IMG/VR virus record: IMGVR_UViG_3300025570_000007
DNA: 64,000 bases
DNA from: a virus
Direction: 5' to 3' (one strand)
A program made the position numbers and the translations under genes. This document shows, in pieces, positions 1-64,000 of this stretch; the first letter of the stretch is position 1, and each line of letters starts with the position of its first letter. The notes under the pieces were generated by a model. That model was not told the origin of the DNA. It saw only the letters and a program-made list of their open reading frames with translations, and did no database searches.

Positions 1-77
1 TCTATTACGAAATCTTTACTGTCTGCACAACTTACAAATAAAGTTAATGCTAGTACTAGGTATGTTATTTTTTTCAT
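1..77 (-). CDS. N-terminus of a putative lipoprotein (runs off the window)
   Basis: Hand translation MKKITYLVLALTLFVSCADSKDF..., signal peptide with lipobox Cys; promoter motif upstream. Confidence 0.6.
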   Translation of the reverse strand, partial: MKKITYLVLALTLFVSCADSKDFVI

Positions 78-246
78 TTGACTTATTATATAATGTAAAT
101 ATAGCGATTATTCTACAATTTTACAACTATTTTGGCTATTCTTCACAAGAAAACCCCGCCAAGTTATTGGAAGGGCCTTACTATGTTTGTTGAAAATGCG
201 CGAGGCACCTTCGGTAGAGAGAGAACGCCCCCCCCCCTTGCTCTTT

Positions 247-417
247 TTACTTGCTCTCTGCTACAGACTCTTTTCTGTAGTCTGTTACAAGTTTCTTAAT
301 GTTTCCAATATGCTTACGGGCATTAGCTTGTGACTTTTTAGTTTGTCCTTCATGTCCTAATACAAACGCTTCAAATTCAGCGGTAATCTGTTCAAATAAT
401 CTTTGTTTTTCACTCAT
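247..417 (-). CDS. Histone H1-like (Hc1-type) small basic DNA-binding protein
   Basis: MSEKQRLFEQITAEFEAF...ANARKHIGNIKKLVTDYRKESVAESK resembles Bacteroidota Hc1-like proteins; the ORF track extends it to 561, so the start is uncertain. Confidence 0.6.
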   Translation of the reverse strand: MSEKQRLFEQITAEFEAFVLGHEGQTKKSQANARKHIGNIKKLVTDYRKESVAESK

Positions 418-560
418 CGGTTCTTGATTTTTTTCTTCTTTTGTTATTTTTGGGTATGCAAATTCGGTCATAATTAACGTACTACCCCTATACGTCCATT
501 TATCTATTAGACCGTATTCATTCTTGTATTCTACTACTCTTTTTTTTCCTGCAATCTTCA

Positions 561-2189
561 TTACATTCCAAACATACTAGGGTCTACTCCTCCCTGGGCT
601 GCTTTCTTACCTGTACTGTGTACTACTGCCTCAGTTATTAACATTGTCCCTGCTACTGATGCTGCATTCTCTAATGCTAGTCTTGTAACTTTAGTCGGGT
701 CTATAATACCCTCTAAGAACATGTTTACGCTCATCTGTGTTCTCGGGTTATATCCTGCCCATGCGTCTTGTTGACTCATCACTGCATATTCGATATCTCC
801 TATCTTATCTTTTGAGTACCCTGCGTTTATTAGTATCTGAGCAAATGGTTTTTCTATCGCTTTGATTGTAATGTCAAATCCGAGTTTCTCATCTCCAGAA
901 ATACTTTCATCAGAGATTAACTGTGCTAATACCTTAGAAGCGTTTAGTAGGGCTATTCCACCACCAGGTAGTATACCTTCTTCTAAAGCTGCTTTAGTTG
1001 CATGTAGTGCATCGTCTACTCTATCTTTCTTCTCTTTCATCTCCACTTCAGTGTGTCCGCCTACGTATACAATTGCTACGCCCCCTATAAACGAAGCTAA
1101 CCTCTCTTGAAGTTTTTCGATTTCGTAAGTAGATTTGCTTTCATCAATTTGTGACTTAATCTCTTCTACTCTCCTACTGATTGCTTCCTCTTCTCCTTGT
1201 GCATCTATAATTGTAGTATGCTCTTTACCTACAGTCACTTTCTTAGCTTTTCCTAACCACTTAGCGTCGAACTTATCTAACCTCATCCCTCTTTCCGAAG
1301 AGACTACTGTTGCTCCTGTTAGTGTTGCTATATCCTCTAAGACAGCTTTCTTTCTATCTCCAAACTCAGGTGCTTTAACTGCTGCTACTTGAAGAATGTT
1401 CCTCATCTTATTAACCACTAACGTAGATAATGCTTCGGCATCTATGTCATCTGCAATAATGAGCAGTGATTTATTCTGTTGTGAAGCTGCTTCTAGTAGA
1501 GGCAGTAACTCTTTTACTGTACTTAGTCTCTTATCTGTAATAAGTATTTGAGGATCCTTTAGTACTGATAGCATTGAGGTGTTATCTGTAACAAAGTACG
1601 GTGACTTGTATCCTCTATTAAACTGTATACCTTCTACAGTCTCTAAGTATGTGTCTCCTGTTCTTGATTCCTCGATTGTTACAACTCCGTCTCTACCTAC
1701 CTTATCCATTGCTGCTGAGATAAGTTCTCCTACTTCCGTATCGTTGTTAGCTGAGATTGTAGCAACTTGTTTTAGTTGATCTTCTTCGGTAATTTCTTTA
1801 GAAGTGTCTTCTAAGTAGTTTACCACTAGGTGCACTGCTCTATCAATACCTCTTCTCACGTCTACAACATTAGATCCTTTCTTAATAGAACTCAATCCCT
1901 GTTTGTATAACTCTCTCGCTATCAAAGTAGAGGTTGTTGTACCGTCTCCTGCTTGATCTCCTGTTTTAATAGAAGCCTGCTTTACTAGCTGTGCTCCTAT
2001 ATCTTCAACTTTACCTTTCAGGTCTATCGACTTTGCTACAGTAACACCGTCTTTAGTTGACCCTTGGCCTTCAATAATAACATTTCTTCCCGAAGGTCCT
2101 AAAGTCGCTACTACTGCATCTGCTAATTGATCAACTCCGCTAAGTAGTTGCTTTCTTGCTTTGTCTGAAAAAACTATTCTTTTACTCAT
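561..2189 (-). CDS. groL: Chaperonin GroEL
   Basis: [33 protein letters not shown] motifs; 542 aa. Confidence 0.97.
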
Positions 2190-2490
2190 TGTCTTCTTCT
2201 TCTATTATTGCTAAAATTTCTCTATCTTGTACTATGTAGTACTCTTGACCTTCGAAGTCAATTTTCATAGTCCCTAGTTTAGGAACTAACACTACGGATC
2301 CTACTTCTGCATTTACAGCAATATATGAACCGAATTCAGACATACGTCCTTCTCCAACAGCTATTACTTCTCCCATCTCTGGTTTCTCTTTTCCCATATC
2401 GGGAATTACAATATTACCGTATGTTTGTTCGCCTTCATCTATAGGCTTGATTAACACACGGTCATTTTTAGGTTTAAGTATTTTACTCAT
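2182..2490 (-). CDS. groS: Co-chaperonin GroES
   Basis: LKPKNDRVLIK, GEVIAVGEG; adjacent to groL. Confidence 0.95.
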   Translation of the reverse strand: MSKILKPKNDRVLIKPIDEGEQTYGNIVIPDMGKEKPEMGEVIAVGEGRMSEFGSYIAVNAEVGSVVLVPKLGTMKIDFEGQEYYIVQDREILAIIEEEDNE

Positions 2491-2531
2491 CTTTATAATT
2501 AGTTGTTTTATTTAATATACGAAATTTATTT

Positions 2532-2897
2532 TTAATAGTACACTATCTTTACAGGTATGTTGTAGTATTCACACAGGTCTATTGTGCTTTTTGTTCCTTT
2601 TGACTTTCCATCCCAAAATGCTATACATGCATTGCAGTTTTCTACAATAAACCTATTACGTAGAAAACCTGCTTTTTTACCGTGTTTATCCCAGTCAGCT
2701 GGAAATATTAGTTTAGGTGCTTTACATATGTCTGCCCAATCTTCTCCGAATGTATCTGCTCCTGGTGCTGCTCCACTTACTACTAATCCTACTTTCCCTA
2801 TGTAAGGGTCCATTGCTTTGTTAAAGATAGATCTATTCCCAAAATCTCTTCCTCCTACTATTGCAAGCTTTACTCCTTCTACACCCTTAATGCCCAT
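2532..2897 (-). CDS. SLOG/YspA-like (DUF2493-type) protein
   Basis: AIVGGRDF, SGAAPGAD, ADWDKHGKKAGFLRN, AFWDGKSKGT. Confidence 0.8.
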   Translation of the reverse strand: MGIKGVEGVKLAIVGGRDFGNRSIFNKAMDPYIGKVGLVVSGAAPGADTFGEDWADICKAPKLIFPADWDKHGKKAGFLRNRFIVENCNACIAFWDGKSKGTKSTIDLCEYYNIPVKIVYY

Positions 2898-5223
2898 CTC
2901 TCCAGTTTATTGATATTTCGGGCGGCGCTTTTAAAGTTACGCCTGGAAGTACTAAGTTGTTTTCCATTATCTCCTGTGCTATTGGTGCAAATTCTTTTGC
3001 TTGATCTTTTCTTACGTTTATAATAAGTTGATCATGCACCTGTGCTTGTACTACAGCATCGATACCCATCTCTATAGCTTTTCTGTTGATTTTTAATGCT
3101 GCTCTGTTTACAACGGATGCAGCTAAACTCTGTAACTGGTAGTTTAAGCAGTTATTTAGTCCATTCTTATAATCTCTATATAATTGGAGTACTTCTGCTT
3201 TTCCATGCACCTCTTCAAGACGTTTTCTAAATCTCCAATCTAGCATTTGATCGCCTACCTTGCTAAAGATTACTTTCACCTTAGGTAGGTGTCTAATACG
3301 CCCTACATAGTTTTTGATATAACCATGTTCCTTAACTTGCACTCTTGATGCTTCCATCCACTCTTTTAGTTGAGGAAATCCATCTAAATACCCCTTAACA
3401 AGCACCTTAGCTTCTTTTTGAGGTATATCCAAAGTTTTACCTAGTGCAAAATCTTCCATTCCGTAGGGTACACCAAGTGCATATCCTTTTGCTTTATTTC
3501 TCTTTACTGGATCAATTTTCTTTAAGAATACTGGAGATTTAGTGTCGGGTGAAACTCCGTTAGGGTAGGTTTTTGTGTCTTGTTCTAATTTTTCAGTCTT
3601 AATTGCAATTGTTGAATAGAAATCCCATCCGTTATTGAAAATATCTTGAAGGTTCTTATCTCCTGTAACTGAGGCGAAGCAATGTGGTTCTAGTGATGTG
3701 TAATCCGCATCAATCAGTAACCTACCTTCTCCTGATATTAGAAAAGCCCTTACTAAGTTTGTATAGTTAACGATAATGGGTACATCTTCTCCTTCTTCTT
3801 TCGGTTTTGGTAGTTGTTGTGCATCTGAACCGTACCTTCCGGAAACTGTTCCGTTCTGTTTATAGTAGAAGTAGTATCTACCGTCTTCGTTGTTATCTAA
3901 AAAACGGTCAATGTATGTCGACTTTATCTTAAGCAGTTTGTTATATATTCTAAGATTTTCTGCCCAGTCGTACGTTTTGGATAGATGCTCTATCATATCC
4001 ATATCAAACTGTTCCTTACCCTTCTTAGTCTTACTCTTAGCCTTAACCCCCATATAGTTAAATACAATGTCTCCTAAGTGATCTTTTGACTGTATATTAA
4101 CTAATTCACCATCATTCTCTTCCTTCCAGAGCGACATAGATATCCTTGCTAACTCAACTTCATCCAGCAGGTTATTATCTCCTGTCTGTAAAAACTCTTT
4201 AACCTTACTGTCTTCAAGCTCTTCTATGTTCTTCTGAGTGAGTGAGTATTTACCTGTCTTTTCTGATCTTGGCAGTGGCAGTGAGTACCTATTTACCAGT
4301 TCTTGAGCCCAATTGCCTTTATGGTTAGGCGGATACTTTTTAAAAGCTGTATCCATTACCCATTCCTTAGCTTCGGGCCTAGCCAGTATACTGCCTATTA
4401 CTACTTTCTTATTTTCCTCAAGATCTTTAGTTATTTCAATTAGAGTCTTATTAAGTAGTTCCATATCTAAATCCACTCCGAAATCCTCCATTGGAATAGT
4501 TACCTCTCTGTAGATTGGCATAACTTCTTCGTTAAAGAAGAAATCTTCTAACCCCTCTTTTTCTAGTACTTTAAGAAAGTGGTAACATAGCCTGTACGTT
4601 AAATCGGTATCAGCTGATGCATATTCTGAAAGTATTTCTAGGTCTGCTTTGAAGATTTCGTAGTTCGCCTTTGTTACACTTCCTCCGTTTTTCTTAATAG
4701 ACTCTTTTAACCTTATTTGCTCTTCGTTAGCTGATTTTTCAACATCTAGTCCGATCTTATCTTGAACAGAGATAGCTAAAGGCTTTAATCCAAAGACTCC
4801 CATACCTGCTCCTTCTTCTTGAACTGTGTGAACAAGTAAGGCTGTATCAACCCAGAGCGATGGTAGTAGGTTAACCCCTAAATCGTTTTTTGTGTAACGG
4901 CAGTCAAAGGAAGCATTATGCATTATAAGCTTTTTACCTATTAACATACCCAGTAACTTAATTGAAAGCTCTCTAGCACTAGTACCGTTAATGAACTGTT
5001 CTTCTAGTACTTGCTTCTCAGCATTCCATACAAGAATAGGTAGGTAAAAACCTACTCCAAGTTTACCCGTAACTGACCATCCTATTACTTTACCTTTCCT
5101 CATATTTAACGAGGTCGTCTCTGTATCGTAGGCTAGTGCTTCCGAATCTGCTATATGTTGAAAGAGTAATCTTAGGGTCTCTTCATCCTGTACTGTGTAA
5201 TACTCTTTTTTTATTTCTTGCAT
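2887..5223 (-). CDS. polA: Family A DNA polymerase with 3'-5' exonuclease domain
   Basis: Exo motifs DTETT, HNASFD, YASAD; polymerase motifs DADYTSLE, RNKAKGYALGVPYG, QVHDQL. Confidence 0.93.
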   Translation of the reverse strand: MQEIKKEYYTVQDEETLRLLFQHIADSEALAYDTETTSLNMRKGKVIGWSVTGKLGVGFYLPILVWNAEKQVLEEQFINGTSARELSIKLLGMLIGKKLIMHNASFDCRYTKNDLGVNLLPSLWVDTALLVHTVQEEGAGMGVFGLKPLAISVQDKIGLDVEKSANEEQIRLKESIKKNGGSVTKANYEIFKADLEILSEYASADTDLTYRLCYHFLKVLEKEGLEDFFFNEEVMPIYREVTIPMEDFGVDLDMELLNKTLIEITKDLEENKKVVIGSILARPEAKEWVMDTAFKKYPPNHKGNWAQELVNRYSLPLPRSEKTGKYSLTQKNIEELEDSKVKEFLQTGDNNLLDEVELARISMSLWKEENDGELVNIQSKDHLGDIVFNYMGVKAKSKTKKGKEQFDMDMIEHLSKTYDWAENLRIYNKLLKIKSTYIDRFLDNNEDGRYYFYYKQNGTVSGRYGSDAQQLPKPKEEGEDVPIIVNYTNLVRAFLISGEGRLLIDADYTSLEPHCFASVTGDKNLQDIFNNGWDFYSTIAIKTEKLEQDTKTYPNGVSPDTKSPVFLKKIDPVKRNKAKGYALGVPYGMEDFALGKTLDIPQKEAKVLVKGYLDGFPQLKEWMEASRVQVKEHGYIKNYVGRIRHLPKVKVIFSKVGDQMLDWRFRKRLEEVHGKAEVLQLYRDYKNGLNNCLNYQLQSLAASVVNRAALKINRKAIEMGIDAVVQAQVHDQLIINVRKDQAKEFAPIAQEIMENNLVLPGVTLKAPPEISINWRDGH

Positions 5224-5657
5224 GTTACCTCGTATCTTACTAGTAGTTCTGTATTACTTCTTTGGATCTTATCTCCTTCATTATATGTACCGCTCCATCT
5301 AAATTCGTTTCCGTACCTACTTCCTGATACGAAGTAACAGTCATGAGGTATCATGAAGATTCTTTCGTTTATTCCGTCAATTATCCTGATGTGATCAAAG
5401 CCGTCTTTTTTACTGTCTCCTGCATTACCTATCCGTAAAGTACTTCCATTCATAAGGTAGTTTGTAAACTTAGTTTCTATTCTTGTATTGTCGTCTGTGA
5501 TCTCATCATGACCTGTCCTATTTACAAAAGTATTACCTGCATCTTGTGCTACCTTAACCTCTATTATTAATGCTTGAAATTTAGGATCCTCTAAAAGTAT
5601 GTCGATGTTATCGTCTAACCACTTTTTCAAGTCTCCTTTATTATATGTGTACTCCAT
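5211..5657 (-). CDS. Possible PD-(D/E)xK nuclease-like protein
   Basis: GHD...RIETK spacing is typical of the PD-(D/E)xK fold. Confidence 0.4.
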   Translation of the reverse strand: MEYTYNKGDLKKWLDDNIDILLEDPKFQALIIEVKVAQDAGNTFVNRTGHDEITDDNTRIETKFTNYLMNGSTLRIGNAGDSKKDGFDHIRIIDGINERIFMIPHDCYFVSGSRYGNEFRWSGTYNEGDKIQRSNTELLVRYEVTCKK

Positions 5658-5675
5658 AACCTTTTTATACTTACT

Positions 5676-5933
5676 CTAATACTCCCCGTACAGGTCAAAT
5701 TTCTCTGGTTCTGGCGGTGTTGTAGTTATTGTTGTTACTGTTATTGCGTAAAGCTCTCCCTTTAGTGGGTCTAGTTTATAGGAACCTTTATGTTTAGTAG
5801 CTCTCATATAAGCGGTAAGTGCTGGTACTAGTCCTACTATTACATTACTCGGAATAAGAGATACCATCTCCCAGCTATCCCCCGGTGGCTTCCTTGTTGC
5901 TATTAATTCTAAATGTTCCTGTACTTCTTTCAT
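5676..5933 (-). CDS. Hypothetical protein
   Basis: ORF in a tight minus-strand operon. Confidence 0.6.
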   Translation of the reverse strand: MKEVQEHLELIATRKPPGDSWEMVSLIPSNVIVGLVPALTAYMRATKHKGSYKLDPLKGELYAITVTTITTTPPEPEKFDLYGEY

Positions 5934-5936
5934 AAT

Positions 5937-6851
5937 CTACTGTTGAGCTGTTTTTTTAAATAACACATCTGTATTTTCGTACCTCGGTAATACACTTTCA
6001 AGAAGATTAACCGAAGATGCCCTCACTGAATGTATGTCTAATCCTCCTCTTCTGTTGTATATGTTCGCTACAAGAAGTTCTTCTGGTTTATATTTCTCAA
6101 GTAACGTACTGTATATGATCTCTGTCACATTTTCGTGGAAATGTTGAGAGTCTCTAAACGAGATAATGTACTTAGTAAGGGATTCTAGTGTAGGTGCCGA
6201 TGTACCGTTTATAAGTATGTAACAGTTCCCTGTATCTTTTTGATTTGTAATCTCACAATTACTCCTTAGGTTAGCTGTATGGAATGTCATAAATGTACCG
6301 GGCATTCCTGGTACTATGTCTTCCTGCAATAATTCAGGGTTTTCCTTATACTCTGTTACGTTATAACGGTTATCATCTACATTATTAAAAAGTCCCGTGT
6401 CTACCGGGTTTGTCTTAAATCTTGCTTCGTGTGCAATATGCAGGGTTGCTGTAAAAGATCCTCCTACTGCTTCAGAAAGATCGTCTTGAATTACTTGCTC
6501 TACCTCTTCTTTACTGCTAAACTTCTCTAAATCGAAAGAATTTAAGTAAAGTTTAAATGATTTTGACTCTACCATAGATTTTGATGAGGCAAGGTACATT
6601 ATCTTAAGTACTCCTGTAACCGGCATGCCGTTTGGACCTATAAATGACATTTCGTATGCATGCCATACTTCGTAACCTACAAAGTCGGTATTGTCAATAT
6701 TTGATTTTGACCTGTTAAGAGATCTTGGAAGAGGTACCAGTAGTGCCTTATCGTGCTCCTTAGGAGTTACGTACGCCTTTACTAGAGACCCGTCTCCTGC
6801 TTTTCCCAAATGTTTAGATGCTAACTCTCTTAGCTGTTCTGATTCGTTCAT
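5937..6851 (-). CDS. queF: NADPH-dependent preQ0 reductase (bimodular QueF)
   Basis: VESKSFKLYLNSF QueF motif; RSNCEITNQKD catalytic Cys; FHE; RRGGLDI. Confidence 0.88.
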   Translation of the reverse strand: MNESEQLRELASKHLGKAGDGSLVKAYVTPKEHDKALLVPLPRSLNRSKSNIDNTDFVGYEVWHAYEMSFIGPNGMPVTGVLKIMYLASSKSMVESKSFKLYLNSFDLEKFSSKEEVEQVIQDDLSEAVGGSFTATLHIAHEARFKTNPVDTGLFNNVDDNRYNVTEYKENPELLQEDIVPGMPGTFMTFHTANLRSNCEITNQKDTGNCYILINGTSAPTLESLTKYIISFRDSQHFHENVTEIIYSTLLEKYKPEELLVANIYNRRGGLDIHSVRASSVNLLESVLPRYENTDVLFKKTAQQ

Positions 6852-7381
6852 TTTATAAATTCTAATATTTGTTTAACTCTTTGTTTTGGTGAGCCTGTTA
6901 CTGTTAGGTATTCCTGACCTACAAGGTTAAGTCCTTTTAGTGTTGAGTGAAAATGTGCATCTATATTTTTTCTCCAACTTTCATCTACACTCCTTACTCC
7001 ATCATCTACTGATTCAAACTCAATCGGAAAATAAATGAAATGAGTATATTTTCCATGTACTCTCATCCAAGTATCAAAAATGTAATTATAAGTCTCCTTA
7101 CTAATGTCTCTCATATGGTTGGAGTATACAAGAAGATCTAAATAACACCTATCCAGTATAGTATTTTCAGTAGTTAGTAGTGATTCTAGATGAAAAGAAG
7201 ATATTGCTAACTGCGTTTCTGATGTACCTTTCTCATTAATTGGAAATCCGTACTCAGCTACTGTTCTAGTTGATTCATTAATAAACTTATAGTCCGGTAA
7301 ACTACTTTTAAGCAGTTCGTATACCGTAGTTTTACCTGTGCTGCTTGCTCCTACTAGCGCTACTTTATTCTCTAATTTCAT
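6848..7381 (-). CDS. P-loop nucleotide kinase (NadR/AAA_28-like)
   Basis: GASSTGKTT Walker A, ILDR, DDGVR. Confidence 0.75.
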   Translation of the reverse strand: MKLENKVALVGASSTGKTTVYELLKSSLPDYKFINESTRTVAEYGFPINEKGTSETQLAISSFHLESLLTTENTILDRCYLDLLVYSNHMRDISKETYNYIFDTWMRVHGKYTHFIYFPIEFESVDDGVRSVDESWRKNIDAHFHSTLKGLNLVGQEYLTVTGSPKQRVKQILEFIK

Positions 7382-7935
7382 TCAAACTTTTTTAATAGAT
7401 TTTTCCACATGTATATACTTCTGTCTCTTAATGTAAGAAATAATTCATCAAGCTCTATCTGAAATGCATTAAATATTTCTGAAGAGATTATAGTGCCTTC
7501 GTCTACACCTGCTACTACTCTGTGTATTACTGCTCCTGCTTCTTTGTATTTACCTGATTTAATCCCTTCGTAAGCCCTTACTTGAGGATCCTTTCCTTTT
7601 AGCTCAGGATATAGGGTTATCAGCCCAGGGTGTCCGTTGTATATTAGGTATTCATCACATATATACGGAGGAAGTATTCTCAACCACCCGTGTAAAGTTA
7701 TTACCGGATTCTTATAATACTCTATTACACCTAGGTAATCTGAAGGGGTTGGTTTATTAGGGAGTGTTATTAGCTTTTGGCTCTCTAAAATCCTGTCATC
7801 TACCGTTCTTAGGTGGTCTGGTCTATGGTTTGTAACTATCGCGTCTGGCCAGTATCCTATACTTTCGGATAGGTCTGCTATCTCTGCTCCTGTTTGACTA
7901 AAGAATGTAATCCAAGGTCTTTTTAGTTTTGTCAT
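7378..7935 (-). CDS. PurN-like formyltransferase (DpdN-like)
   Basis: LHGWLRILP, NGHPGL, VIHRV, VDEG motifs; inside the deazaguanine cluster. Confidence 0.8.
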   Translation of the reverse strand: MTKLKRPWITFFSQTGAEIADLSESIGYWPDAIVTNHRPDHLRTVDDRILESQKLITLPNKPTPSDYLGVIEYYKNPVITLHGWLRILPPYICDEYLIYNGHPGLITLYPELKGKDPQVRAYEGIKSGKYKEAGAVIHRVVAGVDEGTIISSEIFNAFQIELDELFLTLRDRSIYMWKNLLKKFE

Positions 7936-8126
7936 TTTATTTTCTTAATAACGTCTTCAGGTTGAACCGGATAGTAGTATTCCCCGTCATACATCCTATA
8001 ACGTGTTTTATGTATCGAATAGACACTGTCTGATTTCATTATTCTCTCAACAGTGCCTTTTATAGTTGATCCTGCGAATCTAAAAGATAGTTTATCTCCT
8101 ACTTTGTATTTAAGTTTTTTTACCAT
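7932..8126 (-). CDS. Small hypothetical protein (SH3-like)
   Basis: YKVGD...GTV pattern; overlaps both neighbours. Confidence 0.5.
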   Translation of the reverse strand: MVKKLKYKVGDKLSFRFAGSTIKGTVERIMKSDSVYSIHKTRYRMYDGEYYYPVQPEDVIKKIK

Positions 8127-8904
8127 TTGTGAACCATTTAAATTTATGTATATTACTTAAAATCAGATTAGTATCATCTACTTTGTGATTTATAAGTTCA
8201 AATAATTTTTGGGATTCTTTATTCCATAGTCCGTCTTCTCTGTACCCTATTCCTTTAATCCCGTGTACAACCGGATTTGACGTATCTAAAGAGTATATCC
8301 AGGGATATTCTGAGTATAATGAGAATTCCTGTGGTAGTCCGCATCCTAATAAATGGTGCTTCTTTTCTGTATTGATAATACCGTCTTTTAGTAGCTCTCC
8401 AAGTAGCTTTGCACGTCCTAGCATCCAACTAACGTACTTGTTAGGGTGTGGTACAGATTCTGTGTAATACGAGTAATCAAAGGATATAGCTATCATATCT
8501 ACCTTTGCTATCTTATCCATATATTCGTAGCATCCTGCAATACTTTCGTATGTCTTTCCTTGCACTACCCCTATCTTCTTGCCCGGAAGGTCTTTATATT
8601 TGAAGTTCCAGTAAGACATTTGTGACATAGTTTTCTTAGTGTCTTCTAATGCATCAGGAACAATGTACCAAGCCGGCTTAAGAAACTTTACCCATTCTAC
8701 AAACTTGTCTGCATCAAAGGCTTCTTCCAACTCAAAAATAGAGTTATCAAGTATAACCTCTCTTCCATCTTCTATAGCATCTACAAATAACTTAAGATAC
8801 TCCGGGTCTTCTTCAAGTAGGTGTACCAGTGCGTAATCGTAATCAGTTATTGCCTGTACTTCTTTAAAGATTCCTTTCGGACTTTCATGTGCTATTTTAA
8901 TCAT
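8110..8904 (-). CDS. dpdA: TGT-fold 7-deazaguanine protein (DpdA-like)
   Basis: ILDNS, VVQG, HHLLG, SLDTS motifs of the TGT family; context with que genes. Confidence 0.75.
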   Translation of the reverse strand: MIKIAHESPKGIFKEVQAITDYDYALVHLLEEDPEYLKLFVDAIEDGREVILDNSIFELEEAFDADKFVEWVKFLKPAWYIVPDALEDTKKTMSQMSYWNFKYKDLPGKKIGVVQGKTYESIAGCYEYMDKIAKVDMIAISFDYSYYTESVPHPNKYVSWMLGRAKLLGELLKDGIINTEKKHHLLGCGLPQEFSLYSEYPWIYSLDTSNPVVHGIKGIGYREDGLWNKESQKLFELINHKVDDTNLILSNIHKFKWFTNGKKT

Positions 8905-9082
8905 CTAATCCAGCGGAGTTATAAACGGAATCTGTCCAGTCTTTTATAGCTTTTTCAAAATCTTCCGTCAATTCGTTATAATTATTTAACATTTCCGTGA
9001 TTGCTTGCATTGCTACAGAATACGGCACCATTTCCATCTTACGTGATTCTACGTATACTTTATGTTTACTTAAATCTACCAT
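8897..9082 (-). CDS. Hypothetical protein
   Basis: Coupled ORF in operon. Confidence 0.55.
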   Translation of the reverse strand: MVDLSKHKVYVESRKMEMVPYSVAMQAITEMLNNYNELTEDFEKAIKDWTDSVYNSAGLDD

Positions 9083-9522
9083 TAACTGTCTGATGATCCA
9101 AAGCCTTTTTTGCCTCTTTCTGATTCTTCTATTTCTTCTGTGAATGCTACTTCACAGTCTATCATTTCAAAAATGACAAATTGAGCACAACCTTGACCTT
9201 TTAGAATTGTAACATGACTTGGGCCGTCATTATATAACTTAACTCCTAAATCCCCCCTGTAGCCATTATCTATAACTCCGAAATGAGGCTTAATTCCATG
9301 TTTAAACCCTAATCCGCTTCTTGCTTCAATCCTAAACCAGTAGCCTGGTGTAATTCTAGCTAAAGTGAGCCCTACAGGAACTACTGCTGAGTTTCCTGGC
9401 ATTATTACGGTATCTTCGACTGCAAATAAATCAAAGCCAGCATCTCCAACTACAGGGGATTCATGATTTCTTTTAGGGAGTATTGCGTCAGGGTGTGTCT
9501 TTAAAAACTTTATTTCCATCAT
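9082..9522 (-). CDS. dut: Trimeric dUTPase
   Basis: AGFDL, RSGLG, GVIDNGYRG, RGKKGFGSS. Confidence 0.95.
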   Translation of the reverse strand: MMEIKFLKTHPDAILPKRNHESPVVGDAGFDLFAVEDTVIMPGNSAVVPVGLTLARITPGYWFRIEARSGLGFKHGIKPHFGVIDNGYRGDLGVKLYNDGPSHVTILKGQGCAQFVIFEMIDCEVAFTEEIEESERGKKGFGSSDS

Positions 9523-9704
9523 GATTTCTTACCTAATGTTAAAGTTTTCTCAGGAAAGTCTCCTTTTTTGCCCATCCATTCTAGTACTTGAAAATCATTC
9601 TCAGTTAGGAAACTAATATTACGTTTTAACTGTTGAATCATATAATACGCTCTACGTTCTTGTGAGCTGCCTCTGTTGCTGTTTAATCCCATAACTTTAT
9701 TTTT

Positions 9705-10436
9705 TTACTTTTTTGATAACTCTATATTTTTGTAAAATTCTGCTTTTGCTGAATCTTCGTTTAAAAATGCTCCTGTTAGTTTAGCTGTTTGCATTGAAGC
9801 ACCTTGATGCTTTACTCCTCTACAGCTAACACAGTTATGTGTTGCTGATATCATTACTGCTACTCCTTGATTACCTTCACAGATTTTAGTTACTGCATTG
9901 TGAATAGCTACTGTAAGCTGTTCTTGAATAGCTCCTCTTCTTGAGAAGTGTTCTGCTATCCTATTAAGTTTTGATAACCCTACTACCATTCCATCCTTAG
10001 AAGCAATATATGCTATACTTACAGTGCCCATAATAGTCTGGTGATGGTGTGAACACATTGAATTAATTGGTATGTTAGACTCTTGCACTATTCCGTCATA
10101 TCCGTCTGAAGGAAATGCTGTAATTTCTGTTAGTGGTTCAAATCTTCCTGACCATAAATCATTTACGTATGCTTTAGCTACTCTACGAGGAGTATCTGAT
10201 GAGTTTGGATCGTTTCTCCAATCACATCCTAAAGCTGTTAGAAAATCTCCAAAAGCAACTTGTGCTTTTCCTATGATAACATCCTTTTCCTGTTCTGTAA
10301 GCTTTGCCGGTCCTTCCTCCATCGCTGAAAGTGGGTCTTGGTGTTTTGTTATATTCTTTCTCTCTAAATGTAATGATATACCGTTTGCATAACCTGCTTT
10401 TACTAGTTCAGTTCCTTCTATAAACTTTTTACTCAT
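9705..10436 (-). CDS. folE: GTP cyclohydrolase I
   Basis: TPRRVAK, SMCSHH, GLSKLNR, QEQLT, HNCVSCRG. Confidence 0.95.
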   Translation of the reverse strand: MSKKFIEGTELVKAGYANGISLHLERKNITKHQDPLSAMEEGPAKLTEQEKDVIIGKAQVAFGDFLTALGCDWRNDPNSSDTPRRVAKAYVNDLWSGRFEPLTEITAFPSDGYDGIVQESNIPINSMCSHHHQTIMGTVSIAYIASKDGMVVGLSKLNRIAEHFSRRGAIQEQLTVAIHNAVTKICEGNQGVAVMISATHNCVSCRGVKHQGASMQTAKLTGAFLNEDSAKAEFYKNIELSKK

Positions 10437-10475
10437 GTTCTCTTAAGTGTTTATTATAATGTATGAATTATTCCT

Positions 10476-10901
10476 CTATTTTACAAGATAATCTTGTATT
10501 GCTTTTGCTTTTACGTCCTCCCAAGGGAAAACCATCCAGTGGTCATCGTAGATTGTCTGGCCTATTAATGTAGGTATAAATCTAGAAGTTCTTCTGTATG
10601 CTAAAGCTGCTGTTATAAACTTATGCTGTGTATATTTCAGGAACGTATCTCCTGTATCTGATATATCATCAAAAATTATAATTCTCTCTTTAACCGAATC
10701 ATGTTCCTGTCCCCAACATGCTGTATGTAACTCTATAAAGGGTATGTCGTATTTATGTGAAAATATAACTGCAGGTATTAGTCCTCCTCTAGGAATTCCT
10801 GTTACGTATGCAGGTATGTTATTCTGTTCTCCTAATTGATCTCCGATTGACTCTATCTGAGTGTTTACCCAGCTCCAGTCGTATTTGACTTTTTGTGGCA
10901 T
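10476..10901 (-). CDS. Type I phosphoribosyltransferase (Gpt-like)
   Basis: GIPRGGL, IFDDISDTGDT PRPP loop, WMVFPWE. Confidence 0.85.
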   Translation of the reverse strand: MPQKVKYDWSWVNTQIESIGDQLGEQNNIPAYVTGIPRGGLIPAVIFSHKYDIPFIELHTACWGQEHDSVKERIIIFDDISDTGDTFLKYTQHKFITAALAYRRTSRFIPTLIGQTIYDDHWMVFPWEDVKAKAIQDYLVK

Positions 10902-10902
10902 T

Positions 10903-11088
10903 TTATGAAACGTTTTGAGTCCAGTAGTCTACAGGGCACCTGTAAGATGCTATTTGAGATTTGGATCCTGTATTACCTACTCTGTTTAACTTCTCCTTTA
11001 GGTAGTCCCACTGCTTTGGTGATAGACTATAATGGTGTACTCCTTCTGTGAAGCCTCTTAACCATTGCACAAATTGGTCTTCTGTCAT
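10903..11088 (-). CDS. Hypothetical protein
   Basis: ORF in operon. Confidence 0.55.
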   Translation of the reverse strand: MTEDQFVQWLRGFTEGVHHYSLSPKQWDYLKEKLNRVGNTGSKSQIASYRCPVDYWTQNVS

Positions 11089-11180
11089 AACTTTATTACT
11101 TTTACTTAAAGAAGAATTCTTCTTATTTTAATATCTAAGGCTTCCCTGCACTGTTACCGTTTCTCAAGGACTTGAGTCAC

Positions 11181-11474
11181 TTAGTAGTACAGGTCTAACT
11201 GCTTTTCTCCCCACTCGTACCGTTTTAGCAGTTCTCTGTCTGATTCTGTTGCAAACATAACTACGTCAAAAGGAATTCGACATGTGACTATGTATTTCCT
11301 TAATTCTGCAAGAGTGACGTACTCTTCCTCAACTCCTTGCCAAGGGTCTTCTGAAATGAGGTATACTGTATATTCATTCGCTTTATAGTCCCATACAGGA
11401 TGTCCTCCTATTGTTACAGTATGTTGTAATCTCTCATCACCGATGGTGGTGATAAGTTCTTTAAAATTTATCAT
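11181..11474 (-). CDS. Hypothetical protein
   Basis: ORF track. Confidence 0.55.
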   Translation of the reverse strand: MINFKELITTIGDERLQHTVTIGGHPVWDYKANEYTVYLISEDPWQGVEEEYVTLAELRKYIVTCRIPFDVVMFATESDRELLKRYEWGEKQLDLYY

Positions 11475-11537
11475 TAATTAATTGTTTTTAATATATAGCT
11501 TGGTAATGTACCTAACTGCATAATAATTACAAAATAA

Positions 11538-12380
11538 TTATACACAACGTTCTGTGTTAAATGCCATTATATGAGCTCTACCTGTAAACTTGTACCCCTT
11601 ATCTCTGCACATATCCATTACTACCGGGTATGATTCAAATAAAGACTCTCTGTCGTCTCCTGCTGGCATGCACCATGTTCTACCTTTTATTATCTTTTTA
11701 ATCTCATCAAGATCGAACGGATCCGTATAAGCAGAAGCTCCAAAAGATTTCTCCTCTAAGGTTTCTGCTAACTTATCTAAAAAAGCTTCAACTTCGGGCA
11801 ATACTCTCAACTCTTTATCAATTACCGGTTTTATATGAAAATCGTAATTATACATGATTGCATCAGCTATAGTGTCTGCATTCAGCCTGAACTTATTATG
11901 CTGTTTTATCATCTTCTCGTTTACTATATTACCTATAGGTGTTGTTGCTCCAACAACTGGTACAGAATTACTAAACTTAGGGCTAATAGATAGCAGATTA
12001 ATAGGATGGTCTGTGGCGAGAAAATGAGAGCCTTCAGTTTCGATCGTAATGAAAATTTCCCTTTCATGTGCAAAATGTGTTAATTCGTTTACTAGTGTTG
12101 GATGCATTGTCGGGGAACCCCCTGTTAGCATCATTTCTGTGATATGCGGGTTTGCATCGTACATATCTATTATGTCTTGGAATTTATATACTCCCTTTTC
12201 CGGATGAATGCTCGTATACCAGGAGTCACACCATCCTCCTTCTCCGAAGTAGCATCTGTGGGTACATCCTGTTGTTCTTACTACAATGGTTGGATGACCT
12301 TGTCTTGATCCTTCTGACTGTACTGCTGTATATACCTCTAGTACCGGCAGTACTTTATTATAATTCTCTAATCTTTTCAT
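11538..12380 (-). CDS. queE: 7-carboxy-7-deazaguanine synthase (radical SAM)
   Basis: VQSEG, RTTGCTHRC...WCDS, LTGGSP, IETEG, ISPK. Confidence 0.9.
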   Translation of the reverse strand: MKRLENYNKVLPVLEVYTAVQSEGSRQGHPTIVVRTTGCTHRCYFGEGGWCDSWYTSIHPEKGVYKFQDIIDMYDANPHITEMMLTGGSPTMHPTLVNELTHFAHEREIFITIETEGSHFLATDHPINLLSISPKFSNSVPVVGATTPIGNIVNEKMIKQHNKFRLNADTIADAIMYNYDFHIKPVIDKELRVLPEVEAFLDKLAETLEEKSFGASAYTDPFDLDEIKKIIKGRTWCMPAGDDRESLFESYPVVMDMCRDKGYKFTGRAHIMAFNTERCV

Positions 12381-12388
12381 ATCCTAAT

Positions 12389-12505
12389 TTACTTTATAAA
12401 CAGGTACACTAAAAATACTACCCCAACTACTGTACCCGCAAGTACTGTTGTCACACCTAAAAATAGTAATACTCCCTTAGTGCTATTTGTTTCGTTTTTT
12501 TTCAT
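12389..12505 (-). CDS. Small membrane protein (38 aa, not in the ORF track)
   Basis: MKKNETNSTKGVLLFLGVTTVLAGTVVGVVFLVYLFIK. Confidence 0.5.
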   Translation of the reverse strand: MKKNETNSTKGVLLFLGVTTVLAGTVVGVVFLVYLFIK

Positions 12506-12579
12506 CTTTTAATTCTATTGCGTAGACTTCAAATGTCCATTGCTGTTCTGCCCTATCCTCAATTGTTTTCTGATGGATT

Positions 12580-12828
12580 TTAAGTAGGCCTGTTTTTTTT
12601 AAGCTCCTCGTATATTCTTTGCCCTGCTTGTCGTTCTATATCTGCTAAGATAAATTTAGCATTGGACTCTCCTAGTCGTTCTACCAAGGCTAAGTCAATC
12701 GTATGTTTTGATTGAATCTTCGTAGGCATTGTATCAGTACGTCCTATAGTGTACATTTTCAACCTCTCTTCCGGGATCTCAATATGCTTACCAGTAATCC
12801 CTAATACTTTTGCTATGAACTTTCTCAT
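12580..12828 (-). CDS. Hypothetical protein
   Basis: Coupled to queD. Confidence 0.5.
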   Translation of the reverse strand: MRKFIAKVLGITGKHIEIPEERLKMYTIGRTDTMPTKIQSKHTIDLALVERLGESNAKFILADIERQAGQRIYEELKKNRPT

Positions 12829-13397
12829 GATTTTCTATCATCATACTCTAACACTCCCTTTTCGATTGCATAATTTCTAATACCCTCTAGGTTCTGTTTA
12901 CTGAAGTTTGTAGCTTCCTTTATTGAGATACTATCCCCATAACACTCTGTCCAGCAATTAGGAGTTTCGTAAATTTTAATTTTATGTATTGCTAACCCTG
13001 TTGGAGTATCTTTATATAGAGTCTCAGACAAAACAACCATTGCTAAAAATACCTCTTTTGCAATATTCTCAACGGTTGGATTACAGTATTCATCTTCACC
13101 ATTTAATGACATTAACCACAATTTAGACTTATACTCTTTTGTAGTTTCAATAATCTTTGTATCCTTAGGATTTAAAATCATCCCATGGTCTAAAATATCA
13201 TCTATCCACTGGCAAAAGACTCTTTTAATTTCTTTAAAATCAATTGCATATCCTATCTCTTCCATATTCTCAAAAGAGAATGTTAATTCATATAGGTAGG
13301 TATGTCCGTGTAGGTTAAAACATTTCATTGCTTCGTTCATGACTCTGTGTCCTGAATCGAAATTACCTTTACGGCTAATGTACTGTGTTTTTTTCAT
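12825..13397 (-). CDS. queD: 6-carboxytetrahydropterin synthase
   Basis: FDSGHR, CFNLHGHTY, IDFKEIK, LDH, PTVENIA, YETP. Confidence 0.92.
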   Translation of the reverse strand: MKKTQYISRKGNFDSGHRVMNEAMKCFNLHGHTYLYELTFSFENMEEIGYAIDFKEIKRVFCQWIDDILDHGMILNPKDTKIIETTKEYKSKLWLMSLNGEDEYCNPTVENIAKEVFLAMVVLSETLYKDTPTGLAIHKIKIYETPNCWTECYGDSISIKEATNFSKQNLEGIRNYAIEKGVLEYDDRKS

Positions 13398-13399
13398 AT

Positions 13400-13699
13400 T
13401 TATACTAGTTCTTCTATTATTCCTATTAACTCACTAATTACAAGTACTCCTGTAGCTACAATCAAACTATACGGAATAAAGCAATACCCTATAATACGTA
13501 CTCCTGATTTTACGAATGAAATGAATTGGTGTAGTTTTGGATCGGGAATTTTTGAGATCTTTTCCTCTCCTGTTGAAATGCTTCTAAGTTCATTTCGTCT
13601 AGTAGCGTTGAATGTTCGAGAGAGATAAGAACTCTCTGTACTCTGTCCTGATTTACTGTATGTAGCCATTTTCGTGTTTTTATAGTGGTGCTGTGACAC
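13400..13699 (-). CDS. Hypothetical membrane protein
   Basis: Hydrophobic C-terminus. Confidence 0.5.
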   Translation of the reverse strand: MSQHHYKNTKMATYSKSGQSTESSYLSRTFNATRRNELRSISTGEEKISKIPDPKLHQFISFVKSGVRIIGYCFIPYSLIVATGVLVISELIGIIEELV

Positions 13700-13800
13700 T
13701 TGTCATATATATATAATATAAGACTTCTTACTCTATTCTGCAACTATTCTATAAAAAAATAACGGAACTTTCGCTCCGTTACCTTTTACTGTTTTCTGTA

Positions 13801-14103
13801 CTATGCTACTGGTTCTCCTGTTCCTGATCCTACTATTGGTGCAATACCAACTTTAGCTTTAAGACGTCCCCAGAAGGCTACTACTAGCCCTATTGCAGTT
13901 ACAACTTCTCCCCAGATCGAATCTGCTGAGGCTGCAATTTCTCCTGTTCCTGCAACTATTTCGCTTACTGCGCCTGCTACGTCTACTGAACCGCCTGTAA
14001 GAGCTGTTACTACAACGCCTATTGCTGCTACAATAACGCCAATGATTGTTTTAGATTGATACCAAGCTTTTGCTTGCTCAAACTTGTCTTGAATTGTTCC
14101 CAT
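13801..14103 (-). CDS. Two-TM membrane protein (holin-like)
   Basis: WYQSKTIIG followed by two hydrophobic helices. Confidence 0.5.
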   Translation of the reverse strand: MGTIQDKFEQAKAWYQSKTIIGVIVAAIGVVVTALTGGSVDVAGAVSEIVAGTGEIAASADSIWGEVVTAIGLVVAFWGRLKAKVGIAPIVGSGTGEPVA

Positions 14104-14171
14104 TTGTTCTTTAAGTATTTATATTACATGTAATTATACATATAAATATACCCCAGTAACAGTAACCCGCT

Positions 14172-15248
14172 CTACTTAGACGGTTTCATTACGATTAGTT
14201 CTACTCTACGAGCAACATCGTGTACGAACTGCTTACTACGTTTTTTATCTTTACCAAACGAATCAAACGATATTCGTGATTTATCAATTCCCATAGCTAC
14301 AAATTTTTCAAATAATTCATTAGTGCGTTTTTCTGATAGCTTTTGGTTATAGTTATCTGAACTTGTAGTTGCTGATGCAAAACCTTTTATAACTAGTGTC
14401 CAAGTCTTATTTTCATCTAACTGTGTATATACTTTATAGGTTGCATTTAACTCGGTATCTTTAATATTGAATTTATCATGATCAAAAAATACAAATTCTG
14501 ATTGTGGGTATAGTGAATTGTATGTTTCGTAGTACTCGTTGAACTCTTCTTGTGTAAAGTTAACAACTGGGCTATTGGTTACGTACTCGTTCTTAACTAT
14601 GTTGTTATTTACGATTGGAGTTGCATCCGGTTCTTGGTACCAATCAGCATGCTCTCTATCTTTCTTTCCCAGGTAGGCTACGATTCCTACTGAGACTGTG
14701 TTTATAACTGATGTGATCCCGTAGTTATTGTTGTCGTAGATTCCGTCAAGAGTCCTATCTTGAGAGACACTACCTAGTATAGAATAATCGGCTTTTAAAG
14801 CTACTTTCTTACTAATTTTATAAAGTGCAGTTAGTCCTGCTCTTGTATTTAGTACGGTCTCATTGTAACTGTTGTCACCGTCTATAAAAGATGCTCCTAA
14901 TCCTCCGTGTGCTAGTAAATTCCAGTCATCAGAGTACAGGTCTAGTAATCTAAAGATATTTACTGTAGCTTCTAGGTTAGCTGTTAGTATGTCTGTATTA
15001 ACAGATTCTCCTTCTAGTGACCTAAGGTCTAAGTCATCATAGCCTATATTAACTCCAAGTCCGAATTCCGGGTTAAAGTTATACCTAGCCCCAGCACCTA
15101 AATGGTACTTTGAGTTTGTAGTGACTGCTGATTCATCATTTAGGGAGTGAATACCTGCTTCGACATCGATTGCCCACTTGTTGAATTCCTGTCCGTAACT
15201 GGTTGCAGTTATAAGGAATATTGATAATATTAATAGTACTTTTTTCAT
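14172..15248 (-). CDS. OmpA-family outer-membrane protein (beta-barrel plus peptidoglycan-binding domain)
   Basis: Signal peptide, alternating barrel strands, FFDHDK, YNQKLSEKR, ARRVE. Confidence 0.88.
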   Translation of the reverse strand: MKKVLLILSIFLITATSYGQEFNKWAIDVEAGIHSLNDESAVTTNSKYHLGAGARYNFNPEFGLGVNIGYDDLDLRSLEGESVNTDILTANLEATVNIFRLLDLYSDDWNLLAHGGLGASFIDGDNSYNETVLNTRAGLTALYKISKKVALKADYSILGSVSQDRTLDGIYDNNNYGITSVINTVSVGIVAYLGKKDREHADWYQEPDATPIVNNNIVKNEYVTNSPVVNFTQEEFNEYYETYNSLYPQSEFVFFDHDKFNIKDTELNATYKVYTQLDENKTWTLVIKGFASATTSSDNYNQKLSEKRTNELFEKFVAMGIDKSRISFDSFGKDKKRSKQFVHDVARRVELIVMKPSK

Positions 15249-15275
15249 CTTCTTATATTTACTTTATTTAATTAA

Positions 15276-16412
15276 TTAATCTTGACATTCTCCTAAACTA
15301 TCTCCATGATCTATGTGAGCAGCAACTGCACTTTGAGGAACATAGATAGTAAAATACTGTGGTACATTCCCGATTACTCTCTGATGACACAATGCTACTT
15401 TCTGTGGATCATCTTCACTAGGACAACAGTTAGGTTCTAAAGTACAATCACATAATGTTTCTGTATCTGTAATTTCATCTTCATCTAATTCCATATCTCC
15501 GTCTAAATCTAGACCACTAATAATAACTACACAGTTACCGTCTTGATACATTCTTATAATAGAGGTATATCCATTATTACCGTTAGTACCGTCCGTTCCG
15601 TCTGTACCATTTGTACCATTCGTACCGTTTGTACCATCAGCCCCATCTACACCATTATATCCATTGTAAACGTAGTAAATATTAATAGAGCCATCATAAT
15701 GAGTAATTGTAATTGTTATACCTTCATCAGTATATACAATATCAATAGTATCTCCATCTTGACCATTCGTACCATTAGTACCATCTTCTCCATCTTCTCC
15801 ATCTTCTCCATCCTGAGCATAATATATAAAGATTCTATTAACTTCCTCTCCATCTTCTAGGAATATAATGTAATACCCTCCTTCAGATTCTTCAGTTCTA
15901 ATAGTACACGATATACCATCTTCTCCAGGATTTCCATCTATACCGTCAATTCCGTCAACCCCATCAATTCCATCTGTTCCATTAGGAATAAAGACAACTT
16001 CAATTTGGTCTCCAGTCTGAATGTAAAGGTATATACCGCTTTCTGTTACTTCTGTTGTAACAATTACATTAACTCCATTAACTCCATCAATACCGTCAAT
16101 ACCGTCAATACCGTCTTTTCCGTCAGCACCATCTTGTCCGTCAATACCATCTTGTCCGTCAGCACCATCCACACCATCACTAGGGTAAGGGATAAGAATT
16201 GTACTAGTAAGGTCTCCATCTGTATAGATGTAAATATACCATCCTTCCTCAGATTGTACTGTTGAACTAGTTATAGATGTACCATCTACACCGTCTTTAC
16301 CGTCTATACCGTCTATACCGTCTATTCCATGGGTTAAAAGGCTCATTTTGTCTACACTGCACGCTGTTAAAAGCGCCAGTACCATTGTTAAACATAAAAA
16401 AATTTTCTTCAT
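15276..16412 (-). CDS. Lipoprotein with collagen-like G-X-D/N repeats
   Basis: LTAC lipobox; five (GIDGID/GEDGED/GTNGTN) repeat blocks. Confidence 0.8.
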   Translation of the reverse strand: MKKIFLCLTMVLALLTACSVDKMSLLTHGIDGIDGIDGKDGVDGTSITSSTVQSEEGWYIYIYTDGDLTSTILIPYPSDGVDGADGQDGIDGQDGADGKDGIDGIDGIDGVNGVNVIVTTEVTESGIYLYIQTGDQIEVVFIPNGTDGIDGVDGIDGIDGNPGEDGISCTIRTEESEGGYYIIFLEDGEEVNRIFIYYAQDGEDGEDGEDGTNGTNGQDGDTIDIVYTDEGITITITHYDGSINIYYVYNGYNGVDGADGTNGTNGTNGTDGTDGTNGNNGYTSIIRMYQDGNCVVIISGLDLDGDMELDEDEITDTETLCDCTLEPNCCPSEDDPQKVALCHQRVIGNVPQYFTIYVPQSAVAAHIDHGDSLGECQD

Positions 16413-16668
16413 TTTAAATTATTCATTTTAATTTCGCTTACTCTTAACCCGGTAAACTTAAGGTATTTTTTCTAAAGATATTAAATTAAATACATTTCAT
16501 CAAGATTAGTCGACGAAATGCTAATATAGTCGTTGAAACGATTTTCAACATGAGCTTATAAATAGCTCTAATTATAAAGATAGTTAATATCTTTATGCTA
16601 TCCAAATATACTACATACAAAAACCGCCCATATTTTTACATATCGACGGCTTAGTAGTGGTTGGCTAT

Positions 16669-18738
16669 TTAAATTTCACATGCGCCTCCGCCACATGCTA
16701 TAGATTCCGTAAAGCTTGTTAAGTCTTCACTTTCTTTTACTAATGAAAGGTTAATGTCTGTTAGAAATTGAAGCAGGTAGTCGTACTCCTCTTTTGATAT
16801 ATTCTCAAAAGGTGTTTGCTTATAGTTTCCTCCGTCGTACGGTAGAACCGATAATCCGTTATAACAATCTTTATGTTTCCACATCCATTCTCCAACTTCT
16901 TCCCATTCCCCATCTTTAATAGAAACTGTACAGGAAACATTGTGAGTATTACTCCCTGTCCTATGTCCTGGCTTAATCCATTTGTCTGAGATTAGTTTAA
17001 CTCTTTCTAGAAGTTCGATAGGTGTCTCTGTTCTTAAGATTGCTCCTTCAGGTGCTTTTTGAGGTACTTTTAATACCGCTGTAAGTTCAGGAGTGAAGTA
17101 TTCATCTTCAATAAGTTGAGGTATCATTTTAACCAGGTATCCGTAGATAGCTTCATCTTTATTGATACGTAACCTTCTTAAGTAGTAATCCCAGAACCAT
17201 GCATGTATTCCTGATGATGTTCCTAATACTAGTGAAGTTGTTCCTGCTGGTTTAACTGCTGTTGTTCTAGCTGCAGGGTTAATTCCTATTATCTTAGCGA
17301 TTGCCGTATTCACCTCTTTAACAAAGTTTGCTGCTTTTTCAAAGTCTAGTTCTAAGTTCGTTTCTGAAGCTATTCCTGTCATGCTAACGCCTATTAGGGC
17401 ATCTTTTTCTGTATTCTTTCTCCAAATATCTCTCAAGTAGTGAAAGTCTGTGTACCCTGCTTGAAGAGTTCCTATAAACGAAGCTGCTTTTGCTCTACCT
17501 TCAAAATCTTCTTGACTTTCTATAGTAGCCATGTTGATCTCTGTAAGATTACAGAACTGGTAGGGCCTTAGTGCAATCTCACAACAAGGATTAGTTCCCC
17601 ACTCTTTATCGTTTGTTAAGTATATTCCAGGCTCTCCTGATCCTGATTCTTCAATCTGTTTCCAAACTTTCTTAAATGTACTTTTAGTAATCTTATGACG
17701 TACTAGAGAAATTGAGTTATTAGCCCTCCCTCTTTGAGGTTCAAAGTAGAACCAAGGAAGTGTTCCGTTTTTCTCTAAGTCTTCAAAATCTTCTTCTGAT
17801 ACCCAGTAGCAAGTTTTAGTGTATGTTTTACCTGTGTTGTCCTTTACCGTTACTTCTAAATCTAAAAACCTCTTTCCTTTTGATTCATGCCATGCATGTC
17901 CCATGATAGGCTCTCCTTGATTATCTACCCCTGTCTTAACAGTTGCACGATCGTACATTAGAATCTCAAATTTAGATTTAGCTTTTATCATAGCTTTACT
18001 CTTAAGATCGAATAAAGCAATCATTGCTGCTCTACGAATTCCTCCTGCTAATACTGCATCTGCAATATAGCATTCGATATCGTAACACTCCATGTCTGTC
18101 AGTTTCTCTCCGTCTTTCTTACTTCTCAATACCTTCTCTATATTCTCTAAACAAGCTTTAAGTGGTAACGGTCCTGGTGCTTTCCCTCCTGTTGTTACCA
18201 GTAAAGCTCCTTTTTCTCTAATGTCTGATAAATCAAAATCAATATGAGATCGTACACTTCCTGTATAGGATTTCATCAGAACTTTAATTGAATCTGCCCA
18301 ACCTATAATACTATCCTGGACTACATAGCGTTTTCTACGGTCATAGTTAGGTCTTCTTATTTCCGGTAATTTTTCAATATTGTGATTCTGTACAGAGAAT
18401 CCTACTCCTGTTCCTCCTAAGAGTAGAAACATAGTCTCACTAAATGAGTGAATGCTGTCTATCGGCAAGAATGCACAGTTGTAAACTCTTGAATTGTTAA
18501 GCTCTATTCCCTTACCTCCAAATTGTAGGGATCTCATAGAAGGTAGAACTTTTTTAGGTATCACGTAATCTGCATAAACAGATTTAATATTATCTTCTAG
18601 TTGAGGGTACTTTTTAATATGCATTTGCATATTTCGATCAATTAACTCTTCCCACGTCTCTCTTCTGTCTAATTCCGGGATGTACTTTGCGTACTTTGTG
18701 TAGATAGTTATGTCACTCAGGACTTTTTTGTCTGTCAT
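16669..18738 (-). CDS. nrdJ: Class II (B12-dependent) ribonucleotide reductase
   Basis: YNCAF, TNPCCEI, FCNLTE, VKPAGT, C-terminal CGGGAC. Confidence 0.88.
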   Translation of the reverse strand: MTDKKVLSDITIYTKYAKYIPELDRRETWEELIDRNMQMHIKKYPQLEDNIKSVYADYVIPKKVLPSMRSLQFGGKGIELNNSRVYNCAFLPIDSIHSFSETMFLLLGGTGVGFSVQNHNIEKLPEIRRPNYDRRKRYVVQDSIIGWADSIKVLMKSYTGSVRSHIDFDLSDIREKGALLVTTGGKAPGPLPLKACLENIEKVLRSKKDGEKLTDMECYDIECYIADAVLAGGIRRAAMIALFDLKSKAMIKAKSKFEILMYDRATVKTGVDNQGEPIMGHAWHESKGKRFLDLEVTVKDNTGKTYTKTCYWVSEEDFEDLEKNGTLPWFYFEPQRGRANNSISLVRHKITKSTFKKVWKQIEESGSGEPGIYLTNDKEWGTNPCCEIALRPYQFCNLTEINMATIESQEDFEGRAKAASFIGTLQAGYTDFHYLRDIWRKNTEKDALIGVSMTGIASETNLELDFEKAANFVKEVNTAIAKIIGINPAARTTAVKPAGTTSLVLGTSSGIHAWFWDYYLRRLRINKDEAIYGYLVKMIPQLIEDEYFTPELTAVLKVPQKAPEGAILRTETPIELLERVKLISDKWIKPGHRTGSNTHNVSCTVSIKDGEWEEVGEWMWKHKDCYNGLSVLPYDGGNYKQTPFENISKEEYDYLLQFLTDINLSLVKESEDLTSFTESIACGGGACEI

Positions 18739-18858
18739 CTGTTATTATTAATATTTTTTAAGGTTTTTATATAAAACTAAATCTAAGTCTGGGTTAATAA
18801 ATAGTGGTGGAGATTCGTATAAGGTTATTTTACTTTCTTATAATGTTCTCTATTACTA

Positions 18859-19521
18859 CTAACTATGGTGATCATGAGTGTGTTGAAGTAACCCTTTAAC
18901 TTCTCTACCCTCTATTAACTTTAAAACTTCTTTTAGTGAGTATGGTCTAAATTCCGGATGTCCATCTACTCCTACATCTAACATCCTACCTGGCCCTACT
19001 CTGTCTGAAGTGGGTGTATGTATGTGTCCGTGTAAATGCATTACTCTTTTAGCCATACCGTTCCAAGATGCGAAAGGATAGTGACATAGTACAAATCTGT
19101 ATTGACTTGCTTTTGACTGCCTACCGTCTATTGCTTCGTTTGGAACTTTTAATGATAAGAATTGATAATTTTTTACTGTTTCAAAAATTCTATGTTGTTT
19201 ATCAAAAGCTAGATTGGTAACATCGTAATCATGGTTACCTTCAAGTAAGTGAATATTCTTACAATGTACTCTTCTTCTAAACTCTAAAACTTTCTCTTCT
19301 CCTCCAAAGGACCAATCTCCCATGTGTATTAGGACGTCATCTTCCCCTACTGTTGCATTTATGTTATCAACAAGAGTAGTGTTCATATGATCTAATGATT
19401 TGAATTTACGAACTTTTTTCTCTACAGACCATTCAGTAGTTGCACTACATATATTCTTATGGCTATAATGCGTGTCTGAAGTGAAGTATATTGTCTGTTT
19501 TCTGTCTAATGTAATCTTCAT
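18859..19521 (-). CDS. Calcineurin-like metallophosphoesterase
   Basis: SDTH, GD, GNHD, HYP, HGHIH, DVGVD. Confidence 0.88.
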   Translation of the reverse strand: MKITLDRKQTIYFTSDTHYSHKNICSATTEWSVEKKVRKFKSLDHMNTTLVDNINATVGEDDVLIHMGDWSFGGEEKVLEFRRRVHCKNIHLLEGNHDYDVTNLAFDKQHRIFETVKNYQFLSLKVPNEAIDGRQSKASQYRFVLCHYPFASWNGMAKRVMHLHGHIHTPTSDRVGPGRMLDVGVDGHPEFRPYSLKEVLKLIEGREVKGLLQHTHDHHS

Positions 19522-19916
19522 ACTGTTAATATAGGAAAAAAGCCCTGAGTTAACAAGGCTTTTTTAAGTGTATTTTTATCTGTCTTATGTTTTACTAATT
19601 CTTCGGGGCTTTCATCCCTTTAGCAACTTCTGCTCCCAGTAAGGCTGATAGAAGTCCGTCACTTCCTTTACCGTTACTCCCTCCTGTCATATATACTCCG
19701 TCGAATCTCATACTGCCAATAGCAGTCCTACTATTACTACTGTCTTCATTACCCATACTATAATAGGGAGTAGAACTAGGTCGTTACCTGCTTCTCTAAC
19801 GAACCAGTTAAGTAGGTGCTCTAAAATATGTTAACTGTGAATAGTAGTATTCCTACTGTAAATACTGATAATGTAACTTCCATAACCTTTATTTTTATTT
19901 TCTAAATATAGTAATT

Positions 19917-20381
19917 TTATTTTGATATATCTACTGTATCTACAAGAATCTTATACCCTGTTGGAATTTTCACAAAACCAGTTACTACTCTCTTTATTCC
20001 TTTTTTTGCCGGATAATGGTAGTTCATGTTACCGCCTACTCCTATATAAGGTCCACCTGAGGGATCTACCATATCTAGTTTAGTGCGGTCAGGAGTAACG
20101 AGTTCTTGGTACTGTTCAGCGATAATACAAGGTCCTAGGTATTTGTCATCCCTATCATAAAGGGATCTATGAACTTCTTCTTTAAACTCTGCTAAGCTCA
20201 AAGTATGCTCACGAGGTGGAGTACCTTCTACTTCCAGATACTTCCTATATGCCTCTGTATAATTATTTGGCCAGCCTATTCGGCAATATTGAAAACTACC
20301 TTCCCATAGTATGCTTCCATCCTCATCTAACGAAAAGGTGTAAACATCATTATATCGGTTTATGTACTCTACTTTATTCAT
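19917..20381 (-). CDS. Hypothetical protein
   Basis: ORF with its own promoter motif. Confidence 0.6.
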   Translation of the reverse strand: MNKVEYINRYNDVYTFSLDEDGSILWEGSFQYCRIGWPNNYTEAYRKYLEVEGTPPREHTLSLAEFKEEVHRSLYDRDDKYLGPCIIAEQYQELVTPDRTKLDMVDPSGGPYIGVGGNMNYHYPAKKGIKRVVTGFVKIPTGYKILVDTVDISK

Positions 20382-20461
20382 AGTATAACCTCTATTTTAC
20401 TTACCTAAAGATAATAAAAAAAGCTCACCGAAGCAAGCTTTTTTAAATCTGTTTTTTTAAA

Positions 20462-20684
20462 ATATTTTATTCTACGAGAATTCTAAGTTGAGTTTTATGC
20501 CACTAACCCTGTGGCAGATAGGAAGCCTTGTTTATACTCCCGAAACAATGTTAAACCTTGCTTTACACGGGTACTCTCTGACTTAAAGAGTGATTTTCAG
20601 TCTGTCGAATTATGTATAGTTATGTGGCTCTTAACCACCTAAGTGTTTTTCGAAGTACCTCAGTCTTTTACTACGTTAAAATAT
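20462..20684 (-). ncRNA. Y RNA-like element E (shared helix enclosing a roughly 150-nt multi-hairpin insert)
   Basis: Minus strand ACGTAGTAAAAGACTGAGGTACTTCG ... CTCAACTTAGAATTCTCGT; directly downstream of Ro60. Confidence 0.6.
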
Positions 20685-20743
20685 TTTAAAAGAACGTTTT
20701 CTGTGTATAAATACACAAGAGGACCCGAAAGTCCTCTTTTTTT

Positions 20744-22288
20744 TTAAATTTCTATAGCTTCAATTGCTTTGATTACAGCTCTTGGATCTATTTCAACTCT
20801 TTTTACTAGCTCATACATTTCTGATGAGTATCCAGCTAACTGGTAAAGTTTTTGAGTTGTTGGCTTAAACATTGTAGTTGAATATCCACAGATGTTTATT
20901 GAATATACGTGCATCTTGTTATAGTTGCTTGGTGAAATGTACGAAGCTCCTTGCATATCCGAGATAATAAAGATTCTGTCGTACTTATTCCCAATCGTAC
21001 TAAAAATACCATTAAACTCAGTTCCATACCCTACAGTTCCCTGTAATTTTCTAAACTGATTTTTAATAGTATTTATACTATCTAAAGGATTGAACTTAAT
21101 TGCAGCGACACTACTAGCGAAGTGGTATACATCGGCGTTAATCCCTTTACCTAAAGTTGCAGCTACTAAAGCAGCTTTTTCAATAGCAGATTTACTACCA
21201 GGTTTCCCATTTGCTAATCTGATCGATGATCCCATTGATCCTGAACTATCAAAGATAACTGCAGTTTTACCTGCTGGAAATAGTGATGTTAGGTTCGGAA
21301 TCGCAAGTTCGTAAGCTTTATCTAGTGCTGTAATGAATGGTAACGCTTTTGACGCTCCTATATCCTGTAGTAACACTTCTAATGCTAAATCGATTTGGTG
21401 AGGGAATACTAGAGATTTTCTAATAGTTGCTTCATCTGTTAAGATAGCAATTGCTCCGTCAATCAATTCTTTATTTGAACTAGTTTGTAAGATATTACGT
21501 AAGTTACGTAGTAACGCTAAATACCCTATTTTTTTAGTTGCAATTAATTCAGCATAATTTGATTCCTTAGCTTGTGTTAACTCTACCTTAGCTTCCGCTT
21601 TAGTAATAGTACCTTCTTTTACTTTCTTAGCAACATCTTGTCCAGCTGATGTATTCTTATCTTCAACAGTGTTGAATTGCTTTAACTCTCCAGTCATTAA
21701 CTGTTTGAAAGTTTTTTGCATATCTTCACTTGGTTTTGGACGAACTAAGTTTACAATATCAACTAAGGAAACATCTTTATTCTTTCCTTGGTATTTTGCT
21801 AACTCGTAAGTATCAGCAGCCTCTAAAGCAGCTTTAAATCCTTTCTTCATTGCGTTTGGCAATGGTTTTCCGGGATTGAAGTGTTGATAACAAGCTACTA
21901 TTTCTAGTAAGTCATCTAACCTAAACACGATACCTCCTGTTTTAAATTTCTTACTTCTCTTTGAGAAGAATTTACGTGCAATTCCTCTACCTGATAGGTA
22001 AGGTGCTAATGCTACTGCTCCAAACTGGGTAACACTTCTTTGGCCCATTACAGATCTAGCATATACTAGTGCTTTAGCTACGAATTCAGGTTCTTTTTGA
22101 GCTAACTTTACGATAAGCTCTTTGAATCTAACTTCTCTGTCTGATAATTTCTCGTAATAAGTATTATCAAAACCTGTTGCTAAAATAGCAACTAATTCAT
22201 GTTTTGGATCTAATTTGTAACCTTCACCTCCTTGGTGGTTTGTTACTGTAGGTGTTGCAGTCTTTTTGTTTTTGTTGTAAACTGACAT
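20744..22288 (-). CDS. rsr: Ro60/TROVE-domain RNA-binding protein with vWA domain
   Basis: TNHQGGEGY, YQ/YELAKY-type segment, GYLALLRNLRNI, DSSGSM MIDAS, SDMQ; 514 aa. Confidence 0.9.
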   Translation of the reverse strand: MSVYNKNKKTATPTVTNHQGGEGYKLDPKHELVAILATGFDNTYYEKLSDREVRFKELIVKLAQKEPEFVAKALVYARSVMGQRSVTQFGAVALAPYLSGRGIARKFFSKRSKKFKTGGIVFRLDDLLEIVACYQHFNPGKPLPNAMKKGFKAALEAADTYELAKYQGKNKDVSLVDIVNLVRPKPSEDMQKTFKQLMTGELKQFNTVEDKNTSAGQDVAKKVKEGTITKAEAKVELTQAKESNYAELIATKKIGYLALLRNLRNILQTSSNKELIDGAIAILTDEATIRKSLVFPHQIDLALEVLLQDIGASKALPFITALDKAYELAIPNLTSLFPAGKTAVIFDSSGSMGSSIRLANGKPGSKSAIEKAALVAATLGKGINADVYHFASSVAAIKFNPLDSINTIKNQFRKLQGTVGYGTEFNGIFSTIGNKYDRIFIISDMQGASYISPSNYNKMHVYSINICGYSTTMFKPTTQKLYQLAGYSSEMYELVKRVEIDPRAVIKAIEAIEI

Positions 22289-22324
22289 AACGATTTGATT
22301 TTAAAAAATTAATAAATATTTCTA

Positions 22325-22366
22325 ATAAAAAAGGGATTAAAATGCTTTTATACTTTTTAATCCCTT
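22325..22366 (-). terminator. Intrinsic terminator between the Y RNA-like array and rsr
   Basis: AAGGGATTAAAA/TTTTAATCCCTT stem followed by a U-tract on the minus strand. Confidence 0.65.
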
Positions 22367-22372
22367 GTGTTG

Positions 22373-22441
22373 TAAGTAGAGAATGTTAAGAAGAGCGTTT
22401 GTTTCTGAATGCGAAGTAACTCTGTCTATGACTACTACTTA
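22373..22441 (-). ncRNA. Y RNA-like element A (minimal)
   Basis: TAAGTAGTAGTCATAGACAGAGTTACTTCG...GCTCTTCTTAACATTCTCTACTTA; the termini pair. Confidence 0.65.
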
Positions 22442-22446
22442 TACTG

Positions 22447-22527
22447 TTCAAGGGAATGGGTGCAGTGGGATATTGTTAATTAGATTTGAAGTCTGAGTCG
22501 AAGTAACCCGGTTGCTAACCACTTGAA
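22447..22527 (-). ncRNA. Y RNA-like element B (helix plus anticodon-arm-like hairpin)
   Basis: TTCAAGTGGT...GGGTTACTTCG-ACTCAGACTTCAAATCTAA...CCCATTCCCTTGAA. Confidence 0.65.
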
Positions 22528-22534
22528 TATGTTG

Positions 22535-22690
22535 TTATAAGGGAATGGGTGATGACAGCTAGTTTTAACGCGCCTTTACCAATTTGGCCACCTCCCAAGA
22601 TTTCTTACTTTCTTAGTTGGGAGGGAAGGACTCGAACCTCCAAATACGTGCTCTAAATGCGATGTAACTGTATTATCTTACCACTTATAA
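22535..22690 (-). ncRNA. YrlA-like Y RNA C (permuted tRNA module)
   Basis: Shared helix encloses T arm GGAGG-TTCGAGT-CCTTC, then a loop-closed acceptor CCTCCCA/TGGGAGG, then D arm TGGCCAAATTGGTAAAGGC. Confidence 0.8.
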
Positions 22691-22703
22691 TATGTTTAAA
22701 AAT

Positions 22704-22840
22704 AAAGAAGGGAACGGCTAACAGAGTGTATATCGTGCTCTACCAACTGAGCTACTGAAGGGATATATTCCCCCAGGCTGGATTCGAACCAGCGACCACG
22801 TCGTTACAAGCGAAGTAATTCTTATTATTACCACTTTTTA
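22704..22840 (-). ncRNA. YrlA-like Y RNA D (permuted tRNA module)
   Basis: T arm GCTGG-TTCGAAT-CCAGC, closed acceptor CTGGGGG/CCTTCAG, D arm GCTCAGTTGGTAGAGC inside the shared helix. Confidence 0.8.
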
Positions 22841-22887
22841 TTTTTTTGTATTTCAATGAACTTTATAGATATTTCTATCTTATAGTA

Positions 22888-22920
22888 TAGAGATAAGTTT
22901 TTTAGTCTTATCTAGCAACT
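22888..22920 (-). promoter_or_regulatory. Bacteroidota-type promoter for the Y RNA-like array
   Basis: AGTTG-N20-TATCTCTA, followed by boxA-like AAGTTCATTGAAA. Confidence 0.55.
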
Positions 22921-22968
22921 CTATTCTACTTTAATTTGAAAAAAGATTTTCTATTGGATAATATACTG

Positions 22969-23040
22969 TGTCCCCAGCAGGATTTGAACCTGCGACCAAT
23001 TCGTTATGAGCGAACCACTCTACCGCTGAGTTATAAGGAC
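22969..23040 (-). tRNA. tRNA-CAT (Met or Ile2)
   Basis: Cloverleaf, loop CTCATAA. Confidence 0.85.
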
Positions 23041-23158
23041 ATTATTAAAGAGAGTTTCGGGTCTTTCAAGGTTACTTCCCTATAGCGAGGCTAACCTTTA
23101 CCTATATCGCCAGCTGTTATGAAGCTTCACTACTCTCCTTAATGGTTTTTAAAATTAG

Positions 23159-23229
23159 AAGCGGTCGTGGGACTCGAACCCAACCGTAGGGTTATGAGCC
23201 CTGCATGCTACCAGTTACAACACCCCGCG
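23159..23229 (-). tRNA. tRNA-fMet(CAT), imperfect acceptor
   Basis: 5' CGCGGGG, GGG/CCC anticodon stem, loop CTCATAA. Confidence 0.75.
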
Positions 23230-23255
23230 ATGTTACTTTCTATTAAACTAATTAG

Positions 23256-23328
23256 CGGTCCACATGGGGGTCGAACCCACAATCTTCGCCGTGACAGGGC
23301 GACATGTTACCAACAACACTTCTGAACC
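23256..23328 (-). tRNA. tRNA-Asp(GTC)
   Basis: Loop CTGTCAC, G73. Confidence 0.85.
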
Positions 23329-23471
23329 GGTTACCTTTACATTCCAAAGGTTAAGCAGGTTTCGTTAATGGACTTTCCTTCCTTGTTTAGACTATCTGTT
23401 TTTACGCCTATATTTCAAAACTGGACTTGTTATCTAATATTCACTTAAGTAGTCATCTTAAGTTAGTTTTG

Positions 23472-23544
23472 TGGAGCCAATGGGATTCGAACCCACATCC
23501 TTTTCGTTGCAAACGAAATGCTCAGCCAGTTGAGCTATGACCCC
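23472..23544 (-). tRNA. tRNA-Ala(TGC)
   Basis: Loop TTTGCAA, G3:U70. Confidence 0.9.
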
Positions 23545-23626
23545 TAGTAAAAGTAGTTAATATGACGTTTGCTCAAGTTATGGTTGACTGCTCAGCCGTA
23601 CTTTAACGGTTCTTTAACTACTTTAG

Positions 23627-23698
23627 TACTGCCGAAGGGTTTCGATCCCTCTTTTACACCGTGAAAGGGTGGTGTCCTAGCCAGTAGACGACGGCAGC
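23627..23698 (-). tRNA. tRNA-Glu(TTC)
   Basis: Loop CTTTCAC. Confidence 0.85.
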
Positions 23699-23804
23699 AT
23701 TTAAATAGTAGGTAAGCTCCACATTTTCACTTACCTAACTTAGCGACCTCTATGGTTGTGAATCCATTTTAAAGGGGTTCCTCGGTTCTAAGTTTACTAT
23801 TTAG

Positions 23805-23877
23805 AGCGGATGATGGGATTCGAACCCACAACATTTAGCTTGGAAGGCTAAGACTCTACCAGTTGAGCTACATCCGC
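23805..23877 (-). tRNA. tRNA-Gly(TCC)
   Basis: Loop CTTCCAA, U73. Confidence 0.92.
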
Positions 23878-23882
23878 ACTTT

Positions 23883-24128
23883 CTATTTCCTGTATGCTGC
23901 TTTTATATCTTCAACACTAAACCAATCATATTCTTTCAAATCAGAAAGAAACCAGTGACATTTATAATCAAAGATATTATAACTTGGAAATACTTTTCTG
24001 TAAGAATTACCGTCAGCGATTTTGTGAGGGTATCTTCTTACTGCTTTACTTGCCATCCTTTTAGCGTGTGGAGTATAGTTTCTGCTATAATCTGATACGA
24101 CAGGATGTTTCTTTTTACTTCTGCTCAT
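23883..24128 (-). CDS. Small basic hypothetical protein
   Basis: MSRSKKKHP... ORF embedded in the tRNA array. Confidence 0.6.
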   Translation of the reverse strand: MSRSKKKHPVVSDYSRNYTPHAKRMASKAVRRYPHKIADGNSYRKVFPSYNIFDYKCHWFLSDLKEYDWFSVEDIKAAYRK

Positions 24129-24200
24129 TGTTTTCTAGTTTAACGATTAACGTAACTAGAATACAGAGTTTTTAAATTTAGTCATAGTGTTTACTTTTTG

Positions 24201-24273
24201 AGCCTCTAACCGGGATCGAACCGATGACAATCACGTTACAAATGTGATGCTCTACCAACTGAGCTATAGAGGC
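24201..24273 (-). tRNA. tRNA-Thr(TGT)
   Basis: Loop TTTGTAA. Confidence 0.9.
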
Positions 24274-24405
24274 AATTAAATTAGAATAGCGCTTGAATGC
24301 CTTTTAAGTTCTCCATCAACCTCTAACTTTTATTAAAAATAACTTGTGTTATTCAACAATATTAATTTCAACTGTTTCTAGCTACACAATAGTTATTTTC
24401 TTTTG

Positions 24406-24480
24406 TACCTGAGAAGGGATTCGAACCCTCATGACCTAGAACCTAAATCTAGTGCGTAATGCCATTTCCGCCACTCAGGC
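24406..24480 (-). tRNA. tRNA-Leu(TAG), short variable arm
   Basis: Loop TTTAGGT, Leu-type D arm, 5-nt variable region. Confidence 0.8.
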
Positions 24481-24563
24481 ATCTCTTATTATCCAATATG
24501 TCAATGATCTCACTACTATTATACCATAAATATACGAAGTTCTACTTTACCTACAAACTTTTT

Positions 24564-24737
24564 CTACTTATTTCTAATTATTTCTTCAATAATAGTGTAC
24601 CTGCTAGGGTAACTTGCAATAACATCTGTTTGGGACAAAAAAGTTATTCTTCCTTTATTTACTATATATGAATCTGCTATTATTTCTTTATAGAACTTAG
24701 CTGATGGCATATTAATATATAATTTATACTTACTCAT
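24564..24737 (-). CDS. Small hypothetical protein (57 aa)
   Basis: Hand translation MSKYKLYINMPSAKFYKEIIADSY... Confidence 0.45.
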   Translation of the reverse strand: MSKYKLYINMPSAKFYKEIIADSYIVNKGRITFLSQTDVIASYPSRYTIIEEIIRNK

Positions 24738-24752
24738 ACTATTTTAATTTAG

Positions 24753-24824
24753 AGGGACATATCGGGATCGAACCGATGTAAATAGTTTTGCAGACTATCA
24801 CCTAAGCCATTCGGCCAATGTCCC
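24753..24824 (-). tRNA. tRNA-Cys(GCA)
   Basis: Loop CTGCAAA, U73. Confidence 0.9.
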
Positions 24825-24948
24825 TTAGGTTCTTCTTCTACTATTTTTTCTGTTGTTGCGTTCATTGTAACTGATTTTTAAATTAATCTTTTAACTGTTA
24901 TTGAGACCTAAATATAATGATTAGATCTCAATTAACCAACTTTCTTGT

Positions 24949-25500
24949 TTAGAAAAGTAAATAAGGTTTCCACTCTTCCGGAATGTATGTTGTCTTCTTT
25001 AGTAACATTAAATAGTGTGGACGTTGTGGTTTTGGTATATTTTTTGTATACTCTTCTACCATTAGATCCGCTTTTTCCCCATTACATTTCTTACAAGCTG
25101 TTACTAGATTATCCCATGCGTTTGGTCCTCCTTTTGATTGAGGAATAACGTGATCTAACGTAAGTAACTTTTTTGTAGTCTGTCCACAATATACACACTC
25201 GAAATTATCTCTTTTATAGATATTCTCTCTTGTTAGTGGTACCTTTTGAAAGTTAAGTTTCACATAAGTGAATACTCTAATAATTGATGGTTTATTAATC
25301 TCTAAATTTGGATTAACAACACCGAATGTCTCTGGGTATTCTGCTATAATGTCTGCATTACCTTTAAAAGAGATTACGAAAGCTCTTTCAGTAGTGATAA
25401 TGCTTCTAGGAATATAGCTAGAATCGACTACCAGAGTTTTACTGTAGCGATTTTTCATAATTTCTACTTTTTGGGTTAATGAAACATTTTCTTTTTCCAT
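24949..25500 (-). CDS. HNH endonuclease (McrA-like)
   Basis: RDNFECVYCG, TLDHVIPQSKGG, NLVTACKKCN. Confidence 0.9.
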   Translation of the reverse strand: MEKENVSLTQKVEIMKNRYSKTLVVDSSYIPRSIITTERAFVISFKGNADIIAEYPETFGVVNPNLEINKPSIIRVFTYVKLNFQKVPLTRENIYKRDNFECVYCGQTTKKLLTLDHVIPQSKGGPNAWDNLVTACKKCNGEKADLMVEEYTKNIPKPQRPHYLMLLKKTTYIPEEWKPYLLF

Positions 25501-25556
25501 ATGCTAAAGATCGCATATAATTATAACTCTACCAACTAAATTAGTAGTTTTCTTTG

Positions 25557-25629
25557 CACGCCTGGAAGGAATCGAACCTTCAACCTTTAGTTTTGGAGAC
25601 TACTGCTCTACCGATTGAGCTACAGACGT
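25557..25629 (-). tRNA. tRNA-Trp(CCA)
   Basis: Loop CTCCAAA, G73. Confidence 0.9.
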
Positions 25630-25634
25630 ATTTA

Positions 25635-25745
25635 CTATGCCACTAATCTACTCTTAGTCTTCCACTTAACTCTGTAAGCGGTTTTGAAGGCTTTACTACG
25701 TCTTGTATTGGCGTAGCCGATCCTTAGCGATTCTTGGTTTCCCAT
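25635..25745 (-). CDS. Small basic peptide (36 aa)
   Basis: MGNQESLRIGYANTRRSKAFKTAYRVKWKTKSRLVA. Confidence 0.35.
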   Translation of the reverse strand: MGNQESLRIGYANTRRSKAFKTAYRVKWKTKSRLVA

Positions 25746-25787
25746 TAAATTACTCATTGATTTATTATTTAAAAATTTATATTTGAA

Positions 25788-26477
25788 TTAGTAGGCTATT
25801 TTTGCCCAACGTGTCTTTCCGCTCCAGATACTGTCTTTCAGTAGTATGAACGGTTGACCCTTAAGTACTACATCCCCTTTTCTTTGTGATTCTTTTGATT
25901 TTCCTATAACTCCCACTCTTATACTACGAGCAGTTTTCGCTTTCCACAGTATAGTGCTTCCTTCTACAGGCTCTATCAGCAATTCTCCTGTTGATTCCTG
26001 TATCTGTACATACCCTTTTTTGGTTAGTAGCTCTTTAATCTTATTTAAAACCTCTCCATCTTTATCTCCTCTCAATTTAATATAATCGGTGTAAGCTTCC
26101 ACAGTATTTTGGTCTTGTGCATAATCCCATAACTGGTATGTGTTTTTTTCTATCTCTAAGTGTACCTGTCTTAAGGAATCATAAGAGATTTTAATAATCT
26201 CTAATTTTACCTTCTCTCCTTGTAGATTTTCTTCTGAGATTTTTAAATCTTCCACTAAAAGTTCTGCTACATCTTTAAGTTTATTTGTTCTTAGCAGTAG
26301 TTCATTTTTTGCATCTCTTTCTCTTACTACCTCGTGTTTTGTCTCAACTGCATAGAATGCAGTAAGGAAGGAAACTATAACTAGTAACACTACTACGCCC
26401 CAAAGTACATTATTAATTGCCCTACTTTTTCGGGCATTCTTATTTGTTACTGCTATTAACTCCTTAATATTACTCAT
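25788..26477 (-). CDS. Membrane-anchored coiled-coil protein
   Basis: One N-terminal TM helix, then coiled coil. Confidence 0.6.
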   Translation of the reverse strand: MSNIKELIAVTNKNARKSRAINNVLWGVVVLLVIVSFLTAFYAVETKHEVVRERDAKNELLLRTNKLKDVAELLVEDLKISEENLQGEKVKLEIIKISYDSLRQVHLEIEKNTYQLWDYAQDQNTVEAYTDYIKLRGDKDGEVLNKIKELLTKKGYVQIQESTGELLIEPVEGSTILWKAKTARSIRVGVIGKSKESQRKGDVVLKGQPFILLKDSIWSGKTRWAKIAY

Positions 26478-26490
26478 AATTATAAACTAT

Positions 26491-26901
26491 TTATGTGCTG
26501 ATATATAATGCTAAATCACTCTCTACTGCTGTTATATCTTGTTCTGAATTAGGAAGTATCCCGTTTTCAATCCTGTTTACAGTTTTATCGAAGATTCGTA
26601 AGCCGTTTAGTTTCTGCTTTTGTACTTTTACTACGTTAAAGGACTTTGAAGCAAATGCTACCGGAAGTACCTCCCCTACAAACCCTGTTACTGTTCCCAT
26701 ATGTTCCCATAGCCCCTGTAATTTTGTAAGGAGTTCTGGCTTAAGTACGAAGAGAAGTCCAACAGCTACTGCAAGTACTATACCAACTATTATATAGGTA
26801 CGGGCTAATTTAATACGTGATTCTAAATCCTCTTTATAGAACTCGATATCATCTTTTAAATCTTCTATTAGTATTTTCTGCGCTTTTGACAGTTCTTCCA
26901 T
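26491..26901 (-). CDS. Two-TM membrane protein
   Basis: Hydrophobic segments. Confidence 0.55.
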   Translation of the reverse strand: MEELSKAQKILIEDLKDDIEFYKEDLESRIKLARTYIIVGIVLAVAVGLLFVLKPELLTKLQGLWEHMGTVTGFVGEVLPVAFASKSFNVVKVQKQKLNGLRIFDKTVNRIENGILPNSEQDITAVESDLALYIST

Positions 26902-26925
26902 AATAATAAATAGTTTGGAATATTG

Positions 26926-26998
26926 TACCCCTCCTAGGATTCGAACCTAAAGTCGCCTCTTTAGAAGAGAGGTGCTTTTCCATTTAAGCTACAGGGGC
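26926..26998 (-). tRNA. tRNA-Arg(TCT)
   Basis: Loop CTTCTAA. Confidence 0.85.
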
Positions 26999-27001
26999 AG
27001 A

Positions 27002-27230
27002 TACCTAGTTTTCGTACTAGGTAAACGTGAATCCGTGCTCCCTTAGAAACACCTAAATTCAACAGCTGCTAGGCTGCTAATGCAAAGTTGTCGTTTGCGT
27101 AAATACTAATCTACTATCATCCACGTTTTCCATTGTCAAAACCAGTCGGCCCCATGGTCTTAAAAGTCTCATAGTGGAGCCGGAGAGTATCGAACTCTCG
27201 TCCAACGAAATGTCAATAATTATCAACGAT
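27002..27230 (-). ncRNA. ssrA: Circularly permuted (two-piece) tmRNA
   Basis: 3' piece GGACGAGAGTTCGATACTCTCCGGCTCCA (27175-27203) precedes the 5' end GGGGCCGACTGGTTTTGAC (starts 27153); tag ANDNFALAA* at 27069-27098; G3:U70; outer ends approximate. Confidence 0.88.
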
Positions 27231-27240
27231 TTGTATTTTG

Positions 27241-27314
27241 TACCTCCAGTAAGACTCGAACTTACAGGTCTTAACGTCCGTAGCGTTATGTTTTTCCAGT
27301 TAAACTATGAAGGC
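27241..27314 (-). tRNA. tRNA-Arg(ACG)
   Basis: Loop CTACGGA. Confidence 0.85.
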
Positions 27315-27379
27315 AGTTGTAGGATATCGCTTAACCTACTAGATGTGATCAATATCTATTTTTTTATACGATTTTTTTG

Positions 27380-27463
27380 TACCCCTGACAAGATTCGAAC
27401 TTGCAAGCCTCTAAGGCAATAGGGCTTAAACCTATCGTGTATCGCCATTTCCACCACAGGGGC
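27380..27463 (-). tRNA. tRNA-Leu(TAA)
   Basis: Loop TTTAAGC, long variable arm. Confidence 0.9.
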
Positions 27464-27521
27464 ATTTGTAATGTCAAAAACTTCCCTAACGGAGGAAAAC
27501 TTCATTACGAGCTTATTTTTG

Positions 27522-27594
27522 GGTGAAAGACGGGGCTCGAACCCGCAATCGCTTGGACCACAACCAAGTGCTTTACCATTCAGCTACAATCACC
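27522..27594 (-). tRNA. tRNA-His(GTG)
   Basis: Loop TTGTGGT, G-1:C73. Confidence 0.88.
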
Positions 27595-27606
27595 ATGTTG
27601 CTCTCC

Positions 27607-27933
27607 TTAATACTCTTTATATATTGCTAAATTATTTTCTACTAACCAATCACTAACGTTAACTCCTTCTATATACACTTCAGCTAAGTACCTTCCGTAC
27701 TTACCTTTCTTATCTTTTCGGGTCTTAATAGTAACTTCCTTACCTAGTACTAATTCTCTTAACCTATCTCTTGAAAATTTACCTGCTTCTTTTTCTTCTC
27801 CTCTAACTTCAGGAGCATCAATTCGTAGAATTCTTAACGGTTCTGTAAATGTCATGTTAAATCCTAAATCGATTTGTGCTGTTACAGTATCACCATCGTA
27901 AACTTTAATAATTTTTGCTTTGTAAGTATACAT
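27607..27933 (-). CDS. Thermonuclease (SNase-like)
   Basis: KVYDGDT, LRIDAPE, GKYGRYLA. Confidence 0.9.
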   Translation of the reverse strand: MYTYKAKIIKVYDGDTVTAQIDLGFNMTFTEPLRILRIDAPEVRGEEKEAGKFSRDRLRELVLGKEVTIKTRKDKKGKYGRYLAEVYIEGVNVSDWLVENNLAIYKEY

Positions 27934-27956
27934 TATATTGTTTATTATAAATATTG

Positions 27957-28028
27957 TACCGATAGAGAATTTTGAAATCTCGACCTATTCCATATGAAGG
28001 AAGTGCTCTGCCTCTGAGCTATATCGGT
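27957..28028 (-). tRNA. tRNA-CAT (Met or Ile2)
   Basis: Loop TTCATAT; T loop TTCAAAA. Confidence 0.8.
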
Positions 28029-28197
28029 ATTATTTTGTGAACCATAAGGGACTCGAACCCTATACCTCCCCTCCTTTCCTACTTATAAGATCTATTAAGT
28101 ATTCATAATCAACGGAAATCACCAAGTATGTTATTGAAGTCAAGAACCTTAATCGATACAGCTCTCAGTCTCGCAATATACAGCCCATATTTTATAG

Positions 28198-28282
28198 CGG
28201 TAGATATGGGATTCGAACCCATGTAGCTTTTACACCCTACTTGTTTAGCAAACAAGCCTCTTTACCGTTTGAGTAATCTACC
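28198..28282 (-). tRNA. tRNA-Ser(GCT)
   Basis: Loop TTGCTAA, long variable arm, G73. Confidence 0.88.
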
Positions 28283-28290
28283 AGTTTTTG

Positions 28291-28362
28291 TCGGCCTAGT
28301 AGGATTTGAACCTACGACTTGCTGTGTATCGGACAGCTACTCTACCGCTGAGTTATAGACCG
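28291..28362 (-). tRNA. tRNA-Ile(GAT)
   Basis: Loop CCGATAC (C33). Confidence 0.8.
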
Positions 28363-28486
28363 TGGTGGGGAAGGTTGGATTTGAACCAACAATGTCAAAT
28401 TTCAAGTTTGATTGTTTACCGAAGTAACTCAATTGTATTACTACCATTTCTGAAGAAAGTCTACGCGAGTTGTTTATTTCTTCCCC
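28363..28486 (-). ncRNA. tRNA/Y RNA hybrid F: tRNA body (anticodon TGA, encoded CCA) with the D arm replaced by the permuted shared helix
   Basis: GGGGAAG/CTTCCCC-A-CCA, T arm GTTGG-TTCAAAT-CCAAC, anticodon arm TCAAA-CTTGAAA-TTTGA; insert GACTTTCTTCAGAAATGGTAGT...GAGTTACTTCG. Confidence 0.75.
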
Positions 28487-28496
28487 ATTTTTACTG

Positions 28497-28570
28497 CTCC
28501 TTAGGTAGGTCTCGAACCTACGACCTATGCATTAACAGTGCACCGCTCTAACCAACTGAGCTACTAAGGA
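28497..28570 (-). tRNA. tRNA-Asn(GTT)
   Basis: Loop CTGTTAA. Confidence 0.92.
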
Positions 28571-28576
28571 ATATAG

Positions 28577-28649
28577 TGGCTATTACCGGGATCGAACCGG
28601 TGACACCTAGATCTTCAATCTAGTGCTCTACCTACTGAGCTAAATAGCC
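28577..28649 (-). tRNA. tRNA-Phe(GAA)
   Basis: Loop TTGAAGA. Confidence 0.92.
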
Positions 28650-28758
28650 TGGCTGGGGTTTAGAGATTTTGTTTAATACTCTCTCCGGGGCCACCCCCTT
28701 TAAGTACTTTTTCAACCATTTTTTCCTGTTTCCTTCTTTCGGTTAGGTCTCCGCCTCG

Positions 28759-28829
28759 TGCCGCCAGTAGGAATCGAACCTACCCAGTAGAGTTTTACAG
28801 ACTCGCTCGGCACCTTGCCTGTTGTCGGC
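28759..28829 (-). tRNA. Atypical tRNA-Tyr(GTA)
   Basis: Loop CTGTAAA; short D loop; no long variable arm. Confidence 0.65.
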
Positions 28830-28835
28830 TTTAAA

Positions 28836-28972
28836 AAAATTAAGAGAAAGTTTAGAAGAGCTGTTTTGGTTGCAGATACGGGATTTGAACCCGTCACCTA
28901 TTGATTTGAAGTCAATTGCTCTACCATGTGAGCTAATTTGCGAAGTAACTCTTTCCATTACTACTTAATTTT
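28836..28972 (-). ncRNA. Y RNA-like element G enclosing a complete tRNA with UCA anticodon (tRNA 28867-28942)
   Basis: AAGTAGTAATGGAAAGAGTTACTTCG-[tRNA, loop CTTCAAA, ACCA]-GCTCTTCTAAACTTTCTCTTAA. Confidence 0.8.
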
Positions 28973-28973
28973 G

Positions 28974-29048
28974 TACTTCTTATAGGATTCGAACCTATGA
29001 CCTCTTGCGTGTAAAACAAGCGCTCTAAACCAACTGAGCTAAAGAAGT
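28974..29048 (-). tRNA. tRNA-Val(TAC)
   Basis: Loop TTTACAC. Confidence 0.9.
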
Positions 29049-29054
29049 ATTTTG

Positions 29055-29128
29055 TGCCCCCGACAGGGATCGAACCTGTGACCTTCGAGTTAAAAGCTCG
29101 CTGCTACTGCCTACTGAGCTACGAGGGC
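29055..29128 (-). tRNA. tRNA-Lys(TTT)
   Basis: Loop CTTTTAA. Confidence 0.88.
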
Positions 29129-29181
29129 AAATCCGATTCGTGTTTTTAAAGAGAACCGTATATCGGCGAAAAACTCTATTG

Positions 29182-29254
29182 TCGGGATGACAGGAGTTGA
29201 ACCTGCCGCCTCTTGCTCCCAAAGCAAGCGTCTCACCAACGAGACTACATCCCG
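29182..29254 (-). tRNA. tRNA-Pro(TGG)
   Basis: Loop TTTGGGA, C1:G72. Confidence 0.88.
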
Positions 29255-29263
29255 GAATTATTG

Positions 29264-29336
29264 TTTCCCCAGCAGGGCTCGAACCTACACTCTTTGATGC
29301 CAAAAACCAACGTGTTACCAATTACACCATGGGGAA
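29264..29336 (-). tRNA. tRNA-Gln(TTG)
   Basis: Loop TTTTGGC, U1:A72. Confidence 0.85.
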
Positions 29337-29457
29337 AGTTGCCCGTCTTTCCGGGCGTCAAACGATTGTTCAAGCGGCGAATGCCACTGCGTGGAAGAAA
29401 CCACAATTAAGAACCTCTACTTACCTACTATCGTTACACAGGCGTTGTTTTATTTTG

Positions 29458-29549
29458 CGGAAGATGGCGGATTCGAACCCCCACATCTGTTACAATACTC
29501 GCTTTTCAAGAGCGCCGCCGCTACCCAGAATCTTTCGGCTTAATCTTCC
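29458..29549 (-). tRNA. tRNA-Ser(TGA), enlarged D loop
   Basis: Loop CTTGAAA, long variable arm, G73. Confidence 0.8.
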
Positions 29550-29594
29550 TTGTACGCTACCTCCCTCCCTAAGGAAGGAAGTACCGTTATTTTA

Positions 29595-29617
29595 ATTATC
29601 CAATATGTCAATGATCT
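29595..29617 (-). repeat. 23-nt direct repeat (second copy 24488-24510), boxA-like
   Basis: AGATCATTGACATATTGGATAAT is identical at the heads of two tRNA sub-arrays. Confidence 0.7.
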
Positions 29618-29631
29618 TATACTTTTTTACT

Positions 29632-29670
29632 AAAAAAAAATCCCGAATCTTTATTTGATCCGGGATTTTT
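29632..29670 (-). terminator. Intrinsic terminator/attenuator upstream of the tRNA array
   Basis: ATCCCGGATC/GATTCGGGAT stem plus U-tract. Confidence 0.75.
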
Positions 29671-29698
29671 ATATATTGTTATATGTTGTTATATCATA

Positions 29699-29854
29699 TC
29701 AATATCCCGTATCTATTATTAATGGCTGGTTATACTTGCAAATTAAATTACTCGGTACACTAAAGCCATACCATTCCACAATCGAATTTACCCTTTTACT
29801 AAAGGACTGCATCGAGCTGCTTAAAATTGAATGTATGTTACGAATTGTTTTCAT
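29699..29854 (-). CDS. Putative attenuator leader peptide (51 aa)
   Basis: MKTIRNIHSILSSSMQSFSKRVNSIVEWYGFSVPSNLICKYNQPLIIDTGY*, between a promoter and a terminator. Confidence 0.55.
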   Translation of the reverse strand: MKTIRNIHSILSSSMQSFSKRVNSIVEWYGFSVPSNLICKYNQPLIIDTGY

Positions 29855-29872
29855 TGTTCTTGTTATCTTAGA

Positions 29873-29905
29873 TAAATATACGAAGTTTTCCTTTCCTAGC
29901 CAACT
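29873..29905 (-). promoter_or_regulatory. Bacteroidota-type promoter
   Basis: AGTTG-N20-TATATTTA. Confidence 0.65.
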
Positions 29906-29909
29906 CTTT

Positions 29910-30182
29910 CTATTTATTTTTTTTCTTTCTTTTTTCCTTAGTTATATTTGCCGGTACTATTAATTCTGATTCTAGTAAATCTCCTACTAGTGTCTCCATT
30001 CCTTTCATAAGAAATTGTACCTTGTCCTCTATCTTCTCAAAGTCTGTATGTTGATTTCTTTTTAAAGTTTCAAGCTTTGATTCAAGGGCTTTAACCTTCC
30101 TTCCTGATTTTATACAAAATACTACAAAGTATACTATTAGTACTAAAAATCCTCCTAAAATAAATGCTAATGTTGCGCTCAT
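29910..30182 (-). CDS. Membrane-anchored hypothetical protein
   Basis: N-terminal TM helix. Confidence 0.55.
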   Translation of the reverse strand: MSATLAFILGGFLVLIVYFVVFCIKSGRKVKALESKLETLKRNQHTDFEKIEDKVQFLMKGMETLVGDLLESELIVPANITKEKRKKKNK

Positions 30183-30236
30183 AATGTTTATATGTCTTTA
30201 TAAGCTAAAAATTGATATTATCTTTCAGCCTAACAA

Positions 30237-30581
30237 CTAATCGTTAAGAATTTTTATAGATATTTTTGGTTTGTTCATATTTTCTGTGATATCTACCTTA
30301 ATATCTTTAACTGTGATATCCTTCTTACCTTCGTATACCTTAACTTCTTTGTACTCTACTCCTTCTATAGTAGCTATAACTGTAATCTTCTTTTTCTTCT
30401 TCTCTTCCTCGTGTTTACCTGTCTGACTACCTTGTCCTGCTTTTCCTCCTGGTTTTCCAGTCGGTGGAGTAATGATGTCCTCTATGATAATGTCAATAAG
30501 AATTCCGTTACTTGCTAAAGTGAAGGTATTTGCAAGGTTTTGTCCAATGGTCGCTATTTGATATGTATCTATTAGACTCAT
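30237..30581 (-). CDS. Hypothetical protein
   Basis: ORF in late operon. Confidence 0.55.
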   Translation of the reverse strand: MSLIDTYQIATIGQNLANTFTLASNGILIDIIIEDIITPPTGKPGGKAGQGSQTGKHEEEKKKKKITVIATIEGVEYKEVKVYEGKKDITVKDIKVDITENMNKPKISIKILND

Positions 30582-30587
30582 ATCCTC

Positions 30588-31400
30588 TTAGTTTCGGTAT
30601 ATAGTGGTTTCTTGAGTACTTCCTGATCCTATTGTCTCAATAGTTTGAGATACTGTGTCAAACGTACGAGCTGTTTGAGTAACTAATAGTGGATTGTTTA
30701 CATCTAGTCCATGTAGCTGCCACACTTCAAACAGTTTAGACTGAAGGTCTGTTATTTGAGTTGATTGAGATATGTTTGCTTGTATTAGGCTTGATAGTTG
30801 AATTGACTGTGTTACTGATAGTTGTTCAATTGTTGTCAACTGAAGTGCTTGTGTAGGTTCTAATGAAGCTGTTACAGGTGAAGCAAGTAGAGATTGAATG
30901 GCTATTACGTTTCCATCTATTCTATATAGTGTTTCGTTTTCTGCTACTGTTAATCCTCCACTTCCCGATACTGATGATCCGTCAATTCGACGTACAATAT
31001 TAGAAGTATTAATGTTGATTGTAATGTTATTAGGTTCCCCTGATACTATATCTGCCGGAATTTTTATGTCTCCGCCATCTACATCGTAAACGTTTCCTAC
31101 AATGTTAAGGTTGTACTGTCCTGAATAGGGTTTAAACTTCCATCCATTAATTAGGAAGTATGTAACATCTAAGGACTGTCCTACAATAGTAGGATCACCA
31201 CCAATAGCATTGAAGGGATTGTAGTACTTTAAGTTATCGTATACAGATACCCACTCTTTCCAAGCAGAATATACATCTCTTTGCATATCTACATCCGTAA
31301 CTCCGTCGTTTATAAGAATCAGCCTATTAACTCCGTCAAAAGTTACCTTATGTCGAAGCTCCCAGTAATCCCATTGTCCATAATATAACGATGTCCACAT
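30588..31400 (-). CDS. Putative virion structural protein
   Basis: DVYSAWKEW...FLINGW segment shared with 35591-36973. Confidence 0.55.
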   Translation of the reverse strand: MWTSLYYGQWDYWELRHKVTFDGVNRLILINDGVTDVDMQRDVYSAWKEWVSVYDNLKYYNPFNAIGGDPTIVGQSLDVTYFLINGWKFKPYSGQYNLNIVGNVYDVDGGDIKIPADIVSGEPNNITININTSNIVRRIDGSSVSGSGGLTVAENETLYRIDGNVIAIQSLLASPVTASLEPTQALQLTTIEQLSVTQSIQLSSLIQANISQSTQITDLQSKLFEVWQLHGLDVNNPLLVTQTARTFDTVSQTIETIGSGSTQETTIYRN

Positions 31401-31412
31401 ATGTAATTTTGA

Positions 31413-32984
31413 TTAATGAGATTCTTTCCATCTGAAAAGTATTGTTACATTAGCATTACCTCCAGATTTGATAGATTTTGCAGCTAAGGTGAATATGGGT
31501 TGTGATACACCGTCCGCACTAAGTTTAAGTGTATTCTCCAAAGTTTCACTAATTTCACGTTGACTTACACCTGCACCGAATATTAATGCATCCTTACGAG
31601 TACCACCAACATATGAAGTTGCAGATTCATCTACTAAAAACGCTGAATCATTCGAGGCCGAAACGGTATAATTAGCTCCTATTAGTCCTGGATTTACAAC
31701 TACATCTAGTTCGATTGGATCACCATCCACATATACCTCAAAATTCGTTGGTATTAACGTTATTCTGTTCGTTTCACCAGAATGTACTGTTTTTGGTTTA
31801 GCTGATATGATTGGTGTATAACTACCTGATACTGCAACTGTTGGTGATGTATGAGAAAAATGATGACCAGGAAAATCGGCGGTTTGACTTTGACGAAGTA
31901 GTGAACAACATACCATTCTACTGTCAGTTCCGGTTGCAGCTGTATCTAAATTGAACTGTTCTAATCGGACTGGTAGTGTTCCTCGTCTCATGTACGGATT
32001 GATGATTGTGTTCGAATGTTTGAACGTGTGAACTGTTATATGTGTACCATCGGGTGCAAATGTTCCAAATCTAACTTTTCCAGCACCCAACCACTGGTAA
32101 TCTATCCAATATATATTGTATTTAGATACATCAAGTAAATATGAATCTATTGTGTTGTTCTCCAACTTATCACCGTTCCAATTATCTTGAATAACTGTAT
32201 TATCTATAACAGTACCGGTTGATGAATTTCTTACATTTACACTCATTATTGAACCGCTTAGTTCAAAAAATAAACCATCTTCATCATCAAACAAACCCCA
32301 TCGTCTTACAACATTGGCTGTTCCTGTATCACCAGAACGGTATGACATTAACATTTCATTACCTTCTCCAGGATTGTATGGAAAATATTGATGTGAAGTA
32401 CGTGTTATACGTGAACCAGATGTAATGGGTGTTGAAAGTACTAGTGAACTATCTACTACTGATCCTGTTATTGCACCACCAGCTATAGTTTCATCATAAA
32501 AATCTTCCGCGTTATCACCGTATGTGAACATCCAATCAAATACCTTAGAGGCTTGTGAGAATTGAGCATGTCCGAATGCATCGAATCCTAAATCACCTTC
32601 GGAATATCTTACATATGAACTACCTTTATCATCTATCTTTTGTGTATTATATGGATTATTACCATCACTCATTACAATCGAAGGAGTGTATATATTTAAT
32701 AATGATACAACTGTACCTATATTACCATTAGATACATCACTCAAAACTTCACCTACTGTGAATTCTCCTGTTGTATCAGTAACGTGAATAAAAACTTCAC
32801 CATACTTTGTATTCGTTCCTGTGTACGTTCCTGTAATACCGCTGGTATTGCCGATAATTTGTGTACCTACTTCAATCGTTGATAGATCGATTAATATGGT
32901 GTTTATTTCAACATCATATCTGTCTATATGTCTTATTCGTTTACCTGTTGAATCAGGTGGTATTCTTACAAATTCTGATGCCAT
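31413..32984 (-). CDS. Putative virion structural (lectin-like beta) protein
   Basis: DAFG, YQWLGAGKVRFG; beta-rich. Confidence 0.55.
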   Translation of the reverse strand: MASEFVRIPPDSTGKRIRHIDRYDVEINTILIDLSTIEVGTQIIGNTSGITGTYTGTNTKYGEVFIHVTDTTGEFTVGEVLSDVSNGNIGTVVSLLNIYTPSIVMSDGNNPYNTQKIDDKGSSYVRYSEGDLGFDAFGHAQFSQASKVFDWMFTYGDNAEDFYDETIAGGAITGSVVDSSLVLSTPITSGSRITRTSHQYFPYNPGEGNEMLMSYRSGDTGTANVVRRWGLFDDEDGLFFELSGSIMSVNVRNSSTGTVIDNTVIQDNWNGDKLENNTIDSYLLDVSKYNIYWIDYQWLGAGKVRFGTFAPDGTHITVHTFKHSNTIINPYMRRGTLPVRLEQFNLDTAATGTDSRMVCCSLLRQSQTADFPGHHFSHTSPTVAVSGSYTPIISAKPKTVHSGETNRITLIPTNFEVYVDGDPIELDVVVNPGLIGANYTVSASNDSAFLVDESATSYVGGTRKDALIFGAGVSQREISETLENTLKLSADGVSQPIFTLAAKSIKSGGNANVTILFRWKESH

Positions 32985-33030
32985 GTTAATTATGTGCTAG
33001 TATATTATATAAATATGGAAGTTTTTATGT

Positions 33031-33237
33031 TTACTGCTTTCTTCCTGTATTCATTTGCTTTGTCAGTTTATCAGAGATCTCTGCGTAATTAGTTCTTATC
33101 TCGGTTGATGCCTTATCCATTAACGGCATTACTTCGTTTTGCACAAATAAAAATAGTGAATTTGGTGATGCATCTGCTTTAAAGAACTGTTCTTGTAATT
33201 GTCTTATTTTTTGTGTAGCTAAATCTATGTTGTTCAT
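33031..33237 (-). CDS. Hypothetical protein
   Basis: ORF with promoter motif. Confidence 0.5.
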   Translation of the reverse strand: MNNIDLATQKIRQLQEQFFKADASPNSLFLFVQNEVMPLMDKASTEIRTNYAEISDKLTKQMNTGRKQ

Positions 33238-33300
33238 TCTTCTGTTATTAGTTTACTTATACTATCTTTTAATATACGATTTTTCTTCCGTATCTCCAAA

Positions 33301-33492
33301 CTATCTTACCATTCCTATAATAAAACCGTCTTCACTTACTAATCTTATCCTTATTCCATCGAACATAGTACACCTGTATATACCTTCAGTGAAGGGTAAG
33401 CCTACGTTCTGTCTTATCTGTGTTGGTGTTTCAAATAATTTTCCTAGAAAATCTTTTGAATTTGATTCTGTAACTTGAAATTTCTTTATCAT
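33301..33492 (-). CDS. Hypothetical protein
   Basis: Coupled ORF. Confidence 0.5.
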   Translation of the reverse strand: MIKKFQVTESNSKDFLGKLFETPTQIRQNVGLPFTEGIYRCTMFDGIRIRLVSEDGFIIGMVR

Positions 33493-35072
33493 GGGTTATT
33501 ATAGTACCTGTCCGGTTGTTGTTGTATAGGTACAGTAGATGTTGTACCAGGTAGTGTATAGTTAATAGAGATGTACACATAAGCTAAGTTATGTATAACA
33601 ATTGTAGTAGCTGTTGAGGCTGCTAATGAAAATGTAAAGCTCCTATTATCCACTGTTCCATCTGTTGCATTTTCAATTCCTGCTAATTCAGTATTTGTTC
33701 CAAAAGCCAATACCCTTACTTCTGTACTATCCCTTAATCCTGATAATGTAATGGATACGTTATTATTTATGGTAGTTGTAGCTCCTGTTCCGTTTCTAAC
33801 ACTAACTACCCCTGTTGTATCAGAAACGTTAAGAGTAACTGCTCCTCCACTGTTGTTGTATATAACTTCATTACCCGTTGAACCATCTACTGTGTTGTAT
33901 CCCTCAAAGGTATTACCTGAAAGAGAGTATGTATTTCCTGCAGTTGCGGTTGATAATTCCATAGCATGATTAGTTGCTGCAGAAGACCCGGTTGTAAAGA
34001 AATTACCCTGCACTAGGGTTGGGTTATTTGATAATAGGGAAACGGTATTTTGAGAATCTACAAATGTGCAAACGTCAACCGATGCACTTCCTTGTGTAAC
34101 TAGTCCACAACGTCTCCAAGTAACTCCCTCTAGTGCACTATTTGATTGAAATATAAAGGTACTCATATCTGTAAATACACAAGTATTTAATGAAACAGTA
34201 GCATTATCTATTACTTCAAATTCACCTTTGGCACGTGTACCAAGTGAAGAAATAAGAACCGAAGTCCATTCTATATTTGAAGATGCGTTGTGTACTTCAA
34301 TTCTATTGAAATCCGTACCTACCATTTCGGTATCATCAATGTTTAGTACAACGTTGGAATCTCTCATATCTACCGAAGTACCGCTTAATCCCAAACTCAT
34401 TAAACCTTTCCATAAATAAGAACCACCTTGGTCTTGAATCAATCCAAATCTACCTGTTGTTGGATTATCATTTACTGCTGCGTATCCAGCAAACGTTGCG
34501 TATCCATTTGCTAAATCACCATCGGTAAATCTTGATTCACCTCTACCATATCTGATAATATCTATTGTATATGCGTTACCCTTTTGAGGTGTTGATGTTG
34601 GACAGAATACACCGAACCCTACGGTGTTATATGTTGTTGTTGGTGAACCTTGTGTTTGTGTTGCCAATGTTGTTTCAGTTGGGTCTACCACATAATTTTC
34701 CCATCCACCATATTCATAAGTTTCTGCACCACCCATATACCAACCACGGTAATTTGCCGCAGTGTTACCTATCAATACTCTAAGTCCACCATTTGCCTTT
34801 GAACCCAATGAGTTAGGTGCGAACCATTTGAACCATACAAAATAATGTGTTGTTCCTGCTGTCCAAGTTGGTTGTGTTCCTGTAAATACTAAAGCACCAA
34901 GTGTGGTTTTTCTCATAGCCTCTGAAATACATACTGTACCGTAGATTGCTAAATCACCATCAACCTCACCTGCACCATTCAAATCTGTCATACCTGTTGG
35001 TTCTGACCAACCCGTTATAGATGTAACATCGTTATATGTAAGTAAGTCGGTTGTGTAAGCTGGTGCTGCCAT
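33489..35072 (-). CDS. Putative virion beta-helix protein
   Basis: Thr/Ser/Asn-rich, with NTF/NFF/CTF repeats. Confidence 0.55.
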   Translation of the reverse strand: MAAPAYTTDLLTYNDVTSITGWSEPTGMTDLNGAGEVDGDLAIYGTVCISEAMRKTTLGALVFTGTQPTWTAGTTHYFVWFKWFAPNSLGSKANGGLRVLIGNTAANYRGWYMGGAETYEYGGWENYVVDPTETTLATQTQGSPTTTYNTVGFGVFCPTSTPQKGNAYTIDIIRYGRGESRFTDGDLANGYATFAGYAAVNDNPTTGRFGLIQDQGGSYLWKGLMSLGLSGTSVDMRDSNVVLNIDDTEMVGTDFNRIEVHNASSNIEWTSVLISSLGTRAKGEFEVIDNATVSLNTCVFTDMSTFIFQSNSALEGVTWRRCGLVTQGSASVDVCTFVDSQNTVSLLSNNPTLVQGNFFTTGSSAATNHAMELSTATAGNTYSLSGNTFEGYNTVDGSTGNEVIYNNSGGAVTLNVSDTTGVVSVRNGTGATTTINNNVSITLSGLRDSTEVRVLAFGTNTELAGIENATDGTVDNRSFTFSLAASTATTIVIHNLAYVYISINYTLPGTTSTVPIQQQPDRYYNNP

Positions 35073-35518
35073 TATTTAATTTTCTCGTATTCGTTCATTA
35101 CAATTCTTTGTACAATTTCTTTTTTATGACCCTCTGCTAAGAAGAATTCATTAGGTTCTTTTGTAAATGAAGAGGCTATTACCGATATCCCTTTCTCATT
35201 TAAGTCCTGAATGTGTTCCATTACGGGCTTGCTTTGATATGCTTCAGTATCCTGGTAATGACATAAAGCTAGGTAAATCCTAGTTGTTATTCTTTCAAAA
35301 ATAACATTACAGTTATCAGGTCTTAGATGTTCATCCATTTCTTCTGTAGATAAATAGACACAATCAAAATTAATACATGAATTAGGTCGATTTTCGTAGA
35401 TGTTACACCCTTTCTTGATTGTGCAATTACCGCATAAAGTATTTATAGGCTTCCCTAGTTCAGGGATTGGCAGTAGTTCGCAACATAAGGTGCAATCTCC
35501 ACATGTATTCTTACTCAT
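35072..35518 (-). CDS. YkgJ-like CxxCxxCC Fe-S/Zn protein
   Basis: CGDCTLCC ... CNIYENRPNSC. Confidence 0.75.
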   Translation of the reverse strand: MSKNTCGDCTLCCELLPIPELGKPINTLCGNCTIKKGCNIYENRPNSCINFDCVYLSTEEMDEHLRPDNCNVIFERITTRIYLALCHYQDTEAYQSKPVMEHIQDLNEKGISVIASSFTKEPNEFFLAEGHKKEIVQRIVMNEYEKIK

Positions 35519-35590
35519 ATAACTTATTTTTAACTAAAAAAGGAAGGAATTGCTCCCTTCCCTCTTATTAGCTTATTTTAGATCCCTTTA

Positions 35591-36973
35591 TTATGGGTTC
35601 AAGTAGTTTCTTTCTAAGGCAGCAACGAAGTTGACAGTGTTTGCTGTACTTCTTGTAAATGTTCCTGTAGTTACAACATACTGTGCTGCTGTTAACCCTA
35701 AAGCTACAGCTGTGAATGGTACATCTGATCCAGATGAATCAGAACCCCTTTGTATATTTCCATCGTAATCATAATCGAATCCTACACTAGCACTTGTTGC
35801 TACAGATCCTGTTAAAGGTCCTGTACTATTAGTGTCAATTACAATAGCTTCCTGTGTTCCAAAGTCTCTACCTGTATTATCACCAGCATCATCGTTTGTA
35901 AAGAATACTTTATAGATTGAATCAGTATCACCTGTTAAGTTAGTGTTAAATAATAAGTTACCGGCTGCAACGAATGGGAACGTTCTAACTGATCCACTTA
36001 CATCTGTAAATTCTAATCTGTTGGTATCTGCTGCTAAGAACGTATCAATGTAAACTCCATCTGATGTTCTTAAGGTATCTCCAATGAATGATAATAGCCC
36101 CTCTGCAACATCACCACGTAATTGATTAACTAGATCAGCATCAATATCTGTAGACTGTCTAAGTGACCATTGTACAAATTCGTAAATTTCCTCTGCTGTA
36201 CCACTATTACCTTCAACAATAATATTATAATCGTAAGGAGTTCCACCAATCGTTCTTTGAATAGAAGAAGTATGGTATGTAATACTCATTCCTGTATATG
36301 GTGTAGATCCTGTAATAATATTATCTACTGCAGTAATTTTTAAATCGGTTGCGTTTGCTAACGGTAAGGCATATTTCCTATACGTTATAGCAGCTAAATT
36401 CTGCTCTGTTAATAAATCGTAGAAACCGTATGTTTTTCCTTGCTCACGCAGGTATATTTTATAGAATCCTCTGTAATCGAAGTTTGATGATCCTGAAGCG
36501 AATATCTGAACTCCCTGATTTACCTCACCCGGTAGTATAATAGTTTCGGGTATTGCTGTTGCAAATCCTACTAAGGCTGGATCTTGCTGTAAGAAGTAAG
36601 CTTGGTCAGTAGTTGCATTATCAAATGCTCCTAATGATGTAATATTCATCCACTCTTCTGTGTTAGCTGATGTGTCAGGACTTACAACAGCCCATCCACC
36701 ATCTCTGATCAAATACTTACTTTGGCTGTTAATAAGGTTCCATCCGTTAATCATCTCAAACTGTTCCGATGTAATCGAAACCATTGGGAATGGGAACTTA
36801 ATAAGGTTATTATCATTTTTCCACTCTTCCTTAATAAAGGAATATAGTGTTTGCATAGATACGCCATCTGTTGATAACGTTCCTGCGATGTTTAGTTGAA
36901 TATCTAACGAGCCTGTTACGAAATTTACCTCTACGCCCTGATTTAAATCATCCGGATCAATTATTTTTGCCAT
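35591..36973 (-). CDS. Putative virion structural protein
   Basis: LYSFIKEEW...MINGW; (S/T)GS repeats; C-terminal ERNYLNP resembles DRYYNNP of 33489. Confidence 0.55.
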   Translation of the reverse strand: MAKIIDPDDLNQGVEVNFVTGSLDIQLNIAGTLSTDGVSMQTLYSFIKEEWKNDNNLIKFPFPMVSITSEQFEMINGWNLINSQSKYLIRDGGWAVVSPDTSANTEEWMNITSLGAFDNATTDQAYFLQQDPALVGFATAIPETIILPGEVNQGVQIFASGSSNFDYRGFYKIYLREQGKTYGFYDLLTEQNLAAITYRKYALPLANATDLKITAVDNIITGSTPYTGMSITYHTSSIQRTIGGTPYDYNIIVEGNSGTAEEIYEFVQWSLRQSTDIDADLVNQLRGDVAEGLLSFIGDTLRTSDGVYIDTFLAADTNRLEFTDVSGSVRTFPFVAAGNLLFNTNLTGDTDSIYKVFFTNDDAGDNTGRDFGTQEAIVIDTNSTGPLTGSVATSASVGFDYDYDGNIQRGSDSSGSDVPFTAVALGLTAAQYVVTTGTFTRSTANTVNFVAALERNYLNP

Positions 36974-36974
36974 T

Positions 36975-37520
36975 TTACTTTAGTTTTTTTAATACTTCAT
37001 TTAATAGTGAGTCCACTGGTTGTTTTACTTTATACTTTTCTACATACCCTCCTAATAACGGTGTAGCTATGTCGATATTTTCTCTTAAATTAGCCTTAGT
37101 AATACCTTTCATTTTAAACAGCTCTAACACAACGTCACTATGTGTCTTCTTAGGTGTTTTTGGTGTTTCTACTTTAACTACTAGTTTTTGCTCTCTTATA
37201 GAAGGTTTACTGTTTTCCGCTACTTCTACTGTTACCTTCTTACTGGTCTTGATTAGAAATTCCCCACTCCATGGTGAGAAGAAAGTATCATTAGCTATTA
37301 CTTCTAATTTCAGATTTCCTGATGTACCTTCTTTAAGAAAGCCTTTCAGTTTAGTAACTGGTACTGTACATTCCCCACTGGAGTCTACTTTACCTTCAAA
37401 TAAAAGGCTAGCACCTGTATTTTCAAATACTAGTCTAGCTTGAACATCGTCTATATCTGAACCTTCTACTCCAATCTTACATTTAAAGTCTTCGGTTTTG
37501 TCGGTATAAAATGTATGCAT
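36975..37520 (-). CDS. Hypothetical (structural-associated) protein
   Basis: Late-promoter motif upstream. Confidence 0.55.
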   Translation of the reverse strand: MHTFYTDKTEDFKCKIGVEGSDIDDVQARLVFENTGASLLFEGKVDSSGECTVPVTKLKGFLKEGTSGNLKLEVIANDTFFSPWSGEFLIKTSKKVTVEVAENSKPSIREQKLVVKVETPKTPKKTHSDVVLELFKMKGITKANLRENIDIATPLLGGYVEKYKVKQPVDSLLNEVLKKLK

Positions 37521-37637
37521 TTAATTCGTTTATTATAAATAGCGAGAAGTTATTGAAACGGTGTTCCGGCAATTATTATTAAATCTAAAAAAAAGACCAA
37601 GAGTTACTTGGTCCTTATAAATAGTGTATGTTATTAA

Positions 37638-38513
37638 TTAACTTGCTGTATGTTCTGCTAAAACTTTTTCTACTGCTGCTCTTGCTACTTCGTATTCTAC
37701 AGGACCTGTTTCGTCTGCATATGCTACAGGATCAAGTCTTCCTAGTTTAATAAATGCCTCTATACGTTCTACTGAAGATGCTGATTTATAATCAGAATAC
37801 CATTTACCGTGTATGCTTCCGTCATCGTTCTTTACAAAGTCGCTTTGAATGAAGATTGGCTTGTATGAAGTATTGGTTCTTGAATAGACTTCATCGAAAT
37901 CTAATCCTAATTTTTTACATACTACTAATCCGTCTTCTAGTATACCAAATTTATCGGTATTTAAATAAGGTGTAAAATACCCTACTCTTTCTGCATCCCA
38001 ATTACCCATTCTAAAAGCTGCATCATCGGCATCTCTAAACTCTTGACGACAGTCGGGATATACTGCATGATCTCCTGCATGTATTCCTAATGCAATATCA
38101 CAAGTTTCTCCTGTTCTATTTGCAATTGATAAAGCTACGGCTTGAGCAATAGAAGCAAACATCTTGTTACGGTTAGGTACAACTGTTTCTTTCATATTAT
38201 CTTGCTCATAATGTCCTTCCGGAACATCTTTACCTCCTGTCACTAGTGCCGAGTCTAATAGGTCTACTAGTCCGTCTAACTTAATTTGACGGTACGTAAT
38301 TAAGTCCACATCTGGTTCAACAAGGTCTTTTATGCTACTGTTAAGGTTAACGTAACTTACTAGCGATACAGCTCTTTCTAACTCTACTCTATGTTTTTGA
38401 CCGTAATCAAATGAGATAGCAGTTACGGTATCGTACTCTGTTAAAGCTCTTAATAGTAATGTTGAGGAATCCATCCCTCCTGATAAGGATACTACTACAT
38501 GTTTTTTTGCCAT
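37638..38513 (-). CDS. queC: 7-cyano-7-deazaguanine synthase
   Basis: SGGMDS, FDYGQKH, VPNRN, YPDCR. Confidence 0.93.
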   Translation of the reverse strand: MAKKHVVVSLSGGMDSSTLLLRALTEYDTVTAISFDYGQKHRVELERAVSLVSYVNLNSSIKDLVEPDVDLITYRQIKLDGLVDLLDSALVTGGKDVPEGHYEQDNMKETVVPNRNKMFASIAQAVALSIANRTGETCDIALGIHAGDHAVYPDCRQEFRDADDAAFRMGNWDAERVGYFTPYLNTDKFGILEDGLVVCKKLGLDFDEVYSRTNTSYKPIFIQSDFVKNDDGSIHGKWYSDYKSASSVERIEAFIKLGRLDPVAYADETGPVEYEVARAAVEKVLAEHTAS

Positions 38514-38571
38514 GTTTATTTAAATTTAAAATTTGCCAGGTATTGTAAAGCGTATAGGCAAACGCTTGAAC

Positions 38572-38877
38572 TTAATCGACGTTTGCGATACTGCTCATTT
38601 TATCTTTAATCTCTTCCCAAGCTTTAAGATAAGCACCCACTGTTTTGTAGTGTTTGTTTTTATGGTCTTGAAGGTACTTAGCTGTTCTCTTCAGTGCTGA
38701 GTTAAATGTTGAGGGGTAACATAGTGCATCAATATACTTTGTGTTATTCTCTCCTCTAATTACTCTTTTGTAAATGGTATACCCTCCTGCATCTGATTTT
38801 GTAATAAAGTAAGGTTCCATTGCTGGGTCTTCAATGATTGTATCTCTTGAAGGAATTGAATCTGGTTTACGTAACAT
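38572..38877 (-). CDS. Hypothetical protein
   Basis: ORF track. Confidence 0.55.
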   Translation of the reverse strand: MLRKPDSIPSRDTIIEDPAMEPYFITKSDAGGYTIYKRVIRGENNTKYIDALCYPSTFNSALKRTAKYLQDHKNKHYKTVGAYLKAWEEIKDKMSSIANVD

Positions 38878-38898
38878 AACTTATTTAATTTATAAAAT

Positions 38899-39243
38899 TT
38901 ATTTCCAAAATACTTGTACTACTACTATAATAAAAGACAGAAGTAAGGTAATACCTGTCTTAAGGTTTATACCTTCCCCCAGATGTACATAAGTTAGAGA
39001 AGCCATAATAATCATACCTGTTGAAAAACCTACTAACCTTCCTGGCCATAATAAGCCGTCAAAGCCTTTTACCGCATACGTTGTTGCAACTATTAGTATA
39101 TAACTCACAGGCCATCCTATTATTGCTAACAGCCAAGGCCTATCTTTTGCCCATTCTGACAGGAATTGGGCATTTGTCTGGTACCATATGATCAGTTGAC
39201 CGGCTGTGAATAGGCAGAGTGCTATTATTATATCTTTATTCAC
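38899..39243 (-). CDS. Four-TM small membrane protein (SMR/DMT-like)
   Basis: Four hydrophobic helices, GE motif. Confidence 0.55.
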   Translation of the reverse strand: MNKDIIIALCLFTAGQLIIWYQTNAQFLSEWAKDRPWLLAIIGWPVSYILIVATTYAVKGFDGLLWPGRLVGFSTGMIIMASLTYVHLGEGINLKTGITLLLSFIIVVVQVFWK

Positions 39244-39387
39244 CTATTGAACGCCTCTTGCTCTGTAGTGGTTAGCTCTAGATCTCTTTTCTATCTTTGT
39301 CTTGATAGTATCTCCTTTTACTGTGTTAAATTGCTTTAACCATTCATCTAACTGTGCTACTCTTGCTCTTGCGCTATTTTTTGACAT
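39244..39387 (-). CDS. Small basic protein (47 aa)
   Basis: MSKNSARARVAQLDEWLKQF...; promoter motif upstream. Confidence 0.45.
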   Translation of the reverse strand: MSKNSARARVAQLDEWLKQFNTVKGDTIKTKIEKRSRANHYRARGVQ

Positions 39388-39438
39388 CTTTATCTAGTTT
39401 ATTTACATTAAGATAAGGTAATTTTCCCACATAGCCAA

Positions 39439-39876
39439 CTATTTCATCTTATTTCCATCGACTGTAATCTCATGCCAGTGTACTCGACCTTCCTCAATTG
39501 CTTTTTTTATATTTTTCTGCTTTCCCATTAGGAAAGCGTTTCCACTTTTCACCTCTACAAAATGTACTGAAGCTTTTGATGGACTTCCTGAGTCTTTAAA
39601 GCAGACATAGTCTATAGGCATTCCTAGAAATACGCAATCTTCTGGCGGAACGGGGAAATCAGTCATGAAGGGTACGAAATGTTCAATAGTCTTACCCCAT
39701 TGTACTGCGCCTGATCTCTTCTTAGCATCTATTCTAATCCTGCCTCTCTCTTTTTCAAATTCTTCCTTAATTTGCTGAACTTCTTTTTGATGTTCTTTGG
39801 TTCTTTTTTTTGAGGCTACGTAACTAACTGCTAGACCTATTAACAGTATTATTGCTATCCCTATGTTTATTCCCAT
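39439..39876 (-). CDS. Membrane-anchored Holliday-junction-resolvase-like endonuclease
   Basis: EHFVPF, FLGMPIDYV, FVEVKSG. Confidence 0.8.
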   Translation of the reverse strand: MGINIGIAIILLIGLAVSYVASKKRTKEHQKEVQQIKEEFEKERGRIRIDAKKRSGAVQWGKTIEHFVPFMTDFPVPPEDCVFLGMPIDYVCFKDSGSPSKASVHFVEVKSGNAFLMGKQKNIKKAIEEGRVHWHEITVDGNKMK

Positions 39877-39920
39877 ACTATCTTCTGTTTTAATTAACCT
39901 TTATTTTAGTAAGTTTCGTA

Positions 39921-40286
39921 TTAATTAAGTATTCCCTTTAGCCAAGAGTACCTTTTTCTAGTTTCAAAGTAATCTAAGTTATTCTGGTTAGCGTATGCTT
40001 CTTTTTCTGCTGCTAAATGATAATATGCTTTAGATCCAAATTTAAAAAGTTTAAAAGCCCACTCTATTACGTACAGTAGGTAGAAGGGGACTACCCCTAT
40101 TTCTAAAGCTTGTTGAAAATGTATCGATTCGTGATTAACGGTTGTTATTCCTTTCTTAGCATGAGTGCCTCCCTCTTTATACTTTTCTCTAAGAATAATA
40201 AAGGGCCACAGTGAAATGCCTCCTATGCTCATAAATATTGAAATGCTTTTTAAAAATCTGTCACTGTATATAATTACTGGTTTCAT
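39921..40286 (-). CDS. HExxH-containing protein
   Basis: NHESIH...EKEAY. Confidence 0.6.
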   Translation of the reverse strand: MKPVIIYSDRFLKSISIFMSIGGISLWPFIILREKYKEGGTHAKKGITTVNHESIHFQQALEIGVVPFYLLYVIEWAFKLFKFGSKAYYHLAAEKEAYANQNNLDYFETRKRYSWLKGILN

Positions 40287-40315
40287 ATTGGTGTTTTATT
40301 CTGATAAATATAGGT

Positions 40316-41665
40316 TTATCCTTTTTTATCAAATAATTCTTCCATTTTTTCTCTTGACAGGTTAAAGGAAGGTCCTGAAGATTCTTCATCTCTTTCTTCG
40401 AATAGTCCTTTCTCATCAAACTCTATGTGACCGTTGTTAGTATCCATCTTTACGCTGTATGTCATACCGTCATTTCCGTACCTATTCTTCATAAAGTGTA
40501 TTCTACCTGTTCCCAGTACCTTATCTTCTTTCATTCTCGACAAAGACATACATATGTCTGCTACCATCATCTTATCGTAAGACCCTGCTGCCTTATCTCC
40601 TTCGATTACACTATCTTTTGCTCCCATTCGGTTAACCTGTGAAGGAGTTAGTATTGGAATCTTTAATTCTTTTGCTAATCCTTTTGTAGCAATAAATACA
40701 TCGTCAATTTCATCTTTCCTGTCACTAAACTTACCTTTTGAAGGTGCTCTTAGGTAATCAACATAATCTATAATAACTAAATCAGGCTTATGTCCCATAT
40801 CTTCACATTTTTGAATATGTGATCGTATTGTAGATACTGAAGCTCCTTTTGGTGGGTACTCTTTAACGATAAGCTTACCTTTTAGGTTATTTACTATATC
40901 CTGTACCTCTTCTCTGTGCTTCTGAACGTCATCGATACTGTACCCTGTTAGGTAGCAGTCAAATCTCTTACCTACATAAGCTTCTCCTAACTCTAGGGTA
41001 TAGAAATTAACATTGAATCCTAGTTTTACAGCATGTGCAGCCATTGCAACCATTGTCCAAGATTTACCTCCACCCGGATTACCGAACATAATGACTAGAT
41101 CTCCGGGACCAAAGCCTCCTTGAATAGCATCATTCATTAAAGGCCAAGGAGTTGGAACAGTAGGTCTATAGTCTTCCCTATACCGGGATTCTACATCTTT
41201 ATTATACTCATGTCCAATATTCTTATCCATTCCTGCCTTCATGGCTTTCTCAATCATGTTACGTATCCCGTCATAATCCCCATCTCTTAGCAGGTCTGTA
41301 GAATTTAAGATAGCTTGCTTCATTTCTTGGTTTTTGCAGAATGTTGCAAACTCTTCCTGTACGTACTTTAAGTCGTCCTGCGAAGCTTCGTACGAATTTC
41401 TCAACTCTTCCTTTAGTGCTATCTGTAATATGTCCTTATCTACTTTTTGGAGTTCTACTTTTATAACATCCATGGTAATAGTAGTATGGTACTTATCAAA
41501 ATACTCTATAATCTGGTTTACAATCCACCTATGTGCATCTGAGTCAAAGTACTCTTCTTTTAGTACATCTCTTATGGTGAGTATGAAGGTCTTGTCTGTT
41601 AGTAAGGCACCCAGTACCTTTAGTTGAAATCCTTTACCGTATTGATTTAATGCTTTTAGTGTCAT
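40316..41665 (-). CDS. dnaB: DnaB-like replicative helicase
   Basis: GNPGGGKS, TLE, IIDYVDYL, SQVNR, KNRYG. Confidence 0.92.
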   Translation of the reverse strand: MTLKALNQYGKGFQLKVLGALLTDKTFILTIRDVLKEEYFDSDAHRWIVNQIIEYFDKYHTTITMDVIKVELQKVDKDILQIALKEELRNSYEASQDDLKYVQEEFATFCKNQEMKQAILNSTDLLRDGDYDGIRNMIEKAMKAGMDKNIGHEYNKDVESRYREDYRPTVPTPWPLMNDAIQGGFGPGDLVIMFGNPGGGKSWTMVAMAAHAVKLGFNVNFYTLELGEAYVGKRFDCYLTGYSIDDVQKHREEVQDIVNNLKGKLIVKEYPPKGASVSTIRSHIQKCEDMGHKPDLVIIDYVDYLRAPSKGKFSDRKDEIDDVFIATKGLAKELKIPILTPSQVNRMGAKDSVIEGDKAAGSYDKMMVADICMSLSRMKEDKVLGTGRIHFMKNRYGNDGMTYSVKMDTNNGHIEFDEKGLFEERDEESSGPSFNLSREKMEELFDKKG

Positions 41666-41672
41666 TTATAAC

Positions 41673-42704
41673 TTATTTTTTTACCCCTATTAATCCTCTA
41701 AAATTTTCTAGCCAACTCTCTGTGCTTTTCGTAATACTTTCCACTTTATCATGCTGTAACATACTAAGGAATCCTCCTGTCTGCATCGGCGGAACTGGTT
41801 TAGATATCTCTTCTACTATGTATTGCTTTTCCCCATCATCTAACACTGTCTCATGAAGATTCATTAGCTGGTAGTTAGTCTCTACCTTATCCCAATTTTC
41901 TACAATATTAATAAAGACTTTTTTTACTTTGTCACCTTCTAATTTTTTTGCACAAACATCGTAAATGTAATCTAACTCGATAAACGGATCTGTATTGACT
42001 GCAGGAAATTCTTTAAGAATAGTTTTTATCCCCAGTCCTCTAACTCCTGATAAGTTATCAGATTTATCACCTGTTAAGGCTTTTATTATATTATAATTCT
42101 CAGGTATTACCCCTAATTCTTCTTGTAAGTTATCCGGAGTGAATACTTTCTTTTTTACTGGCGCATATACTTGTATGTTACTATCTACTAGTTGTAGAAA
42201 ATCCTTATCTGAGGATACTATTGTGCATTTCTTACCTCCTGCTTTTATTTTTAATGCAAGGTATGCTATTATATCATCCGCCTCTAATTTCTCCATTTGA
42301 AGCTGCTGTAGAGGTAAACATTCAAGATAGTCTTGTGTTCTGTACAACTGTCCTATAAGAGCTTCTGTTTCCTGCTCTTTAGTATCGTATAGTCCCCAGT
42401 GAGTAATTCTTGCAGTTGCTCTTTGAGCTTTATAATTTGAATCTATATTCTTTCTATTTCCTGATCCACCTTTTCCATCCCAGACTACTATAACTCTTGT
42501 AGGATCAAACATCCTAGTCATGTAACCTAGACTTCTTAAGAAACCTAAAAAGCCACCTGTATGATGGCCTTCTGGGTTCATGGACTTGATTAATGCAAAG
42601 CTACGAATTAACATGTTCATAGCATCTATTATTAATATATGGTCATTTAACTGTCTTGGCGGTCCTTCTTTTAATTTATTTAAAATACTTCCGTAGTCGT
42701 TCAC
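41673..42704 (-). CDS. 5'-3' exonuclease (FEN/RNase H-like)
   Basis: IDAMN, YKAQR, EADDII, SSDKDFLQL, GDKSDN. Confidence 0.92.
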   Translation of the reverse strand: MNDYGSILNKLKEGPPRQLNDHILIIDAMNMLIRSFALIKSMNPEGHHTGGFLGFLRSLGYMTRMFDPTRVIVVWDGKGGSGNRKNIDSNYKAQRATARITHWGLYDTKEQETEALIGQLYRTQDYLECLPLQQLQMEKLEADDIIAYLALKIKAGGKKCTIVSSDKDFLQLVDSNIQVYAPVKKKVFTPDNLQEELGVIPENYNIIKALTGDKSDNLSGVRGLGIKTILKEFPAVNTDPFIELDYIYDVCAKKLEGDKVKKVFINIVENWDKVETNYQLMNLHETVLDDGEKQYIVEEISKPVPPMQTGGFLSMLQHDKVESITKSTESWLENFRGLIGVKK

Positions 42705-43777
42705 TAATTTAGTGGTTTTATGTTAGGCCTGTCTTCTTCTAAATCGCCTTCTTCTACTAAGTCAAACTTATCTGACCCTAGTAGTTCAAACCACCTATCT
42801 TTATGTTCAGCTTTGTAGTTATCTATTGCTTTTTTCTCATCTTCTATAAACCCATGAGCTGTCATAACAATCTTACCTCTAGATTGTACACCGCCTATGT
42901 GATTTTTCTCTATCTGCACATTTGTCTTTTTAGCAAACTCAACCTGCTTACCTCCGTTAATAGCTTTTATCTTAGAAGTTCCCGGATTTGTAATATTACC
43001 AAATGTAATAATTAATGTAGCATCATACCACATCGTCATTCCGTTCTTATTCTGTAATTTAGGCTGTCCCATTGGGTGTTCCGGTTTCGCCGTCCAGACC
43101 TTGTTGATTGCAATAAGAGTGTTTGTATACTTTGTACCTTCCTTTCTTGAAAGTAGTATCTTTTGATTCATATTGTTACCAAACTGAGTAGACATAGCAC
43201 CGGCATTCCATTCATTGTTGTTCTTATTAGAACGAACGGATAAGTCACATGGTACTGATCCTATAGAATCCCAAAAGAAACATAAGTCATACGGTAAGTT
43301 ACCTTTTTGCTGTTCATCCATTAGGTCTGCCATGTAAACAGCAACATCTTCTATTGTGTTTAGTGTACCCCTATCAGCATAAAGGAAAAAACCTTCGTAA
43401 TCTAGTATCTCACCTGTACTTTCATCAACTACTTCTTCAAAGTCAAGGCCCATTATTCTACTGTGTTCCCAAGACCATTTCATCTCAGTTACTATAAATA
43501 CTGGTAGAGTTCCTCTCTTTTGGCATTCTATTGCAGCTTCAATTAATGCGGTTGTCTTACCTGTATCACTATGTCCTCTAAGTAGTGTAATATGCCCTAC
43601 AGGGTAGCCTGGTAGTGAAGTGATTTCTTGCAGTGCAGGAGACATTGGTATGTATTCTTGCTCTTTAAACTTAACAGAGGTTAGAGCGTACCCTTTCTTC
43701 TTCTTAAAACTTCCGAGATTAAAATTTTTCTTGACTGCCGCAGATGCGGCGTCCTGTACGCTCTTTTTCTTTGCCAT
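42704..43777 (-). CDS. RecA/UvsX-like recombinase
   Basis: GHSDTGKTT, WDSIGS. Confidence 0.85.
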   Translation of the reverse strand: MAKKKSVQDAASAAVKKNFNLGSFKKKKGYALTSVKFKEQEYIPMSPALQEITSLPGYPVGHITLLRGHSDTGKTTALIEAAIECQKRGTLPVFIVTEMKWSWEHSRIMGLDFEEVVDESTGEILDYEGFFLYADRGTLNTIEDVAVYMADLMDEQQKGNLPYDLCFFWDSIGSVPCDLSVRSNKNNNEWNAGAMSTQFGNNMNQKILLSRKEGTKYTNTLIAINKVWTAKPEHPMGQPKLQNKNGMTMWYDATLIITFGNITNPGTSKIKAINGGKQVEFAKKTNVQIEKNHIGGVQSRGKIVMTAHGFIEDEKKAIDNYKAEHKDRWFELLGSDKFDLVEEGDLEEDRPNIKPLN

Positions 43778-43783
43778 TCCTAA

Positions 43784-44638
43784 TTAGTTAAATAAGTCGT
43801 CGAATTTTGCTACTGCACCTTTCTTATTCTCTGTTGCAGTCTCTAAGGTAAAGTCTGTTTTTTGCTTTCCTAATGCTTCAGGAAGGTCTTTGTCTTCTTT
43901 CAAAGATTCGGACTTAGTAGCTTTCTTAGCTTCTACCTCTTCTTTTGAAGGAAACGGTGATTCATCTTGAGATTTTTCTTCTACTGCGTTTGGATCTAAG
44001 TAGCTCTTAAGCTGTGTCTTAATGTGGTCGTAACTATATTGAGTAAAAGATTCTTCTGCTATTGGCTGTTCTTTTAACCATAACTCAACTTGCTTATTAT
44101 CTTCTGATAATGGGGTTTGTTTAGGTTTAATTCGAACACTAGTTTCAGGGTAAGGGTTTCCTTTTTGCTTATCAACTACCAAGTCCCATCCGTTAATAAC
44201 ATCAGTGAAATCACCTATGTCTTCATCTTCTGCTAAAGCAAGTAATGCTTTGTATATAGTTACACCAAATCCGTATAACCTAACTCCCTGATCTTCTTCA
44301 CCTCTTACGATTACCGGAGCATATATTCTAAGTTTTGGATTAAGTTTTCCTGATAGTGACCAGTTGTCCTTATCATCTGTTTTACGTAATTCTTTTACGA
44401 ATTCGTCAATAGGGTCTTGTTTACCGAAGTTTGATAAAGCTATCATTGGGAACTTTCCTATATTAAAGTGAAACTTTAATTCAGTAAAAGGATAAGCTGG
44501 GTTGTTTACTGCAGGGACTATCCGAATGGTCTGTTTACCGAATTCTGGTTTCCAAAAGATTTTTGAGAAGTCAATCTTCTCTCTATCGTTGTCACTGTTA
44601 AGAGCATCTAGCTTAGCTCTGATTGCATTAATGTCCAT
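43784..44638 (-). CDS. gp32-like single-stranded DNA-binding protein
   Basis: FWKP..IRIVP; acidic tail FDDLFN; context. Confidence 0.75.
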   Translation of the reverse strand: MDINAIRAKLDALNSDNDREKIDFSKIFWKPEFGKQTIRIVPAVNNPAYPFTELKFHFNIGKFPMIALSNFGKQDPIDEFVKELRKTDDKDNWSLSGKLNPKLRIYAPVIVRGEEDQGVRLYGFGVTIYKALLALAEDEDIGDFTDVINGWDLVVDKQKGNPYPETSVRIKPKQTPLSEDNKQVELWLKEQPIAEESFTQYSYDHIKTQLKSYLDPNAVEEKSQDESPFPSKEEVEAKKATKSESLKEDKDLPEALGKQKTDFTLETATENKKGAVAKFDDLFN

Positions 44639-44705
44639 ATGTTAAATTTGTTTAATTTACTATTTCTGTTTAACATAATTTAGGAAAAAGATTTCAATTA
44701 GACAA

Positions 44706-45173
44706 CTAAAGCTCAATTAGTTTGTGTAGCTTTGTACCTACCTGCTTTAATTCAACACCCTTAGTTAGAAGTACGCAGTTTCTGTAGTTATTCCAGTCTA
44801 TTCTGAAGGAAGTATCTAGTACTCCTCCGTTCAATTCTTTAATCAGTAGGTTAAGTGCGTTTATTGTATATAACGTGTTTGTTTCTTTTTTTCGATGTAC
44901 TAAAATAGTATTATCTAAAAAATTGTTAATATTTCCAAAATCTACGTTGTAAGTACATAGGTACTCATCTTGTTGTTTTGAATATAGTACAAATATCTTA
45001 TTGTAGAGAATTTTATAACTAGTCTCTATAGTAGTTAACACTTCTTCTAACTCTTCTCCGGTAGAAAAAGTGCAAAACAACTTATTACTCATATCTTCAT
45101 TTCTAAAAGCTGATCCGGTGTCGTAGTCGAATTTGCTTATTAACGTATCGTTCATATATAAATAGTTACTCAA
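44706..45173 (-). CDS. Hypothetical protein
   Basis: ORF track. Confidence 0.6.
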   Translation of the reverse strand: MSNYLYMNDTLISKFDYDTGSAFRNEDMSNKLFCTFSTGEELEEVLTTIETSYKILYNKIFVLYSKQQDEYLCTYNVDFGNINNFLDNTILVHRKKETNTLYTINALNLLIKELNGGVLDTSFRIDWNNYRNCVLLTKGVELKQVGTKLHKLIEL

Positions 45174-45175
45174 TT

Positions 45176-46507
45176 CTATAAACTCAGATCCTTACTAAAT
45201 TGAAATTTTACGGGGTATTTTTTACCCTCCTCTAGTATTTTCTGTAGTTCTTCTAAGGTTTCCTTTCCGTCTTCTTTCTTAAAGTCTATTATAATCGCAT
45301 CATAAACGTATAACACTACTTTAGAATGTTTTCCGGATAAGTACCTTAGTACTTCTTTTAATATACGTATATTCCTCGAAGTCTCCAACGATTGCATCAT
45401 ATAGTTCATCAACTTGGCTGGATGCATGTCTTCTAGTTCTTTTGTGAAGGGTTTTTTTGATATTGGGTCATAGACTACTCCCTCTTCTTGGTAGGTTCTC
45501 CACATAGTATCTATAAATTGCTGTATTAACCTAAAGATAGGTAGGTTTTTATGCTGCACAGGTATCTTACCGTATATTGCATGGAAGTTTATCTGCTTTG
45601 CTTTTAAGTATTCTTCATCTGTAATCTCATCTTTACCGAAATATAGCTTAGCTAACTGCTTATGTGCTGATTCTTCGGTTAGCTCGTACCCTACTTGTTC
45701 AGCTAACAACCTTAAATGGTATCCATCAAAGTCAAACTCAACAAAGAAGTCGTTTATAGGTGTAAACACTCCTCTATGTTCCCTTGTCTTAGGAATAGCT
45801 GCAAAATTAACCGAGTTAAATGCGTTAGTTGGCCTAGAAGTGCTATTATATAGGTTATACTGTGTATATGCCACACTACACTCTATATTGTGAACAGGAT
45901 TTCGTGGTTGAAACAGTTCTACGAAGGATTCGTACTGTATTCCTATCCCTTGCTGTTCTACCATAAAGAATACATTTGCTGCAAGCTTATTATAGTAGTC
46001 GAATCCTGAAGGGATATTAAGATCTACTTTTTTCGTGTTAAATACGTGTTTATACTCGTTTTCGCACCTTTCGTACAATTTACCTAACGGTATAAGTTTA
46101 TTAAGGTCTTTCTTACTACTGTGCTTAATGTAGTACCAGTTAATCAGTGTACTACTATCAGGAAGTTCTAACCTTTCGTAATGATTCATTGAATAGATTA
46201 GTGATATGTCTATAGCATCCTGTAAGTTAAGGTGGTACAGTAGATTCTTCTTATTCTTTACGTATAGTATTGTAAATTTCTTTAAGATATCATAAACACG
46301 TTGTTTTACTACGTTTAGACCCTCTTCGTGATCGATAGGAATGATATACCCTTGTGGGGATTCTAACGGACGTATGTAGATTGCTACAGTTTCTGTCAGA
46401 TAAGGGTGATACATGTCGTTTGTTGTAATAACGTCAAGGTAGCCTCCTCTACTGCTCTGTTCTTCAAGCCAGTCTAACTGATCTTCTGTTTCTAGTATAT
46501 AAAACAT
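45176..46507 (-). CDS. Second, compact family A polymerase-like protein
   Basis: Motif A FDFDGYHLRLL, motif B KAKQINFHAIYG, motif C YVYDAI. Confidence 0.75.
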   Translation of the reverse strand: MFYILETEDQLDWLEEQSSRGGYLDVITTNDMYHPYLTETVAIYIRPLESPQGYIIPIDHEEGLNVVKQRVYDILKKFTILYVKNKKNLLYHLNLQDAIDISLIYSMNHYERLELPDSSTLINWYYIKHSSKKDLNKLIPLGKLYERCENEYKHVFNTKKVDLNIPSGFDYYNKLAANVFFMVEQQGIGIQYESFVELFQPRNPVHNIECSVAYTQYNLYNSTSRPTNAFNSVNFAAIPKTREHRGVFTPINDFFVEFDFDGYHLRLLAEQVGYELTEESAHKQLAKLYFGKDEITDEEYLKAKQINFHAIYGKIPVQHKNLPIFRLIQQFIDTMWRTYQEEGVVYDPISKKPFTKELEDMHPAKLMNYMMQSLETSRNIRILKEVLRYLSGKHSKVVLYVYDAIIIDFKKEDGKETLEELQKILEEGKKYPVKFQFSKDLSL

Positions 46508-46552
46508 CTATAATATAACCTTTTTATCTAATATACGTAATCTATATCAGAT

Positions 46553-47197
46553 CTACAACTTCCTTCCTGGTGCTGGAATATCAAAAGATGTGTTCTCCGG
46601 TCTAGTCTTGCTTTTTTGTACTAAGTCTGCTGGTGTTTCTTCAACATATTGTGTGAAATCCGTAATTAATGCGGTAATCCCTGGCATTTCTCTATTGAAT
46701 AGCTGTGTAGACCTTCTATTTACGCTCTCAGCACCCCTATATACACGGTTATCCACTGTTATATCCTTTACTGGTCCTCTTAATCTCCAATTTAGTATAC
46801 CGATTACTTCATATAGAGGAGTACCTTTAAACTTTCTATCAAAATCTACTTCAGATACCTCTTTTATCTTACCTGTTGATAAGTTCTTACTAAAGTATCT
46901 TCCGGTTATTCCTAATTTCATCTCTCTTTCAGTAGGTTTAAATACTATTGGTGTAGTATCGTAACTAGTTTGTACTTCTGAGTCTGAATTTAGTATGTTA
47001 TCTATAGCTTTACTTGCGAATAGTTGAACTGCATTAGTAAATATACCTAATGCAAGGTCAGCAACCGGTACATCGAAGAACTGTCCTGCAGATGTCTTAA
47101 TTACAGAGGATTTTTTATAGTTATTACCTTCACTATCTTTAAGTGGAGGTACATCCTGTGTTTTTTCTTTTTTATATTGGTGATTAGGTAAGTACAT
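46553..47197 (-). CDS. Hypothetical protein (tail region)
   Basis: ORF track. Confidence 0.55.
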   Translation of the reverse strand: MYLPNHQYKKEKTQDVPPLKDSEGNNYKKSSVIKTSAGQFFDVPVADLALGIFTNAVQLFASKAIDNILNSDSEVQTSYDTTPIVFKPTEREMKLGITGRYFSKNLSTGKIKEVSEVDFDRKFKGTPLYEVIGILNWRLRGPVKDITVDNRVYRGAESVNRRSTQLFNREMPGITALITDFTQYVEETPADLVQKSKTRPENTSFDIPAPGRKL

Positions 47198-47211
47198 GTT
47201 AGTTTTTTATG

Positions 47212-50200
47212 TTAAACTGGTCCCCAGTATTCGAAATGCCATAGTTCATCTGTGCCTGAATTGTCAGATAGTCTCCATGGGTTATAAAATCCGTACTTAG
47301 CACCTATTTCTGCTATTTTCTTATACTTATCGGTTTTTCTTCCTTCTAAGTTCTTAGCTGGATCACCTGATCCGCCTACTAGTACGTTTAAATCTCCTAA
47401 ATCAATGGTTCCTCCCCATCCATGAGCCGATTTTCCTGGTGTTGCTACTGTGTTTTTTTGTTCTAAGGTACCTTGGTGCTTTGTATTTCTGTATGCACTC
47501 GATACTTGGTAGGAAATACCTAAAGCTTTCATCGTTTCCCGCCAGTTTCTCCAAGCTCTGTAGGCTATTGGGTGTAGCATGTACTCAGGAATGTGGTTAG
47601 GATTCATGTACCTCTTTGAAGCGCCTTGATTTTCCCCTATAAACACTAGTACATTAGCATCTGTCTGGTCTAATAGTCCATTTAAGCGGAATTCTGCTCT
47701 TAACTTCTGTGCTAAAGGTGAACTATCGTAACGAGAACTACCTACCTTACCTTTATTTATGATTGGAGCCCAGTCTGTACCTGTATCCGATACAACCTCC
47801 TCTGTAATCGTAGTCTCTGGTGTTTCTTCTGGTATAGTATCTACACTATTTTCTTTATGTGCTACCTTTTCTACTTCAGTTGGCAGTCCTATGTTAAAGA
47901 ATTGAGTCTTTATTGAAGTAATCCACTTATTGTCCTGTATCGAATGTGCTAATCCTGTGATTAAGAATCCAAACTGTGTGGTATATACTTCAGGTAGCAC
48001 ACCTTTCTCTACTAGGAATGCCTGTCCTATCTTTAATCCTCCGATTCCTATAGTATCAAAAGATAACTCTATGGGAATGACCCCTGGTACAGGTTTTTTT
48101 GAAGTCCTTCCTTTAAAATATTCATCAAGTACGTTTATTGAGCAGTACTGCTTATGGTAAGATCTTAAATTATTGAACCCTTCTTTATTGTAATCAGGTG
48201 CTTTGTAAAATTCAATAAAATTATCATCGTGATTGAATTCATCAAAACAATTTTTCACTTCCCTAAACCATTCAAACTTCCTTTTTGCCTCTTCCGCACG
48301 TTGTTTCTCTTTTGAACTATCATCAGCAGTATTTACTACTGTCTTTGCTCGAATGTGCCTATCAATTAGTCCTGAGTTCCATTTTAGAAGTGCTTCTACG
48401 TTCTCTTTATAGTTGTTCCCTGTTCCTTGTGCAGCTATTGATATTTGTGCAGCTATTTCGTTTGATATTTTACTACTAATATTAAGTTTTGATACTGTTG
48501 ACTTAAGCCCTACTAGGTTAATAGAGGCATTATCCGGTAATGATACTCTTGCAGGAGTTATTTTCCTATCTACAATATAGTACAGGTCCTCTACCTCATC
48601 ATAGAATAAATCTAACTCGTTTACTCCTCCTAGTACGTCATTTATACCTGATAGTACTCTTTTCAAGTAACTTGTCATGTTCTGTTGGGACTTGTCCGTA
48701 CTATCTGCGATATCATCTATAATAGATGTTAGGAAATAGACAGATACGTATATATTAAGTATGTCATCAGGCTTTCCCCTCAACTTACCTTCCTTAAAGA
48801 ATTTTGATATGTTATCGTGCACATTCGAAGTTGTAATCTTACCTAAAGAACCTTTTACTGTAATTTCTTTTTGTTCTGTCTTTGATGGAACTACTATCGG
48901 TGTTCCTCCTTTAGTATACACAATTGATTCCTTACTTTCTTTAACCAGTCTACCTTTCTCCTCTATAGGTGCAGATGCTTTAGGAAGTATACATACTAGC
49001 GGGTCTATAGAAAAATGCTTTGGTGATGTTATGTATTTTGCGACACTTTCGTAATCTCCTGTCTTATCTACATCAGTCTGCCCTACGTAGAATTGAATCA
49101 GCTTTTTATTCTCTCCGTTCTTAAGTAATTCATCTTTTTCTGTAGAATCCATAGGTGCAACAAACTTATTGTATACATCTAGCAATGTTCTTAATGTTAT
49201 ATACTGTCCTGAGATATCATCGTTGTCCCAAAAACCTGTATCTTTCATCTCTAACGACACTACATTGACGGAATAGAACTGATCTAAGCGTTTCTTAAAC
49301 TCTTTCGCGGTATCGTTGGATAAGGCTTTATCAGGTCTTTTATCATTGTTAAGAGACGTATAATCCTGTTTACTTTTTTTAGTTAATTCGGTAAAAAATT
49401 TATGAAATACACTTTTTCTTTGAAATCTATCTGTTTCTCTTCCTTCTGCGACATCCAAAGCTATTCCTGCATTGGAAGGATCAAAGGTTATTGCCATAGA
49501 TTCTAATATAGAGCCTTTAGATATTAGAGTCACTGTACAATCGTATCCTCCGTCCTCTCTAAAGTTCCAAGAGAAGTTTTTAACATACCCGTACATAGCA
49601 TCATAGTTATTATCACTAGCTTTTCTAAATTTTGCTAACTGTTCTTCTATATACCTTGTTCTATAATGCCAATTTACAAATTCATCAAAGCCTTTTACTT
49701 CTGAGCGAAGTTCTTGGTTTTCGCTATCTATCCATAAGCTATGTCCCCACTCTAACAGCATAGAGTAGCCCGGTCTTAAATACAGGGCTTGTATTACTTC
49801 TAAATCTTCTAAGGTCCATGCTACTAGTTTAATAGTTGCTTCTCTTAATGTACCGTAAGTGTTTTTTGATTCAACATTTACTGATTCAATACCTGGTGTT
49901 GGCCTGAATCCTAGTGACTGGTAGTTGTGGTATGTATTTGTTCTTAAATCTCCAGGTGTAATAGTACCGTCTTGTGCTACAGTAACAGGGGAGTGGTATT
50001 TATCTGTTGAGATCCCTCCTGATAGGGGTACATTCTTTTTCATACTACCTCCCAGCAGTACATTATTATATGCTAAGTCTCTATTACCTGCTATTAATTT
50101 AGGATCGGTTCCTTCTTGTAATTTTTCAACCTCTTCCTTTGTTAAAGTATCAACGCTAGACATAAGCCTAACCCATGCACCGTTACTGTTCATGTACATT

Positions 50201-50310
50201 AGTTGATCTGAGGTTCTATTAACTGAGCTAAATAGCTTTTCTCTTGCTTTTAGTTGAGCAGCTACTTCAGGAGTGAATCCTGAACCTATAACTTCTTTTC
50301 TTTTTGCCAT
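47212..50310 (-). CDS. Baseplate hub-like protein with C-terminal M15 (VanY-like) peptidase
   Basis: SAYR, SAHGWGGTID, ELWHFEY; position after tail genes. Confidence 0.7.
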   Translation of the reverse strand: MAKRKEVIGSGFTPEVAAQLKAREKLFSSVNRTSDQLMYMNSNGAWVRLMSSVDTLTKEEVEKLQEGTDPKLIAGNRDLAYNNVLLGGSMKKNVPLSGGISTDKYHSPVTVAQDGTITPGDLRTNTYHNYQSLGFRPTPGIESVNVESKNTYGTLREATIKLVAWTLEDLEVIQALYLRPGYSMLLEWGHSLWIDSENQELRSEVKGFDEFVNWHYRTRYIEEQLAKFRKASDNNYDAMYGYVKNFSWNFREDGGYDCTVTLISKGSILESMAITFDPSNAGIALDVAEGRETDRFQRKSVFHKFFTELTKKSKQDYTSLNNDKRPDKALSNDTAKEFKKRLDQFYSVNVVSLEMKDTGFWDNDDISGQYITLRTLLDVYNKFVAPMDSTEKDELLKNGENKKLIQFYVGQTDVDKTGDYESVAKYITSPKHFSIDPLVCILPKASAPIEEKGRLVKESKESIVYTKGGTPIVVPSKTEQKEITVKGSLGKITTSNVHDNISKFFKEGKLRGKPDDILNIYVSVYFLTSIIDDIADSTDKSQQNMTSYLKRVLSGINDVLGGVNELDLFYDEVEDLYYIVDRKITPARVSLPDNASINLVGLKSTVSKLNISSKISNEIAAQISIAAQGTGNNYKENVEALLKWNSGLIDRHIRAKTVVNTADDSSKEKQRAEEAKRKFEWFREVKNCFDEFNHDDNFIEFYKAPDYNKEGFNNLRSYHKQYCSINVLDEYFKGRTSKKPVPGVIPIELSFDTIGIGGLKIGQAFLVEKGVLPEVYTTQFGFLITGLAHSIQDNKWITSIKTQFFNIGLPTEVEKVAHKENSVDTIPEETPETTITEEVVSDTGTDWAPIINKGKVGSSRYDSSPLAQKLRAEFRLNGLLDQTDANVLVFIGENQGASKRYMNPNHIPEYMLHPIAYRAWRNWRETMKALGISYQVSSAYRNTKHQGTLEQKNTVATPGKSAHGWGGTIDLGDLNVLVGGSGDPAKNLEGRKTDKYKKIAEIGAKYGFYNPWRLSDNSGTDELWHFEYWGPV

Positions 50311-50615
50311 TACCTACTATTATTAACATTGTCAAAGTTTTGTAATACCTGGTTCTTATCAGCAGGAATTCTTAACTGTATTCCCGGTGTTATGTTTAAA
50401 GATCCTCTAAAGTAGTTGTTGGCACTTGCTATTATCCACCATAAGGATGAATCGTTGTAGAACTGTTGAGCCAGTACATCGAACCTATCACCAGCTGATG
50501 TAATAACGTAAATGTCATTCTCATTAACAGGTACTTCGGGGTATATAGCATTAGTTCTATAATTTACTCCTTCTGTTGACTTAGTGGTGTCTATATTTTT
50601 ATAACGTCTCGGCAT
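50310..50615 (-). CDS. LysM/tail-X baseplate protein
   Basis: GDRFDVLAQQFY..LWWIIASAN..GIQLRIP. Confidence 0.8.
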   Translation of the reverse strand: MPRRYKNIDTTKSTEGVNYRTNAIYPEVPVNENDIYVITSAGDRFDVLAQQFYNDSSLWWIIASANNYFRGSLNITPGIQLRIPADKNQVLQNFDNVNNSR

Positions 50616-52083
50616 TTGGTATGAAAGGTTTTCTGTTTCCTAGCGGTGTTGGGTTTGTAATGAAAGGTACTTTACCTGTTCTCGGTACAAAGTTATGAAT
50701 TGGTTTAAATGCTATTCCACAATTCATTGTGTGAGGCAGTTCTTGCATGTCGTCATCTGTACTTCCTTCCGGATTCTGCATTGCTATCTCCCAAGAATAG
50801 TCTTTTTGCCAACTATAATTGACACTTTCAAGTATTCCAGGTACTTCGTATATATAATCTCCTACAGTTAGCTTAACTAGTGTACCTCTCATAAAATTAT
50901 TAATATTTGTATAGGTAGGTGCTGTAGCTGATGCTAGATAGGCCATTTTTTGATATAGAGGCTTCATTTCGTCCCTTGAAGCTGCAGATATTATAAATCC
51001 TAGGTTTACATTTCTTGAGAAACCCTGATATGTGTATAAGTCTTCTGCTCTACCTAGATACTTGGTACTATTCCAACTTCCTTGGAAACTATCGTCAAAC
51101 TGTGTAATAAATGCTCTAAAGTATAGGAATTTACTCTCTTCAGGAGTAATTATCTCAAATTTAAACTTTATAAGGTCTCTACTTGCTTTTGTACCGTCAA
51201 TCTTTGTATCCTGTATGGCTAATTTGTTAATCTGGTCTATTGTATCCTCATCTGATACACTATATGTTGTTCTTATTCTAGATACCTTACCTTGGTTACC
51301 TAATCTTATTCTTGTCTCTTTATTTATGGTGTTTTTACCGTAATCTAATGAATAGTAAGAAGTATTACCGTCTTTTCGAAAATCCTGTACCTTTGTACTA
51401 GGCGGGTTAATAGAAGTATCCGCTTTAGAACTACTTATTGATGTACTTCCTGGGATAGGTCCTCCTGTCTGTCCGTTAATGTTGTTTGTATCAAGGTAGT
51501 TGGGTGTTTCACTATCAATCTGAAATTCACTTTCTCTAGTAACTGTAAACTTGTCTGAGGCTTCCTTGTCTCCGAAGTTTGATTGAGCTTCCCCGTTAAT
51601 TATTGCACCTTTTAGTGCAAGCGGGGCTCCCTCTACTCCTCCTCCTCCGAAGAATTGAGCAAACTGTGATCTATTATTACCGTTTAATGGCTGTAGGTAA
51701 GTATCTGTTCTAAATCCTCTTAGGAAATGTGTACCTGTACCGTTTACCGGTATTTGAGCTAATGTTGATCCAGCTACCTTAACTATATTTACTGCTGTCT
51801 TTCCTAATTGACCTATTACACTACCTACTGCTGTTCTATCTTTTTCTAACTTATTCTGTATGTTAGTTTGATTTAAAAGAGCTTCGTGTGCTAGAAACTT
51901 AAACCCCGGTTTACTTATAAGCATTTTTGCTATACGAGAAGTATCATCTATTCGATGTGTTATTTCATTGCTTGTAGCTCCAAATGGTTTAACTACATAA
52001 GGAGTCTCTGTGCCTGTTTCTGCGTACGTTATTGAACGCAGGGCATTCATTTTACCCTCATCGTAGTCTTTTAAAATTCCCAT
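50599..52083 (-). CDS. Baseplate/tube-initiator protein
   Basis: YLGRAEDLYTYQGFSR; context. Confidence 0.6.
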   Translation of the reverse strand: MGILKDYDEGKMNALRSITYAETGTETPYVVKPFGATSNEITHRIDDTSRIAKMLISKPGFKFLAHEALLNQTNIQNKLEKDRTAVGSVIGQLGKTAVNIVKVAGSTLAQIPVNGTGTHFLRGFRTDTYLQPLNGNNRSQFAQFFGGGGVEGAPLALKGAIINGEAQSNFGDKEASDKFTVTRESEFQIDSETPNYLDTNNINGQTGGPIPGSTSISSSKADTSINPPSTKVQDFRKDGNTSYYSLDYGKNTINKETRIRLGNQGKVSRIRTTYSVSDEDTIDQINKLAIQDTKIDGTKASRDLIKFKFEIITPEESKFLYFRAFITQFDDSFQGSWNSTKYLGRAEDLYTYQGFSRNVNLGFIISAASRDEMKPLYQKMAYLASATAPTYTNINNFMRGTLVKLTVGDYIYEVPGILESVNYSWQKDYSWEIAMQNPEGSTDDDMQELPHTMNCGIAFKPIHNFVPRTGKVPFITNPTPLGNRKPFIPNAETL

Positions 52084-52085
52084 TG

Positions 52086-52295
52086 TTATGCTGGTGGGTT
52101 ATCTAAGTACTTGTCTGGTGTTAATCCGTCTAGGTCTAAGCTAGAAGGAGCTTTAGTAATCTCCGGTTTGTTATTAATTGAAGATTGATTATGTAGTGTT
52201 GAACTACCTTTTGCACCTTCTCTTTGGTTCGGTGTTGATCCTTTCAGCCCTAATGTAGACTGTTTTAGTTGATCGTTTAAAATTCCGTTTGACAT
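52086..52295 (-). CDS. Hypothetical protein
   Basis: ORF track. Confidence 0.55.
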   Translation of the reverse strand: MSNGILNDQLKQSTLGLKGSTPNQREGAKGSSTLHNQSSINNKPEITKAPSSLDLDGLTPDKYLDNPPA

Positions 52296-52325
52296 AATTG
52301 TGTTTTTTATTTATTATAAATAGAG

Positions 52326-54773
52326 TTAAGAACTTTTATAAGAGCCCATTACTAAAGCAGAACCTACTTTATTACCGTCTAATATTACATCTCCTCCTTT
52401 TGATACTAGTGCTATTAGTCTATCTAATTTTGCTTCTAGTTTTGCTGTTGACATTGAACCTCCACTTCCTCCACTAAATAGATCTGTTCCTGCTACTACT
52501 GTATCTTTATTATTTAATTGGATACTTCCTTCTGGTCCCGATAATACTCTGTCTCCGTATCCAGCTGGTGATACCATATCATCTGCTGTCATTGCTCTAT
52601 ATCCTGCAAAGGCTGCTCCTGCTGCTGCAACTGCTATTGCAGCTCCTATTCCAAAAGTTAAAGCGGAGTTTGCTAGTAATTCTGCGGCTGCTCTTGCAAC
52701 TGTTTGTGCTAATAGTACTGCTCCTCTTGCTACACTTTTTACCAGTGCTGCACCTTGCATTATCATTGAACCTAATATAGTTTGTTCAAAACCTGCTCTT
52801 ATCGCTGACATTGCATTACCTTCTAACTGCATTGAGTTAGCATATGCTTTTGCTACGTTCTGAAAGCCTAATACAGATAGTATTTTTCCACCTAATCCTA
52901 ATTCTACTACCTTAGAGGTAGTCATTCTTGCTTGAATGGCCATAATAGTTGCCATTGTAGTCTGAGTTGTGTTAAGTATTGCTAGTCCTGTTGCTAAGTA
53001 TCCTACAAATTTACCTACTCCTGTAGCTAATGCTCCTGCTATCATAGTAGTAATGTCTGCTATACCTGATACTATTGGAGTAACTATGTCTAATATAGGT
53101 GCAAATGCTTGTGCTAATTTTCCAAGAGACTTTTGTAACTTCTCTTGAATATTCATCTGTTCCATTTGCTCTACTGTAACACCTCTTGCTGCTGCTTGTT
53201 GTGCTAAGGTAGCATTTTTACTTAGTAACTGCTGTTGAGCCATTTTACCTAGATCATCTCTAGACATTCCAAGTGCTTTTGCTAATGCTTCTTGCTGTAT
53301 CCTATTCATACTAGCAAACTCTGCTGCTGATGCACCATTTCTTGCTAACTCAGCTGATAGTCCTTCTAAGTCATTATTTAAAGCTAATTCTCTTGCCTTG
53401 GCTAAGTTTATATTCTTACCTGTTAGTAGTTGTGCTTCTAATTCGTTTCCTATTGAATCTGCAAAATTCATTAAGCTTGAAGCTATGTCATCTACCTTTG
53501 AAAGTTCTTGCCCTAATGACCGTGCTGCTGCAGCTGCTTTAGCTATTCTTTTAGGATTTCCTCCTAATGAAAGTGCTATACCGTCTGAAGTGTTTAATAC
53601 GTCCTGCATTACTACTCCATGTGCTACAACATTATTATTTAGGTCGTTATATGTATTAGTAGCCTGTACAATACCTTCTTTATAGGCATCTATATTAACT
53701 CCTGCTACTTTACTTCTAATTCCTAATAATCCTGCCTGGTCAGCTGATAAACCTAAAAGGTTTTTAGCCTCAGCCATATTTGCTATATCATCCGGAGAAA
53801 ATATACTGGTTGCTGCTAATCCTGTCTGTTTTGTAAGTTCTGCTGCTTGTTCTAGAAAATCTACTGAGGTCGCTAGTCTTGAATTCATTCCTGAAATTCT
53901 AACTGCATTCTGTCCTGTAAGTCTTCCAAACTCTACAGACGCTTTGTTTACGTCAAGGAAAGCATCAAGTAAAGCTCCGGTAATCACTACCGGGTCTTTT
54001 AAACCTTGTCCGAACCCTCTTATTAAAATACCTAATCCTTTAGCAGAAATTTTCATTCTGTCGAAGAGGTTAGCATTCTCTCCTGCAAGTTTAGATTGAA
54101 GTCTCATTGCTTCTGCAGAATCCTGCATTGCATCGTGGAAGATACCTGAACGCATACCTAAACGTTCCATTAATGCTCCTGTACCTTCTACAAGTGCACC
54201 GGTAACTCCCATATTTTTACTTATGGCCTTCTCTTCTTTCAGTCTTGCTCTTGCGGCTATTACAAGCCTCTTTAGAGCACTTTCTTCATCATTTATTGCA
54301 TGAAGTGCTGCTTCTACTTCGTGATTAATCTTACCTCGTACGGTAGCTGCGGTCTGTAAGAGTTCTAAATTCTGTTTCTCTTGCTTTAGTGCATTATTAT
54401 AAACCTTTACTTTTCTTTGTAGAGCTTCTACCTGTAGTCTAGTTAAATCAGTTATTCCTTGTTCATCGTCCCTAAGCTTTGCGGCTTCTCTCTCTAATCC
54501 TCTAAGTGCACCTCTAACTTTCCCTAACGGTGTAAGCTGTTTTCCAAATTCTGAGGTTATTCCTCTTAATTGTTCGTACAGTCCTGAAGCTGAATTCTCT
54601 AGGTCTTTTACAGCTGCCAGTGCACCATTTATAGCTTTTGTAAGGTTTTCTGTATTAGCTGCTGTAGTAGAAGATATTTTAGTAAGACTTTCTCCTAATC
54701 TTGCCTCTAGTAGGTTAAGTTCGGTTAAAAGCCTTTTTCTTTCTTGAAGATCACTGTTATTCTGTTTAGCCAC
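52326..54773 (-). CDS. Tape measure protein
   Basis: Long Ala/Leu/Gly helical protein following the tube and chaperone genes. Confidence 0.8.
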   Translation of the reverse strand: MAKQNNSDLQERKRLLTELNLLEARLGESLTKISSTTAANTENLTKAINGALAAVKDLENSASGLYEQLRGITSEFGKQLTPLGKVRGALRGLEREAAKLRDDEQGITDLTRLQVEALQRKVKVYNNALKQEKQNLELLQTAATVRGKINHEVEAALHAINDEESALKRLVIAARARLKEEKAISKNMGVTGALVEGTGALMERLGMRSGIFHDAMQDSAEAMRLQSKLAGENANLFDRMKISAKGLGILIRGFGQGLKDPVVITGALLDAFLDVNKASVEFGRLTGQNAVRISGMNSRLATSVDFLEQAAELTKQTGLAATSIFSPDDIANMAEAKNLLGLSADQAGLLGIRSKVAGVNIDAYKEGIVQATNTYNDLNNNVVAHGVVMQDVLNTSDGIALSLGGNPKRIAKAAAAARSLGQELSKVDDIASSLMNFADSIGNELEAQLLTGKNINLAKARELALNNDLEGLSAELARNGASAAEFASMNRIQQEALAKALGMSRDDLGKMAQQQLLSKNATLAQQAAARGVTVEQMEQMNIQEKLQKSLGKLAQAFAPILDIVTPIVSGIADITTMIAGALATGVGKFVGYLATGLAILNTTQTTMATIMAIQARMTTSKVVELGLGGKILSVLGFQNVAKAYANSMQLEGNAMSAIRAGFEQTILGSMIMQGAALVKSVARGAVLLAQTVARAAAELLANSALTFGIGAAIAVAAAGAAFAGYRAMTADDMVSPAGYGDRVLSGPEGSIQLNNKDTVVAGTDLFSGGSGGSMSTAKLEAKLDRLIALVSKGGDVILDGNKVGSALVMGSYKSS

Positions 54774-54810
54774 TGCTTATATAATTTAATATAAATAGTT
54801 AAGGCCCGCA

Positions 54811-55041
54811 TTATTGTCGAGCCTTAGTTGTATAAGTTGGTCCTGTATCAGGTCCTTTTAGTGTTGCACCTTTCTTTTCCGAGAAATTCTTTGCATCTTC
54901 CTGTGCTTCATTCTGTTTTTCGTAAAAAGTATTTAATTTTTGGAAGGTATACTTCCTTAACCATATAGGCATGTTATAAACCGTATCATAATCATATCCT
55001 CCTTTACCATGAAACACTATTTCATGTATTTGTGAGAACAT
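54811..55041 (-). CDS. Tail assembly chaperone, downstream part
   Basis: VYNMPIWLRKY; probably reached by a frameshift. Confidence 0.65.
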   Translation of the reverse strand: MFSQIHEIVFHGKGGYDYDTVYNMPIWLRKYTFQKLNTFYEKQNEAQEDAKNFSEKKGATLKGPDTGPTYTTKARQ

Positions 55042-55048
55042 ATTTACT

Positions 55049-55792
55049 CTATAAGTCGGCGTCAGGCCAAAGAAAGCTTATCCCTAATGGGATACGTACC
55101 CCCCCTTCTGGTCCTCCTTCCGGAAAGAATGTTAAGTCTACATCTGGTTCAACATCGTTGAGGTAATTTCTAAAAGCTCTTGAATCTCTTGCAAGAAACT
55201 CATTATCTACAAAACTTCTTACGTCTGCACGTTCACTACTACCGTCTACAGAAATAAGTTGATGTTTTAACCTTGTTGATAGTTCAGCAGAGGACTCTTT
55301 ATTAATCTTCTTAAGTCCGTTTACCTCTTGTTTTACCTTTTGCTCATCTCCATGAGTTAGAAACTTAAAGGTTAGTGCCCTATTTCCAGTAGGAGTCGTA
55401 TAATTAAACGAATTATCTGTTGCCTCTTCTATATCCTTATGTAAAGTCTTATTATTTACCTTAGTTAGATCTACTACTTGTAGAGATCCTCTATATGTGA
55501 AGTCATAATCCTTTCCATACCCTAGAATACGTGCAGCTACTAGCAGTGCATTAATATCTCCTGAGAATAATTGGCTATAATCGATAGTTTTATCTACAAT
55601 AAGTGCTTGTAGTAACTTATCTACTACTATTCCTTTCTCGATATAGTTCTGATTGGTTAAAATATCCTCTTCTTTAGCTGTCATGTACTTCATTTCGATA
55701 GTACCTGATGAGAGAGGTGAGTCTTTTGGGTAAAGTATTCCTTTTGAAGGTAATTCTACAACTTCCGTAGGGAATTTTTGTGTTTGTTCCAT
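55049..55792 (-). CDS. Tail/baseplate assembly chaperone (T4 gp26-like)
   Basis: ELPSKG, MTAKEEDIL, FLWPD. Confidence 0.7.
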   Translation of the reverse strand: MEQTQKFPTEVVELPSKGILYPKDSPLSSGTIEMKYMTAKEEDILTNQNYIEKGIVVDKLLQALIVDKTIDYSQLFSGDINALLVAARILGYGKDYDFTYRGSLQVVDLTKVNNKTLHKDIEEATDNSFNYTTPTGNRALTFKFLTHGDEQKVKQEVNGLKKINKESSAELSTRLKHQLISVDGSSERADVRSFVDNEFLARDSRAFRNYLNDVEPDVDLTFFPEGGPEGGVRIPLGISFLWPDADL

Positions 55793-55915
55793 AAATCTTA
55801 TTAATCTATAACTTTATCCACTTTACGTGGTGCGAATAATAAATATACGAAGATTAACTTTCTAAAACAACAAAAGCCTGAAGAATCAAGCTTTATGTTA
55901 TATGTTAATGTGCTA

Positions 55916-56401
55916 TTAGTAGTTTAATACGCAGTGATCCATTGCTACTGTCATTGATACTTCAACAACTTCTGGCGAAGACCAGTCAAAGTCTCCTTGA
56001 GTAAATGTTTTTACGTAAGCTCCCTTAATTACCCACTCTCCTACTACGTCCCCAACTGGGCCTAGTATATTGAAGGTAAGATCTTTCTTATAAAAGTCAG
56101 AATACCCTGCTCTTCCTGTTACTGATTCGTAAGATAAACGAGCCCAGTCCATTACTGCTTGAGCTGCTGATGGTGTGATTGGATCGTAAAGTGTCATGTC
56201 CATATCGTTCCACATTCTCTTACCTCTTATCTTACGATAAGTGTTTATGTGGTCAAGAACTACCTCACCATCATCAAATCCAGGAGCTGTTACTTTTTTC
56301 ACCATGAATGAAGGTATATTATCCATATACATGATAAATCTATTTTGAACTCTTGGTTCAAAGGCTCTGAACATTATTTCGTTTGGATCTAGTACTGCCA
56401 T
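55916..56401 (-). CDS. Tail tube protein (gp19-like)
   Basis: Size, sequence and position after the sheath. Confidence 0.85.
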   Translation of the reverse strand: MAVLDPNEIMFRAFEPRVQNRFIMYMDNIPSFMVKKVTAPGFDDGEVVLDHINTYRKIRGKRMWNDMDMTLYDPITPSAAQAVMDWARLSYESVTGRAGYSDFYKKDLTFNILGPVGDVVGEWVIKGAYVKTFTQGDFDWSSPEVVEVSMTVAMDHCVLNY

Positions 56402-56438
56402 TTTCTATTCTTTATTATAAATATCGTTATTTTAAAAA

Positions 56439-58193
56439 TTATCCTGCAAATGTAGCTCCAGTAGGTTCAATTGTGAAGTCAAGTAATATAAATTCAGCAG
56501 TTTTAGCTGGTTGAATAAATATTTGACCTATTAGTTGATTTCTGTCTACAACGTCTGCTGTATTATTCGTATCGTCCATTACCACTCTATAAGCGTAAAG
56601 GCCTTCTCTCTGTACTACTGAGTCAAGGTATGGATTTACTGTTGCTAAGAACTTATTACGAGTTGCTATAGTATTTTGTTCGAATACTAATTTTCTTGCT
56701 TCTTTACCAATGAAATCCTTAATCTCAATTAATAAACGTCTAGCATTTACTCTATCTAAAGCTGATGCCTTAGTTTGTAAAGTCTTTTGTCCGTATACTG
56801 CTATTCCCTGTCCAGGAAATGTTGCAATTGGGTTTACTTTAGCGCTATATAGTGTATCTCTTTGAGTACGGTTTAATTTTCTTTCTGCTTGAATAATTCC
56901 AGGAATTCCTCCTTTAACTAATCCTGCTGGTGCAAACCACGGTGCTGAGTAGTTATCTGTGAAAGCATATACTCCAGGAATTACTGCTGATGGTGGTGCC
57001 CATTCGTCTTTACCTGTTGCTGATCTCATCTGTACCCATGGCCAGTAGGTTGCTGCATAAGAACTGTTAATAGTTGTTGCTTGTGAAGCTGCTTCAGCTA
57101 CTGTCTGTCCATAGTTTGTTAGATCTAGCACTGCTATACAGTCTCCTCTTGATTCTGCAAGAGACACAATTAAATCTATCGGAGTCACATGAGATGCGTT
57201 CTGGTATGCTAATCCTGGTGTAGAGATTATGTTGAATACATATTCTTCTGAATTTCCTAGTAGTGAGATTACGTTTAAGTAATTATCTGCTACTAAGCCT
57301 TGTGTATCGTTATTATCTATACTTCCAAAATAGTTACCCGGTCTATCGCTTGCAAAATTAGTACCCGTAGCGCCTGAGAATGATCCTGAAGATGCTATTG
57401 GTAGTGAAGCTGAGTATGATATTGTATCGGAATCTGTATTAACAGTGATTCCGTCTGTCGATAAGTAAGATAAGGTCGGAGTATTTACTGTAGATACCCT
57501 AACGTAGTTAGATTTATTAACGTACGATCCTGATGTTCTTAGGTATGTTCCGTCTGCTCCTGTTACTAGAGTTTGTGATTGGTTACCTATCATCTTCTCG
57601 ATGTAGTTATCAGTATTAGGATCTAAAGAAATATTATTAAATGTTTCTAAGACCACTTTACTTTTTATAGTATCGTCTCCTCTTCTAATACTTAAAGAAA
57701 AAGTACCTCTTTGATTGTTTATGTTAGATACTTCCCATCTTAGGTTGTCCTCTGTTCCATCAGCTAAAGATCCATCACTATTTTCTCCTCCTGCAAAATT
57801 ATTAAAAATTTCACCTTTACCTAAAGTCTCTAATGCAAAAGCATCGTACACTGTAGATCCAGACTCAATCTTAGTTGCTACTATTCCTGTATCTGTTGCT
57901 GTTGTGAATGACCCTGAAACTACTCTGGTAACTAGTACTGATCCTCCTCCCTGTGAGAAGTAGTTCTTTACTGCTACAGATGTTAGAAATTCGTGCTTTG
58001 TTGATCCTGATGTAAATGTTGTTCCGAATTTCCTTACGTACTCGTTATAAGAGGTAACTAATGTTGGAGTCTCTACCGGTCCTTTTACTGCTGGTCCTAT
58101 AATAGCTGCTCCAGCTTCTACCGCTGCTGGTTGTACGAATGAAATATCGTTTTCTCTTGAGAATACACCTGGAGAGATTATTGATTCTGCCAT
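56439..58193 (-). CDS. Contractile tail sheath protein
   Basis: SPGVFSRE, PWFAPAG, VYGQKTL, RVNARRL. Confidence 0.93.
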   Translation of the reverse strand: MAESIISPGVFSRENDISFVQPAAVEAGAAIIGPAVKGPVETPTLVTSYNEYVRKFGTTFTSGSTKHEFLTSVAVKNYFSQGGGSVLVTRVVSGSFTTATDTGIVATKIESGSTVYDAFALETLGKGEIFNNFAGGENSDGSLADGTEDNLRWEVSNINNQRGTFSLSIRRGDDTIKSKVVLETFNNISLDPNTDNYIEKMIGNQSQTLVTGADGTYLRTSGSYVNKSNYVRVSTVNTPTLSYLSTDGITVNTDSDTISYSASLPIASSGSFSGATGTNFASDRPGNYFGSIDNNDTQGLVADNYLNVISLLGNSEEYVFNIISTPGLAYQNASHVTPIDLIVSLAESRGDCIAVLDLTNYGQTVAEAASQATTINSSYAATYWPWVQMRSATGKDEWAPPSAVIPGVYAFTDNYSAPWFAPAGLVKGGIPGIIQAERKLNRTQRDTLYSAKVNPIATFPGQGIAVYGQKTLQTKASALDRVNARRLLIEIKDFIGKEARKLVFEQNTIATRNKFLATVNPYLDSVVQREGLYAYRVVMDDTNNTADVVDRNQLIGQIFIQPAKTAEFILLDFTIEPTGATFAG

Positions 58194-58340
58194 GTCTTAA
58201 TGAAGTTTATTTTAATGTCTTTAATAAATATCAGATTATTCTACAAACCTTCTGTTAAGTAGTAGGTAGGTATCTGTATATAAATAGGAAGGGAAGATGC
58301 AAAACCCTCCCTTATTAAACTCCAGTACTGTTACTAAGTG

Positions 58341-58622
58341 TTACGCTTTTTTCTTGCGAGGTTTTTTTGGCACCGGTGCAGGTATAAATTCTCCTTTTTC
58401 AAGATCAATTGAACCTATTCCGTACTTATCCTCTAATTCTTTCACTAAGCCCTGTTCTCCTTGAACAGTCTCATCCCTAAAAGCTAGAATGCTAGTACGT
58501 CGTGCTTCTAGTTCCATCTTATCCAACTCGAGCTGTCCTAATTCAACTACGACTGCCTGCTTTCTTCTTTGAATAACCTGCACTCCTTGAACTTCTTCTT
58601 CTGATAACTTTTTGTTTGTCAT
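58341..58622 (-). CDS. Coiled-coil hypothetical protein
   Basis: KYGIGSIDLEKGEF C-terminus. Confidence 0.55.
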   Translation of the reverse strand: MTNKKLSEEEVQGVQVIQRRKQAVVVELGQLELDKMELEARRTSILAFRDETVQGEQGLVKELEDKYGIGSIDLEKGEFIPAPVPKKPRKKKA

Positions 58623-58663
58623 TTTTGTAATTAATTAATGTTAGATCTAATGTACGAAATTAC

Positions 58664-59278
58664 TTATTGCGATACAACTTCTTCATATACTTTTACGTTC
58701 TTTAATTTAAACCTAAAGGTGTACCTCTTTCCTACTCCTAGTTGAATTTCCATCCATGTGTTTCCAAACAGGTTTCCTGCGTAAGAGCATCTCCAGTACA
58801 GTTTACCTTTTATCTTAAACCATATAAACACTTTTCCTAATTTTGAAAATCGAATTGAAAGGTACTTTCCTGCATTATGAGACCATTTACCTTTTTCATC
58901 AACATAGAACAGTACTGCTACATTTGATGAGTCTATTTCTTTTCCGTCTGCTGTTAGCTTTCCTTTTTCTGAGATTATTACTTCTTCACCTTTTACCGGT
59001 ACAAGTATAGTATGTAGGTTCCACATCGGATTACGTAATGCACTCCATCTATAGGATACCCAGAACGTATCCTCAGTTATTCCTTTTGCATCTTTCCAAT
59101 ACTGTGCTCCATATAGTCCGTCTTCTTCGTCAAAGAAATACCATAGTATCTTCTCCCTAAACAATCTCTTGTGTCTTAGGCTGTATGCAATAGGGTAAAA
59201 CACCGGTGCAATAATGAATGCTAATAAAGGAATTATCATTACCCCTATCCATTTTAAAATTGAAAGTACTTTTTTCAT
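58664..59278 (-). CDS. Membrane-anchored hypothetical protein
   Basis: N-terminal TM helix, WSALRNP. Confidence 0.55.
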   Translation of the reverse strand: MKKVLSILKWIGVMIIPLLAFIIAPVFYPIAYSLRHKRLFREKILWYFFDEEDGLYGAQYWKDAKGITEDTFWVSYRWSALRNPMWNLHTILVPVKGEEVIISEKGKLTADGKEIDSSNVAVLFYVDEKGKWSHNAGKYLSIRFSKLGKVFIWFKIKGKLYWRCSYAGNLFGNTWMEIQLGVGKRYTFRFKLKNVKVYEEVVSQ

Positions 59279-59314
59279 AAAGTGTATTGTTTTAGTTTTA
59301 TTAAAAAGGGCTGG

Positions 59315-59716
59315 TTATATAGCTTCGTATGCAGCAATTTCTGATGGGGTCGTTTCTGCTAGTATCTTAAAGGCTTCCGTAATATTAGCTGCTAGAAAGT
59401 TACTCCAATCATCGGTAGTTGCTGTAAGTACTGTTGCATAGTTCCCTGTGTCTGCATAAATTGCTATTAGCAGTTTTGACGTAGTTTCAGTTTGTTGAGC
59501 ATTATTCAGCAACTTTGTACATATGCTTAGGTATTTCATAAGGTAACTATAGGCTGGAAGGTCTGTAGCTGGGTCAATATTTTTCATGTTTTGAATGAAT
59601 ACTTGTGCTTCGTTTACCGATACCTGTGTTACTAATTCAGCTAAGGAGTAGTTACTGTCTGTAGGAGTTACTATTCCGCTTAAAATGTCTAACTGTTCTC
59701 TAATTGATAATGCCAT
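59315..59716 (-). CDS. Hypothetical protein
   Basis: ORF track. Confidence 0.55.
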   Translation of the reverse strand: MALSIREQLDILSGIVTPTDSNYSLAELVTQVSVNEAQVFIQNMKNIDPATDLPAYSYLMKYLSICTKLLNNAQQTETTSKLLIAIYADTGNYATVLTATTDDWSNFLAANITEAFKILAETTPSEIAAYEAI

Positions 59717-59761
59717 TACGTCTCTATTGTTTCTATGTTATTATTTATAAATACTCTCTTT

Positions 59762-61138
59762 TTATGTTATTATTGACCAACTTCCATCTTCGTAGAGTGT
59801 TGGTACCTGTGCACCGAATCTAGTATGGAGTACATCTTTAACTTTATCAAAATTAGACCCGCCTAAAATTCCATTTTTAATTAACTTCGGCATTACTATC
59901 TTTAGGTCTTGTTCAAACGTTCTTAGATTTCTTACGTTAATGTATACGAAGTGTAATTCCTTATCCTTAAACAACGTATCCACTATTAATGCATCTCTCT
60001 TAACATGGTTTACACAATCTTCAAAAAAATAAGTATTACTGTGAAATCCTAGTGCTACATCTTGCCAGGTTATATCATTTTCAAGATTAAACAAGTCCTC
60101 TCCCCTTAGTGGATCTATTGCGTAAATTTGATTAAATAATCCGCTTGATGCAAAAAAGAACGTACTCTCTCCACAGTGGCTATATAATTCTACCATCTTA
60201 AGATCTGCCCAATAATCTTTGGCTAACCGTCTCAGGTCTGCTATTAGTTCAACTATCCCAAAAAACTGCGTGTTTAGCTTTTGTGAAGTTTTTTTAAATT
60301 TCTGATATCCAAACCTGGGTTTTTCCAATACTGTTATTGGATAGCTATCTACCATGTCTTTAGGGTGCTGCAGATATTGTACTACTTGTTTATCTAGTAC
60401 ATGACCTTTTTCATCAAAGGTAAGTCCTACTGTTCCACCTCCTTCCCTATAGGCATTGTAATACGTATCTGAATCGGATAGATTACCGTCTACTTTATCA
60501 GAATCTTGTCTGAATATACTCTTCTTTACTGTAAATATGTTATGGGATTTACAGAACTGTTCTAGGTATACGTCTGCTGCATATGTAATTGGAAAGTAGT
60601 TATCCGAAAGTTCCTTAGCCATTTTACTAGTAATTGCATAGGAATGAGCACCGTTATAGTTTGTATTAAACCTCGGTATCATCAGATAATTTCCTACATG
60701 TATTCCGTCTTGATACTCTGTCTTCTTTCCTAGATTAACTAAATCCCAATCCAAGTTACTCACTTCATCTAAAACACCTTTGTAATATTCACTAAAAGTT
60801 CTTTCCTCTACTAACTTAAAGATACTTTGTACATCATCTTCTAATATTAGTGCATCAGTTACGCCATCTCTAAGTGCTTGATCCCAGGCTTTCTTATGAG
60901 AGAGTGCACAAGCAAATACTCCTATAGTTACCATTCCCGCTGGGTCCTGGAATCTAGTGTTTAGGCTACCCTCTTCTATTAACTGTCTCTGATCTATATC
61001 ATTAGCATCTACAGCTTCTATAAATGTTAACTCTAATTCAGGAAAATTTAGTAACATTCTCTGCCGTCTATCGTGTCGTTTTTTTAAGTTTATAACATAT
61101 ATCTTATCAAAACCCAATGTCTTAATTTTTTCGCTCAT
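59762..61138 (-). CDS. GT25 glycosyltransferase fused to a class I SAM methyltransferase-like domain
   Basis: YVINLKKRHDR, CALSH, LILEDD; C-terminal MVELYS..G.ST, YAIDP, LHFVYI, GILGG. Confidence 0.8.
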   Translation of the reverse strand: MSEKIKTLGFDKIYVINLKKRHDRRQRMLLNFPELELTFIEAVDANDIDQRQLIEEGSLNTRFQDPAGMVTIGVFACALSHKKAWDQALRDGVTDALILEDDVQSIFKLVEERTFSEYYKGVLDEVSNLDWDLVNLGKKTEYQDGIHVGNYLMIPRFNTNYNGAHSYAITSKMAKELSDNYFPITYAADVYLEQFCKSHNIFTVKKSIFRQDSDKVDGNLSDSDTYYNAYREGGGTVGLTFDEKGHVLDKQVVQYLQHPKDMVDSYPITVLEKPRFGYQKFKKTSQKLNTQFFGIVELIADLRRLAKDYWADLKMVELYSHCGESTFFFASSGLFNQIYAIDPLRGEDLFNLENDITWQDVALGFHSNTYFFEDCVNHVKRDALIVDTLFKDKELHFVYINVRNLRTFEQDLKIVMPKLIKNGILGGSNFDKVKDVLHTRFGAQVPTLYEDGSWSIIT

Positions 61139-61139
61139 A

Positions 61140-62177
61140 CTAAAAGGACTTTAAAAACTTCGAATAATACTCTCTACTTCTCTCATCGTTTAGTTCTACA
61201 AGTGATGCACCGTATTGATTTATCACCTGTTTCAATATACCCGGAGGAGTTTTATATACTTTATCTAATGTGCTCTTTACCGACTCTTCATTAGGCTCTA
61301 CTATAAACGGATAGTCACTAAGGTATTCTTTCTGTGCTGATACTGTGCTTATTATCGGCACCATTCCGTTTAGTAAGCTTATGTAGGAAAAGTAATGGAA
61401 CCCTCCGTAAATTGAAACGTCGTAATATACGTGATTTGTCTTAAAGAAATTAGCATAATCCCGCAACTTACCCTTAAACTTAATAGCTTGACTATTTTCT
61501 GTGAGTTCATTTACAAGTAGTTCATTATTTAAAGCCCCTCTTCCGTGGCTTCCGTATAAGTTTACTGAGTATTTTGAAGATTCTTTTATGGCCTGGTATA
61601 ATGTAAGTAATCCGTTTGCGAACGAAGGTGTTCCGTTAAACCCGATTGAATTATTTGGACTAAAGTGAGATAAGTCTACTCCGATATCGGCCTCTTTTCC
61701 TAATGAAGGCGGAATTATAATTACCGGTTTCTCTTTTACTAGTTTATAAAAGTTTTCAAAAAGGTCTTGATCTAACCTACTGTAAAATACAAACCCGTCT
61801 GCGTAATCTTCGTAAAGAAGTGTTTGTAGTTTGTGAGAAAGTCCTACGTATCTGGAGACTGGGTTTCTTGTTATCACCTTAGTAAAATAGTCGTCCAGCT
61901 CTCTATGCTCTTCCGGGACTGTATCAATTATAAAGACTCTAGGTATCTTTAGTTCTGTGAGTATATCTCTAGATGTAGTTATACTTGTCATCTCGTAGTC
62001 GAGTATAACTAATACGTGGGTATAGTTACTGTTAATTGTGTATTCGATGTTTCTGTCTGTAATATTAAATATATCACAAGGGGCTAATTCTAGAGTCTTA
62101 ACTAACCTGTTGTAAATCAGTAACTCGTTTACAGAATCCCTACGTACGTTATAATTTGTTAGTATACATACCTTCAT
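61140..62177 (-). CDS. GT-B (GT4-like) glycosyltransferase, degenerate
   Basis: IKFKGKL...YGGF...GMVPIIS; context. Confidence 0.55.
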   Translation of the reverse strand: MKVCILTNYNVRRDSVNELLIYNRLVKTLELAPCDIFNITDRNIEYTINSNYTHVLVILDYEMTSITTSRDILTELKIPRVFIIDTVPEEHRELDDYFTKVITRNPVSRYVGLSHKLQTLLYEDYADGFVFYSRLDQDLFENFYKLVKEKPVIIIPPSLGKEADIGVDLSHFSPNNSIGFNGTPSFANGLLTLYQAIKESSKYSVNLYGSHGRGALNNELLVNELTENSQAIKFKGKLRDYANFFKTNHVYYDVSIYGGFHYFSYISLLNGMVPIISTVSAQKEYLSDYPFIVEPNEESVKSTLDKVYKTPPGILKQVINQYGASLVELNDERSREYYSKFLKSF

Positions 62178-62220
62178 TTAATTATATTTTCAATATAGTA
62201 ATATATGAAAAATAACAATG

Positions 62221-64000
62221 TTAAACTACTGTATAGGAATTATCAGGACAAAAGTATATCAAGTCATCTATAATATTCACTACATACCCTATTATTCGTA
62301 CAATATCTGTAGCACCTGTTGGTGCAGTCTGTGTAAAGGCGCCTGCGGTGTTGGAAATGTATAATTTTGCACCACGTGTTGTTAACCCTGTATATGACCC
62401 GTTAGAGGTAAATCTAGCAAATCCTCTTACTAACATTCCATCACTGTTGGAAGTTGTACCTAATGCTATAGCTAGTAGCCCTGTACCCGTTGTTGCGGTA
62501 TCTGCATCTGCTGCAGTCCATCCTGCAGCACTGTTATAGTAGTACAGTGACCCTGCTACGGTTGATGCTGATCCGAAGTATACTATTTCTCCTGCTGTTG
62601 CTGCGGTTCCTAAGTAGTTGAGGGAGGCTTTAGCTGCATAGCAGGTTGTATTATTAAAGGAAGTTGTACATTCGGAAAGTGCTGTTATTCCGTTTCCTAT
62701 AACGAATGCAAAATTTGTGGAGGTTATGGAATTACTGCTGCCTCCTAATATTCCGCTACAGTTACTGGTGGTTATAGTATTAGATACTCCTCCTCCTATA
62801 AAGGATCTACAGGTTCCGTTATTTTGGTTTAGATCTCCTCCTCCTATAAAACTGGTACCGGAGGCACCACAGATAGTGTTCTTAAGCCCCCCTGCTATAG
62901 TGTTGTGAGAATTGTTGCCAGTTAGTGTTGTTACTGTGTTACACTGTCCTCCTCCTATGGTGGAATGGATTCCCCAAACCGGTACACAGTTTCTACTACC
63001 TCCTCCTATTGTTGAACAACCGGCTCCGGATCCCAAGCAATGAAAGCAGCCTCCTCCTATTGTGCCGTGGGTAGCATAACCTCTATTACAAAATCCTCCT
63101 GATACTGTAGTATACTCTAGTGCACAGTTTCTACTACCTCCTCCTACTGTGCCGAATTTGAGGCATGCTACGTTTTGACACCCTCCTGATACAGTTCCGA
63201 AGGCTCCTGATGATGTGTGAAAAGATCCTCCTCCTATTGTTGACCCTGAACTAATTGCGGTAAGATCTAGAGTTGTTCCGTTTGATACTATGTTACAGTA
63301 ACCTCCTGATATTGTTGAATTGTCTGCTAAAACGTAGTTGCCGTTTCCTCCTCCTATTGTTGAACTGGCTCCTGATGCTGTGTGAAAAGATCCTCCTCCT
63401 ATTGTTGAGAAAGCTGCTGTTACTGTGTTGTTTGCTCCTCCTCCTATAGTAGAGTAACAAGAACCGGTTCCTAATAATGCTATTATGGAATTATTACATC
63501 CTCCTCCTATAGTTGAGAAAGAACTATTGAAATATGTTGAGTTGGTAATGTTATTAATACATCCTCCATTTATCGAAGAATAGACTCCACTATTGGTATG
63601 TCCTGCACCTATCGTGATACATCCTGATCCTAGTATATTACCTACTACTGATAATTTTTCGCCAGGACTAGTAGTACCTATTCCTACATTTTTAGTACCT
63701 TCTATAAAACTAGCTATTATATCACCACTTCTATTTGTTATTTTTAACCTTATACTAGTGTTATCATACTCAATACCAAATCTTTTAGCTCCACTCGTAT
63801 TATGTATATCAATAAGTTTGTTGTTAGAAACACCTTCTAACGCCTCTAATACAACCCCTGGCGATGCTGACGTTATTCCATCAATGTGTAGTTTACCATC
63901 TGGATTAGATGTTCCAATACCCACATTACCGCCTGATGTAATTGTTAATCTTGCAATATTATTAGTAAATAATTGTAATGGGTGTCCAGTAGGAGTACCA
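62221..64000 (-). CDS. Tail fibre (5' truncated) with GIGT and STIGGG/Cys repeats
   Basis: NVGIGTTSP repeats and many (S/T)IGGG-C-x-N units. Confidence 0.75.
   Translation of the reverse strand, partial: GTPTGHPLQLFTNNIARLTITSGGNVGIGTSNPDGKLHIDGITSASPGVVLEALEGVSNNKLIDIHNTSGAKRFGIEYDNTSIRLKITNRSGDIIASFIEGTKNVGIGTTSPGEKLSVVGNILGSGCITIGAGHTNSGVYSSINGGCINNITNSTYFNSSFSTIGGGCNNSIIALLGTGSCYSTIGGGANNTVTAAFSTIGGGSFHTASGASSTIGGGNGNYVLADNSTISGGYCNIVSNGTTLDLTAISSGSTIGGGSFHTSSGAFGTVSGGCQNVACLKFGTVGGGSRNCALEYTTVSGGFCNRGYATHGTIGGGCFHCLGSGAGCSTIGGGSRNCVPVWGIHSTIGGGQCNTVTTLTGNNSHNTIAGGLKNTICGASGTSFIGGGDLNQNNGTCRSFIGGGVSNTITTSNCSGILGGSSNSITSTNFAFVIGNGITALSECTTSFNNTTCYAAKASLNYLGTAATAGEIVYFGSASTVAGSLYYYNSAAGWTAADADTATTGTGLLAIALGTTSNSDGMLVRGFARFTSNGSYTGLTTRGAKLYISNTAGAFTQTAPTGATDIVRIIGYVVNIIDDLIYFCPDNSYTVV

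What the first reader, a model, noticed from the sequence alone, without database searches (positions are those of the whole stretch)
29595..29905. Candidate pan-tRNA-sensing attenuator controlling the tRNA operon
Seen: promoter, then a 51-codon ORF using 19 of 20 amino acids (all but Ala) and diverse codons (five different Ser codons, TCG/CCG/ACG/AGG), then a strong terminator, a boxA-like site and the first tRNA. The last codons (ACG GGA TAT) contain CGGGAT, complementary to the terminator 5' arm ATCCCG. Known: ribosome-coupled attenuation logic. Inference: complete translation masks the antiterminator and transcription stops, while stalling from loss of almost any tRNA (for example host tRNase defence) permits readthrough into the tRNA/tmRNA array.
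Basis: partly seen in the sequence, partly recalled or inferred. Interest (0 to 1): 0.78.

Follow-up and report, generated by a model that had tools for sequence, protein, structure and literature searches.

The report
Leader-ORF attenuator before phage tRNA array
A small translated reading frame joined to a terminator/antiterminator RNA switch sits in front of this Bacteroidota phage's tRNA gene array and is conserved in at least 41 related phages, so the phage probably raises tRNA transcription when ribosomes slow down, a form of control I could not find described for tRNA genes.

Summary
In order there are a Bacteroidota-type promoter, a 51-codon ORF, a 14-bp terminator, an rrn-boxA-like site and an uncalled tRNA-Ser(UGA). 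DNA-motif scans of viral contigs found 41 distinct homologous cassettes, all directly upstream of syntenic tRNA arrays. The reading frame is open in every one, while both other frames are closed in every one. Substitutions fall equally on all three codon positions, so the constraint is on translation and RNA, not on the protein. The last codons always complement the terminator's 5' arm, and they change together with it across seven terminator classes (permutation p<5e-5). The transcript cut before the 3' arm folds into this antiterminator in 41/41 variants. A ribosome at the stop codon would cover it. The best reading is therefore a ribosome-dependent attenuator: completed translation terminates, lagging translation reads through. 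"Pan-tRNA" sensing is weaker: all 20 amino acids occur in 35/41 leaders (about 1% by chance), but this is effectively one inherited observation. Most relatives also carry a second promoter after the terminator. This window, L062 and L046/L056 do not. No expression data could be obtained. The scan has noted similar tRNA-array attenuators in other phage genomes.

The parts
29872..29905 (-). Promoter P1, Bacteroidota type: AGTTG (29905..29901), 20-nt spacer, TATATTTAT (29880..29872). The ATG lies 18 nt after the -7 box.
   Evidence: Sequence. It is one of at least 12 AGTTG-N(18-21)-TATATTT sites, all on the gene strand and each followed by an ATG or a tRNA. A near-identical 40-nt copy precedes tRNA-Leu at 24558. 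Homologous promoters precede the leader in relatives.
29699..29854 (-). Leader ORF: 51 codons, ATG to TGA, 19 amino-acid kinds.
   Evidence: Homologous ORFs of 44-51 codons occur in 41 distinct variants. Frame 0 has 0 stops; frames +1 and +2 have 120 and 193 stops and are closed in every variant. All full-length nhmmer homologues keep the frame open. There is no Pfam family and no protein homologue by word search.
29704..29709 (-). Arm 1 of the antiterminator: CGGGAT in codons ACG GGA TAT, 3-8 nt upstream of the stop codon.
   Evidence: It complements ATCCCG at 29666..29661. Duplex -11.6 kcal/mol, reached by 1/1000 shuffles. It changes together with the terminator arms across the family.
29673..29705 (-). 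Inner AU-rich hairpin (H2), with the TGA stop codon in its 5' arm. It is present in both the antiterminator and the terminator states.
   Evidence: Folds. The conserved TGATA...ACATAT arrangement is seen in all variants. The stop codon is TGA in 39/41 leaders, against 15% of the genome's long ORFs.
29632..29670 (-). Intrinsic terminator: 5' arm 29670..29657, loop 29656..29650, 3' arm 29649..29636, T-run to 29632.
   Evidence: hairpin -17.9 kcal/mol. Six of its 12 pairs show compensatory changes in the family alignment, and 97% of cells are paired.
29595..29616 (-). rrn-boxA-like element (motif B): GATCATTGACATATTGGATAAT.
   Evidence: A second copy lies at 24509..24488, just before tRNA-Leu. 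The motif is identical in dozens of related phages between a promoter and a tRNA, or between tRNAs. The same 19-mer lies between the spacer tRNA and 23S rRNA in Capnocytophaga rRNA operons, and a close variant follows the 16S promoter.
29560..29581 (-). GC-rich hairpin (CTTCCTTCC / GGAGGGAGG, loop TTAG) between the boxA-like site and the tRNA.
   Evidence: Read from the sequence. Not studied further.
29458..29549 (-). Probable tRNA-Ser(UGA) with an enlarged D-arm and a long variable arm. It is the first gene of the array and ARAGORN does not call it.
   Evidence: blastn matches annotated tRNA-Ser of Vibrio phages. Rfam gives a sub-threshold tRNA-clan match at 29459..29549. ARAGORN calls tRNA-Ser(tga) at the syntenic position in relatives. 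L030 and L069 share the same unusual 5' half.
24488..24558 (-). Second copy of the promoter plus the boxA-like element, directly before tRNA-Leu(tag) with no ORF or terminator between. It marks an internal start of the array outside attenuator control.

Best explanation
The region is a ribosome-dependent transcription attenuator placed in front of the phage's tRNA array.

Proposed sequence of events:
1. Host RNA polymerase starts at P1, and the 51-codon leader is translated.
2. As the polymerase moves on, the last codons of the leader (arm 1, CGGGAT) can pair with the 5' arm of the terminator (arm 2), closing a long hairpin around the stop-codon hairpin H2. This antiterminator forms before the 3' arm is transcribed.
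3. If a ribosome has kept pace and sits at or near the TGA stop, its footprint covers arm 1. Arm 2 then pairs with arm 3 and transcription stops at the T-run.
4. If the ribosome lags or stalls anywhere upstream, because of a missing or cleaved tRNA, lack of an amino acid, or generally slow translation, or if no ribosome is loaded, the antiterminator holds. Polymerase then runs through the boxA-like site, where it probably becomes termination-resistant as in rRNA operons, and into tRNA-Ser and the array.

Shown in silico: the parts themselves, selection for an open frame without protein-type constraint, alternative pairing that changes together with the terminator arms, and the order of folding.

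Inferred: translation of the leader, the ribosome footprint logic, and the physiological signal. That the leader samples (nearly) all 20 amino acids fits a general sensor of decoding capacity, but it is not needed for the mechanism and is only weakly supported as a design feature.
For: - **Family.** 41 distinct homologous cassettes (promoter, ORF of 44-51 codons, terminator) were found, each directly upstream of a syntenic tRNA array.
- **Translation is selected.** Frame 0 has 0 stops in 41/41 variants; the other two frames have 120 and 193 stops and are closed in all. An unbiased nhmmer search found no homologue with a broken frame. ORF length varies from 44 to 51 codons.
- **The protein is not constrained as such.** Differences at codon positions 1/2/3 are 1611/1511/1632. 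Conserved blocks are invariant at synonymous sites too.
- **The arm 1 motif sits in different codon registers.** CYGGG appears as CTG GGA, ACC GGG and ACG GGA.
- **Arm 1 changes together with arms 2 and 3.** The pairings are CCCGG/CCGGG, CUCGG/CCGAG, CCCAAAUC/GAUUUGGG, AUCCAAUU/AAUUGGAU and GGUACC/GGUACC. Cognate duplexes average -11.0 against -9.0 kcal/mol for permuted pairs (p<5e-5, 31 distinct combinations). The table for the G/A and C/U pair is 13/10/3/3, Fisher p=0.003. Ordinary gene-end/terminator pairs give -5.1 kcal/mol.
- **Folding order.** Transcripts cut before the 3' arm fold into the antiterminator in 41/41 variants with the ORF end alone, and in 40/41 with the whole leader.
- **This window.** Antiterminator -12.1, terminator hairpin -17.9 kcal/mol. 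Masking a ribosome footprint at TGA leaves arm 2 free.
- **No second promoter in three lineages.** This window, L062 and L046/L056 have no promoter-like site between terminator and first tRNA, so those tRNAs need readthrough.
- **A second, non-homologous leader family** (L003, L009; also L051) has an in-ORF copy of its own terminator's 3' arm. In L009 a tRNA starts about 12 nt after the T-run. These peptides are enriched in the amino acids of the locus's tRNAs (P = 4e-7 to 7e-5).
Against: - There are no RNA or ribosome data.
- At least 33 of 41 relatives carry a promoter (P2) after the terminator. L007 and L004 types even have another small gene in between. There the array does not depend on readthrough.
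- The terminator state is more stable than the antiterminator by about 8 kcal/mol on average, so kinetic trapping must be assumed.
- No anti-antiterminator is present. An untranslated leader therefore reads through, which differs from trp-type attenuators.
- There are no runs of regulatory codons.
- The permutation and Fisher tests ignore the relatedness of the sequences.
- The internal helix H1 is conserved mostly by invariance, with few compensatory changes, and is not kept in this window.
- Transcription-translation coupling in Bacteroidota is little studied (own knowledge).
Confidence: 0.6

Rival explanations
1. It is an ordinary small-gene cassette. The ORF encodes a functional micro-protein with its own promoter and terminator, like the many individually promoted small genes of this phage. 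The terminator merely insulates the tRNA array, which is transcribed from its own promoter or promoters. The complementarity between the ORF end and the 5' arm has no regulatory role.
For: The frame is open and some residues recur (W, SLCGD, GF, YNNEPKQ) in most relatives. Most relatives have a promoter P2 after the terminator. L007 and L004 types have another small-gene cassette in between. The genome holds many promoter-plus-small-ORF units.
Against: There is no excess of changes at third codon positions, and the recurrent residues lie in blocks that are invariant at synonymous sites. The C-terminal residues vary while the nucleotide motif persists in different registers. Arm 1 changes together with the terminator arms. 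This window, L062 and L046/L056 have no promoter after the terminator. This window's peptide lacks the recurrent W, C and D positions.
Confidence: 0.12
2. It is a terminator/antiterminator RNA switch set by something other than the ribosome on this ORF, for example a protein, a small RNA, an uncharged tRNA or a metabolite binding the conserved blocks. The open frame would be secondary.
For: Conserved blocks are constrained at the nucleotide level and form a helix (12 pairs with one bulge in the core group; 82-98% of cells paired). The alternative pairing itself does not need translation.
Against: The frame is open in all 41 variants and both other frames are closed in all, despite lengths of 44-51 codons. 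The ATG sits at the distance from the -7 box that is usual for genes in this genome. The stop codon and arm 1 are always within one ribosome footprint of each other. There is no match to any riboswitch, T-box or other Rfam family at gathering score. This window does not keep helix H1.
Confidence: 0.13
3. It is a leader-ORF attenuator that senses a specific event rather than general decoding. Candidates are slow termination at the conserved UGA (RF2 level, or the phage's own UCA-anticodon tRNA reading through) or a nascent arrest peptide.
For: TGA is the stop in 39/41 leaders, against 15% genome-wide. The window encodes a tRNA with anticodon UCA. In this window, opal readthrough would place the ribosome at a TAA 4 nt before the CCCGG core of the 5' arm, where it would block the terminator. 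The family shares the peptide motif YNNEPKQ.
Against: In L004, L007, L013 and L017 the TGA is followed at once by a second stop, and in most others the next stop lies 20-27 nt before the arm, so the readthrough geometry is not conserved. TGA lies inside the conserved 5' arm of hairpin H2, which explains its conservation. The shared peptide motif coincides with nucleotide-invariant blocks and is absent from this window.
Confidence: 0.1

Closest known systems
Leader-peptide transcription attenuators of amino-acid operons (trpL, hisL, leuL, thrL, multivalent ilvGMEDA leader; textbook knowledge)
   Same: A short translated leader ORF, an intrinsic terminator before the regulated genes, a mutually exclusive antiterminator whose 5' strand is under the ribosome's control, and readthrough when the ribosome stalls for lack of charged tRNA.
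   Different: The regulated genes are tRNAs, not biosynthetic enzymes. There are no runs of one regulatory codon; the leader samples 19-20 amino acids. There are only two alternative helices and no 1:2 anti-antiterminator, so an untranslated leader is predicted to read through rather than super-attenuate. The element is in a phage of Bacteroidota. The Rfam Thr_leader model scores 23 bits against a threshold of 55, so it is not a member of that family.
uORF or ribosome-mediated attenuators that sense general translation stress, such as antibiotic-responsive leaders found by Term-seq and the E. coli topAI-yjhQ uORF (PMC12121999, PMC5314783, as listed)
   Same: A short ORF reports ribosome stalling of many causes and thereby switches expression of downstream genes.
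   Different: The known cases control resistance or toxin genes and usually use very short uORFs, and some act through Rho. Here the ORF is 44-51 codons and the target is the supply side of translation itself (tRNAs).
rRNA operon control region: tandem promoters plus boxA antitermination (E. coli rrn P1/P2 with leader and spacer boxA; textbook knowledge)
   Same: A boxA-like element sits about 20-25 nt after a promoter's -7 box and ahead of stable-RNA genes. Its 19-nt core is identical to the spacer element of Capnocytophaga rRNA operons. Most relatives have two promoters in tandem (P1 and P2).
   Different: The upstream promoter is gated by a leader ORF and a terminator instead of by ppGpp or initiating-NTP control. 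Binding of Nus factors is untested.
T-box riboswitches (tRNA-sensing leaders of aminoacyl-tRNA synthetase and amino-acid genes)
   Same: A terminator/antiterminator decision that reports tRNA charging status.
   Different: A T-box binds the uncharged tRNA directly through a specifier loop and the T-box sequence and is not translated. No T-box match was found here, and a conserved ORF is present.

Membership tests
Leader-peptide (ribosome-mediated) transcription attenuator | Short ORF in the 5' leader that is translated | tested here: inconclusive
   The frame is open in 41/41 variants and the other frames are closed in 41/41. All nhmmer homologues are intact. The ATG lies at the usual distance from the promoter.
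Leader-peptide (ribosome-mediated) transcription attenuator | Intrinsic terminator between the leader ORF and the regulated genes | tested here: met
   A 14-bp stem plus T9 at 29670..29632. It is conserved, with compensatory changes, in the family.
Leader-peptide (ribosome-mediated) transcription attenuator | Antiterminator that excludes the terminator and whose upstream strand lies where the ribosome can mask it | tested here: met
   Arm 1 ends between 10 nt upstream of the stop codon and the stop codon itself. It pairs with the 5' arm in 41/41 truncated folds. Cognate pairings beat permuted ones at p<5e-5.
Leader-peptide (ribosome-mediated) transcription attenuator | Regulatory codons enriched for the amino acid(s) sensed | tested here: not met
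   The leader has no codon runs; it holds 19-20 amino-acid kinds, each mostly once or a few times. Enrichment matching the downstream tRNAs is seen only in the separate L003/L009 leader family.
Leader-peptide (ribosome-mediated) transcription attenuator | Regulated genes lie in the same transcription unit, with no promoter after the terminator | tested here: inconclusive
   No promoter-like site is found in this window, L062 or L046/L056. A P2 promoter is present in at least 33 of 41 relatives. Promoter calls are by motif only.
rrn-type boxA antitermination site | Sequence matching the host's rRNA-operon boxA, placed in the transcribed leader after a promoter | tested here: met
   The 19-mer is identical to the element between the spacer tRNA and 23S in five Capnocytophaga rRNA operon contigs. 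A related AGTTCATTAAGAAATATTGATAATA lies after the 16S promoter. In the phages it lies about 20-25 nt after the -7 box.
rrn-type boxA antitermination site | Binding of NusB/NusE and termination-resistant elongation | not testable with these tools
   This needs biochemistry or genetics.
T-box riboswitch or any other Rfam cis-regulatory family | Match to the family's covariance model at its gathering score | tested here: not met
   Only tRNAs and a permuted tmRNA pass in the window. In the leader the best hits are ohsC at 26 bits (threshold 50) and Thr_leader at 23 bits (threshold 55).
Known small-protein family (Pfam) | Significant match of the peptide to a profile | tested here: not met
   No Pfam family matches the window's peptide or L020's. 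Word-based and tblastn searches found nothing.

The most novel reading that the evidence does not exclude
Phages with full tRNA arrays run them under feedback from a decoding-capacity sensor. The sensor is a leader ORF that samples essentially every amino acid, so loss of any tRNA species (for example through host anticodon nucleases) or general starvation stalls the test ribosome, opens the antiterminator and boosts transcription of the whole replacement tRNA set through an rrn-like boxA antitermination path. Together with the codon-matched leaders before partial arrays (L003/L009), this would make leader-ORF attenuation a general rule of phage tRNA gene control.
Probability: 0.3. Interest if true: 0.85.

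Novelty: new variant of a known kind. Interest (0 to 1): 0.72.

Why it matters
Phage tRNA arrays are now seen as countermeasures to host defences that cleave tRNA (PMC11555353 and PMC12409363, listed), yet how their expression is controlled is largely unknown. A conserved, sequence-defined switch that couples tRNA transcription to ribosome progress would be the first attenuator known to act on tRNA genes. It would show the classic trp-type logic reused on the supply side of translation, and it would do so in Bacteroidota, where leader-peptide control is barely explored.

The model makes clear, cheap predictions for start-codon, arm 1 and compensatory mutants. It also gives a motif set (promoter, leader, terminator, boxA) for annotating such arrays in metagenomic phages. 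The boxA finding further suggests that these phages borrow the host's rRNA antitermination machinery for their tRNA arrays.

Tried and rejected
- **Peptide searches found nothing.** I tried tblastn against phages, the word-indexed protein search and back-translated patterns in viral contigs. The neighbouring 270-aa protein gave no useful relatives either. Relatives came only from DNA-motif scans of motif B and of the terminator.
- **Motif B as a sigma-70 promoter: rejected.** It contains TTGACA, but no -10 box lies at a conserved spacing, and the motif matches the rrn boxA instead.
- **Opal readthrough by the phage tRNA(UCA) as the conserved signal: rejected.** The next in-frame stop is immediate in four variants and variably placed in the rest.
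- **Amino-acid diversity as independent evidence in diverged lineages: not significant** once positions shared with the family consensus are fixed (P = 0.05-0.46). I count it as one ancestral observation of about 1% probability.
- **Codon matching to the phage's own tRNAs: not informative,** because the array covers nearly every amino acid.
- **Helix H1 inside the ORF:** well paired in the core group but with few compensatory changes, and absent from this window, so I treat it as a possible pause or structural element only.
- **No second copy of the leader** exists in the 104-kb genome record.
- **Rfam and Pfam gave no membership**.
- **Literature:** two searches found no description of attenuators on phage tRNA arrays. 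The held library is incomplete.
- **Tools:** One script call returned no answer and was repeated.
Full report
**What is there**

The feature lies on the minus strand. Reading 5' to 3':

| Element | Window coordinates | Notes |
|---|---|---|
| End of upstream gene | stop at 29910 | 90-codon membrane-type ORF |
| Promoter P1 | 29905..29872 | AGTTG-N20-TATATTTAT |
| Leader ORF | 29854..29699 | 51 codons, ATG to TGA |
| AU-rich hairpin H2 | 29705..29673 | holds the stop codon in its 5' arm |
| Terminator | 29670..29636, T-run to 29632 | 14-bp stem, T9 |
| Motif B | 29616..29595 | 22 nt, GATCATTGACATATTGGATAAT |
| GC-rich hairpin | 29581..29560 | not studied further |
| tRNA-Ser(UGA) | 29549..29458 | not called by ARAGORN |
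| tRNA-Gln | from 29336 | array of 23 called tRNAs plus a permuted tmRNA follows |

The uncalled tRNA-Ser matches annotated phage tRNA-Ser genes, and ARAGORN calls it at the syntenic site of relatives.

The window is bases 32001-96000 of a 104-kb, 36% G+C viral contig with all genes on one strand.

**Promoter and host type**

The promoter is not a lone consensus hit. The pattern AGTTG, about 20 nt, TATATTT(A/G) occurs at least 12 times on the gene strand, each time shortly before an ATG or a tRNA. This is the -33/-7 architecture of Bacteroidota promoters (own knowledge; an earlier scan note on this genome pointed me to it, and I verified the pattern).

A near-identical 40-nt copy sits before tRNA-Leu(tag) at 24558. 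There it is followed within about 12 nt by a second copy of motif B and then directly by the tRNA. So the same promoter type drives tRNAs directly elsewhere in the array. At the finding's site, the ORF and the terminator are interposed between promoter and motif B.

**Relatives**

Protein searches with the peptide failed. Scanning viral contigs for motif B and for the terminator core succeeded.

These scans gave phage contigs with syntenic arrays (Ser-Gln-Pro-Lys-Val ... Thr-Gly-Glu-Ala-Asp-Met). They yielded 41 distinct versions of the same cassette: promoter, ORF of 44-51 codons beginning MK.IQNIH, a stop embedded in TGATA, an AU hairpin, a terminator, then the array (alignment A1).

An unbiased nhmmer search recovered the same set plus two more full-length copies. 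It found no copy with a broken frame.

**Is the ORF translated, and is the peptide the point?**

- Frame 0 has no stop in any of the 41 variants. Frames +1 and +2 have 120 and 193 stops and are closed in every variant. ORF length ranges from 44 to 51 codons. That is strong selection for an open frame.
- Differences between variants fall equally on codon positions 1, 2 and 3 (1611/1511/1632).
- The recurrent residues (W, SLCGD, GF, YNNEPKQ) lie in blocks that are invariant at synonymous sites as well. Other segments vary at all three positions.
- Two of these blocks pair with each other (12 pairs and one bulge; 82-98% of cells paired but few compensatory changes).

The pattern is that of a translated RNA element, not of a protein under purifying selection. 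No Pfam or Rfam family matches.

**The switch**

In every variant the last codons carry a sequence complementary to the terminator's 5' arm, that is, a near-copy of the 3' arm. Two observations show the constraint is on RNA rather than protein:

- The motif sits in different codon registers (CTG GGA, ACC GGG, ACG GGA) with variable C-terminal residues.
- It changes when the terminator changes:

| Terminator 5' arm | ORF end |
|---|---|
| CCCGG | CCGGG |
| CUCGG | CCGAG |
| CCCAAAUC | GAUUUGGG |
| AUCCAAUU | AAUUGGAU |
| GGUACCCGG | GGUACCG |

Quantitatively:

- Cognate duplexes average -11.0 kcal/mol, against -9.0 for permuted pairings (p<5e-5 over 31 distinct combinations). All seven terminator classes prefer their own partner. 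The 2x2 table for the covarying pair gives Fisher p=0.003. These tests do not correct for shared ancestry.
- Ordinary genes followed by terminators in the same loci give -5.1 +/- 3.6 kcal/mol (n=14).
- In this window, 1 of 1000 shuffles of the ORF end reaches the observed -11.6 kcal/mol.
- Transcripts cut just before the 3' arm fold with the 5' arm paired to the ORF end in 41/41 variants, and in 40/41 when the whole leader is included. So no upstream segment competes for arm 1.
- Full-length RNAs prefer the terminator by about 8 kcal/mol on average.
- In this window the antiterminator is -12.1 and the terminator hairpin -17.9 kcal/mol. Masking a ribosome footprint centred on the TGA leaves the 5' arm free for the terminator.

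**Mechanism inferred**

A ribosome that reaches the stop codon while polymerase is transcribing the terminator covers arm 1, and transcription ends. A ribosome delayed anywhere in the leader, or absent, leaves the antiterminator in place, and polymerase continues.

This differs from trp-type attenuators in having no anti-antiterminator. An untranslated leader should therefore read through, which is a distinctive and testable prediction.

**Link to the tRNAs**

- Every homologue lies at the head of a tRNA array.
- In at least 33 of 41 variants a second promoter P2 lies between terminator and motif B. Four more have at least a -7 box, and L007 and L004 types have an extra 45-codon gene there. 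In these phages the attenuator can only add P1-derived transcripts to a P2 baseline. The arrangement recalls the tandem promoters of rRNA operons.
- In this window, in L062 and in L046/L056 I find no promoter-like site after the terminator. Compared with L030, this window appears to have lost about 45 nt there. In these three lineages the first tRNAs must depend on readthrough, which is hard to reconcile with a purely constitutive terminator.
- A separate, non-homologous leader family turned up in L003 and L009 (25-28 codons, core FSKHSKSFKFWS). Each ORF contains a copy of its own terminator's 3' arm (GTTCGGA opposite TCCGAAC). In L009 the tRNA starts about 12 nt after the T-run. The peptides are enriched in exactly the amino acids of the locus's tRNAs (Lys, Phe, His, Ser, Trp; P = 4e-7 to 7e-5). 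L051 shows the same in-ORF arm (GATTGGGT opposite ACCCAATC), with weaker matching (P = 0.056).
- This recurrence of the design supports a tRNA-related sensing role. The scan's earlier notes report similar 'leader-peptide attenuators of phage tRNA arrays' in other genomes. I treat those as leads, not evidence.

**How 'pan-tRNA' is it?**

All 20 amino acids occur in 35 of 41 leaders and 19 in the rest. A random or real 46-residue window does this about 1% of the time. For this window alone, 19 of 51 is ordinary (12-17%).

The property is largely inherited. With positions shared with the family consensus held fixed, the diverged lineages are not surprising (P = 0.05-0.46). Only 18 of 41 leaders have an internal Met codon.

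The diversity fits a full-repertoire sensor in front of a full-repertoire array, but it counts as one observation. Any ORF of this length would report general elongation speed in any case.

**Motif B**

The exact 19-mer occurs in Capnocytophaga rRNA operons between the spacer tRNA and 23S rRNA. A close variant (AGTTCATTAAGAAATATTGATAATA) follows the 16S promoter's -7 box by about 22 nt. That is the position of boxA in rRNA operons, and the core resembles bacterial boxA (own knowledge).

The phages place it about 20-25 nt after a -7 box or between tRNAs.

The layout also makes sense. The regulated terminator lies upstream of the site where polymerase would become termination-resistant.

**Rivals**

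- **An ordinary small-protein cassette** is disfavoured by the codon-position pattern, the matched changes of arm 1 with the terminator arms, and the lineages without P2.
- **A switch set by a factor other than the ribosome** is disfavoured by the strict frame conservation and the fixed proximity of stop codon and arm 1.
- **Sensing of UGA decoding** (39/41 stops are TGA, and the window encodes a tRNA with anticodon UCA) is not conserved in geometry. The TGA is explained by its place in hairpin H2.

**Limits**

Everything is computational. No transcript or ribosome data could be obtained. Promoters are motif calls. Host identity is inferred only from promoter type and the boxA match. The statistical tests treat related sequences as independent.

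Literature searches in the held library found no description of such an element on tRNA genes. The nearest published logic is stall-sensing uORFs and attenuators.

**Verdict**

The attenuator reading is well supported by comparative evidence. The 'pan-tRNA' specificity and exclusive control of the array are not established.

It is a new variant of a known kind of mechanism. It is shared by a sizeable group of uncultured Bacteroidota phages and parallels elements the scan has noted elsewhere.

Noticed in passing
window 29595-29616 and 24488-24509 (minus strand); L081, L083, L085, L087, L089: The 22-nt motif after the terminator is an rRNA-operon boxA-like element. Its 19-nt core is identical to a site between the spacer tRNA and 23S rRNA in Capnocytophaga, and a variant follows the 16S promoter. 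These phages seem to borrow the host's rrn antitermination signal for their tRNA arrays, which also points to Flavobacteriia-like hosts.
   Followed up: partly
L003 (two units, minus strand, about 3200-3500), L009 (about 4930-5090), L051 (4832-5000): A second, non-homologous family of 25-28-codon leaders sits before partial tRNA arrays. Each ORF holds a copy of its terminator's 3' arm, and the peptide core FSKHSKSFKFWS uses only the amino acids of the locus's tRNAs (Lys, Phe, His, Ser, Trp).
   Followed up: partly
window 29458-29549 (minus strand): Probable tRNA-Ser(UGA) with an enlarged D-arm, missed by ARAGORN and below the Rfam threshold. L030 and L069 share the same unusual 5' half.
   Followed up: partly
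window 28867-28942 (minus strand): ARAGORN labels this tRNA 'SeC' with anticodon UCA; it is probably an opal-reading tRNA. 39 of 41 leader ORFs end in TGA, but readthrough geometry is not conserved.
   Followed up: partly
window 27069-27227 (minus strand): A permuted tmRNA (Rfam RF04321, 64 bits against a threshold of 47) lies inside the tRNA array.
   Followed up: no
L045 7979-8200: A natural variant in which the leader ORF and the terminator's 5' arm are intact but the 3' arm and the region up to the first tRNA-like genes are deleted. It amounts to a terminator-less version of the cassette.
   Followed up: no
window 24949-25500 and 27607-27933 (minus strand): An HNH endonuclease gene (with its own promoter at 24940) and a staphylococcal-nuclease-like gene are interspersed among the tRNAs.
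   Followed up: no
L007 4265-6086: Three tandem paralogous genes (195-215 aa) just upstream of the leader cassette encode proteins built of repeats of about 20 residues (..TPITSLPQGLTVGG..). This window has different genes at that position.
   Followed up: no
L086/L091 (contig CALMEO010000055.1, 104.6 kb, binned as 'uncultured bacterium'): This contig holds a promoter plus motif B and a full leader cassette, so it is probably a phage contig of this group placed in a bacterial bin.
   Followed up: no
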